NCBI GenBank assembly: GCA_047974765.1
Contig: JBKECP010000027.1
Span: 1-64,000 of the forward strand
DNA: 64,000 bases
Reading direction: 5' to 3'
DNA from: Parahaliea sp.
Lineage (GTDB): Bacteria; Pseudomonadota; Gammaproteobacteria; Pseudomonadales; Halieaceae
Shown: positions 1 to 64,000 of the stretch, in pieces
Numbering within the stretch: the stretch's first letter is position 1
How the letters are laid out: the number at the start of each line of letters is the position of its first letter
Translations under genes and position numbers: made by a program
Notes under the pieces: generated by a model
The model's input: only the letters and a program-made list of their open reading frames with translations
Told to the model about the DNA's origin: nothing
Databases searched by the model: none

Positions 1-440
1 ACAACAAGACGAGCACTGTTTTCACGGTATTCGACGGAGCTTGAATGCGGATAAGTTACGCTTGAGCAATCAGCTCAGAGGCTTGCTGGGCGAATATGGT
101 CTGGTGATGCCATGAGGGGATGCCGTCTTAAGGAAGGTGCTGCCAGGCTATTTAAGCAAGACCGACAACAGCTTAACCGAGCGTACCCGTTGCTATCTGG
201 CTCGCCAGTACGATCGGTTTTTGGCCATTATCAAAGAATTGGCCTGGTATGACAGGGTATTGCGCGAACAGGTCAAACCGGTCTGTAGAGAACCTGATTA
301 ACCCGGTGGCCCTTGAGGTCGACATGCCGATAAGGGCTCTGCAGGCGGCGAAACTTCATCAAGGCCAGAGGGCGAAGTGAGCTCCTCACAAACAGGCCGG
401 ATATACGACAACAACCTGTCCTGTTGCTTAACATCGACTG
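1..440 (+). pseudogene. IS110-family transposase remnant, 5'-truncated by the window edge, with an internal stop and frameshifts
   Basis: The frame starting at nt 2 reads ...LSNQLRGLLGEYGLVMP*GDAVLRKVLPGYLSKTDNSLTERTRCYLARQYDRFLAIIKELAWYDRVLREQVKP. This matches the conserved middle region of IS110 transposases (NQIRGLLAEFG-V-PQG...LP.LL...YD..L...). An in-frame TGA follows at about nt 113. Downstream the PGVGP-like motif appears only in shifted frames and is degraded. Confidence 0.45.
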
Positions 441-491
441 TGTGAGCCTTGTAAACGGGGAGGAGACCTAAAAGCGCTTTTGTGCTTTATG

Positions 492-1673
492 TCAGTCCCG
501 GCGCAGGCGGTCTGAAATAGCGATTGGGGTGGGATAATTCAGTACCACAATATAGGATGAAACCAACAGGGTAATGATGGTGGTAGCCTGAATGAGCAAA
601 GAACCACCGGGGCTGAGCAGGGCACTGCTGGTGGCAACATAAGCAATTAGCAGGGAAAATTCACTGGCCTGCCCCAGACGAAAGCCAAGATCCCAGGCCA
701 GTGGTCGTTTTTCGCTCATACCCTTGAGTAAGAAACGATAAACCACTGGCTTGGCAGCCAATACCAGTACAGACAAAACCAGCGTTGGCAACAGCACAGT
801 GTTTAACATAGCCCATTCAAAGCGTGCTCCAACGGTAAAGAAGAATAAAATCAGGAAAAAGTCACGCAGCGGTTTGAGGTTGACAGCAATGTATTGGGCA
901 ATGGGGCTGGTGGCGATTGAAATGCCGGCGATAAAAGCACCTATCTCGGCTGACAGACCCACCAAAGCGGCGACTTCCGCCACGCCCAGACACCAGCCAA
1001 TAGCAATCAGAAAGATATATTCGTGGAAGCGGTCAAAGCGACCCATCAGCGGCAGGATACTATAGCGAACCAGCAACCAGGTACCTGCGCCAAGCAAAGG
1101 TAGAGCGAGGAAGGGGCGTATGAAGTCGAGTATTTCAGGACTGACACCTTTGCTGTCGCCACTGGCATTGAGTAGCAGCAAAACAATAATGGCCAGCAAG
1201 TCCTGCAACAGCAACAGACCAATCATCAATTCACCAATATGACGGTGATGTAATACTGTCGTTGGCAACAGCTTGATACCGATAATGGTCGAGGAGAACA
1301 TCATTGCTGTTCCGATTATCGTGGCTTCTATCAGTGCGAAACTAAATAACACAGCTACAGCAAAGCCCATCATCGCAAAAATGGCACAGCTGGTAATACC
1401 AACTACGGTTGATTTACGCAGGGTCGACAGCAACGCTTTTGGCTGCATATCGAGTCCGAGCAGGAACAGCAGGAAAATAATACCGACGTGAGCCGTATCC
1501 GACAGTAATTTCAGATCCGGCACCAGTGACAGCCCATAAGGGCCAATAGCAGCGCCCAGGGCCACATAGGCAATAATCAGAGGTTGGCGGGTATAGAGGG
1601 CAACGGATGCAAACAGCGCTGCACCGCTGTAGATCAGAAAAAAAGAAAAGGTGATGTTGCCGCCGTCCATCAT
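492..1673 (-). CDS. Cation:proton antiporter (CPA2/Kef-type membrane domain, no KTN domain)
   Basis: The 393-aa polytopic membrane protein begins ...ALGAAIGPYGLSLVPDLKLL...IFLLFLLGLDMQP, which is typical of CPA2 Na+/H+ or K+/H+ exchangers. Confidence 0.7.
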   Translation of the reverse strand: MMDGGNITFSFFLIYSGAALFASVALYTRQPLIIAYVALGAAIGPYGLSLVPDLKLLSDTAHVGIIFLLFLLGLDMQPKALLSTLRKSTVVGITSCAIFAMMGFAVAVLFSFALIEATIIGTAMMFSSTIIGIKLLPTTVLHHRHIGELMIGLLLLQDLLAIIVLLLLNASGDSKGVSPEILDFIRPFLALPLLGAGTWLLVRYSILPLMGRFDRFHEYIFLIAIGWCLGVAEVAALVGLSAEIGAFIAGISIATSPIAQYIAVNLKPLRDFFLILFFFTVGARFEWAMLNTVLLPTLVLSVLVLAAKPVVYRFLLKGMSEKRPLAWDLGFRLGQASEFSLLIAYVATSSALLSPGGSLLIQATTIITLLVSSYIVVLNYPTPIAISDRLRRD

Positions 1674-1752
1674 CCACCCTGAGCAATGACTGTCAGGCCG
1701 AGTGTAAAGCAGTGTCGCGGGCTTGCACAGTGTACACAGACCCGCTTATGAC

Positions 1753-2223
1753 TCAGTTGCGGCGGCGAAACAATGGCAGTGGCTGGTTGATGGATGCCTG
1801 ATAATGTACGTCAAAATCATCCAGACTGGCCATGGATTCTTCCAGCAGCTGCTCATCTTCCATCTGGAAGGCATTAAAGCCACAGCGGCTCAGGTAATGC
1901 AGTTGATCGCGGATATAAGTACCGACCGCCCGCAACTCGCCCTGATAACCGCGTTGACGCAGCTCACGCCCGTAGGAAAACCCCCGGCCATCGGTGAATA
2001 CGGGAAAGCTGATGGCAACCAGTGCAATTTCATCCAGATGAGGCAACAGCGCCTCGATACCATCACCCGGCTCCAGTTGCACCGCACTACCTTGCTTGTC
2101 AGTCAGTTGCTGCCATTGTTCAAGTGTGCCAATACGGCCATCGGTGAGCTGTTCGGCTTCCGGGTCAATGGGCAGCCAGCGCTCATCTTCGACGATGGCT
2201 CTGTCTTTAATCAGCTTTGGCAT
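1753..2223 (-). CDS. DUF934 family protein, the usual partner of CysI-like sulfite reductase
   Basis: From MPKLIKDRAIVEDERWL the protein carries the conserved motifs ...FPVFTDGRGFSYGRELRQRGYQGELRAVG...RCGFNAF...QPLPLFRRR. Its start overlaps the stop of the upstream reductase, which suggests translational coupling. Confidence 0.7.
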   Translation of the reverse strand: MPKLIKDRAIVEDERWLPIDPEAEQLTDGRIGTLEQWQQLTDKQGSAVQLEPGDGIEALLPHLDEIALVAISFPVFTDGRGFSYGRELRQRGYQGELRAVGTYIRDQLHYLSRCGFNAFQMEDEQLLEESMASLDDFDVHYQASINQPLPLFRRRN

Positions 2224-3871
2224 AGACGCGCTCCTTAAAGGGCTCAATACCGACACGGTTATAGGTGGCCAGAAAGGTTTCCTCTTCAGCCCGTAGATCC
2301 ACAAAGGTTTGCAAAATGCGCTCGATCACATCGGGCACATCTTCCTGGCTGAAGGAGGGGCCGAGAATTTTACCGATAGCGGCGTTGTGGGACTGGCTGC
2401 CCCCCAGAGAAACCTGATAAAACTCCTGCCCCTTTTTATCAACGCCAAGAATACCTATCTGGCCGATATGGTGGTGGCCACAGGCGTTCATACAGCCACT
2501 GATGTTGAGATCAATGGGGCCCAGGTCATAAACGTAGTCCATATCCTCAAAGCGGGATTGAATAGCTTCAGCTACCGGTATGGATTTGGCATTGGCCAGC
2601 GAGCAGTAGTCACCGCCGGGACAACAGATAATATCGGTCAGATAGCCGATATTGGCCGTTGCCAGCCCCGCCTTTTGCAGTATCTGCCAAAGTTCATACA
2701 GATCTGCTTGGCGTACATCCGCCAGCACCATGTTTTGCTCGTGGGTGGTGCGCAGTTCACCGAAGCTGTAGGTGTCAGCCAGGTCGGCCAGCAGTTCGAG
2801 CTGACGGTCGCTGACATCACCGGGGGTAATGCCGGTAATCTTGAGTGAAACAGTGACGGCGCGATAACCGGCAACACGGTGTTCCACCGTATTGCGCTTG
2901 AGCCAGTTGGCAAAGATCGGGTCAGCGGTGGCCTGTTGTTGCAACGCTGCCAGACTGGCATTTTCGTCGATAGTTTCGTAGGCAGGATCAACAAAAAAAG
3001 ATTTGGCGCGGTTGATCTCCTGTTCCGTAAGGGTGCTTGGGCCGTCCTTGATCTGGGCCCACTCTTTTTCGACTGCATCGCGGAAGGCTTCCACACCCAT
3101 TGCCTTGACTAGAATTTTGATGCGCGCCTTGAACTTGTTATCGCGGCGACCGTGCTGGTTATAGACCCGTAAAATGGCTTCCAGATAGGTCAGCAGGTGT
3201 TTTTTCTCAATCCACTGTGTCATTACCGAAGCAATGACCGGTGTGCGACCAAGGCCGCCACCGGCCAACACCCTGAAACCGGTTTCACCATCGGCATTTT
3301 TAAGCAGCTCCACTCCGATATCGTGTACTTTGACCGCAGCCCGATCCTCACGGGTGGCACAAACAGCAATTTTAAATTTGCGCGGTAAAAAGGCAAATTC
3401 CGGATGAAAGGTACTCCACTGACGGATAATTTCACAGTAAGGGCGGGGGTCTTCCAGCTCGTCCCGGGCCACACCGGCAAACTGATCAGTCGTGGTATTG
3501 CGGATACAGTTGCCACTGGTCTGAATGGCGTGCATCTGCACCGTTGATAATTCTTTCAAAATGGTCGGCACCTCTTCCAGGCGCGGCCAGTTGAGCTGGA
3601 TATTCTGACGGGTACTGACATGGGCATAGCCCTTATCGTACTCGCGGGTGATAAAGGCCAGTTTGCGCAATTGTGTTGAATTGAGCAGGCCGTAGGGAAC
3701 AGCGATGCGCATCATTGGCGCCAATCGCTGAATGTAAAGCCCGTTTTGCAGGCGCAGTGGCAAAAACTGGGCTTCGCTCAGTTTACCTTCAAGATAGCGC
3801 CCGGTCTGGCGGCTAAACTGGGCGACCCGCTGCTCGATAGCGCGTTGGTCATAGTCATCGTAAACGTACAT
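2207..3871 (-). CDS. cysI: Assimilatory sulfite reductase hemoprotein-like (nitrite/sulfite reductase family, siroheme-4Fe4S)
   Basis: The 554-aa protein has the siroheme/Fe-S cysteine cluster motifs ...CPGGDYCSLA... and ...GCMNACGHHHIGQIGILGV, with duplicated NiR/SiR ferredoxin-like domains. Confidence 0.8.
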   Translation of the reverse strand: MYVYDDYDQRAIEQRVAQFSRQTGRYLEGKLSEAQFLPLRLQNGLYIQRLAPMMRIAVPYGLLNSTQLRKLAFITREYDKGYAHVSTRQNIQLNWPRLEEVPTILKELSTVQMHAIQTSGNCIRNTTTDQFAGVARDELEDPRPYCEIIRQWSTFHPEFAFLPRKFKIAVCATREDRAAVKVHDIGVELLKNADGETGFRVLAGGGLGRTPVIASVMTQWIEKKHLLTYLEAILRVYNQHGRRDNKFKARIKILVKAMGVEAFRDAVEKEWAQIKDGPSTLTEQEINRAKSFFVDPAYETIDENASLAALQQQATADPIFANWLKRNTVEHRVAGYRAVTVSLKITGITPGDVSDRQLELLADLADTYSFGELRTTHEQNMVLADVRQADLYELWQILQKAGLATANIGYLTDIICCPGGDYCSLANAKSIPVAEAIQSRFEDMDYVYDLGPIDLNISGCMNACGHHHIGQIGILGVDKKGQEFYQVSLGGSQSHNAAIGKILGPSFSQEDVPDVIERILQTFVDLRAEEETFLATYNRVGIEPFKERVYAKAD

Positions 3872-4030
3872 TAAACAGTCCTGTTAGCGCGGGCTGAATT
3901 GGCTGAATCACTGGCCAGGTTGGCAGAGGGGCGCTACCTTACCAGAAAATCTACTCACTGAAATATGCCATCTACTCATAAGGTTAGAACCCAATTGGAA
4001 GGTTTTATCTGAGCCATGTTCAGGTATCTC

Positions 4031-7000
4031 TCAATGATTGAGGTTGGATGACAGCCAGCGGGCCATATCCTGTGGTGGTATCTGTTTTCGCCGGGCCAGA
4101 TCATCCACCTGATCCTGTCCGATTTTACCCACTGAAAAATAGCGCGAATCAGGGTGGGAAAAATACCAGCCGCTAACTGCCGCCGCCGGTAGCATGGCGA
4201 AATGATCAGACAGGGTCACACCGGTATTGGCTGTGGCATCAAGCAGTTTAAACAGAGCTGCCTTTTCGGTGTGATCCGGGCAGGCAGGATAACCCGGGGC
4301 GGGGCGAATACCGCGGTAGCGCTCGCGGATCAGGGCCTCGTTGTCGAGGGCTTCATCGGGCGCATAGCCCCACAGTTCACGACGCACCTGCCGATGCAGG
4401 TATTCAGCAAAGGCTTCAGCCAGTCGGTCGGCAAGTGCTTTAACCATAATGGCGCTGTAATCATCGTGCTCGGCGTGAAAGGCTGCAGCCCGTTCAGCCG
4501 CACCGTGACCGGCTGTTACACAGAAACCGCCCACGTAATCGGGCAGGCCACTGCCAACAGGTGCGACAAAGTCAGCCAGAGAGAAATTGGCTTCACCATT
4601 GGGTTTTTCCAACTGCTGGCGCAAATGATGCAGGCGGCTTAATTCTTCGCTGCGGCTCTCGTCAGTGTACAGGATCAGGTCGTCACCATCGCGTTCCGCT
4701 GGCCAGAAACCAACTACTGCACGAGCTGTGAGCCATTTTTCACTGATGATTTTGTCGAGCATGGTACGGGCATCATGGAATAGGTCCCGTGCTTGAGCAC
4801 CAACTTTGGCATCTTCAAGAATGGCCGGGTATTTGCCCGCCAGTTCCCAGGAAATAAAGAAAGGTGTCCAGTCGATAATTTCCAGCAGATTCGCCAGCGG
4901 GAAATCCTCAAATACCCGGGTGCCGGTAAAGGACGGGCGGGGAGGCTGATAATTCTGCCAGTTTAGTTGTAAGCCGTTGGCAGCGGCTTCCGGGTAGGGC
5001 AGGGTGCGGCTGCGGGGTTTGCGATTGGCCACCCGCTCGCGGATAACTTCATAGTCAGCGCGCAGACCGGTAATATAGTCGGCTTTGCCGCTGCCCATCA
5101 ACTGAGTGGCCACAGCCACGCTGCGTGAGGCATCAGGTACATAAACCACCTGATCGTGCTGGTAGATGGGTTCGATCTTGACAGCGGTATGGGCCTTGGA
5201 AGTAGTAGCACCGCCAATCAATAAAGGTACATTAAAATCCCCGCGCTGCATCTCTGAGGCAACGTGTACCATCTCATCCAGGGAGGGCGTAATCAGGCCG
5301 GACAGACCGATAATATCGACCTTTTTTTCACGCGCAATACGCAGGATTTCCTCGCAGTGCACCATCACACCAAGGTCGATGACCTCGAAGTTATTGCACT
5401 GCAATACTACGCCGACGATATTCTTGCCGATATCGTGAACATCACCTTTGACGGTGGCCATCAGAATGCGGCCATTACTGGCAGTAGCCTCAGTTTTTTC
5501 AGCTTCGATGTAGGGTTGCAGATAAGCCACTGCCTGCTTCATCACACGAGCACTTTTGACCACCTGGGGCAGGAACATCTTACCCTCGGCAAAGAGGTCG
5601 CCGACCACATTCATGCCGTCCATCAGCGGGCCTTCGATCACCTGGATGGGGCGTTCGAAGGTCTGCCGGGCTGCTTCTGCATCCTCGACAATATAGGTGT
5701 TGATACCCTTGACCAGCGCATATTCAAGACGCTTGTCAACAGACTGTTCGCGCCAGCTTAAATCTTCACTGCGGGCCTTGTCGCCACCGCTGTCGCGGTA
5801 GCGTTCAGCCAGCTCCAGCAGGCGTTCAGTGCCGTCGTCACGGCGGTTGAGAATGACGTCCTCGACCGCCTCACGCAATTCGGTGGGCAGCTCATCATAA
5901 ACCGCCAGCTGGCCAGCGTTGACGATCCCCATATCCATACCGGCATGAATGGCATGGTAGAGAAAGACAGAGTGGATGGCTTCGCGCACGGGGTTGTTGC
6001 CCCGGAAGGAAAAGGACACATTGGACACTCCGCCCGAGACCAGGGCGCCGGGCAGGCTGGCCTTGATAAAGCGGGTCGCCTCGATGAAATCGACGGCGTA
6101 GTTATTGTGTTCGTCGATACCGGTGGCGACAGCAAAGATGTTCGGATCAAAGATGATATCCCGGGGGTTGAAGCCGACTTCATTGACTAAAAGCTCATAG
6201 CAGCGACGGCAGATGGCCTCGCGCCGTTGCAGGTTGTCGGCCTGGCCGCTCTCATCGAAGGCCATCACCACCACGGCAGCACCATAGCGGCGGCACAGAC
6301 GGGCCTGTTCGAGGAATTCCTCCTCGCCGGCCTTCAGGCTGATGGAATTGACCACCGGCTTGCCCTGAATGCACTTCAAACCAGCTTCAATCACCTGCCA
6401 GCGGGAAGAATCAATCATAATTGGCACCCGCGAAATATCCGGTTCGGAGGCAATCAGATTCAGGAAGGTGACCATCGCCTGCTCGGCGTCCAGCATGCCC
6501 TCATCCATATTGATGTCGATGATCTGGGCGCCGTCTTCCACCTGCACCCGGGCCACTTCAAGAGCGCTCTCGTAGTCGCCTTCCATAACCAGCCGTTTGA
6601 AACGGGCAGAACCTGTCACATTACAGCGTTCACCGACATTGATGAAAAGGCTGCTGGCGGTGATATTAAAGGGTTCCAGGCCGCTCAGACGACAGGCGCC
6701 TTCGGGTTGGGGCAGGGGCCTGGGGGCAATACCTTCGACGGCTTCGGCAATGGCACGGATATGCGCCGGGGTAGTGCCACAGCAACCACCGGCCAGATTG
6801 AGCATGCCGCGCTCGGCAAAGCCGCGAAAGTCTGCGTGCATATCTTCGGGTGTTTCGTCATATTCACCAAAAGCATTGGGCAGGCCAGCATTTAAGTGGG
6901 CACTGAAGTAGCATCCACACACTTTTGAAAGCTCTTCAAGAAATGGCCGTATCTCTTTGAATCTTCTGCCACAATTACTGCCAACAACTAAGGGATTGGC

Positions 7001-7720
7001 ATGGGCAACAGCGTTCCAGAAAGCCTCCGGGCTTTGACCTGACAGCACTCGCCCGCTGGTGTCGGGGAAAGTCACTGAGATCATCAGTGGCAGTTCTATA
7101 CCGAGCGCTTCAAAGACGCCCTGAACAGCAAAAACAGCCGCTTTTGCATTGAGGGTATCAAAGACAGTTTCAATCATCAGCAGATCGACACCACCCTCGA
7201 TAAGAGCGTGTGTGGCCTCGCTGTAATCGCGCACCAGTTCATCAAAGTGGATATTGCGTGCGCCGGGGTTGTTAACATCCGGTGAAATCGAGGCCGTGCG
7301 CGGGGTCGGCCCGAGAATACCAGCCACATAGCGGGGTTTGTCTGGCTGCTGGCGACTATATTCATCCGCTGCTGAGCGAGCCAGGCGGGCACCGGCCAGA
7401 TTCAATTCGTAAGCCAGCGCCTGCAGGCCGTAGTCTGCCTGGGCAACAGCGGTACTGTTGAAGGTATTGGTTTCGATAATATCAGCGCCAGCGGCCAGAA
7501 ATTCCCGATGCAGGTCGGTGATGATCTGTGGCTGGGTCAGTGACAACAGATCATTATTGCCTTTGAGATCGCTGTCATGATCAATAAAGCGCTGGCCGCG
7601 GTAGTCAGCTTCAAGCAGTTTGCGAGTCTGGATCATGGTGCCCATAGCCCCGTCGAGAACCATAATTCGCTGTTGCAGGCTCTGCTCAATGGCGGCATAA
7701 GAAGGGTGTTTGCGGGGCAT
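4031..7720 (-). CDS. metH: Cobalamin-dependent methionine synthase
   Basis: All MetH modules are present: Hcy-binding, pterin-binding (MGTMIQ...), B12-binding ([10 protein letters not shown]) and the AdoMet reactivation domain. The start is placed at [13 protein letters not shown]... (1229 aa), not at the longer upstream ORF extension. Confidence 0.93.
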
Positions 7721-7834
7721 TGCTGGGCTTCCTGTTTGACGCTGACAAGCCCTCAGCTCAAGCCAAGGGGAGTTAAAAAGGGCGCGTATTCTATCAGAAC
7801 TCTGTCGCTGTCCGGATTCTGATTTTGGTATATC

Positions 7835-7860
7835 TCGACATTGTTCATCGACATTGTTCA
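7835..7860. repeat. Perfect tandem direct repeat of 13 nt (TCGACATTGTTCA x2) in the metH-nfuA divergent intergenic region
   Basis: Read directly: tcgacattgttca tcgacattgttca. Possible regulator binding site. Confidence 0.5.
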
Positions 7861-7921
7861 ACGCGGTGATAAAATACCCGACTAATTTACTCGGAAACGA
7901 TCCGAACAGGTGCAAAACACA

Positions 7922-8497
7922 ATGATTTCCATTACTGAATCGGCCCAGGAATATCTCGCTGAATTATTGTCCAAACAGGAAGATACTCTGGGTGTAAGAG
8001 TTTTTATCAATCAACCGGGCACTCCCCGGGCAGAAACCTGTATCGCCTACTGCCGCGAAGGTGATATTCACGAGGATGATGAAAAACGTATTTATGAAAA
8101 GCTTACCGCCTGGTTTGACGGCCCCAGCATTCCTTTTCTGGAAGATGCCCTGGTAGATTATGCCAAGGACCGCATGGGCGGTCAGCTGACCATCAAGGCG
8201 CCCAATGCCAAATTGCCCCGCGTGGATGAAAACAGTTCACTGCCAGAGCGTATCAATTATGTGCTTTACAACGAGGTCAATCCCGCGCTGGCCTCCCACG
8301 GCGGCGAAGTCAGTCTGGTGGAAGTCACCGATGACAACTACGCTATTTTGCGCTTTGGCGGTGGTTGTCAGGGCTGCGGCATGGCCGACCAGACACTCAA
8401 GCACGGTGTCGAAAAAACTCTGCTGGAGCAGTTGCCCGAACTGGCGGGTGTACGCGATATGACCGACCACAGTGATCGCTCTCAGGCCTATTATTAA
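7922..8497 (+). CDS. nfuA: Fe-S biogenesis protein NfuA (IscA-like N-domain plus Nfu C-domain)
   Basis: [16 protein letters not shown]...[16 protein letters not shown]...[22 protein letters not shown] matches the E. coli NfuA architecture and its CxxC motif. Confidence 0.9.
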
Positions 8498-8514
8498 GCC
8501 GCTGTTTTTATAAG

Positions 8515-8560
8515 CTGCCAGAACAGGTGTTTAAAACACCGTGTTCTGGCAGTTGTCGTC
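8515..8560. terminator. Bidirectional rho-independent terminator between the convergent nfuA and DAHP synthase genes
   Basis: A long hairpin, CTGCCAGAACAGGTGTT-TAAA-AACACCGTGTTCTGGCAG with a 1-nt bulge, is followed by TTGTCGTCTGCTTTTCC. Confidence 0.6.
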
Positions 8561-8568
8561 TGCTTTTC

Positions 8569-9642
8569 CTAAACCCGCCGCCCAGGCAGTGCATCCTTTA
8601 ATCTATCGCGCAACTCCCGCAGGCAACGGGCAGTGGTGTCCCAGTCGATACAGCCGTCAGTTACGGAAACACCGTAGGCCAGTTCGTCGAGATTATCGGG
8701 AATCGGCTGATTACCGGCATGGATATGACTTTCGATCATCAGGCCGACAATAGAGCGATTGCCATCGAGAATCTGCTGGCCCACATTCTCAACCACCCGG
8801 GGTTGCTGTTCGGGCTGTTTGCTGGAATTGGCGTGACTGCAATCAACCATAATATTGGCAGGCAGTTTGCCTTTGGCCAGAGCTGTTTCACAAAGCGCCA
8901 CATGAGCTGAATCGTAGTTGGGGCCGTCGGAGCCGCCGCGCAATACCACATGGCCATAGCGGTTGCCCTTGGTGGTATAAACCGCCACTTTGCCGTCGTG
9001 ATTGATCCCCAAAAAGCGGTGTGGCTTGGCGACGGAATTGAGGGCGTTGATAGCGACGGTCAGGCCGCCATCAGTACCATTTTTAAAGCCGACTGCGCCT
9101 GACAGACCACTGGCCATCTCCCGGTGGGTCTGGGATTCAGTGGTGCGCGCACCAATGGCAGACCAGCTGATCAGATCCTGTAAATACTGGGGTGAAATCG
9201 GATCCAGTGCCTCGGTCGAAGTGGGCAGACCCAATGCCAGAATATCGAGCAACAGCTGGCGACCAATATGCAGACCTTCCTCGATTTTGAAGGAGTCATC
9301 CAGATAAGGGTCATTGATCAAGCCTTTCCAGCCAACGGTAGTACGCGGTTTTTCAAAATAGACACGCATTACGATATAGAGCGTGTCAGCCAGTTCATCA
9401 GCCAGGGTCCGCAGGCGGCGGGCGTAGTCAATGGCCGCATCGGTATCATGGATAGAACAGGGGCCAACCACCACAAACAGGCGGTGGTCTTTACCATCGA
9501 GAATATCCCAGATTACCTGCCGCGAGTCAGCCACCACATCACGAATAGATTCACTGGCTGGCAGTGCCTGCTTCAGTTGTGCCGGTGTAATCAGGACATC
9601 CTGAGAGGCGACATTGATATTGTGTAGGGCCGTATTACTCAT
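8569..9642 (-). CDS. 3-deoxy-7-phosphoheptulonate (DAHP) synthase, class I (AroF/G/H type)
   Basis: MSNTALHNINVAS...VVGPCSIHD...KPRTTVGWKGL... is the class-I alpha DAHP synthase signature. The start is at 9642 and an AGGAAAG ribosome-binding site precedes it. Confidence 0.9.
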   Translation of the reverse strand: MSNTALHNINVASQDVLITPAQLKQALPASESIRDVVADSRQVIWDILDGKDHRLFVVVGPCSIHDTDAAIDYARRLRTLADELADTLYIVMRVYFEKPRTTVGWKGLINDPYLDDSFKIEEGLHIGRQLLLDILALGLPTSTEALDPISPQYLQDLISWSAIGARTTESQTHREMASGLSGAVGFKNGTDGGLTVAINALNSVAKPHRFLGINHDGKVAVYTTKGNRYGHVVLRGGSDGPNYDSAHVALCETALAKGKLPANIMVDCSHANSSKQPEQQPRVVENVGQQILDGNRSIVGLMIESHIHAGNQPIPDNLDELAYGVSVTDGCIDWDTTARCLRELRDRLKDALPGRRV

Positions 9643-9817
9643 GGGCGCTTTCCTGCTAGAACCTGTTAAAGTGGCAACCATTCGTGCCAGAACACAATCG
9701 GATTACCGCTGATAATCTGGCGCGCATTCTATAGCAGCCTGCCAGCTTTTGACAGAAAGCCTCAAAAGAGAGGCATGCGGGTCTGCTGGGTATCAACCTG
9801 TCTTTGAGGATCAATGA

Positions 9818-12607
9818 TTGACGGCGCAGCAATTTGGCCCCCGTTACGACATTACTGAACTGATTCCCCTGATCGCACAGGGCAGCAAAGTATTGACTGC
9901 CAACAGCCGTCTGGCCCGCCTGATCAGCAGCCAATGGGATAGCTATCAGCGCGAGCAAGGCAGGCGTGCCTGGCACAAGCCTGTGATTCAGCCACTGGAG
10001 GCATGGCTGCTGGCACAGTGGCGTGAACGCTGTCTGGATGATGCCCTGCTGCGCCGGGTGCTGCTTGAGAGCGGGCCTGAGCGCTGGCTGTGGCGACAGG
10101 TGATCGAGCAGGATATGAACGAACAGGCCAGCTACAACCTGCTGCATCTGGATGCGGCTGCCGAACTGGCCCAGCAGGCGCGCAATCATCTCTTGCGTGC
10201 GGATCAGTCTCTTGCCGATCAGACATTGGCGGCCTGCTTTGAGACTGATACTGATTGCAGCAGCTTTTTGCGCTGGGCCCGCAAGTTTGAGCATTTGCTG
10301 ACTGAACAGGGGCAGGTTACACCTCTGGATGCGCTACATCTGCTGGCCGATCGGCCAGGAACAGCCAGGGGGCATGCGCTGCTGGTCGACTTCGATGAAG
10401 TAACGCCGCTGTTTCAACGGGCACTGGACGGGCTGTGCGAAAGCGTTAGTGAACTGCCGATACCAGAGGCAATTGCCACTACTGAACTGCGTGCTTATAG
10501 CGATCCCTACCGTGAACTTCAGGGTGTCGCCCGCTGGGCGCGGCAGTGCCATGAGACAGAGCCGCAATCTGTTATTGGTATTGTATTGGGCGATATGCGT
10601 GCTGATCGCACCCGCCTGGAATATCTGTTGCGACGTGAGTTTGATTGCCTGGCCAGCCATTACAACAGCCTGCCCGTGAACTTTTCCACGGGTTGGCCAC
10701 TGGCGGAGGTGCCGGTGGTCCGCGATGCTTTACTGGCGCTGTCTGTAAGCGGGCGCTCGCTCGGTGGACAAACAATCAACAAATTGCCTTCAGACGAGCA
10801 AAAAACAGTGATAGAAGATGTGTTGGCACTGCTGCGCTCACGTTTTCTGGCACTGCCTGATCGTTATGATATTTCCTCCCGGCATTTTTTGCGGGCTCTT
10901 TACCGGCTGGGCCAGGATCCGGTATCAACTGCGAGCCTGCGCAATCTCGCTGGCATTGACGGTCCGGCAGGTCCGCAGGGAACCCGTCTGGGTGAAATAC
11001 TCTTGCTGTTATTTCAGGACCGCCAGCTTCAGCAAAAAGCCATGCCGACAGTGTGGGCACAGCGCTTCGGTGAGTTGCTACTGCACTGGGGTTGGCCGGG
11101 AGGTGGCCTTGATTCCCTTGAATATCAACAGGTGCAGGAATGGCACAAGGTTCTGGCGGCACTGTCTGACTACGATAATATCTGTGGCCAGATTAACTTC
11201 TCACAAGCACTGACGATGTTGAGCCGTCACTGTGCCGGAGTGGCCTTTCAGCCTCAGACCGACAACAGCCGTTTGCAGGTATTGGGGCCGCTGGAGGCGG
11301 CGGGCTTGAGTTTTGATCATTTGTGGCTGTTTGGCATGCAGGCAGGGCAGTGGCCTGCACCGGCCCGGCCCAACCCTTTTATTCCCCTGCCTGTGCAGCG
11401 GCAGCTGGCCATGCCCCATGCCAGCGCTGAGCGTGAGTGGGACTTTGCCCGGCATTTGTTTAAACGCTATCACAGTGCAGCACCGCGACTATATGCCAGT
11501 TACAGCTGCGAAATAGATGGCGCGCCGGAGCTGCCCAGTGATTTTGTACGCAACTTCAGACTAATGGAGACAGAGCCTGTTGATATGCTGTCCGGGCATT
11601 GGCGCAAGCAGTATATTGAGCGTGATCTGGAATACGTTGACGATCACTGTGCGCCGACAATGAGCGCGCAAGAGCTGACGCGGGTACGCGGTGGCAGCGG
11701 CCTGATAGAGGATCAAGCCAACTGTCCCTTTAGAGCTTTTGCCCGTCGTCGTCTGCATATCGAAAGCCTGCCAGTAGCAGGTTTGGGGCTGAGTGCATCC
11801 GAACGTGGTTCACTGCTGCATGCTGCACTGTTTACTGTGTGGGGCGAGCTGGATGATACAGCGGCCTTACACAGCTTGACTTCGTCGGCAGAAGCAGCGC
11901 TGATCGGGCGGGCAGTGGCAGCGGCAATAGCAACATTACCCTTGGCTCGGCGCACCGTACTTGGCCGGGCCTGCATCGAGCAGCAGGCAGAACACCTGCA
12001 GCAATTATTGCAACAGTGGCTGGTGCTGGAGCGGGAACGTGAGCCCTTTTCGATCAATGCCCGTGAGATCCAGGTCAAACTGGCCCTTGGATCTTTAAGT
12101 CTGACCTTACAGGCGGACAGGATTGATCAGCTTGAAGATGGCAGCCGCGTTATCATCGACTACAAAAGCCGTGCCGGTTCGATCAGTGACTGGCTTGGTG
12201 AGCGGCCTGCGAGTCCCCAGTTGCCTCTATATAGCCTGGCAGATGAGGAGGCGGCTCAGATGTCACCGCTGGCGGCATTGGCCTTTGCCCAGGTTAAACC
12301 GCGAAACTGTCTTTTCAAGGGGCTTGGTGACAGGCTGGTGGCCAGGGGTATTGTCAGTGAGTTCAAACAAAGCCTGATCGAAAAATCCGGCTGTAACAGC
12401 TGGCCCCAGCTGCGTGCGGCCTGGCGTGAAAACCTGCAACAATTGGCCGATGATTTTGTGATGGGCAGAGCGAGTGTCGATCCGCTCAAAAACAGCTGTC
12501 AGTGGTGTGATTTGCAGCCTCTGTGTCGCATCGGTGCGGTTGATGCTGATAGAGAGAGCACCACTGTGCCCACCATATCATCGCCAACAGGAGAGGAGGG
12601 CGCATGA
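9818..12607 (+). CDS. addB: AddB-like subunit of an AddAB-type helicase-nuclease (PD-(D/E)XK nuclease with Fe-S cysteines, no active helicase motifs seen)
   Basis: The C-terminus has a RecB-like nuclease motif (VIIDYKS) and the cysteine array CPFRAF...CQWCDLQPLC, as in AddB. It overlaps the downstream UvrD-like gene by 4 nt. The start is probably TTG at 9818. Confidence 0.65.
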   Translation: MTAQQFGPRYDITELIPLIAQGSKVLTANSRLARLISSQWDSYQREQGRRAWHKPVIQPLEAWLLAQWRERCLDDALLRRVLLESGPERWLWRQVIEQDMNEQASYNLLHLDAAAELAQQARNHLLRADQSLADQTLAACFETDTDCSSFLRWARKFEHLLTEQGQVTPLDALHLLADRPGTARGHALLVDFDEVTPLFQRALDGLCESVSELPIPEAIATTELRAYSDPYRELQGVARWARQCHETEPQSVIGIVLGDMRADRTRLEYLLRREFDCLASHYNSLPVNFSTGWPLAEVPVVRDALLALSVSGRSLGGQTINKLPSDEQKTVIEDVLALLRSRFLALPDRYDISSRHFLRALYRLGQDPVSTASLRNLAGIDGPAGPQGTRLGEILLLLFQDRQLQQKAMPTVWAQRFGELLLHWGWPGGGLDSLEYQQVQEWHKVLAALSDYDNICGQINFSQALTMLSRHCAGVAFQPQTDNSRLQVLGPLEAAGLSFDHLWLFGMQAGQWPAPARPNPFIPLPVQRQLAMPHASAEREWDFARHLFKRYHSAAPRLYASYSCEIDGAPELPSDFVRNFRLMETEPVDMLSGHWRKQYIERDLEYVDDHCAPTMSAQELTRVRGGSGLIEDQANCPFRAFARRRLHIESLPVAGLGLSASERGSLLHAALFTVWGELDDTAALHSLTSSAEAALIGRAVAAAIATLPLARRTVLGRACIEQQAEHLQQLLQQWLVLEREREPFSINAREIQVKLALGSLSLTLQADRIDQLEDGSRVIIDYKSRAGSISDWLGERPASPQLPLYSLADEEAAQMSPLAALAFAQVKPRNCLFKGLGDRLVARGIVSEFKQSLIEKSGCNSWPQLRAAWRENLQQLADDFVMGRASVDPLKNSCQWCDLQPLCRIGAVDADRESTTVPTISSPTGEEGA

Positions 12608-15600
12608 GCATTGTTGTCGATGCCGCCGAGCGTGAAGCCGCTATCGACCCGACGGCCAGCTTTTGTATCAGTGCGCCGGCCGGCTCGGGCAAGACAGAAT
12701 TACTGATTCAGCGTTATTTGAGCCTGCTGTCACGGGTACAGTACCCGGAACAGATTCTGGCCATTACCTTTACTCGCAAGGCTGCTGCTGAAATGCGTGA
12801 GCGCGTGATAGGGGCATTACAAGCGGCACGGGATGAGCTTGCCTGTGACAGCCATCACCAGCAGCGCACCCGCGAGTTGGCCAATGCGGCCCTGGTAATG
12901 GATGCCAGGCACAATTGGCAACTGCTGGCCAATAGCGCACGTTTTAATATCCGTACTATTGACGGTTTTTGTGCTGTACTTACACGTCAGATGCCGGTGC
13001 TCAGTGGTTTTGGTGCCCAATTAGCCGTAATCGATAATGCCCAGCCTCTGTATGCTGAGGCAGTGGCTGAGCTGTTTGCCGGCCTGGAGCAGGGCAGCCC
13101 GATAGCGGCAGACCTTCGACAATTGATGCTGCATTTTGACAATCGCTGGGATAGTCTGTCGGCGTTATTACAAACACTGCTGGCCAGGCGCAGTCAATGG
13201 CTGAGCTATATGGGGGTACAACGTACCGCCCAGGCCTCAGAACAACAGTTGCGACAAACCCTGGAGGCCTTGATAAAACGCCAGCTGACACGCTCGCTAA
13301 AGCTATTCAAACCCTGGCTGGAAGTACTTTACGCCCTGATGGGCTATGCCTCGGACAATCTGGGTACAACCCGCCCTGACAAACCCGGTAATGCGGTGGC
13401 TGATTTGTCCGCCTGGCGTGCCCTGCGGCATATGTTGCTGGTGGCTGACGGCAGTAAGTGGCGCACCCGTATCACTAAAAATGAAGGTTTTCCCGCTGGC
13501 AAAGGAGCGGGTAAAGCCGAAGCCGACAACTGGAAGGGGCAACTGAAGGCAGTAATTGCTGAATTATCGACGCACAGTGATCAGGATCAATTACGCCTGG
13601 CTTTGACCGCCATTGATCTTTTTCCCAATCCTCAAAATCATCAACGCTCAGATAATACTGCTACTAGTGACAACTGGCAGCTGGTATTGGCACTCGCTCA
13701 TGTACTGCCCATGCTGGCGGCACAGCTGTTACTGGTTTTTCAGCATCACGGCTGTGTCGACCATGCACAAGTGGCACAGTCCGCCCTTGATGCACTGGGC
13801 GAAGATGATACGCCCTCGGATCTGGCCCTCAGACTTGATTACCGTATTGAGCATATTCTGGTGGATGAATTCCAGGATACGGCTATTGACCAGTACCGTC
13901 TGGTAGAGCGCCTGACCCGGGGTTGGGGCGAGCACAATGTGGCCAACCCACAAGCACCGCGTACATTATTGATCGTGGGTGACGGCATGCAGTCAATTTA
14001 TGGTTTTCGCGACGCCAATGTCGGTCTGTTTCTGCGGGCAAGGCAGCACGGCTTTAACGGTGTATTACCGCACTATCTGGTATTGCGTTCAAATTTTCGT
14101 TCTGATGCGGGTATCGTTGACTGGGTTAATTGCACCTTTGGCCAGGTATTTCCCGATGAAGACGATATCAGCCGGGGGCGTGTTAAATTCAGCAAAGCCT
14201 GCGCAGTTAAAGCTGCCGGTATTGAACCCGCCGTTAATGTACGCCTGTATCACAGCGATAATACTGACAGCGCAAAAAATACAGAAAATACTGTTATTTG
14301 CGATCTTATTGAGGCATTACTTAAGCGTTATCCACAGGATCGTATTGCCATACTTGGCCGCAGCCGACCTCAGCTACAGACTCTGCTGGCGCAGTTGCGC
14401 CAGCGCAATATCGCCTTTGCCGCCAATGAGATGGACCGCCTGCAACACTCACCGGTGGTACTGGATTTGATGACATTGGCGCGGGCACTGGCCAATCGGG
14501 CAGATTCTGTTGCCTGGTGGGCCTTGCTGCGAGCCCCCTGGTGTGGCCTGAGTCTGGCCGACCTGCATCAACTGAACCATTTGGGTGAAGTCGGCCCTTA
14601 TCCTGATTTGCTGGCGTTGATTTCAAGCCATCAATATACAGCGGCACTTTCCCCACAGGGCCAGATACGTTGCGCCCACCTGGCCAGTGTACTGAACTGG
14701 GCTGAGGCGCATCGGGGCCGTCGCTCACAACGCGCCTGGCTGGAGCAGATATGGTTGCAACTGGACGGACCGGCAACCGTTGGCAGTGAAAGTGCGCTGG
14801 CTGATGCCGAACAGTTTTTCCGGCTGCTGGAAAGTGCCGAGCTGGAGGGGCGTCAGCTGGATATTCAGTGGCTGCAATCAAAACTCGACTCGCTTTATGC
14901 CGATGCAGGTGGTGGTGGCGCACGGGTTGAAGTAATGACCTTGCACAAAGCCAAAGGACTGGAATTTGAACATGTGTTTATTCCCGGTCTGGCCCGAACC
15001 GGCCGCTCAGATGAGCGCGCATTGTTATTGTGGGATGAATATAGTGATACCGCTGGTGCTGAAGGCTTTTTAATGGCAGCGGATGACCACAGTAAAAAAG
15101 GTGAGGCCAGTCTTTATAATTTTCTGGCAGAACAACGCAAACAAAAGCAATTGCTCGAAAATACCCGTTTGCTTTATGTGGGCGCAACCCGGGCTATTCG
15201 CAGCCTGTATTTAAGTGCCACATTAAGCAGCGATGAGAAAAGCAGCGATGAAAAAAAAGGTGCCATCAAAGCGCCTTCACCACAGAGCCTACTGGCTTGT
15301 ATCTGGCCGGTGGTACAACAACAGGCCCGGCAAATAAACGTACAAAATGAGGTTGATACGGTACCTGTGCAGACGGCGATAATACCTCTACAACGTCTGC
15401 GTAGTATAGCGCCTGTCCCCGATGTGGAGATGCCATCGCTAACGGCCAATACTCATCTGCCACCGCCAGCAGATAATCGTCTTGAACGCCATAGTGGCAC
15501 GGCCATACACCTTGCACTGGAACAACTTGCCCGGCGTGAACGATTACCGATGAAGATGGATTCAGACCTTGAGCATTTGTGTCACTGGGCTTTGCAAAAT

Positions 15601-16011
15601 TCCGGTTTAAGTGGTGAAACATTGCAGGTTGCCCGTCGGCGGGTGAATTTTTCAATCAATAAAACCCTGGCAGACGAGGAGGGTGGACGCTGGTTGCTGC
15701 GCTGTGATCATACTGACAGCTCAACTGAACTGCCATTGGTGCGTGTCGACGAAAAGGGCATTGTCAGACATATCATTATCGATCGCAGTTTTATTGATGC
15801 ACGCAGTGGCAAGCGGTGGATTATTGACTATAAAAGCAGCCAGCCGTTACCGGGTATGGATGTCACTGACTTTTTAAATAAAGAGACTGCCCGTTATCAA
15901 AAGCAGTTGGCAACGTATCATGATGCCCTGAAAAACCTGGGTGATGAACCGATTTGTTGTGCGCTGTATTTCACGGCGCTGGCTAAACTGTTGCCCGTAT
16001 CCATAAATTGA
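12604..16011 (+). CDS. addA: AddA-like UvrD/Rep-family helicase with a C-terminal PD-(D/E)XK nuclease domain
   Basis: The N-terminus has Walker A (APAGSGKTELL) and the C-terminus has the nuclease motif IIDYKSS. A strong GGAGAGGAGGG ribosome-binding site precedes the start, which overlaps addB. Confidence 0.8.
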   Translation: MSIVVDAAEREAAIDPTASFCISAPAGSGKTELLIQRYLSLLSRVQYPEQILAITFTRKAAAEMRERVIGALQAARDELACDSHHQQRTRELANAALVMDARHNWQLLANSARFNIRTIDGFCAVLTRQMPVLSGFGAQLAVIDNAQPLYAEAVAELFAGLEQGSPIAADLRQLMLHFDNRWDSLSALLQTLLARRSQWLSYMGVQRTAQASEQQLRQTLEALIKRQLTRSLKLFKPWLEVLYALMGYASDNLGTTRPDKPGNAVADLSAWRALRHMLLVADGSKWRTRITKNEGFPAGKGAGKAEADNWKGQLKAVIAELSTHSDQDQLRLALTAIDLFPNPQNHQRSDNTATSDNWQLVLALAHVLPMLAAQLLLVFQHHGCVDHAQVAQSALDALGEDDTPSDLALRLDYRIEHILVDEFQDTAIDQYRLVERLTRGWGEHNVANPQAPRTLLIVGDGMQSIYGFRDANVGLFLRARQHGFNGVLPHYLVLRSNFRSDAGIVDWVNCTFGQVFPDEDDISRGRVKFSKACAVKAAGIEPAVNVRLYHSDNTDSAKNTENTVICDLIEALLKRYPQDRIAILGRSRPQLQTLLAQLRQRNIAFAANEMDRLQHSPVVLDLMTLARALANRADSVAWWALLRAPWCGLSLADLHQLNHLGEVGPYPDLLALISSHQYTAALSPQGQIRCAHLASVLNWAEAHRGRRSQRAWLEQIWLQLDGPATVGSESALADAEQFFRLLESAELEGRQLDIQWLQSKLDSLYADAGGGGARVEVMTLHKAKGLEFEHVFIPGLARTGRSDERALLLWDEYSDTAGAEGFLMAADDHSKKGEASLYNFLAEQRKQKQLLENTRLLYVGATRAIRSLYLSATLSSDEKSSDEKKGAIKAPSPQSLLACIWPVVQQQARQINVQNEVDTVPVQTAIIPLQRLRSIAPVPDVEMPSLTANTHLPPPADNRLERHSGTAIHLALEQLARRERLPMKMDSDLEHLCHWALQNSGLSGETLQVARRRVNFSINKTLADEEGGRWLLRCDHTDSSTELPLVRVDEKGIVRHIIIDRSFIDARSGKRWIIDYKSSQPLPGMDVTDFLNKETARYQKQLATYHDALKNLGDEPICCALYFTALAKLLPVSIN

Positions 16012-16397
16012 CCATCATCACAGGCATATTTCGAGATATCCAAAATGCATACTAAACAAGGTAAAGTCTGATGAGCTACCCTATATTTAACATAATATAT
16101 ATTATGCGCAATTATAAGTGAGGCAATTTTGAGCGTGCTCGTGAGCGTAAACCTTACCGTCCCTGCGTTAGATTCTGGAGCATACTGGCGCAATTTCCGG
16201 GCTGATACCTCACCCGGGTTCTTGGCCTTGCTGATCTTTCTCTGCCATTCTCCAGCTAATACCAGCCAGAGCCCAGTTTCAGCTATTTATTTTGGCAGTG
16301 GACAAAAACTACAACAGGGAAACACCATTACTCAGCAAAAAGACCAGAAAATAAAAGCAACCGCCACAACTCTATTCAAGGACTTTTGGGATAGACA

Positions 16398-16589
16398 TCA
16401 AGCTGCACCCCGGCTGTGACGAAGCTGGAACAGATCATAATTGGCCTGCATGGATAACCAGAATTCAGCGCTACCGCCACCGGCCTGCTCCAGTGCCAAT
16501 GCCATTTCCGGTGTTACCGAAGCACTGCCGTTGACAGCCCGGTTCAGAGTGTTGCGGTGGCAGCCCAGCTGTTTGGCAAGGATGGCCAC
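16398..16589 (-). pseudogene. HigA-family (XRE HTH) antitoxin, N-terminally truncated by an in-frame TAA
   Basis: ...EDEDGHKINSVAILAKQLGCHRNTLNRAVNGSASVTPEMALALEQAGGGSAEFWLSMQANYDLFQ aligns to HigA from the first helix onward. The conserved N-terminal HPGEIL segment is missing because a stop lies at 16623-16625. The only available start is GTG. Confidence 0.5.
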
Positions 16590-16823
16590 GCTATTGATCT
16601 TGTGGCCGTCTTCATCTTCGATTTAAGACACACTGCGACATGGCTTTCAAACAGCTTTTCCATGGGAAACATCAGACTGATACCCATATGCTTACCGCGC
16701 TGGAAGTTTGGATTCAGCTGCTCCCCTGGCTGACTGACAGATGGGCAAAGTCCACCTCAAAAGTCTGCCCGAGTATAGCAGTGGCGACGACCGGATTTCT
16801 GCGAAGCATCACTCACTTCGCGC

Positions 16824-17981
16824 TTATTGCGCACTTACAGCCGGCGCCAGTTTGACCAGGTCGTTGAGTACACCGTCCAGACCACCGTAGACGGAAATCC
16901 GGTCGATCTGCCCGCTGACCCGTTCGAGGGCTTCCAGCTCTTTCAGGCGCAACAGGATGGGGTTGTTCTCCATCATCTTGGCGGTGTTATGCAGGGATCT
17001 CATCGCCTGTGTTTCTTCGCGGCGTTTGATCAGGTTGGCTTCAGACTCTTTCTGGGCCTGCACCACCTGGTTGAGAATATCCTTCATATCACCGGGCAGG
17101 ATGATGTCCTTGACCCCGATGCTCATCAGCTCGATACCGTAATGGGCCAGTCTGGCGCTGGCGCCCTCGGCAATTTTGCTGTTCAGCGCATCTTTGTCCT
17201 CCAGCAACACATCCAGTGACTGTGTACCAACAGCTTCGCGCAGGCGCAGTTGCAGCTCCTGGTAGATAAAGCCGACGTAGTCATTCAGCTTTAAAGCCAC
17301 GGTTTCGGGCTCAACGACGCGGTAGCTGCCGCTCAGGTTGATGCGCAGGCTGACCCGGTCCCGGGTCAGGATTTCCTGCCCGCTGACTTCGATCGGCTGC
17401 AGCCGCAAATCCAGCAATTTAACGCCGACCGAGCGGTTGAACTGCCAGAAGCCGTGGCTGCCAGGTTCGAGCATACCCTCAAAGGTACCGTTCACCGTCA
17501 GCAGGCCCAGGTGTTCGTTGGGCACTTCGATGTAGTTGACGGCGCTGGCAATGTTCCTGTTGCCAGCCAGTTTCGAACCGCGTCCCAGCAGGCCGAGCAG
17601 GCTTTTATCAACCTGGTAGTGCTCGCTGATATCGACAATTTCAAGCCTGATTTTTTCAACCCCTTTCCACACGGTCAGGTAAGAGCCGGGCACCAGTACA
17701 TCAGCCAGCTTGTCGTCGCGGTACAGCAGACCTACCTGCTGGTCGCTCAGCTCAAAGCACTCCAGATGAGCGCTCAACTGTCCGGCATGTGTTGACAGCA
17801 GGAACCTGGCAATGGGGTGAGAGAAAATGACTTCGCTAATGTCGAAGGTCTCCACTCGTACGCTGCCACCGGTGCGCGCAATGCGATGGCGCCCGGGCAG
17901 CAAGACGCTTTTGAAGCGGTTTCTCCGGAACAGCAGTGCCCTTTCGTTATCGGCAATATCATAAGTTTTCCATAACATCAT
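16824..17981 (-). CDS. SPFH/band-7 domain protein (slipin-like)
   Basis: The 386-aa protein from MMLWKTYDIADNERALLF has a band-7 core and a C-terminal coiled-coil region. A GGAG ribosome-binding site lies 8 nt upstream of the ATG at 17981. Confidence 0.7.
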   Translation of the reverse strand: MMLWKTYDIADNERALLFRRNRFKSVLLPGRHRIARTGGSVRVETFDISEVIFSHPIARFLLSTHAGQLSAHLECFELSDQQVGLLYRDDKLADVLVPGSYLTVWKGVEKIRLEIVDISEHYQVDKSLLGLLGRGSKLAGNRNIASAVNYIEVPNEHLGLLTVNGTFEGMLEPGSHGFWQFNRSVGVKLLDLRLQPIEVSGQEILTRDRVSLRINLSGSYRVVEPETVALKLNDYVGFIYQELQLRLREAVGTQSLDVLLEDKDALNSKIAEGASARLAHYGIELMSIGVKDIILPGDMKDILNQVVQAQKESEANLIKRREETQAMRSLHNTAKMMENNPILLRLKELEALERVSGQIDRISVYGGLDGVLNDLVKLAPAVSAQ

Positions 17982-18306
17982 TGTTTTTCTCCTTCGCGCT
18001 GCTCTCTCCTCTTTTTGGGGTGCAGCCATAGCTTCCATAAAAATTGATGGGCGAGGCCCACCCGGATTGCACAGGGGCTGCCTGCTTTGACGGTTCAGAC
18101 CTGGGGGATCAGTGGCTGGCCCGGTAGCGAGGATATAAACTTCGTCCCGGCTACACAGCCAGCATGATCGCCCGGCGTGAACAGTCGTTCACAAACAGCG
18201 TCCACACAGTCGGCGCTCTCTACCGGCAATTGCCCGGCCACCACTTTGCTGCCGTTTAAAAGCCGTCAGAGAACCATGGGCCTCTGGTAGATTTCATAAG
18301 GGTTTT

Positions 18307-18365
18307 AACCCTGAGGAGGATTCGAACCTCGGACTCTCGCCGTATCCAATCGCGTAAAAGGCGAT
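18307..18365 (-). ncRNA. Partial tRNA-like element with a Lys-type anticodon arm (CTTTTAC), T-arm GGTTCGAATCC and 3' acceptor strand, but no 5' acceptor strand or D-arm
   Basis: Minus strand: ATCGC-CTTTTAC-GCGAT TGG ATACGGCGAGAGTC CGAGG-TTCGAAT-CCTCC TCAGGGT. It resembles tRNA-Lys from the anticodon arm onward, with a ~14-nt insertion in the variable region. Confidence 0.4.
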
Positions 18366-18366
18366 G

Positions 18367-18439
18367 TTACTTTGACAGGAATTGAACCTGTTACCCATTG
18401 ATTAATCATCAATTGCTCTACCTATTGAGCTACAAAGTA
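18367..18439 (-). tRNA. tRNA-like gene, 73 nt, perfect cloverleaf on a tRNA-Lys-like scaffold with an atypical anticodon loop (TGATTAA, G at position 33)
   Basis: Minus strand: TACTTTG TA GCTC AATAGGTA GAGC A ATTGA TGATTAA TCAAT GGGTA ACAGG TTCAATT CCTGT CAAAGTA A. All four stems pair and the G18G19 and T54T55C56 elements are present. GC content is about 34%, against about 55% for the surrounding DNA. The scaffold is close to tRNA-Lys, whose anticodon loop is CTTTTAA. Confidence 0.55.
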
Positions 18440-18782
18440 GTTGTTCAGGCCTTTCTCGAATTGGTACACAAAGAGCCAGTGGCCATTGCGCCAGGCAGGC
18501 TGTTGAACCTGCACCGCTAATTCTCAAAACGTCTCCCGAACCTTGTTGGAGCCGGAATTTTAGTTATTCCGACTCACATTCATTGGGACCACTGTATCGT
18601 TATAGTGGCCCTGTTAACTTCAATTACACCTGACTATGGCGCATTCTGTCCGGCCCCTGCCTCCGGCATCGCTGGTCGGGACACGCCGTAAATACGTCCA
18701 TGCAGGCTCGGTTCGCGCATCCATGCACTCAACGGTCCCGCCCAGCGACACCAGAGTCAGTGCCCTCGTAAGGTGCCGGGGC

Positions 18783-18818
18783 TTATAAATAGTTGCTGTC
18801 TTAATAAATAGCAGCAAC
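18783..18818 (-). terminator. Candidate terminator/attenuator hairpin spanning the rtcA stop codon
   Basis: Minus strand: GTTGCTG-CTATTTATTAAGA-CAGCAAC followed by TATTTATAAGC. The loop is long, so this is a weak call. Confidence 0.3.
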
Positions 18819-19823
18819 CGTCACCTGCCAGTCATCACGGCCCAGTTCCTCGCAGCTGATCCGACCCGCTGCAAACTGCTGTATCACCTCGATATTGGTC
18901 AGCAGGTGCTGGCTGGGGCGCAGCGTTCTGAAGCGGCCGCCTTTGGCCAGCAGCAGCGGCAGAATCAGCTGGTCGGCCAGGTGCTCGCCCACCGGTACGC
19001 CGGCCTTCAGGTAGCGCCGCAAATCCTGGATGGCTCGGCCTGCCACCCGTTCGGCGCTCAGCCCCTTCTCCCCTACCACCTCAAACACTTCGGTCAGGGT
19101 ATCACTGCCGAACCTGATCGACAGAATATTGCCGGGGCCCATCGAGTGAACCGTGCGCGCCCGCAATGACTCTTGTGGCCACTGACACTTCTTGTGTACA
19201 TGGGCCAGCTCCCGTTCATTTACATGTTCCGGGATATTGGCGGAAGTCGCCAGCGCCAGGCCGTTTTTCTGCTCGCCTCGTGCAAGCAGTGTCAGCGGCC
19301 GGCTGGCAGCCAGTGGCGAGATTTTTGCCCGCCAGCGGCCACCGCCCGCAGGGTAGAAGCCAACGTGTTCCAGCTCGCTTTCGACCTCAGCGCCAATGGT
19401 CACCAGTACCGGCAGAAAACACTGCTCGATAAAGTCATAGCTCGGTGCCATGCCGTTATGGGTGCCACCTTCGAAGGTGATGTTGCTGACTGCATCAGCC
19501 AGTAGCAGTGGCGGAAGCACGGTCTGGAATACCAGCGTAGTGCTGCCGGCGGAGCCAATGGCGAAGTGGAAGTCACCGGCCACTACCGGGCCGGGCTTGA
19601 AGGTCACTTCGCTGGCACCCAGTTCGGCACCCTTGACCTGCGCATTACAGATGGCTTGCGCCGCCTTGACGCAGGTCAGGTGCTGGCGCAGCAGGCCGGG
19701 GCGTTGGCGGCCGGCGCGAATGTTGCTGATGCGCACGCTCTTGCCCAGGCAGGCTGCCAGGCTGAGGCTGGTGCGCAGAATCTGGCCACCGCCCTCCCCT
19801 TGTGATCCATCAATCTCAATCAT
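18801..19823 (-). CDS. rtcA: RNA 3'-terminal phosphate cyclase
   Basis: MIEIDGSQGEGGGQILRTSLSLAA... gives a 340-aa protein. A strong GGGAGGAAAC ribosome-binding site precedes the ATG at 19823. Confidence 0.9.
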   Translation of the reverse strand: MIEIDGSQGEGGGQILRTSLSLAACLGKSVRISNIRAGRQRPGLLRQHLTCVKAAQAICNAQVKGAELGASEVTFKPGPVVAGDFHFAIGSAGSTTLVFQTVLPPLLLADAVSNITFEGGTHNGMAPSYDFIEQCFLPVLVTIGAEVESELEHVGFYPAGGGRWRAKISPLAASRPLTLLARGEQKNGLALATSANIPEHVNERELAHVHKKCQWPQESLRARTVHSMGPGNILSIRFGSDTLTEVFEVVGEKGLSAERVAGRAIQDLRRYLKAGVPVGEHLADQLILPLLLAKGGRFRTLRPSQHLLTNIEVIQQFAAGRISCEELGRDDWQVTVAAIY

Positions 19824-19919
19824 GTTTCCTCCCTTGATCCCTGTCCGCCCTTTCCTGTTGCTCTTTGGTACTGTGCTACCGAAGGCCAGTGTCCTCACAA
19901 TATACCGAGGTTCACCTTT

Positions 19920-21146
19920 TTAACCCTTCACACACACAACCTGTTTCAGCGTATACACGATTTCCACCAGGTCCTGCTGCGCTGCCATCACCTTTTCTAT
20001 CGGCTTGTAAGCAGAAGGGGTTTCATCGATCACGCCCTCGTCTTTACGGCATTCCACATCGGCGGTTGCCTGCCGGTGCTCTTCCAGAGACACCAGTTTT
20101 TTCGCTTTGGTGCGCGACATAACCCGCCCCGCGCCGTGGCTGCAGCTGCAGAAGCTCTCTTCGTTACCGAGCCCGCGGACGATGAAGGAACGCGCCCCCA
20201 TGCTGCCGGGGATGATGCCCATCTCGCCCTGGCGGGCCCGCACCGCACCTTTACGGGTAACCAGCACATTTTTGCCGTAGTGCTGTTCTCGTGAAACGTA
20301 GTTGTGGTGGCAGTTTACGGCTTCCACCCGCGCTTCAAACTCCCTGGCCAGTGCATCCCTGGTGGCCTGTATAACCCGGGCCATCATCACCTCGCGGTTG
20401 ATGCGGGCGAAGTTCTGCGCCCACTCCACGGCTTCGATGTATTCATCGAAGTGCTCGGTGCCTTCCGGCAAATAAGCCAGGTCGCTATCCGGCAAGCGGA
20501 TATGCCAGTGTTCCATATCTTTTTTGGCCGTCTCGATAAAGTGTGTACCGATCCGGTTGCCCACGCCGCGTGAGCCGCTGTGCAACATCAGCCAGACGCT
20601 GCCCTGTTCATCCAGGCACATTTCGATGAAATGGTTGCCTGTTCCCAGAGTACCGAGATGGTTGATGTTGTTGGTGTTTTTAAGCACGCGGTGCTTGTCT
20701 TTCAACATATCAAACTGCATCGACAGAGGTGCCCAGGCCTGCATTACATCGCTGGGAATATCATTCCAGGCGCCTTTATCGCGGCCCCCCCGGGCTCGGG
20801 CGGAACGGCCATGAGGCACCGCCCGCTCGATCGCAGAGCGCACGCCGGCCAGGTTGTCCGGCAGCTGGTCAGCCTGCAGGCTGGTGCGTACGGCCATCAT
20901 GCCGCAGCCGATATCCACACCTACAGCGGCCGGGATCACTGCACCCAGGGTCGGCACTACGCTGCCGATAGTGGCGCCTTTGCCCAGGTGAACATCCGGC
21001 ATGGCCGCTACCCACTGGTGGATAAATGGCATGCGTGAAATGTTCTTCAGCTGTTCTTTGGCCTCGTCCTCGAAGGGCACGCCTACGGTCCAGGATTTAA
21101 TCGGTACGCCACCTGCCTGCATCACTTCGTAAGATTGTCCGCTCAT
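19920..21146 (-). CDS. rtcB: RNA-splicing ligase RtcB (3'-phosphate/5'-OH RNA ligase)
   Basis: The 408-aa protein is colinear with E. coli RtcB (MSGQSYEVMQAGGVPIKSWT...HSGSRGVGNRIGT...CHHNYV). Confidence 0.95.
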   Translation of the reverse strand: MSGQSYEVMQAGGVPIKSWTVGVPFEDEAKEQLKNISRMPFIHQWVAAMPDVHLGKGATIGSVVPTLGAVIPAAVGVDIGCGMMAVRTSLQADQLPDNLAGVRSAIERAVPHGRSARARGGRDKGAWNDIPSDVMQAWAPLSMQFDMLKDKHRVLKNTNNINHLGTLGTGNHFIEMCLDEQGSVWLMLHSGSRGVGNRIGTHFIETAKKDMEHWHIRLPDSDLAYLPEGTEHFDEYIEAVEWAQNFARINREVMMARVIQATRDALAREFEARVEAVNCHHNYVSREQHYGKNVLVTRKGAVRARQGEMGIIPGSMGARSFIVRGLGNEESFCSCSHGAGRVMSRTKAKKLVSLEEHRQATADVECRKDEGVIDETPSAYKPIEKVMAAQQDLVEIVYTLKQVVCVKG

Positions 21147-21194
21147 GGTTCTGGTCCTGTATTCAGTCTCTGATTTGCTTACGATGGTATGTAT

Positions 21195-21210
21195 AGCGAG
21201 ATTGATGCCA
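21195..21210 (-). promoter_or_regulatory. Candidate sigma54 (-24/-12) promoter for rtcBA
   Basis: The minus strand reads TGGCAT-CAATC-TCGCT, against the consensus TGGCAC-N5-TTGCW. It lies about 50 nt upstream of the rtcB ATG in the AT-rich divergent region shared with rtcR. Confidence 0.35.
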
Positions 21211-21356
21211 ACTTTGCCATTTTTATAAAAATTATTTTTAAACCATTGTTTTTAATATATTTATTTTTTATTTTTCGATTGCGACCTGGAGTGGCCTAAA
21301 TTATCAGAATAATATTTTCTATCCATTAAGATATATTTCTATTATATTCGATAGTT

Positions 21357-22991
21357 ATGAAGACAATTGCTATCTCTATTCTCGGCACCACCATCGACCG
21401 GCGCGGTAAAGGCGACAAGCGCTGGGACAAGTGGCGCCCTACCATCTCCATGTGCCAGCACGATGACCTGCTGATTGATCGCCTGGAGTTGCTGTTTGAT
21501 GAAGGCGTCCAGCCACTGGCGAATCAGGTAACAGAGGATATTGCTCGCATCTCCCCGGAAACCGAGGTGATCCATCACCATGTCAACTTCAAAGACCCCT
21601 GGGACTTCGAAAGTGTTTACAGTGAATTGCTGGACTTTGCCCGCGCCTATCGCTTTGAGCGGGAGAGTGAAAACTACCTGATCCACATTACCACCGGTAC
21701 CCACGTGGCTCAGATTTGCCTCTACCTGCTGACCGAGGCCGGCTACCTGCCGGGCAAGTTGTTACAGACCTCCCCTGCCCGCCGTCGCAGCAACAGCCCG
21801 GGTGAGTACCAGATGATCGACCTGGATCTGTCCCGCTACGACCAGATTGCCTCCCGCTTTCAAAAGGAGCACCAGGAAGGCACGACTTACCTGAAAGGCG
21901 GCATTCAGACCAGCAATCATGCCTTTAACCTGATGATCGAGCAGCTGGAAAAGGTCTCTGTCCGTTCCGAGGAGCCCATTTTGCTGACCGGGCCGACCGG
22001 CGCCGGTAAAAGCCAACTGGCCCAGCGGGTTTACAAATTGCGCAAACAGCGCGGCAAGCTGGACGGACGGCTGGTGGCCGTCAACTGTGCAACCCTGCGC
22101 GGTGAGAACGCCATGTCGGCCCTGTTCGGCCACAAAAAAGGCGCTTTTACCGGCGCTACCAGCGATCGCCCCGGTCTGCTTAAAGAAGCTGACAACGGCC
22201 TGTTATTTCTCGATGAAGTCGGTGAGCTGGGCCTCGACGAGCAGGCCATGCTGCTGCGCGCCATTGAAGACAAGCGCTTTATGCCCTTTGGCGCAGACAG
22301 GGAAATCAGCAGTAATTTCCAGCTGATAGCAGGCACCAATAAAGACCTGGCCCAGCAGTCAAAAAAAGGGCTTTTCCGGGAGGATCTGCTGGCGCGGATC
22401 AATCTCTGGACCTACAAACTGCCCTCCCTGCGGCAGCGCCCGGAGGATCTGGAACCGAATATTGACTATGAGCTGGAATCCTTTGCCGGCAAGTCCGGTC
22501 AACTGATCCGCTTTAATAAAGCGGCGCGGGCGCGTTACCTGAGCTTCAGCCAGTCACCAGAAGCTCTGTGGAGTGCCAATTTCAGAGATCTCAATGCCAG
22601 CATTACCCGTATGGCAACGCTTGCCGACAGTGGCCGAATTACTATAGACCAGGTGGATGAAGAAATTGATCGTCTGCGACACAAGTGGCGGCCCGACACG
22701 GATTCAGCCCCGGATGCAAACACTCTGATCCTGCAAGGTATCCTGCTGCCTGCACAGCTGGCTGAGCTGGATCTTTATGAGCAGATTATTCTGGCCGGTC
22801 TTGTCGATGTCTGCAAGAATGCAAGATCTATGGCCGAAGCGGGCAGGAAACTTTTTAATGTCAGTCGTATATCCAGGCACTCATCCAATGACAGTCACCG
22901 GCTAAAACAAATGTTGAACAAATACGGTCTGTCATTTAGCGATATTCATGACTTTGTTGCGGCCAAAAAGACCGTATCCAGTATTCAGTAA
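21357..22991 (+). CDS. rtcR: Sigma54-dependent transcriptional activator RtcR (CARF-like sensor, AAA+ and HTH domains)
   Basis: The gene is divergent from rtcBA. It carries Walker A (GPTGAGKS), the GAFTGA sigma54-contact motif (GHKKGAFTGA) and a C-terminal HTH. Confidence 0.9.
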   Translation: MKTIAISILGTTIDRRGKGDKRWDKWRPTISMCQHDDLLIDRLELLFDEGVQPLANQVTEDIARISPETEVIHHHVNFKDPWDFESVYSELLDFARAYRFERESENYLIHITTGTHVAQICLYLLTEAGYLPGKLLQTSPARRRSNSPGEYQMIDLDLSRYDQIASRFQKEHQEGTTYLKGGIQTSNHAFNLMIEQLEKVSVRSEEPILLTGPTGAGKSQLAQRVYKLRKQRGKLDGRLVAVNCATLRGENAMSALFGHKKGAFTGATSDRPGLLKEADNGLLFLDEVGELGLDEQAMLLRAIEDKRFMPFGADREISSNFQLIAGTNKDLAQQSKKGLFREDLLARINLWTYKLPSLRQRPEDLEPNIDYELESFAGKSGQLIRFNKAARARYLSFSQSPEALWSANFRDLNASITRMATLADSGRITIDQVDEEIDRLRHKWRPDTDSAPDANTLILQGILLPAQLAELDLYEQIILAGLVDVCKNARSMAEAGRKLFNVSRISRHSSNDSHRLKQMLNKYGLSFSDIHDFVAAKKTVSSIQ

Positions 22992-23026
22992 TACCCTTGT
23001 AGCCTGTCAGGCTGGGGTATTTTTTG
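22992..23026 (+). terminator. Rho-independent terminator after rtcR
   Basis: TACCCttgtAGCCTGtcAGGCTGGGGTA is followed by TTTTTTG. Confidence 0.55.
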
Positions 23027-23214
23027 CCTGCTCCCGCTTGCTTTTATTGGGCCTGCTGACGCAGATAAACAATTTAATGGCGCCAGATTACAAATATTGA
23101 TGTGTTATTGTCACTAGTCTATGGTTAGCGACTGCTGTTTTTTTACAAATTTTAGAAACCGTGATGTGTCTCGACCATCGCAGATGATAACAATACAATA
23201 CAGGACGTAGGTCA

Positions 23215-25377
23215 ATGCATTGCGTATCTTCCACTACCGCTTTATTTGCCGTCCGGCTGTTATGTTTGGTGCTGCTCAGTGGTGCCGGTTCAGCTATTAC
23301 AACAGCCTCTGGAGAAACCCGGGCAACCCCCTCCCCTGTTACCGATCAACGCCTGGTCAACGCCATCCATGACGATGCCAACTGGCTGTCTTATGGCAAG
23401 GACTACAGCGATCAGCGTTACAGCCGCCTAAACAGTATTAATGCCGAAAATATAGCTGAACTGGGGCTTGCCTGGTCTAAGGATATTCATAGCCCCTATG
23501 CCGTTGAAGCCACGCCACTGGTTATTGATGGCGTTATGTATGCGGCTCTGCCAGGCAATGTGGTCTGGGCGCTGGATGCCAAAACCGGTCAGCATTTATG
23601 GGAGTTCAAACCACAGCTCGATCTGACTTATGGCCGTGTCATGTGCTGCGGACAGGTCACTCGCGGTTTGGCTGCCTGGGGAGATAATATTTATATCGCC
23701 ACCATTGATGGGCAGCTGATAGCGGTTAATCGTCACAGCGGCAAACAGGTGTGGCAGGTGCAAACGGCGTCAATGAAAGATGGCTATACCATTACGGCAG
23801 CGCCGAGGGCGCTCAAGGGTATGATTGTCGTGGGTAATGGTGGCGGTGAATTTCGGGCCCGAGGGTATGTTACTGCTTACGATGCAGCAACCGGTAAGCA
23901 AAAATGGCGCTTTTATACGGTTCCGGGCAACCCAGCTGACGGCTTTGAAAATGAAGCTATGGCAATAGCGGCAAAAACCTGGACCGGTCAGTGGTGGCAG
24001 CACGGCGGCGGCGGCAATGTCTGGGACTCCATGGCTTATGATCCACAGCTTGATCTGCTTTATCTCGGTGTTGGCAACGGCGGCCCCAATAATGCCAAGT
24101 TACGCAGCCCCGAAGGTGGTGACAATCTCTTTCTTGCCTCAATTGTTGCCCTGGACCCGGATGACGGCAGTTATGTCTGGCACTTTCAGTTGAACCCGGC
24201 GGAAACCTGGGACTATACCGCAACGCAGCAAATGAGCCTGGTTGATATGAAAATCAATGGCAAACTGCGTAAGGTAATTCTGCAAGCGCCCAAAAACGGC
24301 TTTTTCTACGTTATTGATCGTGAGAGCGGTGAATTTCTTTCAGCGGGGAAGTATGCGCCGCTGAACTGGGCAACGCACATTGATCAGCAAACAGGCAAAC
24401 CGGTAGAGACACCCTGGGCCCGTTTTTATGAAACAGATCAGGCCGTACATATTGTGCCGGGTATTCAGGGAGCGCACAGCTGGCAATCCATGTCTTACAG
24501 CCAGGATACCGGGCTGGTATATATTCCTGTACATCACTACGGCATGGTGCATAAGGCTTATACCGCCGAAAAAACCCGTCGGCAGGTTTATACTTCCGGT
24601 ATTGATCATCTGCAAATGCGTATTCCCGACGACAAACAAACAGTAGAGGCGCTGCGCCAGCAGCATAGCGGTGAGCTGATTGCCTGGGATCCACAGCAAC
24701 AAAAACCGGCCTGGTCTGTGCGTTATGATCACCCCTGGAATGGTGGTGTACTGTCAACGGCGGGCAATCTGGTTTTTCAGGGTACGGCTGCAACCGAGTT
24801 CATTGCCTATGCTGCAGACAGCGGTAAAAAACTCTGGTCCTACGCCACGCAAAGCAGCACCGTCGCGGCGCCAATCAGCTATGCCGTAGACGATGAGCAA
24901 TATATCGCCGTTATGACCGGTTGGGGCGGTTCATTCTCCAACGGTCTGGGTGGTGTTATACCCGCACAGGGCAAGGCAAATGCCGGTCAGATACTGGTCT
25001 TTAAACTGGGAGGCAAGGCTACTGCCACGATATTCCCGGAGGCTGCACCTGTTAAACCATCGGTGCCTGCTGATACCAGCAGCACACAGGATGTTATCGC
25101 CAAAGGAGAGGAAATGTACTACCTCCTTTGCCTGCCCTGCCACGGTGAGGGCGCAGTGGCGGGTCTGAATTTCCCGGACTTGCGCCACAGTGGCTTTATT
25201 CATACACAAGAAGCCTTTGATGCTGTTGTATTACAGGGTGCTCTGGCTGACAAAGGGATGTCCAGCTTCAGTGACAAACTGTCGGCGCAGGAGTCTATCG
25301 CCCTGCGCAACTATCTTATCCGTCGTGCCAACACGAAAACAGCCAAGGATTCCATAACCACGGAGCCTCATCAATGA
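23215..25377 (+). CDS. Quinohemoprotein (type II) PQQ-dependent alcohol dehydrogenase with a C-terminal cytochrome c domain
   Basis: Signal peptide, eight-bladed PQQ propeller motifs (..WxxDxxTG..), the disulfide pair and a C-terminal CLPCH heme-c motif. Confidence 0.85.
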   Translation: MHCVSSTTALFAVRLLCLVLLSGAGSAITTASGETRATPSPVTDQRLVNAIHDDANWLSYGKDYSDQRYSRLNSINAENIAELGLAWSKDIHSPYAVEATPLVIDGVMYAALPGNVVWALDAKTGQHLWEFKPQLDLTYGRVMCCGQVTRGLAAWGDNIYIATIDGQLIAVNRHSGKQVWQVQTASMKDGYTITAAPRALKGMIVVGNGGGEFRARGYVTAYDAATGKQKWRFYTVPGNPADGFENEAMAIAAKTWTGQWWQHGGGGNVWDSMAYDPQLDLLYLGVGNGGPNNAKLRSPEGGDNLFLASIVALDPDDGSYVWHFQLNPAETWDYTATQQMSLVDMKINGKLRKVILQAPKNGFFYVIDRESGEFLSAGKYAPLNWATHIDQQTGKPVETPWARFYETDQAVHIVPGIQGAHSWQSMSYSQDTGLVYIPVHHYGMVHKAYTAEKTRRQVYTSGIDHLQMRIPDDKQTVEALRQQHSGELIAWDPQQQKPAWSVRYDHPWNGGVLSTAGNLVFQGTAATEFIAYAADSGKKLWSYATQSSTVAAPISYAVDDEQYIAVMTGWGGSFSNGLGGVIPAQGKANAGQILVFKLGGKATATIFPEAAPVKPSVPADTSSTQDVIAKGEEMYYLLCLPCHGEGAVAGLNFPDLRHSGFIHTQEAFDAVVLQGALADKGMSSFSDKLSAQESIALRNYLIRRANTKTAKDSITTEPHQ

Positions 25378-26696
25378 CACCGATACAAGATAAAAAACTG
25401 CTTTTCCAACCTATTCGTATTGGTAATGTCGAGATTGCCGGGCGTTTCGCCAAGGCAGCCTATACCGAAACCATGTGTACAGAAGATGGTTTTGTTACCG
25501 ATTTGCTGGTTGATCACTATGAGGAAATTGCCCGTGGTGGTACCCCTTTACTGATTACCGGCGCGATCTATTTCAATCAATATTCGCAGGGAATGAAACG
25601 TGGCCTGGCTATTGATGATGACAACAAGATTGAGGGTCTGCGCCGCCTGACCAGTAGTGTGCAGAAGTACGGTTCAAAAATATTTGCCCAGATTTATCAT
25701 GTTGGCCGTCAGGCGGCCCCTCAAAATGTTGATCGCACGGATGCACAGGCACCTTCAGCACGACGTGATCTGACCGTAGGCTGTAGTCCTCGCGCCATGA
25801 CCATAGAGGAAATTCAGGAAACTGTGCGTTTGTTTGGTGAGGCGGCCGGACGAGCCAAGCGGGCGGGTTTTGATGGCGTGGAGCTGCATGCAGCTCACGG
25901 TTATTTGATTAGCTCTTTTTTAACGCCACACACCAACCGGCGCAAGGATGAATACGGCGGTTCTTTCTATAACCGGTTGCGTTTTCTGGTGGAAACCTAT
26001 CGCGCCATGCGCGATGCCGTGGGCGATGATTTTCCAATTATCATGAAACTCAACGGCCACGATGATCTGCCCCTGCGAAAAGGACTTAATACGGATGATT
26101 TTGTCCGTATTGCACTGCATATGCAGGCAGAAGGTATAGACGGTGTGGAGATATCCTGTGGGCATTATGAATCTGGCGTTACCTCTGATCGTGGTTACTG
26201 GAAGGGTTTTTTTATCACAATGATCACTGACGGTCCGGGTAAAAACTGGCCCGCTAGCCAGCGTTTGTTTATTCGTTTGTTTTCACCGCTGCTGGAATGG
26301 TTTCATAATCATTTCTCAGGCTTTCGTAATGCTTTCAATCTGCCTTATGCCCGCGCCTTTAAAGAAGCGCTGGATATTCCCGTTATCTGTGTTGGAGGTT
26401 TTGGTGATCAAAGCGTTATAGAGGATGCTTTGGAATCGGGCGGTTGTGACATGGTTTCTGCTGCACGCCCCATTATTGCCGACCCTCATATGTACAAGCA
26501 TATGCAGGCCGGTGTTGCCGGTCCGCGCTGTGATTTTTGTTTGGGCTGCCTGGCGCGCTCCGGTGCCATGCCCGCTGATTGTTATAACCCGCGAGTAAAG
26601 GCAGAAAAAGATCGTATGCTTAAAGCAGAAGCAGCAAATGGACAACATGAAATACCTGGTGTCAGCGATGCCGGACAGGTAACTTCAGGTGCCTGA
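25374..26696 (+). CDS. Old-Yellow-Enzyme family NADH:flavin oxidoreductase (2,4-dienoyl-CoA-reductase-like N-domain)
   Basis: FMN-binding TIM-barrel motifs (..GVELHAAHGYLISSFLTP..RRKDEYGGS..). The ATGA start overlaps the ADH stop. Confidence 0.8.
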   Translation: MTPIQDKKLLFQPIRIGNVEIAGRFAKAAYTETMCTEDGFVTDLLVDHYEEIARGGTPLLITGAIYFNQYSQGMKRGLAIDDDNKIEGLRRLTSSVQKYGSKIFAQIYHVGRQAAPQNVDRTDAQAPSARRDLTVGCSPRAMTIEEIQETVRLFGEAAGRAKRAGFDGVELHAAHGYLISSFLTPHTNRRKDEYGGSFYNRLRFLVETYRAMRDAVGDDFPIIMKLNGHDDLPLRKGLNTDDFVRIALHMQAEGIDGVEISCGHYESGVTSDRGYWKGFFITMITDGPGKNWPASQRLFIRLFSPLLEWFHNHFSGFRNAFNLPYARAFKEALDIPVICVGGFGDQSVIEDALESGGCDMVSAARPIIADPHMYKHMQAGVAGPRCDFCLGCLARSGAMPADCYNPRVKAEKDRMLKAEAANGQHEIPGVSDAGQVTSGA

Positions 26697-26739
26697 ACTT
26701 TCACACTGAAAGCGGATATTTAAAAATCGGGCTAACAAA

Positions 26740-28005
26740 GTGAATATAACTATGGATACTACACGCCAAGCCAAAACACTCGCCATATTGGGTACGCTTG
26801 ATACCCGTGGGGATGAGGTGGCCTTTATTAAATTACAGCTTGAAGCGCGCGGTCATCGTGCCATTGTCATTGATATGGGGGTCATGGCTGAACCCATGAG
26901 CGGTGATGGTGATTATTCACGCCAGATGGTGGCACAAGCCGGAGGTGCGTCACTGGCCGATTTGATGGCAGCGGCAGAAGCTGGTGCCGAACGTGGTGCT
27001 GCCACTGAGGTGATGATTGCGGGTGCCCGGCAGATCATTACACAGCTGCTTGCCAGGGGGGAGTTACAGGGAATTATAGGCTTGGGTGGCTCTACCGCCG
27101 CAGCCAGTGGTGCGGCCGTTATGAGCGGATTGCCAGTGGGACTGCCCAAATTATTGCTGACAACATTTCAGCGTCTGGCACCCATTGGCGATGAGGATAT
27201 TGTGGTAATGCAGTCGCCTGCTGATCTGGTGGGTATGAATGCAATTATTGCAAAAACCCTGAGCAATGCTGCCGGTGCTCTGGCGGGAATGGCTGAGCAG
27301 ACTGCCCCGGCAAGCAGCCAGCGCCCTGTTGTTGGCATTACAGCTCTGGGTGTTACAACACCTGCTGTACAGCAGATTATTACCGGACTTGAAGCCAGGG
27401 GTTATGATGCCGTGGTATTTCATGCCACTACCGACAAGCTCGACACGCTGATAGCCGGTGGCGCTATTGCAGCCGTTATTGATCTCACCACTTTTGAAGC
27501 AACAGTTAAATTGTGTTACAGCGACGACCTGATCAAAGCGGCTACAGGTGTGGCACAGGTTGATCGCCATCGTTTACCCAGTCTGCAACGCCATCCCATT
27601 CCCCAGATTATTGCTCCGGGCGGTCTGGATATACATATTTTCCCCGGTGTTCAATCTGAAGCAGCCATTCCCGAGCCCTTCCGGGGGCGTGCTTTTGCCA
27701 CTCACGGCCCCAATGTAATGCTGGTGAGAACCAGTGAAGAAGAAATGCAGACAGTGGCAAAGGTGCTGGCCGCACGTGTGAATGAAGCACCCGGTCCGGT
27801 AGTGATGTTGATCCCTCAAGGTGGCTTTTCTGATGCCAGTCGTGCTGGCAGTGCCTTGTATTCGCCACAGACTGACCAGGTTTTTATCGATACATTCGAG
27901 CAATATCTCAATGACAGTAAGGCTGTGCAAAAGTTGGATTGTAATATCAACGATGCCCATTTTGCTGCTGCCGTGCTGGCAAGTTTCACCAAACTTTCAA
28001 CCTGA
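26740..28005 (+). CDS. UPF0261 (Tm-1-like ATP-binding) family protein
   Basis: The 421-aa protein is colinear with UPF0261/Tm-1-like proteins (..ILGTLDTRGDE..). It precedes its usual PEP-hydrolase-like partner. Confidence 0.7.
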   Translation: MNITMDTTRQAKTLAILGTLDTRGDEVAFIKLQLEARGHRAIVIDMGVMAEPMSGDGDYSRQMVAQAGGASLADLMAAAEAGAERGAATEVMIAGARQIITQLLARGELQGIIGLGGSTAAASGAAVMSGLPVGLPKLLLTTFQRLAPIGDEDIVVMQSPADLVGMNAIIAKTLSNAAGALAGMAEQTAPASSQRPVVGITALGVTTPAVQQIITGLEARGYDAVVFHATTDKLDTLIAGGAIAAVIDLTTFEATVKLCYSDDLIKAATGVAQVDRHRLPSLQRHPIPQIIAPGGLDIHIFPGVQSEAAIPEPFRGRAFATHGPNVMLVRTSEEEMQTVAKVLAARVNEAPGPVVMLIPQGGFSDASRAGSALYSPQTDQVFIDTFEQYLNDSKAVQKLDCNINDAHFAAAVLASFTKLST

Positions 28006-28015
28006 GGACACTAGT

Positions 28016-28885
28016 ATGCAAATCCAACGCCGGGATATTATCAACAGGCTGCGTGAACAACGTGCACAGGGCAAGGCGATTCTGGGTACAGGATGCAGTA
28101 ATGGTCTGATTGCCAAATGTGCCGAAATCGGGGGTACCGATCTGATTATTGTCTACAGTACCGGCAAGACCCGCATGATGGGTATTCCCACAACGATGAT
28201 CAATGGTGTCTCCAATGAAATCACTCTGGGCATGGTCGATGAACTGCGTAATGTCGTACACAACACACCCTTGATTGCCGGTATTGAGGCCAGTGATATT
28301 TACTGTCTGGACTTGGAAGAGAGTGTGCAACGCTTTATTGACAAGGGTTTTAATGGTGTTATCAATTTTCCGACGGTCGGTCTTACTGAAAATATCTGGG
28401 GTGGTGAAGACATGCTGGAAAGGAAAACCCGCTCAGCTTTGGCCGGAGGCTTTGGCCAGGCCAACTGGGGCTGGCAGCGGGAAGTGGAAATGATTCAGCT
28501 TCTGCGCAAAAAAGATATTTTTACCATGACCTATTGCGTATCCGTTAGTGATGCCCAGGATATGGCCGCTGCCGGTGCTGACATGATCTGCGCACATGCA
28601 GGCCCCAGTAAAGGCGGGTTGGCAGGTTGGGAAGTTGAGGAGCAATCCGAGGCGATGATGGCGCACTTCCAGAATATGATGAAGGCTGTTCGTGATATCA
28701 ACCCTGATATTTTCTTCCTGATTCACGGCGGCCCTTTTTACGACCCTGAATCCACTAACGTGATTTATCAAAAAACTGATGCAGAAGGTTTTGTGGCTGC
28801 TTCGGCAGTGGAGCGTATCCCCATTGAAAAAGCGATTACCGAAGTGTGCCGTGGTTTCAAACAGCACCGTACCCGGACTCCGTAA
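28016..28885 (+). CDS. Phosphoenolpyruvate-hydrolase-like TIM-barrel protein (PF09370-type)
   Basis: MQIQRRDIINRLREQRAQGKAILGTGCSNGLIAKCAEIGGTDLIIVYSTGKTRM...NFPTVGL... gives 289 aa from the ATG at 28016. A GAGGA ribosome-binding site precedes it. The upstream extension in the ORF track is rejected. Confidence 0.7.
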   Translation: MQIQRRDIINRLREQRAQGKAILGTGCSNGLIAKCAEIGGTDLIIVYSTGKTRMMGIPTTMINGVSNEITLGMVDELRNVVHNTPLIAGIEASDIYCLDLEESVQRFIDKGFNGVINFPTVGLTENIWGGEDMLERKTRSALAGGFGQANWGWQREVEMIQLLRKKDIFTMTYCVSVSDAQDMAAAGADMICAHAGPSKGGLAGWEVEEQSEAMMAHFQNMMKAVRDINPDIFFLIHGGPFYDPESTNVIYQKTDAEGFVAASAVERIPIEKAITEVCRGFKQHRTRTP

Positions 28886-28893
28886 CCTCTAGC

Positions 28894-28946
28894 CTGATAA
28901 AAAATCAGTCAACACTGATAGCGTGATATATCGGTATTGACTGATT
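28894..28946. promoter_or_regulatory. Overlapping palindromes after the PEP-hydrolase-like gene (CTGATAAAAAATCAG; AATCAGTCAA-N24-TTGACTGATT)
   Basis: Read directly from the sequence. A further hairpin GCCGGGTTTG-CTAT-CAAACCGGCG lies at 28979-29002, followed 11 nt later by TTTTTT. These are candidate terminator or operator structures. Confidence 0.3.
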
Positions 28947-29268
28947 GTTATCAAAACATTTGAATTAAAGCTGTTGTCGCCGGGTTTGCTATCAAACCGG
29001 CGCGAGCAAATAGTTTTTTGCCCAATTTTTCTTTCCAATATTTTCTGCCCGACATTACCACTGGCATAGCTTCAACCTGAATTTCGCAGTCGAGCGCTTG
29101 TTTTCTTCTTGAAAGCCGTATAGATACTGATCTTTGATCGCACTCACCTTCCGGGTGAAAACGCTACGCACCCACTGGTATTGCACTCGGCGCACCAGGC
29201 AGCGTTCTCCGCCTTGCCTGGCACACCGATTACAGCACATTGGACATGTCCAACTGCGGATTCCAGGT

Positions 29269-30183
29269 TCAGGCAAGTGCCGTATCCAGCATCATCATCA
29301 GTACAAAACCTATCATCAAACCTGTTGTTGCCAATGCCTCATGCCCCTTGCGGTGAGACTCTGGAATAATTTCATGGCTGATAACAAAGAGCATGGCGCC
29401 TGCGGCAAAACCAAGCCCCCAAGGTAGTAAAGCCGATGAATGGCTGGCAATGACGGCGCCGACGACAGCGGCAAGCGGTTCGATCAAACCGGTTGATACA
29501 CCGAGAATAACGGCAAAGCTGCGGTGATAACCGGCGGCAAATAATGAGGTGGCAACAACCAGCCCTTCCGGTACATCCTGAATAGCAACCCCAAGAGCCA
29601 GCGCATCGGCATGGGCCATGTTATCACCAGCATAGGCAACGCCAATGGCCAGGCCTTCTGGCAGATTGTGTAGGGCAATGGCAAAAACAAACAGCCAGGT
29701 ACGGCGCAACTGATGAATATTAAGACCTTCACAGCCCTTAATGAAGTGCTCGTGGGGCAGTAGGTGATCAGTTGCCAGCAGGCAGGCGCCACCGAGTAAA
29801 ATTGCCAAGCCCATTACTGCACTGGCGGCCCAGGTACCTCCTCCCCATATACCTGCAGACTGAGCTGCTTCAAGCCCTGGAACAATCAGTGAAAAAGCAC
29901 AGGCTGCAAGCATAACACCTGCACCAAAACCAAACAGGGTGTCCTGAATACGGACAGATAAGTGCTGTGACAACAAAACCGGGCTGGCGCCCAATGCCGT
30001 TGCCAGTGCGGCAACCAAGCCGCTTTGCAAAGCATCGGCAATCACCGAACGACTGTAAAACAAGGTCCAGACGGACAGGCCCAGCGCAACAGCAAACACT
30101 AATGCCAGTACGGCATACACCGACAGCCACTGACGCTGACTTCCATATCTATCTTCAATCACCAGTGGCCACGTTTTGTTCAC
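29269..30183 (-). CDS. ZIP-family divalent metal (zinc) transporter
   Basis: The C-terminal half has the ZIP signatures HNLPEGLAIG and HEIIPESHRKGHE across 8 transmembrane helices. Confidence 0.8.
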   Translation of the reverse strand: MNKTWPLVIEDRYGSQRQWLSVYAVLALVFAVALGLSVWTLFYSRSVIADALQSGLVAALATALGASPVLLSQHLSVRIQDTLFGFGAGVMLAACAFSLIVPGLEAAQSAGIWGGGTWAASAVMGLAILLGGACLLATDHLLPHEHFIKGCEGLNIHQLRRTWLFVFAIALHNLPEGLAIGVAYAGDNMAHADALALGVAIQDVPEGLVVATSLFAAGYHRSFAVILGVSTGLIEPLAAVVGAVIASHSSALLPWGLGFAAGAMLFVISHEIIPESHRKGHEALATTGLMIGFVLMMMLDTALA

Positions 30184-30346
30184 TATGCCCTCTATTTGCG
30201 TGTTAGTTTCAAATATAGTCAGGGGTTTTATGTGTCAGTAATCACTATCTGCCAAATCAGCGAAGCTGTATTACCTGACACCTTTGAGCAGACATATTTG
30301 TCATCTCGGAACAGCTTCTATCTGATTATCCACTTAAAACCAGTTA

Positions 30347-30805
30347 ATGCAAATAATTATCAATTGCACCCATAAAGACTGTTGCAGGCAGGGTGGTAAG
30401 CCATTCATTCCAGGTTGTTATCCTCTCCACGGCGTCTGGCGTAACACAACGCCGACAGTCAGATACAACAGAGTAAAAAAGCAGCAGCACATCACGCTTC
30501 ACCGCTGCTCCAGCATGCAAATGCTGATTCAGGAAAAGTGGACAGTTCTACTTGCCACCAACAGTGTAATGAATATGCTTAATAGTCCCAAACCCCGAGG
30601 CGTACTCACCGGTATAGATTTTATACTCGCAGATAACGATCCCGTAGACACCGTGAAAGTCACTGTACTGGTAGCACAGACCTGGTTCGGTGCAATCTGG
30701 TTGTCAGATGCACTCTCTGTGACCGTTCACGGATCGGGTGTTCGGTTTTACTCCTCCCCTTACAGCCAGAATGAGTCAGAGTTGGTATCATCTTTGTCGT
30801 TTTGA
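30347..30805 (+). CDS. Hypothetical protein; weak call inside a ~950-bp AT-rich gap
   Basis: This is the only ORF of 60 aa or more in 30184-31141. It has no recognisable domain and an atypical Cys-rich N-terminus. Confidence 0.15.
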   Translation: MQIIINCTHKDCCRQGGKPFIPGCYPLHGVWRNTTPTVRYNRVKKQQHITLHRCSSMQMLIQEKWTVLLATNSVMNMLNSPKPRGVLTGIDFILADNDPVDTVKVTVLVAQTWFGAIWLSDALSVTVHGSGVRFYSSPYSQNESELVSSLSF

Positions 30806-31141
30806 GAGGAGGGTTTGCTGGAATTACGGGAGGTCCTGGCGGTTTTCTTCTCTGAAAGATGGTAATGATGATATGTGCTGACAGAGGCTCTCAGGATGAT
30901 TGAGGAGAGCCAAAAAATCACAACGGCAAGAAGGAAAAATAAAGACCAAATCCTGTTAAGAACTTTTTCAATTATTCCTGGGACGAGTAGTTACCGTTGC
31001 AAAATGGATTGACCAAAAGTAATGAGAAGATTTTTGAAGTATCAGCCATTATTTCAGATTTGGAATACAACTATTGCAACAGTTGCAACTTCCGGCTTAC
31101 CCGACAGCTGGTACTGACAGGCACTATATTCAGTTTCAGTT

Positions 31142-31855
31142 TCAGTTTTCGTAAATGGCAGTGAATTGTTCTGAACCCATCAATAACTCATAACGATCCT
31201 GTAGCAGCTCGATATCGAGGATATAGATTTTGCCATAACGAACCTCAACTGTACCCTCTGCAACCAGATACTGAAGTTCTTTATTGATACTTTGACGGGA
31301 TGCACCCATCAGGCGACCAAGCTCTTCCTGGGAGATGCGCACAAAAAGCTTGCCCTGCTCATCGTGCATACCCTGACTGTGTGCCAGACGGTAGATGTTC
31401 AGCGCCAAACGCTGGTGCAGGTTAAGTCCTCGTACCTCAGTATGTGCGCTGTAAATCAAACGCACTCGCCGACACAGCATTTGCATCAGCTGTTGACTGA
31501 ATTCTGGAAATTGCCGATTACACTTTTCAAAGTCACGCTTGGTGAAAACGGCGATACTGCAATCGCAGGTGGCCACAGCATGGCTGATACGCGGCATGCC
31601 ATCGATCAGTCCCATCTCACCAAAACAATCACCAGGGCGAAATTCTCCGGCAATCACTTCTTTCCCGTCTATGGAGTAATTGCAGAGTTTGACACCGCCA
31701 CTGATTAAGCGGTAAAGCTCTTTGGGTATATCACCCTGTCGATAGACAGCCTCACCTTCCCGAACAGTGCGCAGGGTGCTACGACTCATAACAGCATCGC
31801 GGATAGGGCCAGGCAGCACGCCAATAAAGTCGTGCATATGAAGAATAGTCTGCAT
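31142..31855 (-). CDS. Crp/Fnr-family transcriptional regulator (cNMP-binding domain plus C-terminal HTH)
   Basis: ..GDCFGEMGLIDGMPRISHAVA.. is a cNMP-binding fold. ..ISQEELGRLMGASRQSINKELQYL.. is the HTH. Confidence 0.85.
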   Translation of the reverse strand: MQTILHMHDFIGVLPGPIRDAVMSRSTLRTVREGEAVYRQGDIPKELYRLISGGVKLCNYSIDGKEVIAGEFRPGDCFGEMGLIDGMPRISHAVATCDCSIAVFTKRDFEKCNRQFPEFSQQLMQMLCRRVRLIYSAHTEVRGLNLHQRLALNIYRLAHSQGMHDEQGKLFVRISQEELGRLMGASRQSINKELQYLVAEGTVEVRYGKIYILDIELLQDRYELLMGSEQFTAIYEN

Positions 31856-31938
31856 GGGTTTATAGGCTTATAAAATTTAAGTTATTGCTTTGTGGCAACA
31901 GTTGTGAAAACACAACACTGCCACAAATTTATACATAA

Positions 31939-33456
31939 TTAATTGGCAGCATCCGGCGCATTACTGAGTACTGAACCCATCAGGGATTCAATGCTGGGAT
32001 TAAAGCTCTTCTGACGCGGCGGGTAGTCCTGCAGAGACTTTACAAAAATACCTAGGCGCGGACCTACACGCCCTATCAGCCAGGAACGGTTTTCCTGCCA
32101 TTCATCAAAGCCCCGGGCTTCGTGAAAGCGCTCAAAGGGATCAAGCTTCAAATTAGTAATGACCGGTGTGGTCAAAAAGTTGCGAACACCGTTGAACCAC
32201 TTGTCCTGATCAGTAAACAGAAACTTCCAGTCGCCCCAGCGCATACCGTGCATGGTGGCTTCAGTAAAGTAGAAGAATTCCTCGCGCTTGCTGGCACCAC
32301 CAGCCAATAGCTCCATCTGGTCAACACCATCCAGGTGAACGCGGTAGCTGCGATCACCAATGGTTTTACCTTTGAGCAACTGCTCACGCAGGTCCTTCTG
32401 ACCCAGTGCAGACATAATGGTGGGCATCCAGTCTTCCATGGTCATGAATTCGCCCGTTGCCGTTCCAGCCTGGGTAACACCGGGCCATTTGACAATCATC
32501 GGCACGCGAAAGCCACCTTCATAACCGCCAACACCTTTTTCCCCCTTAAAAGGATGGTTACCGCCATCGGGCCAGCTATTGGAGGCAGCACCATTATCGG
32601 TAGAGAACATAACTACCGTATTATCGGCAACACCGAGTTCATCGAGCAGATCCAGCAGCACACCGACATCATCATCCAGCTCCATCATGCCGTCGGCATA
32701 AAGACCGTAGCCGCTTTTGTTCAGATATTCACCAGACAGATTAGTGCGATAATGCATCCGGGTCGTGTTGTGCCACACGAAAAAGGGTTTACCATCGGCA
32801 ACGGCCTTGCGAATAAACTTTACTGAGTGTCCAAGCACTTCTTCATCGAGTGTTTCCTGGCGTTTGCGGCCAAAACCACCAAGATCTTCAGGTTTGCGAT
32901 CAGACCAGGCGTGAATCACACCGCGTTCAGCAAAGGCCGGGTCAGGCATGTAGTCGTTCTGTTCAGGATATTCACCGGCATTCAGGTGATAGAGGATGCC
33001 AAAAAACTCATCGAAACCGTGATTGGTCGGCAGGTGTTCATCACGATCACCGAGATGATTTTTGCCAAACTGACCGGTGGCATAACCCAGTGGTTTGAGC
33101 ATTTCTGCAATGGTTGGGTCCTTCTCGGATATGCCCTGGGCAGCGCCAGGCAGGCCAACCGTGCTCAGGCCCGTGCGAATAGGGTATTGCCCCAACATGA
33201 AAGAGGCGCGCCCGGCCGTGCAGGAGGCATGGCCATAGTGGTCCATAAAAATTAGGCCTTCGCTGGCGATGCGATCAATATTGGGGGTTGAGCCACCCAT
33301 CATACCGCGGTGATAGGCACTGATATTCCACATTCCAATATCATCACCCCAGATCATCAGAAAATTGGGGTTCTCATTGGCGCTGGTGCTCAGTGAAAGC
33401 AGTGCGGCGGTAAAACCCAGGGTGAGCTGGGCAAGAAGGCGACGAAATGTCCTCAT
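31939..33456 (-). CDS. Sulfatase-family (arylsulfatase-like) hydrolase with an RR-containing signal peptide
   Basis: ..MDHYGHASCTAGRASFMLGQYPIRTG.. is the sulfatase active-site region, but the motif is C-T-A-G-R (CxAxR) where CxPxR is canonical. The N-terminus is MRTFRRLLAQLTLGFTAALLSLSTSA. Confidence 0.8.
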   Translation of the reverse strand: MRTFRRLLAQLTLGFTAALLSLSTSANENPNFLMIWGDDIGMWNISAYHRGMMGGSTPNIDRIASEGLIFMDHYGHASCTAGRASFMLGQYPIRTGLSTVGLPGAAQGISEKDPTIAEMLKPLGYATGQFGKNHLGDRDEHLPTNHGFDEFFGILYHLNAGEYPEQNDYMPDPAFAERGVIHAWSDRKPEDLGGFGRKRQETLDEEVLGHSVKFIRKAVADGKPFFVWHNTTRMHYRTNLSGEYLNKSGYGLYADGMMELDDDVGVLLDLLDELGVADNTVVMFSTDNGAASNSWPDGGNHPFKGEKGVGGYEGGFRVPMIVKWPGVTQAGTATGEFMTMEDWMPTIMSALGQKDLREQLLKGKTIGDRSYRVHLDGVDQMELLAGGASKREEFFYFTEATMHGMRWGDWKFLFTDQDKWFNGVRNFLTTPVITNLKLDPFERFHEARGFDEWQENRSWLIGRVGPRLGIFVKSLQDYPPRQKSFNPSIESLMGSVLSNAPDAAN

Positions 33457-33737
33457 AATTTATTTAACTCCTCGCAATATCAGGTATCCACTCATGCAGC
33501 AATGAATGGAGTTGGTGTAGATAATGCCATAAAGTACGACAAAGCGGCGGATTAACTTACTCCGGTTTGATCCTGCTGGCAGGTATTGCCCAAACGAGTG
33601 TTTGTTGAGGCCCGGCAAGTGTCATTGTAATGACAGTCCTGTACAAAGGGGCATGCCAGTCTGTCCAGCTCCTTTTATGGACCAGCAAGACTTACAACAA
33701 GATTCAGCCGTCACACTAACAACATTAAGAGGCTCCT

Positions 33738-34529
33738 ATGTTATCAACTGATATCCGTCAGGCAATTGCTACCGAGATTGTTCGCTGCTTTCGGGAGAAA
33801 TCGCAGATTCCCCTGCTAACAGCGAGCTACCCCGATATCGAAGTGACTGATGCTTACTATATTCAGGAATTGGTGGTTAATGCGCTGATCAAGAGTGGCA
33901 GAAAGGTGCGTGGCTATAAAATTGGCCTGACCTCAAAGCCTATGCAGGAACTGGCTGGCAGCAGTGAGCCTGATTATTCAGCCATGCTTGATGATATGTT
34001 TATTCCTGAAACAAGTGAACTGGCTCGCACTGACTGGCTTGATCCACTGGTTGAAATTGAGCTTGCCTTTGTTATGAAGGAGCCGCTGACTGGCCCTGGT
34101 ATCAATGTGGCGGATGTCATCAGGGCAACAGATTTTATTGTACCCGCCATTGAAATTGTTGATTTCAGAGTGGCGAGGGCTCCCGGTATGGATGTGCGCG
34201 ACACGATCGCCGATCTGGCCGCCGTTGGTGGCATTGTCCTGGGCGGCAATCCGGCAAAGTTGACAGATTTTGATGTTCGTGATGTTCAAGGCAGCCTGCT
34301 GATCAACGGTGAGGTTCGTGAACAGGGCAGTTCGGCAGCTGTGCTTGGCAATCCGCTGACGGCTGTTGCCTGGCTGGCCAACAAACTCTCTGACTTCGGT
34401 GTTACCTTCCAGCCAGGAGATGTGATTCTTTCCGGTTCCTTCCTGCGTGCCCTGCCCGTTTCTGCCGGTGATGAGATTGTGGCCCGCTTTGATAATGGCT
34501 TTGGCGATATCAGTCTCAGCTTCAACTAA
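33738..34529 (+). CDS. 2-keto-4-pentenoate / 2-oxohept-3-enedioate hydratase family (MhpD/HpaH-like)
   Basis: The 263-aa protein is colinear with the meta-pathway hydratases of the FAH fold (..GYKIGLTS..). Confidence 0.75.
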   Translation: MLSTDIRQAIATEIVRCFREKSQIPLLTASYPDIEVTDAYYIQELVVNALIKSGRKVRGYKIGLTSKPMQELAGSSEPDYSAMLDDMFIPETSELARTDWLDPLVEIELAFVMKEPLTGPGINVADVIRATDFIVPAIEIVDFRVARAPGMDVRDTIADLAAVGGIVLGGNPAKLTDFDVRDVQGSLLINGEVREQGSSAAVLGNPLTAVAWLANKLSDFGVTFQPGDVILSGSFLRALPVSAGDEIVARFDNGFGDISLSFN

Positions 34530-34560
34530 TAACACATGTAAATCTACGGAGAATAATGTG

Positions 34561-35349
34561 ATGAAAAATAAAGCATTGGCACAGTGGCGTAATGGAGAAA
34601 AATCACTGGGTGTCTGGGTTGGTTTATCAGACGTAACAATGACAGAAGTAATTTCCCGCTTAGGTGCCGACTGGATCTGCTTTGATATGCAACACGGGTT
34701 GATGGACTATACCCACCTGATACCACTGCTGCCAGCCATTGCCGGGCAGGATGTTACGCCAATTGCCCGGGTTGCCGCCAATCGGGAGGATTTAATAGGC
34801 AAAGCACTGGATGCCGGTATTCAGGGTGTCATCGTACCCATGGTCAATACTGCCGAAGAGGCCGCTGCCGCAGTCAGCGCCTGTTACTATCCCCCGGTCG
34901 GACTGCGTTCCTGTGGCCCTATGCGGCCAATACTGCTAAATGGCCCTGAGTATATGGCTCAGTCCAATGACGAAACGGCCTGTATTGTTATGATTGAAAC
35001 CGAAGAAGGCTTGCGCAATGCTGATGCCATTGCCGCTGTTGAAGGGCTTGATGCCATTTTCGTCGGTCCTGTTGACCTTTGTTATGGTCTGGGCATTACG
35101 CCGGGTGATTTTACAAACCCGCTGTTTACCGAGGCACTGAGTAAAGTCCTGGCCGTATGCCGGAAAAACAACCTGGCAGCCGGTATATTTGGTTATTCGC
35201 CAGAACTCGCCAGACAAGCTCTGGATCAGGGTTTTGATTTTGCTTCAGCAGGAACCGATCTTAGTTTTTACCGGGATGGTCTGACAAGAGGCATGACTAT
35301 TGCCAGAGGTGAAAACCCGGACCAAAACAAGGCCCAGGGCGGCTACTGA
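34561..35349 (+). CDS. HpcH/HpaI-family aldolase (2,4-dihydroxyhept-2-enedioate / 2-dehydro-3-deoxyglucarate aldolase-like)
   Basis: MKNKALAQWRNGEKSLGVWVGLSD...PMVNTAEEA... gives 262 aa from the ATG at 34561, after a GGAGA ribosome-binding site. Confidence 0.8.
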   Translation: MKNKALAQWRNGEKSLGVWVGLSDVTMTEVISRLGADWICFDMQHGLMDYTHLIPLLPAIAGQDVTPIARVAANREDLIGKALDAGIQGVIVPMVNTAEEAAAAVSACYYPPVGLRSCGPMRPILLNGPEYMAQSNDETACIVMIETEEGLRNADAIAAVEGLDAIFVGPVDLCYGLGITPGDFTNPLFTEALSKVLAVCRKNNLAAGIFGYSPELARQALDQGFDFASAGTDLSFYRDGLTRGMTIARGENPDQNKAQGGY

Positions 35350-35385
35350 GCCAATATCTGCGGTACATATCGGCCCACATCGGCC

Positions 35386-37308
35386 TCAGCTGATGTGGGC
35401 CTTGATTTTGAAGGTGGCATACATACCCAAACGTTTGGCCAGTGCCTGGCCATCACCGTTTTTGACGTGGTAACTGGCCACGATACCTTGTTTGGGATCC
35501 TGCTCTACCCGCACCTGTGACAGTGTGACACCGAGTGCTTCGGCCTCTTCTTTCACGATGGATTCCACTTCCAGCATAACCAGTGCCGGTTTAAAAATTT
35601 TGCCAATGGCCGTCATCGGCAACTGTTCGAGAATATAAATAGTGCGCACAATAGCTGCCCGCTCGGGAATATTTGCCTGGGCATGCGCAAGCAGTTCTTC
35701 AGTACTGGCGCTGCTGTTGTTGTGTAATTGTACATAGGCAACAGGAATTTCCCCCGCCCTGATGTCAGGCCGACCTACCGCAGCACTCAAACCCACAGCC
35801 GGATGTGTGGAAAAGGCTTCTTCAATGATATGGGGGTCAATATTGTGTCCTCCTCTGATAATCAGGTCTTTGCTGCGCCCCGTGAGCCAGAACCAGCCCT
35901 TATCATCCTGACGGGCCAGATCACCCGTGTTGAACCAGCGCTCTTTGCTGCCAGGCATGTCAATCCAGGCTGAGGCATTGTGACTTTCACTGAGATAACC
36001 GGCAAAGATATTGGGACCACTAAGGGCGATAATACCCGCTTCGTCAATACCGGCATGACGTACATAGCGGCCTTCTTCATCCAGAATCAGTGAGACCATC
36101 TGCTGCCAGGGAAGACGAATACCGACAGACCCCGGTATTGAATCACCCTCTGCAGGTGTCAGTGAAGCGACGCAGCAGCTCTCGGTCAGACCATAACCTT
36201 CAAGTACACGCATGCCAGTACGCCGCTCAAAAGTGTGAATCAGCTCAGCGGGCATTGGTGCTGCACCACAGATGGCATAGTCCAGACAGGACAGATCAAG
36301 CCCCTCCATCGGCGACTCCAGCAAACTGGCATAAACTGTCGGTACACCCGAGAATGACGCCACGCGGTGGTGGGCAACAATTTCCCAGAAGTGCCTGAAC
36401 AAACCCGCCGCACGGTAGCCAGCAGGTGGGCCAAGCACAACCTCACCGCCTGCACTGAACATGGCCAGACCAGTTCCCAGTTGCGCATTGACATGAAACA
36501 GAGGCAGGCAGGACAGCAGGGCTTTGCCCGGCTGATACAGCCTGCCCATAACGATATGCAACTGCATGGCGTTAGCCAGTTCATTCAAATGTATATGGCA
36601 GGCAATTTTGGGCAGACCTGTCGTACCACCGGTACAGAAATAGGACGCCATATCTGTGGCCTGTGGTGCCACAAAATCAAGGGCGTCGCCACGCTCTTTG
36701 GCCAGTTCACTGTGAAAATCCAGAACCGGTATACCAGCAAGTGAAACAGGCAGATCAGCTATGGCCTCACTGCGAGCACTGCCTGCAGGTGCATAGGGGA
36801 TATGGCGTTTTACATCAACCGCCAGAATACCGGCAACATTATGCTCGCCCGCAGTTAGTGCCTGCCCTACCCGCTGCCAGATTTCAGGGTCCGGGGTCGG
36901 CCCGGTAGTTATCAGCCAGCGAACATCGGCTGCCCGTAACAATTCACCCATTTGCTCACCTTCAAGCAGCGCATTGAGAGCAAATACAATACCGGCGGTT
37001 TCTCCACCCCAGATAGCCAGATGCGTTTCAGGCAGATTAGGCAGGACATAAGCTACGACTTCATTGCGCTTCAAACCCAGCCTTCGCAACAGGTTGGCTG
37101 TGCGGGTAATATCGGCCAGCAGCTCACGATAAGTCCAGCGAGCCGCACGGTTGTAATTTTCAGCCTGCAAAATAAAGGTCAGTGCTGCGGCATCAGGATT
37201 GATCGCAGCACCTTTGGCGATCAGCTCATAACTGTTGCTGATACCTTTGAGGGAAAATGAACCACCTTGCTCAACAGCTTCAATATCTTCAAGCGTGCGG
37301 ATTGGCAT
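35386..37308 (-). CDS. AMP-forming acyl-CoA synthetase/ligase family protein with a C-terminal extension
   Basis: AMP-binding motifs are present (..YFCTGGTTGLPK.., ..GYGLTES.., ..WFNTGDLAR..), and the 640-aa protein has about 100 extra C-terminal residues. Confidence 0.8.
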   Translation of the reverse strand: MPIRTLEDIEAVEQGGSFSLKGISNSYELIAKGAAINPDAAALTFILQAENYNRAARWTYRELLADITRTANLLRRLGLKRNEVVAYVLPNLPETHLAIWGGETAGIVFALNALLEGEQMGELLRAADVRWLITTGPTPDPEIWQRVGQALTAGEHNVAGILAVDVKRHIPYAPAGSARSEAIADLPVSLAGIPVLDFHSELAKERGDALDFVAPQATDMASYFCTGGTTGLPKIACHIHLNELANAMQLHIVMGRLYQPGKALLSCLPLFHVNAQLGTGLAMFSAGGEVVLGPPAGYRAAGLFRHFWEIVAHHRVASFSGVPTVYASLLESPMEGLDLSCLDYAICGAAPMPAELIHTFERRTGMRVLEGYGLTESCCVASLTPAEGDSIPGSVGIRLPWQQMVSLILDEEGRYVRHAGIDEAGIIALSGPNIFAGYLSESHNASAWIDMPGSKERWFNTGDLARQDDKGWFWLTGRSKDLIIRGGHNIDPHIIEEAFSTHPAVGLSAAVGRPDIRAGEIPVAYVQLHNNSSASTEELLAHAQANIPERAAIVRTIYILEQLPMTAIGKIFKPALVMLEVESIVKEEAEALGVTLSQVRVEQDPKQGIVASYHVKNGDGQALAKRLGMYATFKIKAHIS

Positions 37309-37335
37309 AGTAGCGCTCTCACAGTTTGTTATTAA

Positions 37336-37377
37336 CCTGAAAATCAGCGGAATTTGTGAAATCCCTTGATTTTCAGG
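37336..37377. repeat. REP/MITE-like nested-palindrome intergenic repeat, copy 1
   Basis: CCTGAAAATCAGCGGAATTTGTGAAATCCCTTGATTTTCAGG. Near-identical copies lie at 56990-57033 (opposite orientation) and 47361-47416 (divergent). Confidence 0.6.
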
Positions 37378-37474
37378 TACCTGCTAAAAATTCCTGGGCT
37401 GTTTGTTTATAGCTTATAGAGATTCATCAATCTGATGCGCCACCTGCAGTCAGGTGGCGTCATTGGCTGATGGT

Positions 37475-39607
37475 CTACTGTGCGGGTGTGGTTTTAGCAT
37501 CCTCCCCGCTGTCTTTTTCTGCCTGTTGCCGTTGATAGAGTTTGTTGGCTTCTTGCAGTGTATATTGGCGAACAGCCTGAGCGTCATCCTCACTGAGGTA
37601 TTTGGCAAAGCTGACCATGCCCAGCGGGCTGAGTACGCCCTTGAGAACGATATCATTCCAGATCTCGTGCGTTGCTTCACTGCTATAGCGCAAATCAGGT
37701 GTTACCCCTCCACTGATGGTGCCATCGCCGTGACAATAACTGCACTGGCGCTGATAGATCCGTTGGCCGCGCTCAATAATTTCCTGTGAGGCACTGACAG
37801 ACTGCGGTTTTTGCACTGTACGATCAATAGTTGGCGCCGGTGGTAATTTCGCCTGGCCACCCAGCTTGAACACCAGTACACGCGAAATATTGGGAATTTC
37901 CCAGCCATTGGAAACCGTGCCGGCTTCCGCTGCCAGACCACCGCCAAAGCCAACCGCAACCGCAATGTACTGCTGGCCATCAAGGGCATAAGTGATGGGT
38001 GGTGCCATTGCCAGTGTCTGGGTTTCGAATTGCCATAGTGTTACACCGTTACGGGCATCGTAGGCTTTGAACTGGCCATAGCCATTACCCTGGAATACAA
38101 GACCGCCCGCCGTACTCAGTACACCGCCATTGGCGGGACGGCCCAGCGGACCTGTCCAGAAAGCCTTCTGTTTGACGGGATCCCATGCCACCAGTGCGCC
38201 GGTAACTATCTGATCAAACAATGCATTGAGGTCCGGCACGTCCGGTGGCAGATTGGCCATGCGATCAAGACCAACGTTCCAGTAACCGTGGCCGTATTCG
38301 TTATCCATCGCCTGGTCAGAGGCCTTAAACTGAATCGGGACATTCATCATCGGAATATAAACCAGCCCCGTTTGTGCGTTATAAGACATCGGATGCCAAT
38401 TGTGACCACCGGCATTGCTGGGCTGAGTGACATTTTCGCCGTCAAACAGGCGGGCGTTGGGTGTCTCTATCGGACGGCCTGTCTGCATATCGATACCGCT
38501 GGCCCAGGTGGTTTTGGTATAGGCATTGGCAGACAAAAGCTCGCCAGTGAGGCGGTCGATAACATAGAAAAAACCATTCTTGGGCGCCTGCATAATCACC
38601 TTGCGCTGTTTGCCATCAAGCTCAAGGTCGGCAAGAATCATATGCTGGGTGGCAGTATAGTCCCAGGTATCCCCAGGGGTTGTCTGATAGTGCCAGACGT
38701 ATTCTCCGGTTTTGCCCCTGACGGCAACGATAGAAGCCAAAAAGAGATTATCACCACCTTCCGGGCTGCGAATTTTCTGGTTCCAGGGGGAACCATTGCC
38801 TACACCCAGGTAGAGCAGGTCTGTTTCCTGATCATAAACCATGGAATCCCAGACAGTGCCACCACCACCCCACTGCCACCATTTTCCATTCCAGGTTTTC
38901 GCCGCCATTTCCAGTTCAGGCGACTCAAAGCCCTCTTGTGGATTGCCCGGTATGGTGTAGAAGCGCCAGATCTGTTTGCCCGTATTAATATCATAAGCTG
39001 TTACATAGCCGCGCACACCCAGCTCCGAGCCTCCATTGCCAATAACCACCAGGTCACCAACAATGCGGGGGGCACCGGTGATGGTGTAAGGCTTATCACG
39101 GTCAGTTGTCTGCACGTCCCAGACCACAACACCCGATTCAGCATTCAGTGCTACCAGGCGCCCGTCATAGGTGCCTACAATCACTTTGCCTTTGGCATAG
39201 GCAACACCGCGATTGACAGCATCGCAGCAACCCTTGGCAAGAAAGGAGCGGTCCACTTCCGGGTTGTAGAACCACTTGAGGCCGCCATTGCGGGCATCCA
39301 GGGCATAGACCATTGACCAACTGCCGCTGACATAAAGCGTGTCGTTAATCATCAACGGTGTCGCTTCCACACCACGTTTGGTATACATGTTGAAGTGCCA
39401 GGCCAGACCCAGCTTGCCCACATTACTGCGATTAATCTGTGCCAGCCCGGAGAAACGCTGCTCCCCGGCATCATTACCGTGCAGCTGCCATTCCGTATCA
39501 GCTGGCGGTGGCACCTCTTTTTCTTCTGCCAGCACTACCGTTGCCTGCAACAGGCTGAGTGATACGCCCAGTACCGCACTGGTAATGGCGCTCATTGGTT
39601 TGTTCAT
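37475..39607 (-). CDS. Quinohemoprotein (type II) PQQ-dependent alcohol dehydrogenase, second paralog
   Basis: Signal peptide, PQQ propeller motifs and a C-terminal CSYCH heme-c site. It is colinear with the ADH at 23215-25377. Confidence 0.85.
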   Translation of the reverse strand: MNKPMSAITSAVLGVSLSLLQATVVLAEEKEVPPPADTEWQLHGNDAGEQRFSGLAQINRSNVGKLGLAWHFNMYTKRGVEATPLMINDTLYVSGSWSMVYALDARNGGLKWFYNPEVDRSFLAKGCCDAVNRGVAYAKGKVIVGTYDGRLVALNAESGVVVWDVQTTDRDKPYTITGAPRIVGDLVVIGNGGSELGVRGYVTAYDINTGKQIWRFYTIPGNPQEGFESPELEMAAKTWNGKWWQWGGGGTVWDSMVYDQETDLLYLGVGNGSPWNQKIRSPEGGDNLFLASIVAVRGKTGEYVWHYQTTPGDTWDYTATQHMILADLELDGKQRKVIMQAPKNGFFYVIDRLTGELLSANAYTKTTWASGIDMQTGRPIETPNARLFDGENVTQPSNAGGHNWHPMSYNAQTGLVYIPMMNVPIQFKASDQAMDNEYGHGYWNVGLDRMANLPPDVPDLNALFDQIVTGALVAWDPVKQKAFWTGPLGRPANGGVLSTAGGLVFQGNGYGQFKAYDARNGVTLWQFETQTLAMAPPITYALDGQQYIAVAVGFGGGLAAEAGTVSNGWEIPNISRVLVFKLGGQAKLPPAPTIDRTVQKPQSVSASQEIIERGQRIYQRQCSYCHGDGTISGGVTPDLRYSSEATHEIWNDIVLKGVLSPLGMVSFAKYLSEDDAQAVRQYTLQEANKLYQRQQAEKDSGEDAKTTPAQ

Positions 39608-39894
39608 TACGGCTCTCCCGATTGTTATAAGGTTATTTTATCTATCGCAGTGAACAGCAAAAATATTATTTTATGGATGCTTTCACTAAAAACTGCTTCA
39701 CAGTCAGGCTTGCATGGTGTGAGAACATGGTCTCTATAATAGTTCGGCCAAACTGTTGATTGCGCTGTGACTATTTTTGTTTTGCAAAAACCAGCGACAA
39801 CACTTAATGGTTTGAGACTATAGAGCCTGTATTGGCAAAGTATTGTCTTGGAAATGACATTTTCAATCATCACTGCGAATCAGGGAGAACCACT

Positions 39895-40191
39895 ATGGCA
39901 ACTCCGGGCAAAAATAGCGCACTGGATGGTGTTCGGGTTCTGGATATGAGCCATATTCTGGCTGGTCTCTGGTGCACACAGACACTGGCGGATCCGGGCG
40001 CAGATGCTATCACAAGTTTGATGTCCCGGGTTTGCGCCCGCAGCATGCAGCTTGAACTGTCTCTGGTACAGGATGGTGCACCGGTGGCCAGCCCTTTGCG
40101 TCTGTCTGCCATACTGGTGCTTTATCAGCGGGCACCGCCTGCGCCAGGTGCTGTTCCGGCAGAACCTGGACTTGCTGAAAATCAGGAATAA
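39895..40191 (+). pseudogene. Family-III CoA-transferase (CaiB/BaiF) gene fragment; only about 35 N-terminal residues are conserved
   Basis: MATPGKNSALDGVRVLDMSHILAGLWCTQTLADPGADAI matches the N-terminal motif of CaiB/BaiF transferases (LDGVRVLD..AGP.C.Q.LAD.GA.VIK). After that the ORF degenerates into unrelated sequence and ends after 99 aa. Confidence 0.5.
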
Positions 40192-40637
40192 GCAAACAAA
40201 CGGGTATCGTAGGGGTGGCGTGTGATATTGATAATATCGAGCTGTTTGGCAGCCGGATGACGGGGATTTAGCAGGTAATTGTAGCTGTGTGGCACAACGG
40301 CGCTGGGTACTTGCAGCAACAGACTGCGAGCGGCATCGAGCCACTCATCACCAATAGCACGGGTGCGCGCCAAATCGGACTGCCAACCCTTGCTTAATGC
40401 ATCGCTGTCAAGTTTTGCCACAGGAACTTGCTGGCCAGCCATAACCTGCAACAGTTTGAATTGACTGGGTACCTGATCCGGCGCCAGTTCAAAGTGAACC
40501 AGCACTTCCAGCAGCGCCAGTGCCGGGTGCTCGGCCAGATAAAGTATCGGCAGTCCCCGGTTGTGCCAGCGGCCCGCATATTTGAGGCCGCCAATCCCCG
40601 TGAGGTCGCTGTAATTGCTGATACGCCAGAGAATCAC
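40182..40637 (-). CDS. RES-domain toxin of a RES-Xre toxin-antitoxin pair
   Basis: The 151-aa protein has the conserved R/E/S residues (..YAGRWHNRGLPILYLAEHPALALLEV...S..). It overlaps the upstream antitoxin gene by 4 nt. Confidence 0.85.
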   Translation of the reverse strand: MILWRISNYSDLTGIGGLKYAGRWHNRGLPILYLAEHPALALLEVLVHFELAPDQVPSQFKLLQVMAGQQVPVAKLDSDALSKGWQSDLARTRAIGDEWLDAARSLLLQVPSAVVPHSYNYLLNPRHPAAKQLDIINITRHPYDTRLFAYS

Positions 40638-41101
40638 GCGAAATAGCCGGCATCCAGTTGCCCCAGTGCTTCCTCAACCACCTGCCCACCGTATTCAGTT
40701 TGCATCATATCCATTGCACTGCTGCCGCCAAAGCCCTGCCGGGGCTTGTGCAGCCAGAGATTGGCTCGTTCCTCATCACCGAGCACGATGATCGCCATGG
40801 CGCGCAATTTGGCAGCTCGCAGCAGACGGCCACTTTCTTCCGGTGATAATGGCTCCTGATTGCGACGGCGATGCGTCAATGTGCGCGGAGCCACTATCCA
40901 GCGGGTTTCACTGCGGGTATAACCCTGCTTCAATAATAGATCAACGGCATCAGTTGCAATTCCACCCCGAACAATTTTAGCCATGTCGAGGGCGCTGCAG
41001 ATCGGTAGCCCCAACAGTTTGCCAATCTGCGCCATGGCCCTGGCCCCCGGTCCCTCCTGATGGGTTTTTGAGGGTTTGAATACAATAGCGGCTTCATTCA
41101 T
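40634..41101 (-). CDS. Xre-family (DUF2384) antitoxin partnering the RES toxin
   Basis: The C-terminus (..LWLHKPRQGFGGSSAMDMMQTEYGGQVVEEALGQLDAGYFA) is the DUF2384 signature. The upstream-gene position is typical of RES-Xre modules. Confidence 0.8.
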   Translation of the reverse strand: MNEAAIVFKPSKTHQEGPGARAMAQIGKLLGLPICSALDMAKIVRGGIATDAVDLLLKQGYTRSETRWIVAPRTLTHRRRNQEPLSPEESGRLLRAAKLRAMAIIVLGDEERANLWLHKPRQGFGGSSAMDMMQTEYGGQVVEEALGQLDAGYFA

Positions 41102-41138
41102 ATGGCATCTCCCACCGTTTGGCGATCAATGTTCAGCA

Positions 41139-41163
41139 ATATGCCTGATTATAGTTGGCATAT
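41139..41163. promoter_or_regulatory. Inverted repeat ATATGCC-N11-GGCATAT in the RES-Xre promoter region (candidate autoregulatory operator)
   Basis: Read from the sequence, 38-62 nt upstream of the antitoxin start. Confidence 0.3.
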
Positions 41164-41210
41164 TGCCGATTAACAACTGCACCCGGAATCAAAATAAATC
41201 AACCTTGCAC

Positions 41211-41888
41211 CTACTCCGGCATGGACATGGCACAAATAAGACTCAAATGGCTGTAAGGCAGACCTGTTGTCTGATGCCACTCATTGAACGTTTCCTGAAC
41301 ACGGCTGAGATCACGTTTGCTGGTTGGATTTTCATTAATGGACAAACCGGCACGACGCATACAGTGGGCAACATGGTCGGTAAGAACAAAGGTATCTTTG
41401 CCCATATTGCGCAGCACGCGCTGACCACTCATACCGCCAAGACGGTCACCTCTGGTTTTGAGTACGGCAAACAGGCCGATCAGATCCTCACCTGGCCAGC
41501 GGGTAATAAACTTGCCAAAACTACCATGTTCTTTGGCGATATCGAGAACAAAATGAGCATTGCGCTGGATACTGATGACTTTCTGACGATTGCGGATAAT
41601 GGCCGGATTCCGGGCAAAGTTGTCGATCTGATCGGGGCTCAGCATAACGATTTTTTCTGGTGGAAAGCCAAAGAACAACTCTTCAAAGGCTTCCCATTTA
41701 TTATCCACCACTCGCCATACAAAACCCGCCTGAAAGACACAGTGAGCCATTTCTGAAAGCCAGCGATGATCAGGTGTACGCATTAACTGACGGCTGCTTT
41801 TTACTTCTGGCAATAAACGTTTAAGCGCCGCCCTGCCCCCTTTGCGCTCCTGAGCCCGCTGATGGATTTCATCAAAATTCAGCATCAT
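41211..41888 (-). CDS. DNA-3-methyladenine glycosylase I (Tag) family protein lacking the N-terminal Zn-snap cysteine motif
   Basis: ..MAHCVFQAGFVW..NPAIIRNRQKVISIQRNAHFVLDIAKEHGSFGKFITRW.. parallels Tag (..EGQQAGLSW..AGIIRHRGKIQAIIGNARAYL..FADFVWSF). The N-terminus differs from the E. coli MERCGW motif. Confidence 0.6.
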   Translation of the reverse strand: MMLNFDEIHQRAQERKGGRAALKRLLPEVKSSRQLMRTPDHRWLSEMAHCVFQAGFVWRVVDNKWEAFEELFFGFPPEKIVMLSPDQIDNFARNPAIIRNRQKVISIQRNAHFVLDIAKEHGSFGKFITRWPGEDLIGLFAVLKTRGDRLGGMSGQRVLRNMGKDTFVLTDHVAHCMRRAGLSINENPTSKRDLSRVQETFNEWHQTTGLPYSHLSLICAMSMPE

Positions 41889-41921
41889 TTACCTCCTCCG
41901 TTCAGACATTATTTGTCGATA

Positions 41922-41944
41922 TTATTAGACATGATGTCTAATAA
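41922..41944. promoter_or_regulatory. Perfect 23-nt palindrome TTATTAGACAT-G-ATGTCTAATAA overlapping the sbcC stop, upstream of the tag-like gene
   Basis: Read from the sequence, 34-56 nt upstream of the tag-like ATG. Candidate operator or terminator. Confidence 0.3.
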
Positions 41945-44900
41945 CAGAAGGCGCAATCAACGAGATCTGGCTGCCGCGGCGGTTGTGCGTCAAATCAATA
42001 CGCGTATCCAGCCTGGATTTTAATTCGGCCACATGGGATATGATACCGACAGTGCGCCCACTATGCTGCAATTCCAGCAGGGTTTGAATGGCCAGTTCCA
42101 GCGCTTCGGCATCAAGGGAGCCAAAACCCTCATCAACAAATAATGTATCCAGAGCAATACCACCGGCCTGTGACTGGACGACATCAGACAGGCCAAGCGC
42201 CAGCGCCAGTGCAGCCTGGAAACTTTCACCACCAGAGAGCGTGGCCACTGGCCGCGCACTGCCGCTGTAGTTGTCATAGACCTCCAGATCCAGGCCTGCG
42301 GCACGGCGCCCTTTGTTTGGATCCAGCTTGCGCAGCAGATGATAACGCCCGCCACTCATACTGAACAGACGATCGCTGGCCTGGCTGAGCACATCATCAA
42401 GCAGTATGCCCAGCACATAGCGCTGCAGGGAAATGCGGCTGCCAGACTGCCCATTGGCTACTTCGGCCAGCGTCCCCACTACTTTGTAACGAGCTTCCAG
42501 AGCACGACTGGCCTTGCGTTCATACTCCAGTTTGCGCTGTGTCGTATACAGATTCTGTTGCCGTCGAAGCAGGCTTTCTCTGTGTGTGGCCGCATCGTCT
42601 CGCTGCTTGCGAGCAGCCTGTTCACAGACTTCACAGGCCGCCACATCGGCCAATTCTTCGCCGCTCAGCTGTGCCTGCAACACCTCGATACGGGTGTGTG
42701 TAGCTGCCAGTATCTGTTGATATGTATCCAGAGCCTGTTCACGCTGCGCCAGCTGCTGTACTGACAACTGTGCCTGTTTGCAGGCCTCGGCGCTGTCAAA
42801 GGGACTGTCGGCCAGCGCGTGTTCAAGCTGGCCAAGCGCTTTGGCCAGTTCGTCATTAGCGTATTTGAGCCGCGCCTGTGCTGCCTTCACCGCCGCTCTT
42901 GCCTCACTGTCGGCATGCTCTGCCTGGCGCAGCTGCTGGTGGGCCTCTTCCAGCTGATTCAGCAGCGTATCCAGCTGATGACCAATATGTTGCCGCTGTT
43001 TATCAAGAGCACCTTCAATACGGTAAGGTTCAGGCAGACGGGTTTCCAGTTCAGCCCGTCGGCTGCTGGTTTCACGCAGTACAAGTTCGGCCGCAGTACA
43101 CTGTGCATTTTGCACTGACAACTGCTCCTGGATCTGTTGAACCTGCATTTCCTGTTCGTGTAGATGCAAGCCGAGCTGTCTGTACTGCTCCAGTTGTCCG
43201 ATTCGCTGCTGCCACTGCATTGCCAGTATCTGTAGTTGCTGTTTAAAAAAATCCAGCGTTTGTCCAGCTTCTGCTGTGTTTGATGCCAGCGACTGCTGGC
43301 ACTGATTGAGTTGCTGCTGTAGCTGCTCACACTGCGCCTGTATGACGGCAATCTGTTGTCGGCACTTAACCAGCTGACTATCGGCCTGCTGACAACGCTG
43401 CTCCTGGATATTCAGTTCAGCTTCATCAGGCAGGGGCTTATCCACTTCAAAATTATCTGCCGGTGCCGGGTGAGATTGACTGCCACAAACCGGGCAGGCC
43501 TGCCCTTGTTGCAATTCCTGTGCAAGCCGGTAAGCCTGGCCCAAATGCCAGTTACGGCGCAGTATTTTCAATTGTTGCTGCTGCTGTTCAAGTTCTATTT
43601 CTGCAGCCTGTTCAGCTACAAGCTGCTGCGCAAGCCTGTCGGCAAATTCATGCTGTGCCTGTCTGAGTTGATCCCGCTGACAGGCCTTGTCCAGCTGCAA
43701 CTGCGCAGCTTGCTGTGCCCGCTCTACCCCCTCACTGGCAGTGAGCGCCTCTTCCAGTGCACTGCTTTTGCATTTGAGACTACTCAGTCTGTTTTTGGCC
43801 GCCGCCAGATCCTTGCTGACGGCCTGCTGTGCAGCCATTTTTTCAGTCAGTTGCTGCTGTTGGCTTCGCTGGTGATCACTTATCTGTAGCAGTCGGGTGA
43901 CTGCTGGCTTCATTGCTTCTAGCTCTGCAATTTCCTGGCGCAGCGCAGCGCTTTGCTGCTGAGCTTGCGTCGCCTGTACCAGCACCTGTTGGGCCACAGT
44001 CAGTGCGCTGTCAGCAGTTTGCTGACATTCACTGGCACGCTCACACGCCGCACTGGCTTCAAGCAGATGATCTTCAGCCTGATGGCGCCGGGCAAAAGCC
44101 GGTTCAAGCGCACTGGCACAGCGGGCCAATGCCAGTGCTTTTTGTTCAGCGGCGATTTCTGATGCCTGCGCGTTGAGAGCGTCAAGCTGGGTATTGGCTT
44201 CACTCAGAGCCTTGGCGGCCCTGTCCAGAGTGCGGGCTTTGACAAGCTGGTTGTCGGCAGCCTGCCAGGCTTTAAAGGCTGCATCGGCAGCCTGTACCTG
44301 CGCTTTAACATCACTATCAATATCGGCCAGCGCCTGTATCAGTGCCTGTTCATCACTGACTTCACCAGCTTCGATAATGGCTTGCAGACGGCTTTGCCCC
44401 TGCTCAAAGTTTCTGCGGATATCCGCTGCAGCACTTTTCAATCGCTCTTCAATACGTTTATAGATATCAGTGCGAAACAGCGACTGGAAAATAGCCTCCC
44501 GCTCACTTGAATCAGCCAGTAATAATTGCCGAAACTGCCCCTGGGGCAGCACCATTACCTGCCGGAACTGGTTGGCATTAAGGCCTGTCAGCTCAATAAT
44601 TCTCCGGTTGGCATCCTGCACTTTCTGTTCAACCAGTAGCTCGCCATTGTCAGTGCTGCCGTCTTTACCCAGACGGTAGAGGCTGGCCCGGGTTTTATGT
44701 TCTGTTGTGCCTGTGCCGCGAACACGGGGGCGCAATTGTGTTGGCTGGCGGGCAATCTGGTAGCACTTGCCGCCAAGCTCAAAACGCAATACCACCTCGC
44801 TTATTATAGAGTCCGGACTTTGCTGGCAGCGCATATCACTGCCTTCGCGCTCATTGCCGGTGGTACTGCCGTACAATGCGAAGCAGATTGCATCGAGCAG

Positions 44901-45029
44901 TGTTGTTTTTCCCGAACCGGTTGGTCCGTTAATCAAAAATAAAGGGGCATTACCAAGGTCACTGAAACGAACAGTCTGACGATCCCTGAAAGGGCCAAAT
45001 GCCTGCAAGGTCAGTTCCAGCACCTTCAT
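41925..45029 (-). CDS. sbcC: Exonuclease SbcCD, ATPase subunit C
   Basis: The N-terminus has Walker A ([22 protein letters not shown]). A long Q/L/A-rich coiled coil carries a CPVCG zinc hook. The C-terminus has signature and Walker B/D-loop motifs ([18 protein letters not shown]). Confidence 0.92.
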
Positions 45030-45080
45030 GCGCCGGAACTCTCATACCGGCTCTCACAGTCATCGATCACAAAGCAACCC

Positions 45081-46226
45081 TCACAGCTCACCTTCGTGTT
45101 GCAGTTGATTGAGTAAATCCACCAGATATTGTCTTTGCACTTTACTGAGTGAGTCGCCCTGCATCGTTTCAAAAAAGGTCTCGAACAGATCGAGCTGTGA
45201 TGTTTTCATTATCTGTCTGGACAGTGTGGCTGTTGAGGTTATCTGTTCACGCCGGAGAAATTGCAATTGCAGTACATTGGGATAGACAGCGCGCAGCTTA
45301 CCCATGACATCCAGCAAGGCACCCGTATCATTAAGACGTGCCAGTATATAGTCATCACTTTGTCTGTCTGTAGGCGCAGCAGCAATCAATTCAGACAAAC
45401 TGCCCTCGATAATACGCATATCCCGCAGAGGTTGCAGTGGCCGCTCGCTCAGTTCAATCCTGCCGTTGGCGTCAATATCCACCCGCGTGACTGACTTCTT
45501 ATGCGTGGCTTCAGAAAAGGAATATTTCAGTATGGAGCCGGCATAGCGGATGTGCTCACAACCACAGTGCTGAGGCCTGTGCAGGTGTCCAAGTGCAACA
45601 TAATCAAAGTCGGCAAACAGCTCTGCCGGTACACTGTCGATACCACCAACCGACAATACCCGCTCTGATTCACTTTCCAGACCACCGCTGACAAAACAGT
45701 GGGCCATTAAAATAGCTGGACGCCCCGGCTGGCGCTGTTGCTGTACCTGCATCAGTAATGCCTGCATAGCCTGGGCATGGCTGCTGATATTGTTATCGCC
45801 GCTTATCTGACGAACACTGAGCGGACCGGCATAAGGCAAGCCGAAAATATCATAACAAACACCGTCAACATCAATGTTGACAGCGCTCACAGTCTCATTC
45901 AGGGGACCAAATATGTGCAGCCCCGCCCCTTCAAGCAGGTCAGAGGCAAAGCCCAGACGCTCGGCACTGTCGTGATTGCCCGCAATCATCACAACCTGGC
46001 ATCCCAGTTCACGACAGAGGGTATTAAGGGTTTGTCCCAATAGTGCAACGGCCTCAGCTGGCGGGACTGCACGGTCATAAACATCACCGGCTATCAGCAG
46101 GACGTCGATAGCTTCTGCTTTAACAAAGGCAACTATTTGAGCCAGTACATGGGCCTGATCTTCAAGCAAAGACAAACCGTGCAGCTGTCGCCCCAGGTGC
46201 CAGTCAGATGTGTGCAGCAATCGCAA
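45081..46226 (-). CDS. sbcD: Exonuclease SbcCD, nuclease subunit D
   Basis: MRLLHTSDWHLGR..VLLIAGDVYD..AGNHD.. are Mre11-like phosphoesterase motifs. Confidence 0.9.
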   Translation of the reverse strand: MRLLHTSDWHLGRQLHGLSLLEDQAHVLAQIVAFVKAEAIDVLLIAGDVYDRAVPPAEAVALLGQTLNTLCRELGCQVVMIAGNHDSAERLGFASDLLEGAGLHIFGPLNETVSAVNIDVDGVCYDIFGLPYAGPLSVRQISGDNNISSHAQAMQALLMQVQQQRQPGRPAILMAHCFVSGGLESESERVLSVGGIDSVPAELFADFDYVALGHLHRPQHCGCEHIRYAGSILKYSFSEATHKKSVTRVDIDANGRIELSERPLQPLRDMRIIEGSLSELIAAAPTDRQSDDYILARLNDTGALLDVMGKLRAVYPNVLQLQFLRREQITSTATLSRQIMKTSQLDLFETFFETMQGDSLSKVQRQYLVDLLNQLQHEGEL

Positions 46227-46238
46227 AACAGGCTCCGT

Positions 46239-46856
46239 TTATTCGCCCTGGTATTTGGGCAGACGCAGATCAAACACAATAGCTCCGGCACGCAGTGCAA
46301 AAGCAGCGGCAATACTGATGGGCAAGGCCAGCGGTGCTGTAATCTCCAGTTGCACCAGCGTGATGAAACTGGTCGCACCAAGCAAGGCTGCTGTCACATA
46401 AATTTCAGGCCCCAGCAGAATTGGCGGCCGGTTCAGCAAGGTATCACGAATCAACGAGCCAAAACTGGCCGTCATCATACCCATACCAATGGCGACCAGT
46501 GGTGGTGCATCCCAGGCCAGCGCTTTTTGTGTGCCCAGCACGGAAAACAGAGCCAGCCCCATGGCATCTGCCCACAGCAGGGTTCGCCGCAATGAATTAA
46601 AAAAATGGGCGAAAAACCAAGTGGCGGCGGAAGCGATGATGCAAACCCAAAGGTAACTTGTATCACCGACCCAAAATACTCGGTCAGTGTTGAGAATCAG
46701 ATCCCGGGCAGTACCACCACCGACAGCGGTTATGGTGCCAAAGAGGATAAAACTGAGGATATCCATGCGCCGCTCCGCCGCTGCCAGCGCACCACTGATG
46801 GCAAACACGGCAACACCCAGCAGGTCAAATATACGAATAACCAGGGCTAGCTCCAT
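46239..46856 (-). CDS. TRIC/UPF0126-family membrane protein (YadS/YicG-like)
   Basis: Two UPF0126 repeats with the motifs ..AISGALAA.. and ..GTITAVGGGTARDLIL.. Confidence 0.7.
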   Translation of the reverse strand: MELALVIRIFDLLGVAVFAISGALAAAERRMDILSFILFGTITAVGGGTARDLILNTDRVFWVGDTSYLWVCIIASAATWFFAHFFNSLRRTLLWADAMGLALFSVLGTQKALAWDAPPLVAIGMGMMTASFGSLIRDTLLNRPPILLGPEIYVTAALLGATSFITLVQLEITAPLALPISIAAAFALRAGAIVFDLRLPKYQGE

Positions 46857-46965
46857 GTGTTTTCTCCGTGAGATCCTATTTTTCTTTGAGACAGATATGT
46901 CCTGTATTGGCTATACAAGGTCGTGCACCGCCAAGCCGTATACGGCCATGCTATGATCCGGTTTT

Positions 46966-47256
46966 TTGCGACGGGGTAAACATTTATCTATGGGAAAGTC
47001 TGTCATGGTGTCTGTGGTAGCATTTGCCACACTGGTCGTTGTAATTGTGAGCCTGTACTGGCTCACAATTGAGCCACAAAAAAGTGAATTGCAAAACAAC
47101 AGTGCTGCGGATGATGTCTGTCCTTCTTCGGCCAGACAGACAAATAACCCTCAACAGAGTGTGGGGGCGGCCGTGCTGGCCGATGAACCTGGTGACCAGG
47201 AGGCACTGATCAACCGGGCCATTATTGTAAAAGCCAAATGCGGACAAGATGAATAA
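46966..47256 (+). CDS. Small hypothetical membrane protein; weak call
   Basis: 96-aa ORF with a single transmembrane helix (VMVSVVAFATLVVVIVSLYWL) and no recognisable domain. Confidence 0.25.
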   Translation: MRRGKHLSMGKSVMVSVVAFATLVVVIVSLYWLTIEPQKSELQNNSAADDVCPSSARQTNNPQQSVGAAVLADEPGDQEALINRAIIVKAKCGQDE

Positions 47257-47360
47257 GTATAAAGTGTCCTGTCTGTTTCTATGCGTTCAATATTAACCAA
47301 GCAAGCATTCAGCCGGGTTAATTCGCGCTGCATGAATGTAGCGCCGTCAGCTCTTTGCCA

Positions 47361-47416
47361 GCGCAAGCCCGCTAAAATCAAGGGATTTCGAAAATTCCAC
47401 CGATTTAAGCGGGCGA
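47361..47416. repeat. Divergent copy (copy 3) of the REP/MITE-like nested-palindrome repeat
   Basis: GCCCGCTAAAATCAAGGGATTTCGAAAATTCCACCGATTTAAGCGGGCG shares the core AAAATCAAGGGATTTC with copies 1 and 2, but the outer palindrome is replaced by GCCCGCT/AGCGGGC. Confidence 0.4.
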
Positions 47417-47537
47417 CCATCAAATAGTGAAGGATTCATCTATCTGATTGCCAGGTTGATAACAGCTCCTGTACAGCCAGCAAAGTGTTTGACTTGTAAA
47501 CATTCATTGCTGGCTCATTGCTGCTGAATATGAATTG

Positions 47538-48602
47538 TCAGACACGAGGATTTTGGTTGTACTGCAGAATTTTCAGCACACTATTTTCAATAGCCACAGA
47601 AACGGCAATACCCAGTTTGCTGCACCAATTGGTTTTTTCGATATAAGAAACCCGATATACATCCCAGTCTTTCAAATGCTCCTGGATAAAGTCATCGCTG
47701 GTTTTGATCTCATCAAACAGGCCGCGTTCAAGCGCATCGCGCCCGTACCAGGCTTCGCCGGTAGCAACACTTTCAATATCCAGTGAGGGCCGGAAGTGAC
47801 TGATATGATCCTTGAACAGGGTGTGGACCATATTGATCTCTTCGGTAAATTTGGCTCTGCCTTCTTCGGTGTTTTCACCAAGAACGGTGACAGTCCGCTT
47901 GTACTTGCCGGCGGTAAACAGCTCATAATCAACATTATTTTTTTTCAGCAGACGATGCACATTGGGTACCTGAGCAACGACACCAATAGACCCCAACAGG
48001 GCAAAAGGTGCAGCAATAATACGATTGCCGATACAGGCCATCAGATAACCGCCGCTGGCGGCAATATTGTCGACCGAGATAGTCAGCTCAATGCCGGCAT
48101 CGCGCAGGCGTGCAAGCTGGCTGCCTGCCAGGCCATAATTGCTGACCATACCGCCAGGGCTTTCAAGGCGTAACAGAACGGCATCCTTATCGCCTGCCTG
48201 GGAAATAATGGCACTGATCTCTTCACGCAGATTAACAACACCGCTGGCCTTCATATTGCCATCGAAATCAATGGTAAACAGCCGGGGCTTGCGCGACGCC
48301 TCTTCAGTTTGGACCAGCCCCTGTTTGGCCTGCTTTTTGGCCGCCTTGGATTTGGCCTTTTGCGCTTTGCGTTCAGTCTTCTCACGGGCCTTGACCCATT
48401 CAATATCCTCAGCGGTGTCACGAATGGTATCGCCCATGCGCTTGTAGCGTTCGTTCAGGTTCAGCACCTCGATATGACCGTTACCAAAAGATGAGCGATT
48501 GCGTGCATTGACAACAAAGAAAAACAAAAAAACAAGAATAAAAACCAGTAAAAAAGTAATGATTTTGGCTAAAAAAAGTCCGTACTGTGCAAAATAATCC
48601 AA
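47538..48602 (-). CDS. sohB: S49-family periplasmic protease SohB
   Basis: An N-terminal transmembrane anchor and lysine-rich linker are followed by the ClpP/SppA-like catalytic region (..VDNIAASGGYLMACIGNRIIAAP..). Confidence 0.85.
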   Translation of the reverse strand: MDYFAQYGLFLAKIITFLLVFILVFLFFFVVNARNRSSFGNGHIEVLNLNERYKRMGDTIRDTAEDIEWVKAREKTERKAQKAKSKAAKKQAKQGLVQTEEASRKPRLFTIDFDGNMKASGVVNLREEISAIISQAGDKDAVLLRLESPGGMVSNYGLAGSQLARLRDAGIELTISVDNIAASGGYLMACIGNRIIAAPFALLGSIGVVAQVPNVHRLLKKNNVDYELFTAGKYKRTVTVLGENTEEGRAKFTEEINMVHTLFKDHISHFRPSLDIESVATGEAWYGRDALERGLFDEIKTSDDFIQEHLKDWDVYRVSYIEKTNWCSKLGIAVSVAIENSVLKILQYNQNPRV

Positions 48603-48940
48603 AGTAAGTTCTCCGATCGCTTAATAATGTTGTTGGCCGGTTTTGAGCTGGTCGATATAGTGACACATCCGTCAGCAGATCATTGCACTGAAAAACCAGA
48701 TAAATGGCATGAGCAGTATCTGCAGGTGGCTGGGCACTGGCTTGAAACATAATGTAGATTTTCTGACGGGTCGTGTTTTTTGATGGATGGGCCATAATAT
48801 GCGCCCTGTTAAGGTGGGCGCAAGACAATGGACACATTGGCCTGATTTTTGCCCCAAAATTGGTCACGGGCAATATCACGAAGCCCTGTATTGCAGTAGA
48901 ATGCCCCGCCATAACCCACTATAAGGGCTTTCATGGCACT

Positions 48941-50449
48941 ATGAACGAGACAATTACCTCTGCGCTTTGGAAAAATTTTCTGGGCACATCACCAAACTGG
49001 TACAAGCAGGCCATCCTCCTTTTTCTTCTTATCAATCCCGTTTTGCTACTGACTATCGGTGCTTTTGCCACGGGTTGGGTTCTGATTGCCGAGTTTATTT
49101 TTACACTCGCCATGGCTTTGCGTTGTTATCCACTACAACCCGGTGGTTTGCTGGCCATCGAGGCTATTGCCCTGGGTATGGCTTCACCCGAGGCAGTCTA
49201 TAACGAGGCACTGCATAACTTTGAAGTCATCCTGCTGCTGATGTTCATGGTAGCTGGCATCTACTTCATGAAAGAACTGTTGCTGTTTGTATTCACCAAA
49301 ATTTTGCTGCGGGTGCGCTCCAAAGTGATGTTGTCACTACTATTTTGTGGTGTATCGGCTGTTCTGTCAGCATTTCTTGATGCACTCACTGTTACCGCTG
49401 TATTAATCAGTGTTTGCGTCGGTTTTTACTCGGTTTATCACAAAGTGGCCTCCGGTAAACCCTCCACCCACCAGGATGTTCATAACAATGCTGATGACAA
49501 CGCCGTTCAGGATACAGCCCGTGAAGACCTTGAGCAGTTCAGAGCATTTTTGCGCAGCCTGTTGATGCACGGTGCTGTTGGCACTGCGCTCGGCGGTGTT
49601 TGTACGCTGGTGGGTGAGCCTCAAAATCTATTGATTGCACATGTCGCTGGCTGGAGCTTTATCGACTTTCTGAAGATTATGGCACCTGTCACCATGCCGG
49701 TACTGATTATGGGTCTATTAACCTGTGCTGTACTGGAACTGAGCGGCAAATTTGGTTATGGCGCCAAGCTGCCTGATACTGTCCGCGATGTACTGGTGGA
49801 TTTTCAAAACAAGGAAGAAGAGCGCCGCACGACCCGGATGGTTGTCCGTTTGATTGTACAGGCGCTGGTTGCCGTGTTGCTGGTTGTCGGCCTGGCCTTT
49901 CACCTGGCCGCAGTGGGCCTGATTGGCCTGATGGTAATTGTACTGTTAACTGCCTTTAACGGTGTTATAGAAGAACACCAGATTGGCCACGCCTTTGAGG
50001 AAGCACTGCCTTTTACTGCCTTACTGGTGGTGTTTTTTGCCATTGTGGCGGTTATTCATGAGCAGCACCTGTTTACCCCGGTTATCGATGCGGTACTGGC
50101 CATGGACAGCAGCGTCAGGCCATCGATGTTTTTTATCGCCAATGGTGTTTTGTCGATGATCAGTGACAACGTCTTTGTGGCAACGGTTTACATCAATGAA
50201 GTGAAGGCTGCTTTTGATGCCGGCACTATTAGCCGTGCAGAATTTGATCAATTGGCGGTGGCTATCAACGCAGGTACCAATCTGCCCAGTGTGGCCACAC
50301 CCAATGGACAGGCCGCATTCCTGTTCCTGCTGACCTCGGCGCTGGCGCCACTGGTGCGCCTTTCCTATGGCCGTATGGTCGTTATGGCTATTCCTTACAC
50401 AATTGTTATGGGCGGTGTGGGTCTGACCTGTGTCGCACTGTTTATCTGA
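48941..50449 (+). CDS. nhaB: Na+/H+ antiporter NhaB
   Basis: [33 protein letters not shown]...[26 protein letters not shown]... is colinear with E. coli NhaB for 502 aa. The ATG is at 48941 and the ORF-track extension is rejected. Confidence 0.9.
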
Positions 50450-50459
50450 TGCTCTTTAT

Positions 50460-50485
50460 GTCACCCGGCCATAAAACCGGGTGAC
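50460..50485. terminator. Bidirectional terminator hairpin between the convergent nhaB and dnaQ
   Basis: Perfect 9-bp stem GTCACCCGG-CCATAAAA-CCGGGTGAC, directly flanked by both stop codons. Confidence 0.5.
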
Positions 50486-50486
50486 G

Positions 50487-51212
50487 TTACTTTGCCGTAT
50501 ATATTTCCCGCCAAAGCACCTGACCACCACTGCTGGCGGCAATGGCATCCAGCTGTGCTTCATGAGCAGCCAGTTCGTCAGCATCCGGCGCAATAACAGG
50601 CAGTGTGTCACGATCTGCTGACAGACGCCTGATCCGCTCACCCGCAGCACCTCCTGAACTTCCGTGTGCGTCGTGGTCAGACAGTGCCAGTGCTGTTTGA
50701 CCGCCGGTCATAGCAAGATAGACATCTGCCAGGATTTCAGCATCGAGCAAGGCGCCGTGCAGCTCGCGCTGGGAGTTATCAACCGTGTAACGCTGGCACA
50801 ACGCATCCAGAGTATTGCGCTGACCGGGATGCTTGGCTCTGGCCATCAGCAGTGAATCAATAACGCCACAGAGACTGCCCATTGCCGGCATATTGCCAAT
50901 GCGTTTGAGTTCGGCATTGAGAAAGCCGATATCAAAAGGCGCATTGTGAATAATCAGCTCGGCACCCCGCACAAAATCAACAAAGGATTCAGCAATTGTG
51001 GCAAATACCGGCTTGTCGGCCAGAAATTCATTGCTGATGCCATGCACCTCAATCGCGCCCTGGTCCACCTCCCGCTCGGGGTTGATGTACTGATGGTAAT
51101 GCTTGCCTGTCAGGCGGCGGTTGATCAGCTCTACGCAGCCGATCTCAATAATACGATGGCCCTGATTGACTTCCAGACCGGTGGTTTCTGTATCCAGTAC
51201 AACCTGTCTCAT
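50487..51212 (-). CDS. dnaQ: DNA polymerase III epsilon subunit (3'-5' proofreading exonuclease)
   Basis: [13 protein letters not shown]...[13 protein letters not shown]... are the DEDDh exonuclease motifs. Confidence 0.9.
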
Positions 51213-51649
51213 GCAAGCATCTCGTCAATAGCCCGGTTGGCCAGTTGATCGGCCATTTCATTTTCACGGTGACCACTGTGCCCCTTGACCCAGCGCCAGT
51301 CGACCTGGTGACGCTGATTTTCAGTATCCAGTTCGCGCCACAAATCTTCATTTTTAACCGGCTTGCGGGCTGCTGTTTTCCAGCCTTTGAGCTTCCAGTT
51401 GTCCAACCATTTGGTGATGCCATCACGAACATACACCGAGTCTGTTGACAGCGTTACCGCACAGGGTTCTTTTAGTGCGCGCAGAGCTTCGATTGCCGCT
51501 TTCAATTCCATTCGGTTATTGGTGGTATCAGGCTCTGAACCATACAGCTCCCGCTCGGTACCCTGATAGCGCAGAATGACTCCCCATCCACCGGGGCCGG
51601 GGTTGCCGCGACAAGCACCATCGGTAAAAATTTCTACATGCTTGTTCAC
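51209..51649 (-). CDS. rnhA: Ribonuclease HI
   Basis: (V)[22 protein letters not shown]...TTNNRMEL...DSVYV...[19 protein letters not shown]. The start is GTG at 51649, which overlaps the upstream methyltransferase stop by 4 nt. The longer ORF-track extension is rejected. Confidence 0.85.
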
Positions 51650-52443
51650 TGCGAGTGCATATCCCTGTGTTGTATGTGTTGAACTGTATTTTGTGTGGGC
51701 GAATGCCTGGGTGCAGGTACAGGCTCGGGCACGCCCAGTTTGATCAGGCTGGCCCGCCGTGAACGAAGGCCTGGTCTGGCCGCCCCGCAAACCTTTTTAA
51801 TCGCATGAATCAGGTAGACCCCACCTATAGGCAGACGGCGCTGAGTGCACCATTGGTTATAACGCTGAATACGTGCATTCATCCGCTGCCCTCCCCGCAA
51901 AGGCAAAGCATAGTACTGTTTGATGGCCTCTTCCTCCAGGCCCAGCACATTGAGCCAGTCAACCAGACGCCAGGTACTCAGGCTCTGGCGCCGTCGCCAC
52001 AAAGCTGACCCCAACTGTGCCCGCAGTGCCAGCCCCATACCAAACAGACTAAGGGGATTGAAGCCAATAATAAAAAGATGGCCACGAGGTGTCAGTACCC
52101 GGTGCAGCTCCCGCAGCACCTGATGGGGATTGCGACTGAATTCAAGACAGTGATGTGCAATTAATACATCGACACTGTCAGTGGCCAGCGGTAACTGGTC
52201 AGATTCTGCCACCAGCCCCACCTCGCTACCTGCCTGCCCGGCAATATAGATACGGTGGCGCACAGGACTCTTGTCATAAAATGGGTGACAGCGACTGATA
52301 CCCACCTGTGCCAGGTGGTAGCCAAAGGCTGTCTCCAAATCTGCTGCCAGTGCCTCATTAAGTACATTCAGCAGATAGCGGCCTCTGTCACGCTCGTACC
52401 AGGTTTCCAGTTCCGTCCAAATCTCGTTAAACTCTCGCTTCAA
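51646..52443 (-). CDS. Class I SAM-dependent methyltransferase (type-11 domain)
   Basis: ..[35 protein letters not shown].. is a methyltransferase fold. The rnhA/dnaQ/gloB neighbourhood resembles the Pseudomonas-type arrangement. Confidence 0.65.
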
Positions 52444-52652
52444 TATGCGGTCCCAATACAGTATTCAATACTCCCTGGCAGGGAGTAAAACCTGTCTATA
52501 CTACTGTATTTTCAGGTGTTGTGTACTTCAAAGTGCATACTTCAAAAGGGTATACCGCAAACGATTTTATAGATGCCGTCTTATATTGATACCGTAATGG
52601 TATAGACACCGTAATATGGCGGCTGATGATCAGACTAACGCAAGGGTATTCC

Positions 52653-53441
52653 ATGCTTTCAATCTCTCCCCTGCCAGCCTTTAACGACAACTATATCTGG
52701 CTGCTGCACGATGGCACTCATGCTGTTGTTGTTGATCCTGGTGATGCAGCACCAGTCCAGGCAGCGCTGGCAGCTCAGGTACTGCAACTGATCGGCATTG
52801 TAATTACCCACCACCACCCCGATCACACCGGCGGGCTCGCCCAATTGCTGGCGCAGTGGTCTGTGCCAGTATTTGGCCCGGATAATGAGGCTATTGCAGG
52901 TATCAGCCAGGCATTGCGTGATGGCGATAGTATTGAGCTTTTGGGCCATCGCTGTGACGCCATTGCTGTACCAGGTCATACACTGGACCATATGGCTTTT
53001 TTTATACCTTCGGTTGATGAACAGCCTCCCCTGCTGTTCAGTGGTGACACTTTGTTTGCCGGTGGTTGTGGCCGTGTTTTTGAGGGCACTCACGAGCAGA
53101 TGTATCAGGCATTGATGCGTCTGGCCGCGTTACCACCACAAACCCGCATCTTTTGTGCCCATGAATATACGCAGGCAAATCTTGCCTTTGCCCGGGCTGT
53201 TGAGCCAGATAATACCGAGTTGGCAATGCGGGAGCAGGAGATTATTGCCCGGCGCGGACGGCAGGAAGTGACTTTGCCGTCTATGCTGTCTTTGGAGTTG
53301 CAGACCAATCCTTTTTTGCGCTGTAATTCAGCTGCCCTGCAAAAGGCATTGCAGCAGCAGGGTCGTCTTGCAACAGACCCTGAACAGCGCTCGGCAGAGT
53401 CGATCTTTGCCACACTGCGAACATGGAAGGATAATTTCTAG
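52653..53441 (+). CDS. gloB: Hydroxyacylglutathione hydrolase (glyoxalase II)
   Basis: MLSISPLPAFNDNYIWLL...VDPGDAAPV...ITHHHPDHTGG... is the metallo-beta-lactamase fold of GloB. Confidence 0.9.
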   Translation: MLSISPLPAFNDNYIWLLHDGTHAVVVDPGDAAPVQAALAAQVLQLIGIVITHHHPDHTGGLAQLLAQWSVPVFGPDNEAIAGISQALRDGDSIELLGHRCDAIAVPGHTLDHMAFFIPSVDEQPPLLFSGDTLFAGGCGRVFEGTHEQMYQALMRLAALPPQTRIFCAHEYTQANLAFARAVEPDNTELAMREQEIIARRGRQEVTLPSMLSLELQTNPFLRCNSAALQKALQQQGRLATDPEQRSAESIFATLRTWKDNF

Positions 53442-53468
53442 GGAAAGAAAATAATTTCTATAAATTTC

Positions 53469-54854
53469 ATGGATATAAAAAAATTTATTGCAGTCATTTC
53501 TATAATGACGACTTTGACTGGCTGTCAACATTTAAACCCTGTTGAGCAGAGTCCCCCTGAAGCAGTGGCAGCCACAAAAATAGTCGGCGAGGCTCACCAC
53601 ACAGACACAACGGCGCAGACCAGGCTGGTAAAACACAAGTCATCCGCTGCTCAAAAAAGTGCTTCTGAAGCTGCACTGGCGCCGGATAATCTGTGGCAGC
53701 AGTTGCGTAATGACTTTAGCTGGCCGTTACCGGACAGGCCAAGCGTGGCCGCTGCCCGTAAACACTACCTGCGCCAGCCGACGTACCTGGAGGTGATTTC
53801 CGAACGTTCATCTCTTTATTTGTACTACATTGCCGAACGTGTTGCCGCACGGGGTTTGCCTGCTGAAATAGCTCTGCTGCCAATGGTTGAGAGCACCATG
53901 AATCCCTTTGCCCGCTCATCCGGTCACGCTGCCGGGCTATGGCAGATTATGCCCGCCACGGGTCGCCACCTGGGGTTGGCTTCTAATTGGTGGTATGAGG
54001 GCCGTATGGACCTTCGTCAGTCAACTGAGGCTGCACTGGATTATCTGGAGAGCCTGCATGAAATCTTTGACGGTGACTGGCTGCTGGCCCTGGCTGCCTA
54101 TAACAGTGGGCAGGGTCGTGTTCGCCGGGCTGTTCAGAGTAATCTCAAGCGGGGCAAGGCGGCTGATTTCTGGTCTTTATCATTACCGGCTGAAACCCGC
54201 TCTTATGTACCACGGCTGATGGCACTGGCAAGTATTATTGCCACACCAGAAAAATACGGCGCCACTCTGCCACCAGTACCCAACCGCCCCGCCTTTGGCA
54301 TTGCTGATACCGGCGGCCAGATTGATATCAACAGAGCGGCCGGGTTGGCCGGTATTGATGAAGCAACCCTGAGGGCACTTAATCCGGGACAATTGCAATG
54401 GGCAACTGCACCGGGTCAGGCCCAGGAGCTGTTGTTGCCAACAGCCAGCATCGAACACTTTAAGCAGGCACTGTCGCAACTGCCTGCCTCCGAACGGGTT
54501 GCCTGGCAGCGCTACAGGATTCGCCGGGGTGACAGCCTCAATGCCATTGCCCACCGCTTTGATACCGAAGTGGCCGCCATCCGTGAAGCCAATAACCTGA
54601 AAGGTCATCTGATTCGCGCTGGTGATACGCTGTTGATCCCCAGGGGCGGCGGTGCCGGTTATATGTCAGCACTCAACCCTGGCGGCATGGCCAAAAGCCG
54701 GAATTACCGGGTTAAACGCGGTGACTCTCTGTACCGTATTGCCAGCCGATTTCGGGTAACTGTTGAGGATATTATCAGCTGGAATGCACTTAACCCACGC
54801 GATTACATCCGTCCTGGTCAAAAACTGACACTCTATGTAAGAGGCGGTGGTTGA
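53469..54854 (+). CDS. mltD: Membrane-bound lytic murein transglycosylase D (lipoprotein with SLT domain and two LysM repeats)
   Basis: Lipobox LTGC, an SLT catalytic region (..ESTMNPFARSSGHAAGLWQIMP..) and two C-terminal LysM repeats. Confidence 0.85.
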   Translation: MDIKKFIAVISIMTTLTGCQHLNPVEQSPPEAVAATKIVGEAHHTDTTAQTRLVKHKSSAAQKSASEAALAPDNLWQQLRNDFSWPLPDRPSVAAARKHYLRQPTYLEVISERSSLYLYYIAERVAARGLPAEIALLPMVESTMNPFARSSGHAAGLWQIMPATGRHLGLASNWWYEGRMDLRQSTEAALDYLESLHEIFDGDWLLALAAYNSGQGRVRRAVQSNLKRGKAADFWSLSLPAETRSYVPRLMALASIIATPEKYGATLPPVPNRPAFGIADTGGQIDINRAAGLAGIDEATLRALNPGQLQWATAPGQAQELLLPTASIEHFKQALSQLPASERVAWQRYRIRRGDSLNAIAHRFDTEVAAIREANNLKGHLIRAGDTLLIPRGGGAGYMSALNPGGMAKSRNYRVKRGDSLYRIASRFRVTVEDIISWNALNPRDYIRPGQKLTLYVRGGG

Positions 54855-54857
54855 GTT

Positions 54858-55982
54858 TTGCATGCAGATGGCAGCTACACATTTTGCAGCGCAGCAACTG
54901 AGCTGGCACTCAAGCGCTACCCTGCCCGCCCCCGTGAAACACTTAAACCCTGGTGCAGTGCTGACCAGTTGCTGATTGAGGCAGCGGCGACCACAGAGTA
55001 TGAGCGCCTGGTTGTCAATGATGAACACGGGGTGCTGGCACTGGCACTGTCGGCACAATACAGCTGGAGTGATTCCGCTCTCAGCCAGATTGCGTTGCGA
55101 GACAATGCCCGCCGTAACCGTTTGCCTGAAGCCGGTTTTATTTTCAGCACAGCCCCTCCACCACCGACAGGGGTGGTTATTGTGCGAGTACCCAAACAGC
55201 TGGATTATTTCGAGTATCAACTGGCCCGGCTGTCAGTCAGCCAGGCTGGTGGAACATTATTACTGGCAGGTGGTATGGACAAACATCTGTCCCCTCATAC
55301 AGCAGACTTGATTGAGCACTATATTGGCCCGGTTGAGCGCCACCGGGGGCGTCATAAAGCCCGTATTTTCAGTGCCACATTCAGCGGTCAAAAAGCACCG
55401 ATACCGGCAGCCAGCCACTATTACTGCAAAGCACTGGGCGCCACCTTGCAGGCACAGGCCAATGTTTTTGGCAAAGATCGTCTCGACGGCGGCAGTGAGT
55501 TGTTACTGAACCAGTTACGACACCTGCCTCCGGTTGAGCACCTTGTTGACCTGGCCTGCGGCAGTGGTGTGCTGGGCCTGGCTGCTTTAAAGGCCAATTT
55601 ATGCCGGTCACTGTTGTTTTGTGATGAATCAGCCATGGCTCTGGCCTCTGCCTGCGATAATGTGAAAAACCTGGAACCGACACGGTTCAAGCAATGCCAC
55701 TTCCATCTCGGTGACGGCCTCAGGAATTGGCAGGGGCCGATGGCAGAGCTGATTCTTTGCAATCCGCCCTTTCATCTGCAACATACCGTCGATGCGTTTG
55801 TCGGTCGCCGTCTGCTTAAACAGGCAGCACAGCAGCTTAGTCCTGAAGGTCATCTTTGTGTGGTTGCCAACAGCCATCTGCGCTACCAGGATGTTTTAAA
55901 GCGTTATTTCCATAAAACAGACCAGCTGGCCAGAAACAAACGCTTTACGGTCTGGTTGGCTCACAGGCCCATTAATCACTGA
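54858..55982 (+). CDS. rlmG: rRNA (guanine-N2-)-methyltransferase, RlmG/RsmC family
   Basis: The N-terminus aligns to E. coli RlmG (..LALKRYPA...LKPW..AD..LL). The SAM motif is DLACGSGVLG and the catalytic motif is NPPFH. Probable TTG start at 54858. Confidence 0.65.
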   Translation: MHADGSYTFCSAATELALKRYPARPRETLKPWCSADQLLIEAAATTEYERLVVNDEHGVLALALSAQYSWSDSALSQIALRDNARRNRLPEAGFIFSTAPPPPTGVVIVRVPKQLDYFEYQLARLSVSQAGGTLLLAGGMDKHLSPHTADLIEHYIGPVERHRGRHKARIFSATFSGQKAPIPAASHYYCKALGATLQAQANVFGKDRLDGGSELLLNQLRHLPPVEHLVDLACGSGVLGLAALKANLCRSLLFCDESAMALASACDNVKNLEPTRFKQCHFHLGDGLRNWQGPMAELILCNPPFHLQHTVDAFVGRRLLKQAAQQLSPEGHLCVVANSHLRYQDVLKRYFHKTDQLARNKRFTVWLAHRPINH

Positions 55983-56801
55983 CTATTGGCAACCAAAGAT
56001 GCCGCCATCAACCATCAGTTCAGAGCCACTGATAAAGTTGCTGGCACTGGATGCGAGAAAGACAATAGCCGCAGCCACATCAGAAGGAGCACCATAGCTG
56101 CGCAGCGGTGTCATCTGACATTCAAAAGCCTCAGCTTCTTCGCGGCTGCCAAGGCCGTAGCGGGCTATTAGAAGATCCTGCACCTGATCCCCCATGTTGG
56201 TATTGATCAACCCAGGATGAACAGAATTAACCCGCACATGTACCGGACCCAACTCTGAGGCCATGGCCTTGGTCATCAGACGAACCGCACCCTTGGACGT
56301 GCTGTAAGCCGTCATCATGGCAGGCCCTTGCAAACCCGCAAGCGAAGACAGATTGATAATTGATGAGCGTTCTTCAGGTGAGGCGTATTTTTTAAGTAGT
56401 GCAAGACAGTGTTTTGAGCCCAGAAAAACCCCTTCCACATTGACAGCCTGCACCTGGCGAAAACTATCAAGTGTGAGTTCTTCAATAGTGGCGCTGGTCA
56501 AAATACCCGCATTATTGACCAGAATATCAAGACGGCCAAAACGCTCATCAACAGTGGCGGCAACACGCTGCCAGTCCTCTTCCAGGGTGACATCCTGCTG
56601 GATAAACAGTGCATCGATACCTGCCGCTTGCAGTGCAGCCAGTTGCTGTTCGCCAGCGGCCTGATCCCTGTCAGTGAAAACCACAGTAGCACCACACTGA
56701 CCCAGTGCTTCACTGACGGCGGCGCCAATACCCGTAGCAGCACCACTGATCAGTGCCACCTTGCCAGTAAGTTTGAATTGTTGTGGGTAGTTGCTCATCA
56801 T
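55983..56801 (-). CDS. SDR-family oxidoreductase
   Basis: TGKVALISGAATGIG... is the cofactor-binding motif, with the Ser-Tyr-Lys catalytic residues (..YSTSKGAV..). Confidence 0.8.
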   Translation of the reverse strand: MMSNYPQQFKLTGKVALISGAATGIGAAVSEALGQCGATVVFTDRDQAAGEQQLAALQAAGIDALFIQQDVTLEEDWQRVAATVDERFGRLDILVNNAGILTSATIEELTLDSFRQVQAVNVEGVFLGSKHCLALLKKYASPEERSSIINLSSLAGLQGPAMMTAYSTSKGAVRLMTKAMASELGPVHVRVNSVHPGLINTNMGDQVQDLLIARYGLGSREEAEAFECQMTPLRSYGAPSDVAAAIVFLASSASNFISGSELMVDGGIFGCQ

Positions 56802-56989
56802 ATTTCCTCAATTTGATTCACTATTACTGCCGTATTGCTACGGCGGTTCTCAATTAAATATTTGGTAAGCTGGCACATTCATATGCCATCATAAGCCCGA
56901 CAATCCATGTAGCCGGGCTATTATTAATCCGGCAAGCTTTTAGCCGAATGAATAAGCGGCACATGGATGTGCCACCGCAGGCTGCGAGT

Positions 56990-57033
56990 CCTGCGAAAAT
57001 CAAGGGATTTCACAAATCCCGCTGATTTTCAGG
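56990..57033. repeat. REP/MITE-like nested-palindrome intergenic repeat, copy 2
   Basis: CCTGCGAAAATCAAGGGATTTCACAAATCCCGCTGATTTTCAGG is the reverse complement of copy 1 apart from 3 differences. It is preceded by a palindrome GGCACATGGATGTGCC at 56958-56973. Confidence 0.6.
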
Positions 57034-57123
57034 GGCGACAATCAAATTGTGGTAACAGTCCCGGAAAAAATATCACTTTAAAAAAAGGCGACACACTTAA
57101 AACGGCCAGCTTACCTTTTCATT

Positions 57124-58182
57124 TCAAGGCAGAATTACCGCTTTCAGGGTGTCGACCGTGTTAATTTGCGCCTCAAAGGCTTCTTTGGCATCAACCAGTG
57201 CAAAGCGATGTGTGATCAAGGGTTTGCGATCCACCTTGCCATCGGCCATCAAATCAAGCGCCTCCTGCACATCCTCAAGGCCATAGTGCAGCACGCCGCG
57301 CAGGTCGATATTTTTTGACACCACCTGATTAAGATCGACCCTGGGTGTATCTTCATAAAGTGCCACCATCACCAGTCTGCCGGTATGGGGCTTGACGGCT
57401 TCCAGTGCCTGATTCAGCGTCAACTCCAGCCCGGCACACTCCATGACAATATCAATATTGGCACTGCCTTTGGTGTTATAAAGTACAAATTCTTCGCCAC
57501 TGACAGCCTTCATCTCAGCCACAACATCAGTGCTGCGGGCATCAATTGTGTGATGGGCACCAAAAGCCTTTGCCATTGCCAGACGCTTTTCAGAGATATC
57601 ACTGATAAAAATTTCAACTTCCGGATAAAGTGCCCGCAATATCTGCACACAACCCAGACCGATCATGCCAGCACCAATAATCAGCAGGCGTTCACCCGGC
57701 AGGGGCTGAGCCCGGCGAATAGCTGTTAACGAAACAGTCAGGGGCTCAACAGTAGCTGCTTCTTCGTAGGACACATGATCCGGTAATTTAAGTACAGCTG
57801 GAACGCCAAGAATAGCCGTGTCACATTTTGCATATTCAGCATAGGCTCCAAGCGTAAAGCCGGTCACTCTGTCACCCGGGGCGAAATCGACATCAAGACC
57901 ATCAGCAACAGCCTCAACATCACCGGCAAATTCATGACCAAACAATACGCCCTCTTCACCGATGGGAATGCTCATCTCCCTGAAAATTCCGGTTTTATAG
58001 GTGTGTACATCTGTTCCGCAAACACCGACGGCCCTGATTTTGATAATAACGCCGTCACCACCCACCTCAGGTCTTGGCAGGTCAATAATGCGCAGGTCTC
58101 GATTGCCATATAAAACAACACCTTTCATCTTTGTAGGCCCGGCTGTTTCATCCATGGATTTATTTGCTGTCATAGCTGTCAC
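57124..58182 (-). CDS. Zinc-dependent alcohol dehydrogenase of the MDR family (butanediol/threonine/sorbitol-DH-like)
   Basis: ..GVCGTDVH.. catalytic Zn site, ..GHEFAGDV.., and a Rossmann motif ..IIGAGMIGLG.. Confidence 0.8.
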   Translation of the reverse strand: MTAMTANKSMDETAGPTKMKGVVLYGNRDLRIIDLPRPEVGGDGVIIKIRAVGVCGTDVHTYKTGIFREMSIPIGEEGVLFGHEFAGDVEAVADGLDVDFAPGDRVTGFTLGAYAEYAKCDTAILGVPAVLKLPDHVSYEEAATVEPLTVSLTAIRRAQPLPGERLLIIGAGMIGLGCVQILRALYPEVEIFISDISEKRLAMAKAFGAHHTIDARSTDVVAEMKAVSGEEFVLYNTKGSANIDIVMECAGLELTLNQALEAVKPHTGRLVMVALYEDTPRVDLNQVVSKNIDLRGVLHYGLEDVQEALDLMADGKVDRKPLITHRFALVDAKEAFEAQINTVDTLKAVILP

Positions 58183-58200
58183 CTTTGGTTGCTGTCATTA

Positions 58201-58512
58201 TTATTTCTGATCCGGTTCCTGACCGGTTTTTATTAATCCGGAAACATAAATTGTCGGGTTGGCAGCAGCACGCGAATGTGCTGCCGAAACACTGTCATAT
58301 GCGTTGAATTCAGTCACAATCGAGCGAATGGCTATCTGACAACAACCACAACCCGTGCCAATTCGGAGCTGTTGCATAACCTCTTCCGCCGTACTTAGCT
58401 GCTTGCGCAGCATCAGTTTGCGGATGCTGCCCGCTTTCATGTCAAAACAGTGGCAGACAAGAAAAGTATCATCCGGTGGCTTAAACGCATTTATCATGAT
58501 CGTATTTGCCAT
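58201..58512 (-). CDS. BFD-like [2Fe-2S]-binding domain protein
   Basis: CHCFDMKAGSIRKL...GTGCGCC gives a C-x-C...C-x-C-C cysteine pattern typical of bacterioferritin-associated-ferredoxin-like domains. Confidence 0.55.
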   Translation of the reverse strand: MANTIMINAFKPPDDTFLVCHCFDMKAGSIRKLMLRKQLSTAEEVMQQLRIGTGCGCCQIAIRSIVTEFNAYDSVSAAHSRAAANPTIYVSGLIKTGQEPDQK

Positions 58513-58542
58513 TATCTCTATAGTGAGTTCAGTGTAGTGGGT

Positions 58543-59937
58543 TCAGTGGTGTATGGCCTTGCCGCAGGCATCGAGAATGGCTTCATGCATGGCCTCTGTC
58601 AGCGTTGGGTGTGCGATGATGGCGTGCAATATTTCCTCCTCCGTACCTTCCAGTGCTTGCACCAGAGAAAAACCCTGTATCTGCTCGGTAACTTCACTGC
58701 CGATCATATGGGCACCGAGCAGCTCGCCGCTATTACTGTCAAACAGCACTTTTACAAAACCTGCATCTTCAGCAATGGCCAGTGCTTTACCATTGGCTGA
58801 AAAGCTGAATTGACCGGTTTTGTAGGCAATGCCCTGGGCTTTCAGTGCCCGTTCGGTCCGGCCGATACTTGCCACCTGGGGACGCCCATAGGTACAGCGG
58901 GGAATATTCTGTTCTGCCAGCGGCCTGACACCGGCCACGCCAGCCAGTTTTTCCACACAGATAACAGCCTCATGGCTGGCCTTGTGCGCCAGACAGGGTG
59001 GACCGGCCACATCACCAATGGCGTAAAGCCCTACTACATTGGTACGACTCCATTGATCGGTACAGATAAAACTGTGCTCGATTTTTGCACCCAGCTCTTC
59101 CAGCCCCAGATCTTCGATATTGCCCTGGACACCCACTGACACCAGCACTTTATCTACTGTGCGCTCTTCAATATTGCCCTGTTTGTCGATAAGACGGCAG
59201 CTGATACTGTCCTCGGTTTTACTGACAGATTCCACCTGGGTAGCAACATGTATCTCAATACCGCGGTTCTCAAACTGCTTGTGCGCATAGGCACAGATAT
59301 CGCTATCCTCCGCTGGCAGAACGGCATCCAGTGCCTCCACCAGAATAACCTTGCTGCCAAGATCACTGTACAGGCTGGCAAACTCGACACCGATGGCACC
59401 GGAGCCAATTACCAGCAGGGATTCAGGCAGAGTATCTGGCACCATGGCATCGGCGCAGGACCAGATCTGTTCGCCATCGGGCACAACACCTGGCAATACC
59501 CGCGGACGGGCACCCGTGGCCAGAATAATGTGATCTGCGCTGTAAGCACTGCTGTCATTGCCTTGCGTGACTGCCAGCTGACACTTGCCTGTCATGCGGG
59601 CAGTGCCCCGGATAATATCAACAGCATGTTTTTTCAGCAGATAATCAACCCCCGCCGCCAGCTGCTCTGAAACAGCCCGACTGTGCCGGACCAGCTGTGC
59701 AATATCAAAGCTGACATCGCCCACATTAAAACCGTAGCGACTGGCTCCGGCAATGGTGTGTGCGACCTGCGCACCCTTGAGCAATGCCTTGGTGGGAATG
59801 CAGCCCCAGTTCAGGCAGATACCACCCAGATGCTGCTTTTCAATTACGGCTGTTTTCAGCCCCAGCTGAGCGCCGCGAATGGCAGCGACATAACCGCCGG
59901 GGCCAGCCCCCACTACCAGGAGGTCGTAATGTGTCAC
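58543..59937 (-). CDS. lpd: Dihydrolipoyl dehydrogenase (E3)
   Basis: MTHYDLLVVGAGPGGYVAA... is the FAD motif. ..GGICLNWGCIPTK is the redox disulfide. Catalytic His-Pro-Glu residues are C-terminal (..HAHPTLTE..). Confidence 0.9.
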   Translation of the reverse strand: MTHYDLLVVGAGPGGYVAAIRGAQLGLKTAVIEKQHLGGICLNWGCIPTKALLKGAQVAHTIAGASRYGFNVGDVSFDIAQLVRHSRAVSEQLAAGVDYLLKKHAVDIIRGTARMTGKCQLAVTQGNDSSAYSADHIILATGARPRVLPGVVPDGEQIWSCADAMVPDTLPESLLVIGSGAIGVEFASLYSDLGSKVILVEALDAVLPAEDSDICAYAHKQFENRGIEIHVATQVESVSKTEDSISCRLIDKQGNIEERTVDKVLVSVGVQGNIEDLGLEELGAKIEHSFICTDQWSRTNVVGLYAIGDVAGPPCLAHKASHEAVICVEKLAGVAGVRPLAEQNIPRCTYGRPQVASIGRTERALKAQGIAYKTGQFSFSANGKALAIAEDAGFVKVLFDSNSGELLGAHMIGSEVTEQIQGFSLVQALEGTEEEILHAIIAHPTLTEAMHEAILDACGKAIHH

Positions 59938-59952
59938 TGTTGACTCCTTGGC

Positions 59953-61524
59953 TCAGGCCAGCATAAGTGCAGGGGTTTCAAGCAGGCGCTTGAGCCTGTC
60001 CATAAATTGTGCTCCGACGGCACCGTCAATAACCCGGTGATCAAAAGAAGCGCAGAGTGTAATAAGCGTCGCTATCACAACTTCACCATTGCGTACCACG
60101 GCCTGCTGCTGCCCTGCGCCAACGGCTAAAATACCCGCCTGAGGGGCGTTGATAATGGCGTCGAAGCGGGAGATGCCATACATACCCAGATTGGAAAGAG
60201 TGAAGGTGCCACCCATGAAATCATCGGCAGCCAGTGTCCCGGTGCGGGCACGGGTAGCCAGCTCACGGATTGCACCGGAAATTTCTGACAGGGATTTCTT
60301 ATCTGCCGCTTTTACAATGGGGGTAATCAGACCATTGTCCAATGCCACTGCAACAGCCACATCAGCGCGGCTAAAACGCCGGATAGTCTGGCCATCAAAC
60401 TGTATATTTACATCGGGTGAGTCGATCAGTGCCGTCGCCACCGCCTTTACCAAAAAGTCGTTGACTGAAATCTTCAGCCCTGGATGGTTGTCATTGATCT
60501 GCTTGCGCACCGCCAGCAGTTTGTCAATTTCGCAGTCCATACTCAGACGAAAATGTGGCGCATTCTGTTTGGATGCCTGCAAACGGGTGGCAATGGTCCT
60601 GCGCATACCGCTCATCGGCTGCTCTTCAAATACCGGTGTTTGATCAGGTGCTTGTGAATCGGTATCGGAACTGCTTTTTTGCACAGGCGATTGCATATGT
60701 TTATGTCGGCGCAGCGCCTGAGCCGCTTCTACATCAGCTTTGCAAACTCGCCCACGAGCACCAGATTGGCGGCAGTCGTGCAGATTGATACCCAGCTTAC
60801 CTGCCAGTCGGCGGGCAAGGGCCGTGGCCCGAACATGGCTATCATCAAGGTTGTGACCTGCGGTCTGTGCTGCACCGGACACATCGACCGCTCGCAGTGA
60901 AGGTGATGGCAGCGGTACTCCCACTGCCGCCAGTGCAGCCAGAACATCGGCCCGCGAGATACGATTATTGCGACCAGTGCCAGTGATATTATTAAGATTG
61001 ACACGGTGCTCACGGGCCAGTCTGCGCGCATGGACTGAGGCGTGCAAATGCTCGTCACTGCCTCCCTTCCCCAGAGCAGCCAGCGCCTCATTGTGCCCAA
61101 CCGCTGTTGCTGGCAGGTCACGGGCTGTTGTGGCCGTTAATTCCATATTGTCGGCCATATCAAGTGGTGCCGCTGCTTCTGCTTCTCTTGCATCCTTCTT
61201 GCTGCCCAGCAGGTCTGTCTGGGCAACACCCTCGGGTATATAGGCGGCAACAAAGGCATCGATATCAGCCTCGCTGGTATCCGGTGCCGCCACCACGCCC
61301 AACAAGGCGGCAATTTCCAGAGTGTCACCGGGTTTGGCAACCTTGCGCCGGAATACACCGGCGACATTGGCCTCCACCGTATTGACGATCTTGCTGGTTT
61401 CCATATCGGCCACCACATCGCCCACGGCTACCGTATCACCCTCCTGGATCAACCATTCAGTGAGGGTGCCCTCGGTCATAGTCAATCCCCATTTGGGGAC
61501 TGTAATTGCTTGTATTACTGACAT
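59953..61524 (-). CDS. Dihydrolipoamide acyltransferase E2 component with one lipoyl domain and two peripheral-subunit-binding domains
   Basis: MSVIQAITVPKWGLTMTEG...DMETSKIV is the lipoyl-lysine motif. Two PSBD-like segments follow (..HARRLAREHRVNLNNITGTGRNNRISRADV.. and ..LARRLAGKLGINLHDCRQSGARGRVCKADV..). The catalytic ..DHRVIDGA.. is present. GGAGG ribosome-binding site before the ATG at 61524. Confidence 0.85.
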   Translation of the reverse strand: MSVIQAITVPKWGLTMTEGTLTEWLIQEGDTVAVGDVVADMETSKIVNTVEANVAGVFRRKVAKPGDTLEIAALLGVVAAPDTSEADIDAFVAAYIPEGVAQTDLLGSKKDAREAEAAAPLDMADNMELTATTARDLPATAVGHNEALAALGKGGSDEHLHASVHARRLAREHRVNLNNITGTGRNNRISRADVLAALAAVGVPLPSPSLRAVDVSGAAQTAGHNLDDSHVRATALARRLAGKLGINLHDCRQSGARGRVCKADVEAAQALRRHKHMQSPVQKSSSDTDSQAPDQTPVFEEQPMSGMRRTIATRLQASKQNAPHFRLSMDCEIDKLLAVRKQINDNHPGLKISVNDFLVKAVATALIDSPDVNIQFDGQTIRRFSRADVAVAVALDNGLITPIVKAADKKSLSEISGAIRELATRARTGTLAADDFMGGTFTLSNLGMYGISRFDAIINAPQAGILAVGAGQQQAVVRNGEVVIATLITLCASFDHRVIDGAVGAQFMDRLKRLLETPALMLA

Positions 61525-61534
61525 CGGAGGCCTC

Positions 61535-62590
61535 CTAACCCGTTGCGACTGACAGTTTGCTCTGGATCGGCGCCTGTGCAACCACTTCCAGTACCGCTGC
61601 CGCTACCTGTTCCGCGCTGGGCAACCAGGCCTGCTCCAGTGGCGAAGAGAACGGGGTCGGGCAATGAGGCGGTGTGACCATCCTGATTGGCGCCTTCAGG
61701 GCATAGAATGCCTCGCGGGCAACCAGTGCCGCCACATCATGGGCAAAGCCACAGCGGGCGGCACCTTCGTCGACAACCACTAAACGGCCGGTGGACTCAA
61801 CACTTTCCAGTATCGACTCTTCATCCAGCGGCGATGTCGTGCGCGGATCGATTACATCACAGTGAATGCCCTGTTTGGCCAACTCCATAGCGGCCCCCAG
61901 AGCCAGATGGGTCATCAGGCCAAGAGCGACAATGGTGACGTGCTCCCCTTCCATCAAAAAACTGGCCTCCCCGAAGGGGACAGTATAGGCTTCATCAGGC
62001 ACTTCAGCCGCCGCAGAAGGCAGGTCATAAAGTGCTTTATGCTCCATAAAAATAACCGGATCATCATCCCGAATAGCCTGAATCAACAAACCTTTTGCGT
62101 CATAGGCATTGGAGGGAACCGCGACCTTAAGGCCGGGAATCGAAGTGAATATATGGTGCAGGCTTTGAGAGTGCTGGGCCGCCGCTGAGGCACCGGCACC
62201 AATCATCGTGCGCACTGTCAGTGGCGTTACCGCCTTGCCACCAAACATATAGCGAAATTTGGGCACCTGATTTAGCAATACATCAAAACAGCTGCCGATA
62301 AAGTCGTTAAACATCAGCTCAGCTACCGGCCTCATACCGGATGCGGCCGCACCAGCGGCAATACCCATATAGCCCATTTCGGCAATTGGTGTATCAATCA
62401 CCCGCTCTTCACCAAATTCCAGTACCAGACCCTTGGTGATGCCCAGCACGCCACCGGCGGCATCCCGGCTCTGCCCCGGGCAGCCTTTGCCACCGGAAAC
62501 ATCGGTGCCGATAATAAAAACACGCTCATCGCGCTGCATTTCAAGCATCAGGGCCTCTGACAGAGCCTGGCGAAAACTTTTTTCAGTCAT
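61535..62590 (-). CDS. 2-oxoacid/acetoin dehydrogenase E1 beta subunit
   Basis: MTEKSFRQALSEALMLEMQRDERVFIIG... gives a 351-aa transketolase-like Pyr domain and C-terminal domain. GGGAGAAAT ribosome-binding site before the ATG at 62590. Confidence 0.85.
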   Translation of the reverse strand: MTEKSFRQALSEALMLEMQRDERVFIIGTDVSGGKGCPGQSRDAAGGVLGITKGLVLEFGEERVIDTPIAEMGYMGIAAGAAASGMRPVAELMFNDFIGSCFDVLLNQVPKFRYMFGGKAVTPLTVRTMIGAGASAAAQHSQSLHHIFTSIPGLKVAVPSNAYDAKGLLIQAIRDDDPVIFMEHKALYDLPSAAAEVPDEAYTVPFGEASFLMEGEHVTIVALGLMTHLALGAAMELAKQGIHCDVIDPRTTSPLDEESILESVESTGRLVVVDEGAARCGFAHDVAALVAREAFYALKAPIRMVTPPHCPTPFSSPLEQAWLPSAEQVAAAVLEVVAQAPIQSKLSVATG

Positions 62591-62604
62591 GTTATTTCTC
62601 CCGC

Positions 62605-63570
62605 TCAATAGCTGATGTAAACGTTGTTGCACAGAGATTGTGGTGAGGGCCATGGGGCTTGTTTCACCTGTGTCAGATAATCCTGAAACTGGGCAACAGT
62701 CGCCTCGTCAATAGCGTCAAAATCAGATTCAGATACCAGTCCCATGGCAATGGCATCCTTGCGGAATTGTTTAAGGCAATCGTTATCACGCAAACCCGCC
62801 AGTTCCTCTTTGGTGCGATAAAGCTGCGAATCACCCTCAAAGTGGCCATAAAAGCGTATTGCTTCAGCCTCAATGTAATACGGCCCCTTCCCTGCCCGGC
62901 AGTGCTCGATGGCCTCCCCTGCTTCCCGGTAAACTTCAAAAAAATTATTGCCGTTGATACGTTTAACCGGCATGCCAAAACCAGCCGCCCGCTCAGCAAT
63001 GGTATTGGCACCAAGTGAATAATCGATACCGGTAAACTCGCCGTAACCATTGTTTTCACAATAAAACAGCACCGGTAATTTCCAGATCACCGCCATATTC
63101 ATGGCTTCAAACATATAGCCTTCATTGGTGGAGCCATCGCCATGAAAACACACGGCCACATGCTGATTACCTTTGAGTTTCTGGGTCAGCGCAGCACCGG
63201 CAGCCAGCGGTCCACCGGCGCCAACAATACCATTGGCACCCAGGCTGCCCTTATCCAGATCGGCAATGTGCATGGAACCACCACGACCACCGCACAGGCC
63301 GTCTTCACGACCATAAAGCTCGTAAATCATACCTTTGGGGTCAGAACCCTTGGCCAGGCAGTGGCCGTGCCCACGGTGATTGCTGGCAATATAGTCATCG
63401 TCACTCAGATGGGCGCAAACACCAACTGCATTAGCCTCTTCGCCACAATAAAGGTGCAAAAAACCGGGAATTTCACCAGTGGTGTTCTGGCGGTGAATGA
63501 TCTCTTCAAATTCGCGGATCTGGCGCATTTTGCGATACCAGTTCAGCAGTTGCTCTTGGGTAAAGCTCAT
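62605..63570 (-). CDS. Acetoin:DCPIP oxidoreductase-like E1 alpha subunit (TPP-dependent)
   Basis: MSFTQEQLLNWYRKMRQIREFEE... and the TPP motif ..GDGSTNEGYMFEAMNMA.. give 321 aa. GGAGAAACCA ribosome-binding site before the ATG at 63570. Confidence 0.85.
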   Translation of the reverse strand: MSFTQEQLLNWYRKMRQIREFEEIIHRQNTTGEIPGFLHLYCGEEANAVGVCAHLSDDDYIASNHRGHGHCLAKGSDPKGMIYELYGREDGLCGGRGGSMHIADLDKGSLGANGIVGAGGPLAAGAALTQKLKGNQHVAVCFHGDGSTNEGYMFEAMNMAVIWKLPVLFYCENNGYGEFTGIDYSLGANTIAERAAGFGMPVKRINGNNFFEVYREAGEAIEHCRAGKGPYYIEAEAIRFYGHFEGDSQLYRTKEELAGLRDNDCLKQFRKDAIAMGLVSESDFDAIDEATVAQFQDYLTQVKQAPWPSPQSLCNNVYISY

Positions 63571-63930
63571 TGGTTTCTCCTTGGCATGCATGATGACAGT
63601 CGTGTCGGGGTAAAAAGTCTGCTATCAGGCGAGACATCCACCGAAGCCATAAACGGCTCTGGACAAAGCACAGCAACAGGTTTGAATAAAATTGACTCTG
63701 TTATGAACACCTTCCCTTGCTTCGAATCGTTATCAGGGTAAGGGGTGGGCGTGTATTCGCTCACCAACACGACTTACATTACGCCTGTCCAGACAGCAAA
63801 ACTTTACATTTTGCGCATAAAATTTTACTTTTCACGCAGAGTACAGATTGGTGACAGCCCTAATTGATTTGTTATCTCTAGTTGGAGCCATACTATTATT
63901 GACGAACTACCGCAGGTTTTAGAGGGCTTT

Positions 63931-64000
63931 TATGTCAGAACTGATTGATATCTCGGCCCTGTCGGCTTATCTGGAAAGCTGCGAGCGCCTGCATTTTAAC
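63931..64000 (+). CDS. 5' end of an unidentified gene, truncated by the window edge
   Basis: ATG at 63931 reads MSELIDISALSAYLESCERLHFN...; only 23 codons are visible. Confidence 0.25.

Follow-up and report, generated by a model that had tools for sequence, protein, structure and literature searches.

The window analyzed here is a 64-kb stretch of Parahaliea sp. DNA in which rtcR, rtcB, rtcA, a tRNA-like RNA and a Band-7 gene all lie within positions 16824-22991. The genes and the candidate promoter are the following:

21357..22991, plus strand: rtcR (Pfam RtcR, E 1.7e-84; Sigma54_activat, E 1.8e-46)
21196..21210, minus strand: sigma-54-type promoter candidate TGGCAT-N5-TCGC, 5' of rtcB, read from the sequence
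19920..21146, minus strand: rtcB, RNA ligase (Pfam RtcB, E 9.6e-134)
18801..19898, minus strand: rtcA, RNA 3'-terminal phosphate cyclase (Pfam RTC, E 2.7e-76)
16824..17981, minus strand: SPFH/Band-7 ("slipin") gene, 385 aa (Pfam Band_7, E 2.2e-28)

RtcR is a sigma-54 activator with an RtcR/CARF N-terminal domain, and its gene is divergent from rtcB. Judging from its motif and position, the sigma-54-type candidate is likely the start of an rtcB-rtcA-RNA-Band-7 transcript. A motif of the same form (TGGCAC-N5-TCGC) precedes the RNA and the Band-7 gene in Escherichia coli and Burkholderia, and no sigma-70-like promoter was found in 16700-19000. An NCBI entry from a Parahaliea sp. MAG, annotated as "slipin family protein," matches the slipin with 100% identity. 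Pfam analysis of the open reading frames around the locus returned Band_7, RTC, RtcB, RtcR, PQQ dehydrogenase and AddAB-type nucleases; there was no Ro60/TROVE domain (rsr) among the matches of the neighboring frames, and no RlaP, HNH, HD or CCA-type gene in the 64-kb window.

Between rtcA and the Band-7 gene, we identified a composite structured RNA with the following elements:

18273..18549, minus strand: conserved core of the Band-7-associated structured RNA (modules A, B and C and the 3' tail), ~277 nt, boundaries from a 10-locus alignment
18443..18541, minus strand: module A (comparative structure; covariance model R1)
18367..18439, minus strand: module B, tRNA-like cloverleaf (b7a-tRNA proper), 73 nt (Rfam tRNA, ARAGORN)
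18299..18365, minus strand: module C, headless tRNA-like part with hairpins C1, C2 and C4 and T-arm C3
18349-18365, minus strand: C1 hairpin AUCGC-CUUUUAC-GCGAU, covarying
18332-18341, minus strand: C2 hairpin GGC-GAGA-GUC with a GNRA tetraloop cap, read by eye in alignments
18316-18330, minus strand: C3 T-arm GAGG-UUCGAAU-CCUC, canonical, covarying
18299-18312, minus strand: C4 hairpin CAAGG/CCUUG, read by eye in alignments
18277..18284, minus strand: 5' strand of a long-range helix, GAGGCCCA, within the conserved 3' tail AAAUCUACCAGAGGCCCAUGG; pairs with 18053-18060
18053..18060, minus strand: 3' strand of the long-range helix, UGGGCCUC, 72 nt upstream of the Band-7 start codon; pairs with 18277..18284
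18036..18063, minus strand: terminator-like local hairpin GGGUG-GGCCU-CGCCC followed by AUCAAUUUUUAUG (terminator scan)

A sequence-only reading of this DNA had described the tRNA-like pieces. The pieces are indeed conserved, but the span flagged then is only the middle of the ~277-nt element. The 73-nt minus-strand cloverleaf of that reading was confirmed by ARAGORN, which labels it "tRNA-Asn (att)", and by the Rfam tRNA model, which it matches over all 71 model positions with 61.3 bits (gathering score, 29; E, 8e-11). It does not follow immediately after the rtcA stop, as had been stated, since the rtcA frame ends at 18801, 361 nt before the cloverleaf. In module B, the acceptor stem is of 7 bp, the D-arm loop contains the usual GG, the anticodon stem is of 5 bp, the T-arm has the loop UUCAAUU and the discriminator base is A; in the comparative structure, the acceptor, anticodon and T stems each carry compensatory changes. 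CCA is not encoded in the window copy (AAC-AUCGC...), and the next hairpin begins 2 nt 3' of the discriminator base. The low GC content noted before was found again (34% for the cloverleaf and 44% for the flagged span, against 53% for the window and 61% for rtcA); this AT-richness is limited to the window copy, the relatives having 43 to 60% GC. The likeness of the scaffold to tRNA-Lys, in turn, proved to be generic: the closest phage tRNAs are those for Asn, Thr and Lys, and the commonest cloverleaf anticodon among the relatives is CAU.

The Rfam tRNA alignment also bore out the anticodon loop UGAUUAA with a G at position 33. Among 16 loci, this loop occurs in 12 sequences of 5 to 7 nt: UGAUUAA, UGAACG, CUCAUAA, UUCAUAA, CUAAUAA, CUAUUAA, UCAAACA, CAACCA, CAGAAG, UUAAGGA, GGAUUUU and a form of ~5 nt in Burkholderia. 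Loops of 6 nt are found in L001, L018 and L020. Because the loop drifts in both sequence and length, we read the RNA as a mimic of tRNA shape and not as a decoder, in good agreement with the earlier view of a non-decoding tRNA mimic. Module B, in contrast, retains all the structural hallmarks of a tRNA body, and as judged from the alignments, selection acts on the tRNA shape and not on decoding.

Module A is built on a closing stem P1 (GUUCGGG/CCUGAAC) and a stem P3 (GAAUU/AAUUC), which lead to a junction bearing P4, a T-arm-like hairpin (GCAGG-UUCAACAG-CCUGC), and P5, a long hairpin (GCGCAA...UUGUGU) with an inner stem. P1 is 100% paired across loci, with U-A, C-G and U-G all occurring at one pair; compensatory changes affect 4 of the 5 pairs of P3 (e.g., UUACUC/GAGUAA in L001) and 5 of the 11 pairs of P5. 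Covariance model R1 scores module A at 93.9 bits on 18443..18541. Module A also contains the motif YGGCRCAA, which we do not take for a sigma-54 promoter, since it has no -12 GC and its covariation is that of an RNA helix.

As for module C, a second piece directly 3' of the cloverleaf, with AUCGC-CUUUUAC-GCGAU and a T-arm but with neither D-arm nor 5' acceptor strand, is present in the sequence as first described. It is nevertheless not a headless copy of tRNA-Lys but a conserved structured module with compensatory changes. Indeed, the ~14 nucleotides taken for an enlarged variable region are the conserved GNRA-capped hairpin C2 (GGC-GAAA-GCC or GGUC-GAGA-GACC in relatives), the presumed 3' acceptor strand is the 5' half of the conserved hairpin C4 (CAGGA/UCCUG in relatives), and the loop read as Lys UUU varies, relatives having CUUGGAA, CGUGUAA, CUAAAAA and CUUUCAA. 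The Photobacterium equivalent of module C retains the D-arm and scores as a tRNA, with 46.4 bits.

The composite RNA is homologous in 14 loci of marine Gammaproteobacteria (the window, L001, L010, L013, L014, L017-L021 and L029-L032). Its cultivable carriers include Microbulbifer, Agarilytica and Marinobacterium zhoushanense. More distant forms occur in Burkholderia, Photobacterium, E. coli (L025) and a Firmicute (Subdoligranulum), where homology of the P5-like motif was judged by eye and for which covariance model R1 is too narrow. The sequence-only reading had proposed a search for covarying pairs in relatives; over 10 loci, 97.7% of the cells of 61 pairs are paired, and 23 pairs show compensatory changes. 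These values were reached by none of 500 shuffles, and slid controls were 34 to 42% paired. The minimum-free-energy fold of the window sequence alone was weakly better than shuffles (z = -1.85) and departs from the comparative structure outside the cloverleaf.

The metagenome scan gave 4 loci only, one of them (L022) truncated or chimeric, and the scan of genome contigs with RtcA returned mostly distant loci without the RNA. A search of the window DNA against E. coli genomes and a module A pattern scan of viral contigs gave no match. A match on two Nostoc plasmids was rejected as a relative: it falls, without annotation, in a stretch of 2.5 kb that is devoid of CDSs and follows an HNH gene, neither Band-7 nor RtcB is encoded in the vicinity, and we take it for an array of tRNA genes.

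In the window, 292 nt separate the end of the RNA from the start codon of the slipin gene, which lies downstream on the same strand, and this placement upstream of a Band-7 gene on the same strand recurs in all 14 close and 4 distant loci. Among the loci examined, the RNA is present wherever the Band-7 gene is intact, and the RtcA loci without an intact Band-7 gene also lack the RNA (L002-L009, L012, L016 and L011, the last having a Band-7 fragment only). L012 is the sole case of a module-A-like remnant (E 0.013) without a Band-7 gene. At four loci (L010, L014, L019 and L029), tRNA arrays and an HNH gene lie between rtcA and the RNA. Burkholderia and Photobacterium show the order RNA, Band-7 and RtcB behind a sigma-54-like promoter next to rtcR, and no rtcA was detected in the fetched locus of either. 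RtcB is adjacent to the RNA and Band-7 gene in L026, L027 and L028, and the E. coli module (L025) consists of the RNA, a slipin and a nucleotidyltransferase, located away from rtcBA and with no adjacent rtcB. The link to the Rtc system proposed earlier thus holds as far as the RtcR/RtcB/RtcA repair operon is concerned, but the specific partner is the downstream SPFH/Band-7 gene and not rtcA.

An RNA of this kind has been predicted before. [quoted passage not shown] The three features in that description, an adjacent Band-7/SPFH gene, RtcB in the neighborhood and strong tRNA likeness, are all found in the window. By this second-hand description, the window RNA is a further member of the class predicted in 2016, and relative to the preprint's account, the structural detail added here comprises modules A and C, the drifting loop, the long-range helix and the vault-like repeats of the slipin. 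There is no dedicated Rfam family for b7a-tRNA, the generic tRNA model alone matching.

The comparison with YrlA made in the sequence-only reading was apt and is the one drawn in the preprint's description as well. Bacterial Y RNA (YrlA) is found with Ro60 (Rsr) in rsr-yrlBA-rtcBA operons (Rfam RF02553; Chen et al. 2014, PMC4201824). Like YrlA, the window RNA is a tRNA-mimicking noncoding RNA in an RtcR/RtcB operon, its partner is a protein that forms, or in the case of the slipin may form, a ring or cage, and it has T-arm and D-arm elements, with a long stem closing module A. Unlike YrlA, it comprises a complete cloverleaf and a second tRNA-like module, and its partner protein is of the SPFH type. 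It is also no member of the YrlA family by sequence: neither YrlA (RF02553) nor Y_RNA matched in 17900-18900 at E values up to 10, whereas two copies in L003, used as a positive control, scored 84.9 and 74.1 bits. At a permissive threshold, Rfam returned only the generic tRNA and chance matches for the same region, with no YrlA, Y RNA or tmRNA.

Taken together, we consider it probable that the flagged elements are modules B and C of a ~277-nt structured noncoding RNA that is the conserved upstream companion of the SPFH/Band-7 gene in RtcR-controlled RtcB repair operons, and that this RNA is the partner of the Band-7 protein, acting as a tRNA-shaped scaffold. The scaffold role is inferred from the gene neighborhood and from the shape. 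In such a scheme, tRNA damage would activate RtcR and the RNA would be made from the RtcR/sigma-54 promoter of rtcB. The RNA would then serve the oligomeric Band-7 protein as its RNA partner, and its tRNA-shaped scaffold may, in the manner of Y RNA with Ro60, gather either damaged tRNAs or the repair enzymes that handle tRNAs: RtcB and RtcA, joined in relatives by RlaP and CCA-type nucleotidyltransferases. Through the long-range helix, expression of Band-7 may depend on how the RNA folds or is processed.

No covarying partner of the 3' tail was found inside the 277-nt core; its partner lies ~220 nt downstream, beside the Band-7 ribosome-binding site. The helix has 8 bp, with 112/112 cells paired in 14 loci and compensatory changes at 3 of the 8 pairs, and neither its pairing nor its covariation score was reached in 500 shuffles. 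Since the tail pairs beside the ribosome-binding site, the RNA and the Band-7 mRNA would at least initially form one transcript. The local hairpin overlaps the UGGGCCUC site and is mutually exclusive with the long-range helix, so that the two might constitute a switch. One could imagine that the element is mainly a cis-acting leader of the Band-7 mRNA, in which pairing of the tail with UGGGCCUC depends on whether the tRNA-like modules have folded, been cut by RNase P or RNase Z or been bound by a factor that recognizes tRNA; pairing would prevent the terminator-like or ribosome-binding-site-proximal hairpin and thereby set expression. The covarying helix ending 72 nt before the start codon, the overlap of its partner with the hairpin and U-run flagged by the terminator scan, the invariable position of the RNA directly before a Band-7 gene of the same orientation and the analogous 8+6-bp long-range helix of Photobacterium, unrelated in sequence, are all in agreement with such a leader. 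However, the local hairpin has only 5 bp, it is 92% paired in 10 loci with covariation no better than that of shuffles, and the U-run after it is not conserved. Furthermore, ~280 nt of tRNA-like structure far exceeds the needs of a simple attenuator, and there is no candidate ligand or sensor. We regard a leader function as a rather unlikely alternative. It is compatible with an additional trans-acting role of the RNA.

Returning to the scaffold, it is also favored by the slipin model, which resembles SPFH proteins that form cages as well as the major vault protein, of which the shell of an RNA-containing particle is made. In this predicted model, which is of moderate confidence (pLDDT 77, pTM 0.47), three beta repeats at the N terminus are combined with an SPFH domain and long helices; it is similar to stomatin, HflK and the major vault protein. 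The match to the last covers ~450 columns (Foldseek E ~1e-10) and is partial, with a query-normalized TM-score of 0.42 to 0.44 at that pLDDT. Vaults carry small structured RNAs, and the beta repeats, SPFH "shoulder" and long helices of the slipin model recall the vault; unlike in the vault, the slipin has 3 repeats where the major vault protein has 9, the likeness being partial and taken from a predicted model, and vault RNAs are not tRNA-like in the way the window RNA is. A more specific and, in our estimate, unlikely extension of the scaffold is that the slipin forms a cytoplasmic cage that would bind or enclose the multi-tRNA-like RNA encoded in its leader. Such a bacterial vault-like or Ro/Y-like particle, inducible by damage, might concentrate broken tRNAs together with RtcB, RtcA and RlaP, the long-range helix letting the state of the RNA set the amount of cage protein.

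The RNA might instead act on anticodon nucleases of the PrrC/RloC type that attack tRNA-Lys, as their decoy or competitive inhibitor, or it might be a substrate of RtcB or a ligand of the RtcR CARF domain. Its linkage to the rtcR, rtcB and rtcA operon would fit these roles, as would the activation of RtcR by tRNA fragments with a terminal cyclic phosphate (Hughes et al. 2020). Nevertheless, the RNA tracks the Band-7 gene and neither rtcA nor rtcR, as illustrated by the E. coli module. The decoy, already put forward in the sequence-only reading, fits poorly for a further reason: the loop recognized by the nuclease is the one that takes 12 forms and never shows a conserved Lys UUU, a Lys anticodon is kept in neither piece, and the UUU loop of module C is just as little conserved. 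We hold these roles together to be quite improbable.

It seems very improbable to us that the cloverleaf functions as a tRNA that decodes under stress by means of an unusual anticodon, be it AUU or an edited form of it. The high tRNA score of the cloverleaf speaks for this role, and so do the orthologues in L010, L029 and L032 (loop CUCAUAA) and L031 (UUCAUAA), which have the canonical 7-nt loop, U33 and a CAU anticodon; A-CCA is encoded after the acceptor stem in L031 and L032. In overall sequence and fold, the element is indeed like canonical tRNA(CAU) genes of the Met/Ile2 type, and the CAU-loop copies could still be working tRNAs. A decoding tRNA, however, keeps a 7-nt loop, U33 and its anticodon among orthologues. 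Unlike canonical tRNA(CAU), the window copy has AUU and a G in place of the universal U33, its orthologues differ in their "anticodons" and even in loop length, it sits inside a larger conserved structure, and it encodes no CCA, with a hairpin following so closely behind the discriminator base. Finally, a dead pseudo-tRNA, or a remnant of tRNA-targeted integration such as the decayed integration site suggested earlier, would suit the unusually AT-rich window copy and a second piece without the 5' half of a tRNA, but it is refuted to the point of being hardly credible: several genera share the arrangement, every helix carries compensatory substitutions, a search of 10 kb (14000-24000) gave no att-like direct repeats, the sequences of the two pieces are different, the 64-kb window has a further T-arm motif only in module C, and no integrase was found among the large neighboring open reading frames scanned against Pfam.

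How bacterial RtcB finds its substrates, and which these are, is largely an open question, and the RNA described here bears on it. Two RNA cofactors have been predicted for RtcB operons, Y RNA and the Band-7-associated tRNA-like RNA. The covariation-supported secondary structure of the 277-nt RNA could seed a family model, and there is evidence that the RNA retains its tRNA body but can dispense with the anticodon loop. Since the same module with a reduced RNA, not annotated as an RNA there, is present in 1632 of the 5426 complete E. coli genomes, the class is open to experiment in a standard organism. Moreover, the conserved long-range helix ties the RNA to the translation signals of its partner gene.

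The element lies in an rtcR/rtcB/rtcA locus, in which we assigned the following features (window coordinates, strand):

21357-22991, plus strand: rtcR (Pfam)
19920-21146, minus strand: rtcB (Pfam)
18801-19898, minus strand: rtcA (Pfam)
18443-18541, minus strand: module A, a closing stem, a second stem and then a junction
18367-18439, minus strand: module B, a 73-nt cloverleaf (ARAGORN 'tRNA-Asn (att)'; Rfam tRNA)
18299-18365, minus strand: module C, a hairpin, one with a GNRA cap, a T-arm and one more hairpin
16824-18038, minus strand: SPFH/Band-7 ORF (Pfam), starting at 17981 in the identical database protein

The Band-7 ORF is 100% identical to a 385-aa 'slipin family protein' from a Parahaliea sp. 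MAG, in which RtcA also has a 100% identical counterpart. A candidate sigma-54-type promoter (TGGCAT-N5-TCGC) was detected upstream of rtcB, a scan of the interval from rtcA to the slipin gene gave no sigma-70-like promoter, and we infer that rtcB, rtcA, the RNA and the slipin gene form a single transcript.

The cloverleaf matched the Rfam tRNA model over all 71 positions with 61.3 bits (gathering score, 29); the 64-kb window has no other tRNA-like gene. Its anticodon loop reads UGAUUAA, which places a G where the universal U33 would be. On its 3' side the cloverleaf is directly followed by a hairpin with a CUUUUAC loop, a short hairpin with a GNRA cap, the canonical T-arm GAGG-UUCGAAU-CCUC and one more hairpin. 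The sequence-only reading had thus described these parts accurately. It had also placed them right after the rtcA stop; the rtcA ORF ends at 18801, and the cloverleaf starts 361 nt further downstream. The AT-richness it reported holds for the window copy (34% GC in the cloverleaf versus 53% in the window) but is not a property of the element, since orthologous copies have 43 to 60% GC.

Comparison with relatives revealed a conserved core of 277 nt (18273-18549). RNAalifold predicted 61 pairs from 10 sequences, 23 of them with compensatory double changes, and by explicit count 97.7% of the cells were paired. None of 500 shuffles matched the core in any of five measures, and slid controls gave 34 to 42% paired cells and at most 5 compensatory pairs. 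Two hairpins project from the junction of module A, one T-arm-like and one long, the latter made by the invariant GGCRCAA and UGUGUACC motifs, and the core ends in a conserved tail, AAAUCUACCAGAGGCCCAUGG. Because module C shares this conserved structure, what had been taken for a headless tRNA-Lys copy is a maintained structure, whose UUU loop is not conserved.

Loci were gathered by an RtcA search, by scanning metagenomes for a DNA pattern taken from the conserved flank and by a slipin search. The composite element was found in 14 non-redundant loci, from Microbulbifer, Porticoccus, Marinobacterium, Litoribrevibacter, Agarilytica, Candidatus Endobugula and several MAGs, and in all of them the slipin gene lies directly downstream. 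It was absent from the RtcA loci without an intact slipin gene (L002-L009, L012, L016 and L011, where Band-7 is reduced to a fragment). Persistence of the composite structure in 14 loci, together with its compensatory pairs, contradicts the reading of a decayed integration scar. tRNA-like or T-arm RNAs also occur in Burkholderia, Photobacterium, E. coli and Subdoligranulum, no more than about 300 nt upstream of more distant slipin homologues (34 to 46% identity). In Burkholderia and Photobacterium, a divergent rtcR and then a sigma-54-like promoter precede the RNA, which is followed by the slipin gene and rtcB. Photobacterium harbors two tandem tRNA-like units (Rfam, 54.1 and 46.4 bits), the second of which retains its D-arm, and Burkholderia a T-arm minihelix followed by a cloverleaf.

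Two more loci show partial resemblance. One is the Motiliproteus locus L012, which has no Band-7 gene and no module B or C. Its weak module-A-like element (5098-5193; 20.5 bits, E 0.013), flanked by rtcA and a gene for a CCA-type nucleotidyltransferase, may be a remnant or a minimal variant. The other, metagenome contig L022 (1475-1751), shares with L017, one of the carrier loci, an identical module A and an identical 5' half of module B. Within the anticodon arm it switches to the sequence of an ordinary tRNA(CAU) gene that includes CCA, either through recombination or as an assembly chimera.

The module B loop took 12 forms across 16 loci: CUCAUAA and CUAAUAA (three loci each), UUCAUAA, CUAUUAA, UUAAGGA, UCAAACA and GGAUUUU (one each), UGAUUAA in the window, the 6-nt loops UGAACG, CAACCA and CAGAAG, and a loop of about 5 nt in Burkholderia. 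Since the loop varies while the stem below it (helix 7) covaries, selection acts on the tRNA body and not on decoding. Such variability argues against a decoy for one anticodon nuclease of the PrrC type. The prevalence of CAU, the commonest anticodon, points to a tRNA(CAU)-type ancestor rather than to tRNA-Lys, the likeness proposed earlier. L031 (Candidatus Endobugula sertula) and L032, another carrier, encode A-CCA, so a few copies may still work as tRNAs.

Within the tail, GAGGCCCA (18277-18284) has a complement in UGGGCCUC (18053-18060), which lies 213 to 257 nt downstream, depending on the locus, and 72 nt ahead of the slipin start codon. All 112 cells of this helix were paired in the 14 loci, with full compensatory changes at three of the eight pairs (C-G, U-A and U-G at two positions; G-C and A-U at the third). 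Neither its pairing nor its covariation score was reached by any of 500 shuffles, and slid controls were 24 to 49% paired. An analogous 8+6-bp helix of unrelated sequence was found in Photobacterium. We conclude that the RNA folds as a single unit with the slipin leader. The partner site overlaps a 5-bp hairpin with a U-run, matched in a terminator scan, whose own covariation was no better than chance; we infer that helix and hairpin could act as a switch. A conserved motif, CAAGC-N3-5-CAGCCCC (18080-18100; CAAAGCAGGCAGCCCC), precedes the helix partner and has equivalents in relatives, so the structured leader may reach past the core. The remainder of the spacer of about 220 nt is conserved among close relatives only.

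In the AlphaFold model of the slipin (16824-17981, minus strand; pLDDT 77, pTM 0.47), three beta repeats at the N terminus precede the SPFH domain, and the C-terminal part forms long helices. The model shows no apparent transmembrane helix, and the protein is thus probably soluble. Foldseek matched the model to stomatin, HflK/C and prohibitin cages (E ~1e-13). The model also aligned to the major vault protein across about 450 columns, at a query-normalised TM-score of 0.42 to 0.44. These matches fit an oligomeric scaffold but are not proof of one.

Many relatives have an insertion of 3 to 16 tRNA genes of ordinary appearance between rtcA or rtcB and the RNA, beside an HNH endonuclease gene (L010 5689-6201, L014 5075-5479, L019 4335-5162, L020 3454-3692, L029 25-1831 and L031 952-1295). 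In L010, L014, L019 and L029, array and HNH gene separate rtcA from the element; on L020, a 4.5-kb contig, no HNH gene was seen beside the array. Among the anticodon types are Asn, His, Gln, Lys, Glu, Thr, Arg, Gly and Pro; the window itself lacks an array of this kind. The arrays may represent stress-inducible spare tRNAs or a mobile HNH-plus-tRNA-array module. In L031 (1-911 and 6829-7149), the tRNA array, HNH gene, RNA and slipin gene form a unit between two RtcB genes, and the locus also has metallophosphatase and CCA-type nucleotidyltransferase genes. On two Nostoc plasmids (L023 and L024), an HNH gene adjoins a long unannotated gap resembling a tRNA array. L010 also contains a tRNA-like sequence (5780-5945; acceptor GCCCCAU/AUGGGGC, then ACCA), not called by ARAGORN, whose T-loop region, judged by eye, apparently contains about 90 inserted nt, among them several hairpins.

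E. coli STEC639 (L025 4660-6919) carries a slipin gene and a nucleotidyltransferase gene between a DUF3811 gene and lysC. Ahead of the two genes are a sigma-54-like promoter (TGGCAC-N5-TCGC) and a reduced RNA, whose T-arm reads AUGGG-UUCGAUU-CCCAC. This leader region occurs in 1,632 of 5,426 complete E. coli genomes, away from rtcBA, with no RNA feature annotated there in RefSeq.

Burroughs and Aravind reportedly named, in 2016, SPFH/Band-7 modules together with 'a novel tRNA-like molecule' as potential scaffolding cofactors. Citing them, the Wolin laboratory described in a 2018 preprint a tRNA-like RNA by a Band-7 gene and RtcB, the Band-7-associated tRNA-like RNA (b7a-tRNA), thought to be functionally redundant with YrlA and without experimental validation as of 2018 (10.1101/312249). 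The window element has all three genomic hallmarks of b7a-tRNA, namely, a Band-7 neighbor, an RtcB neighborhood and strong likeness to authentic tRNA. It had no match to the YrlA model, and the Pfam matches of neighboring ORFs included no TROVE domain. The element is thus a real and biologically meaningful Parahaliea example of this already predicted class. The earlier proposal was right in outline, in that an RNA mimicking tRNA is linked to Rtc repair, but wrong in its particulars: tRNA-Lys, a PrrC-type decoy, adjacency to rtcA or a decayed scar. Most likely, the tRNA-shaped RNA would partner the Band-7 oligomer inside a damage-induced repair operon, and it would possibly also regulate Band-7 expression in cis. 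The class lacks an Rfam family; its architecture is now supported by covariation, and its E. coli representative can be used for testing.
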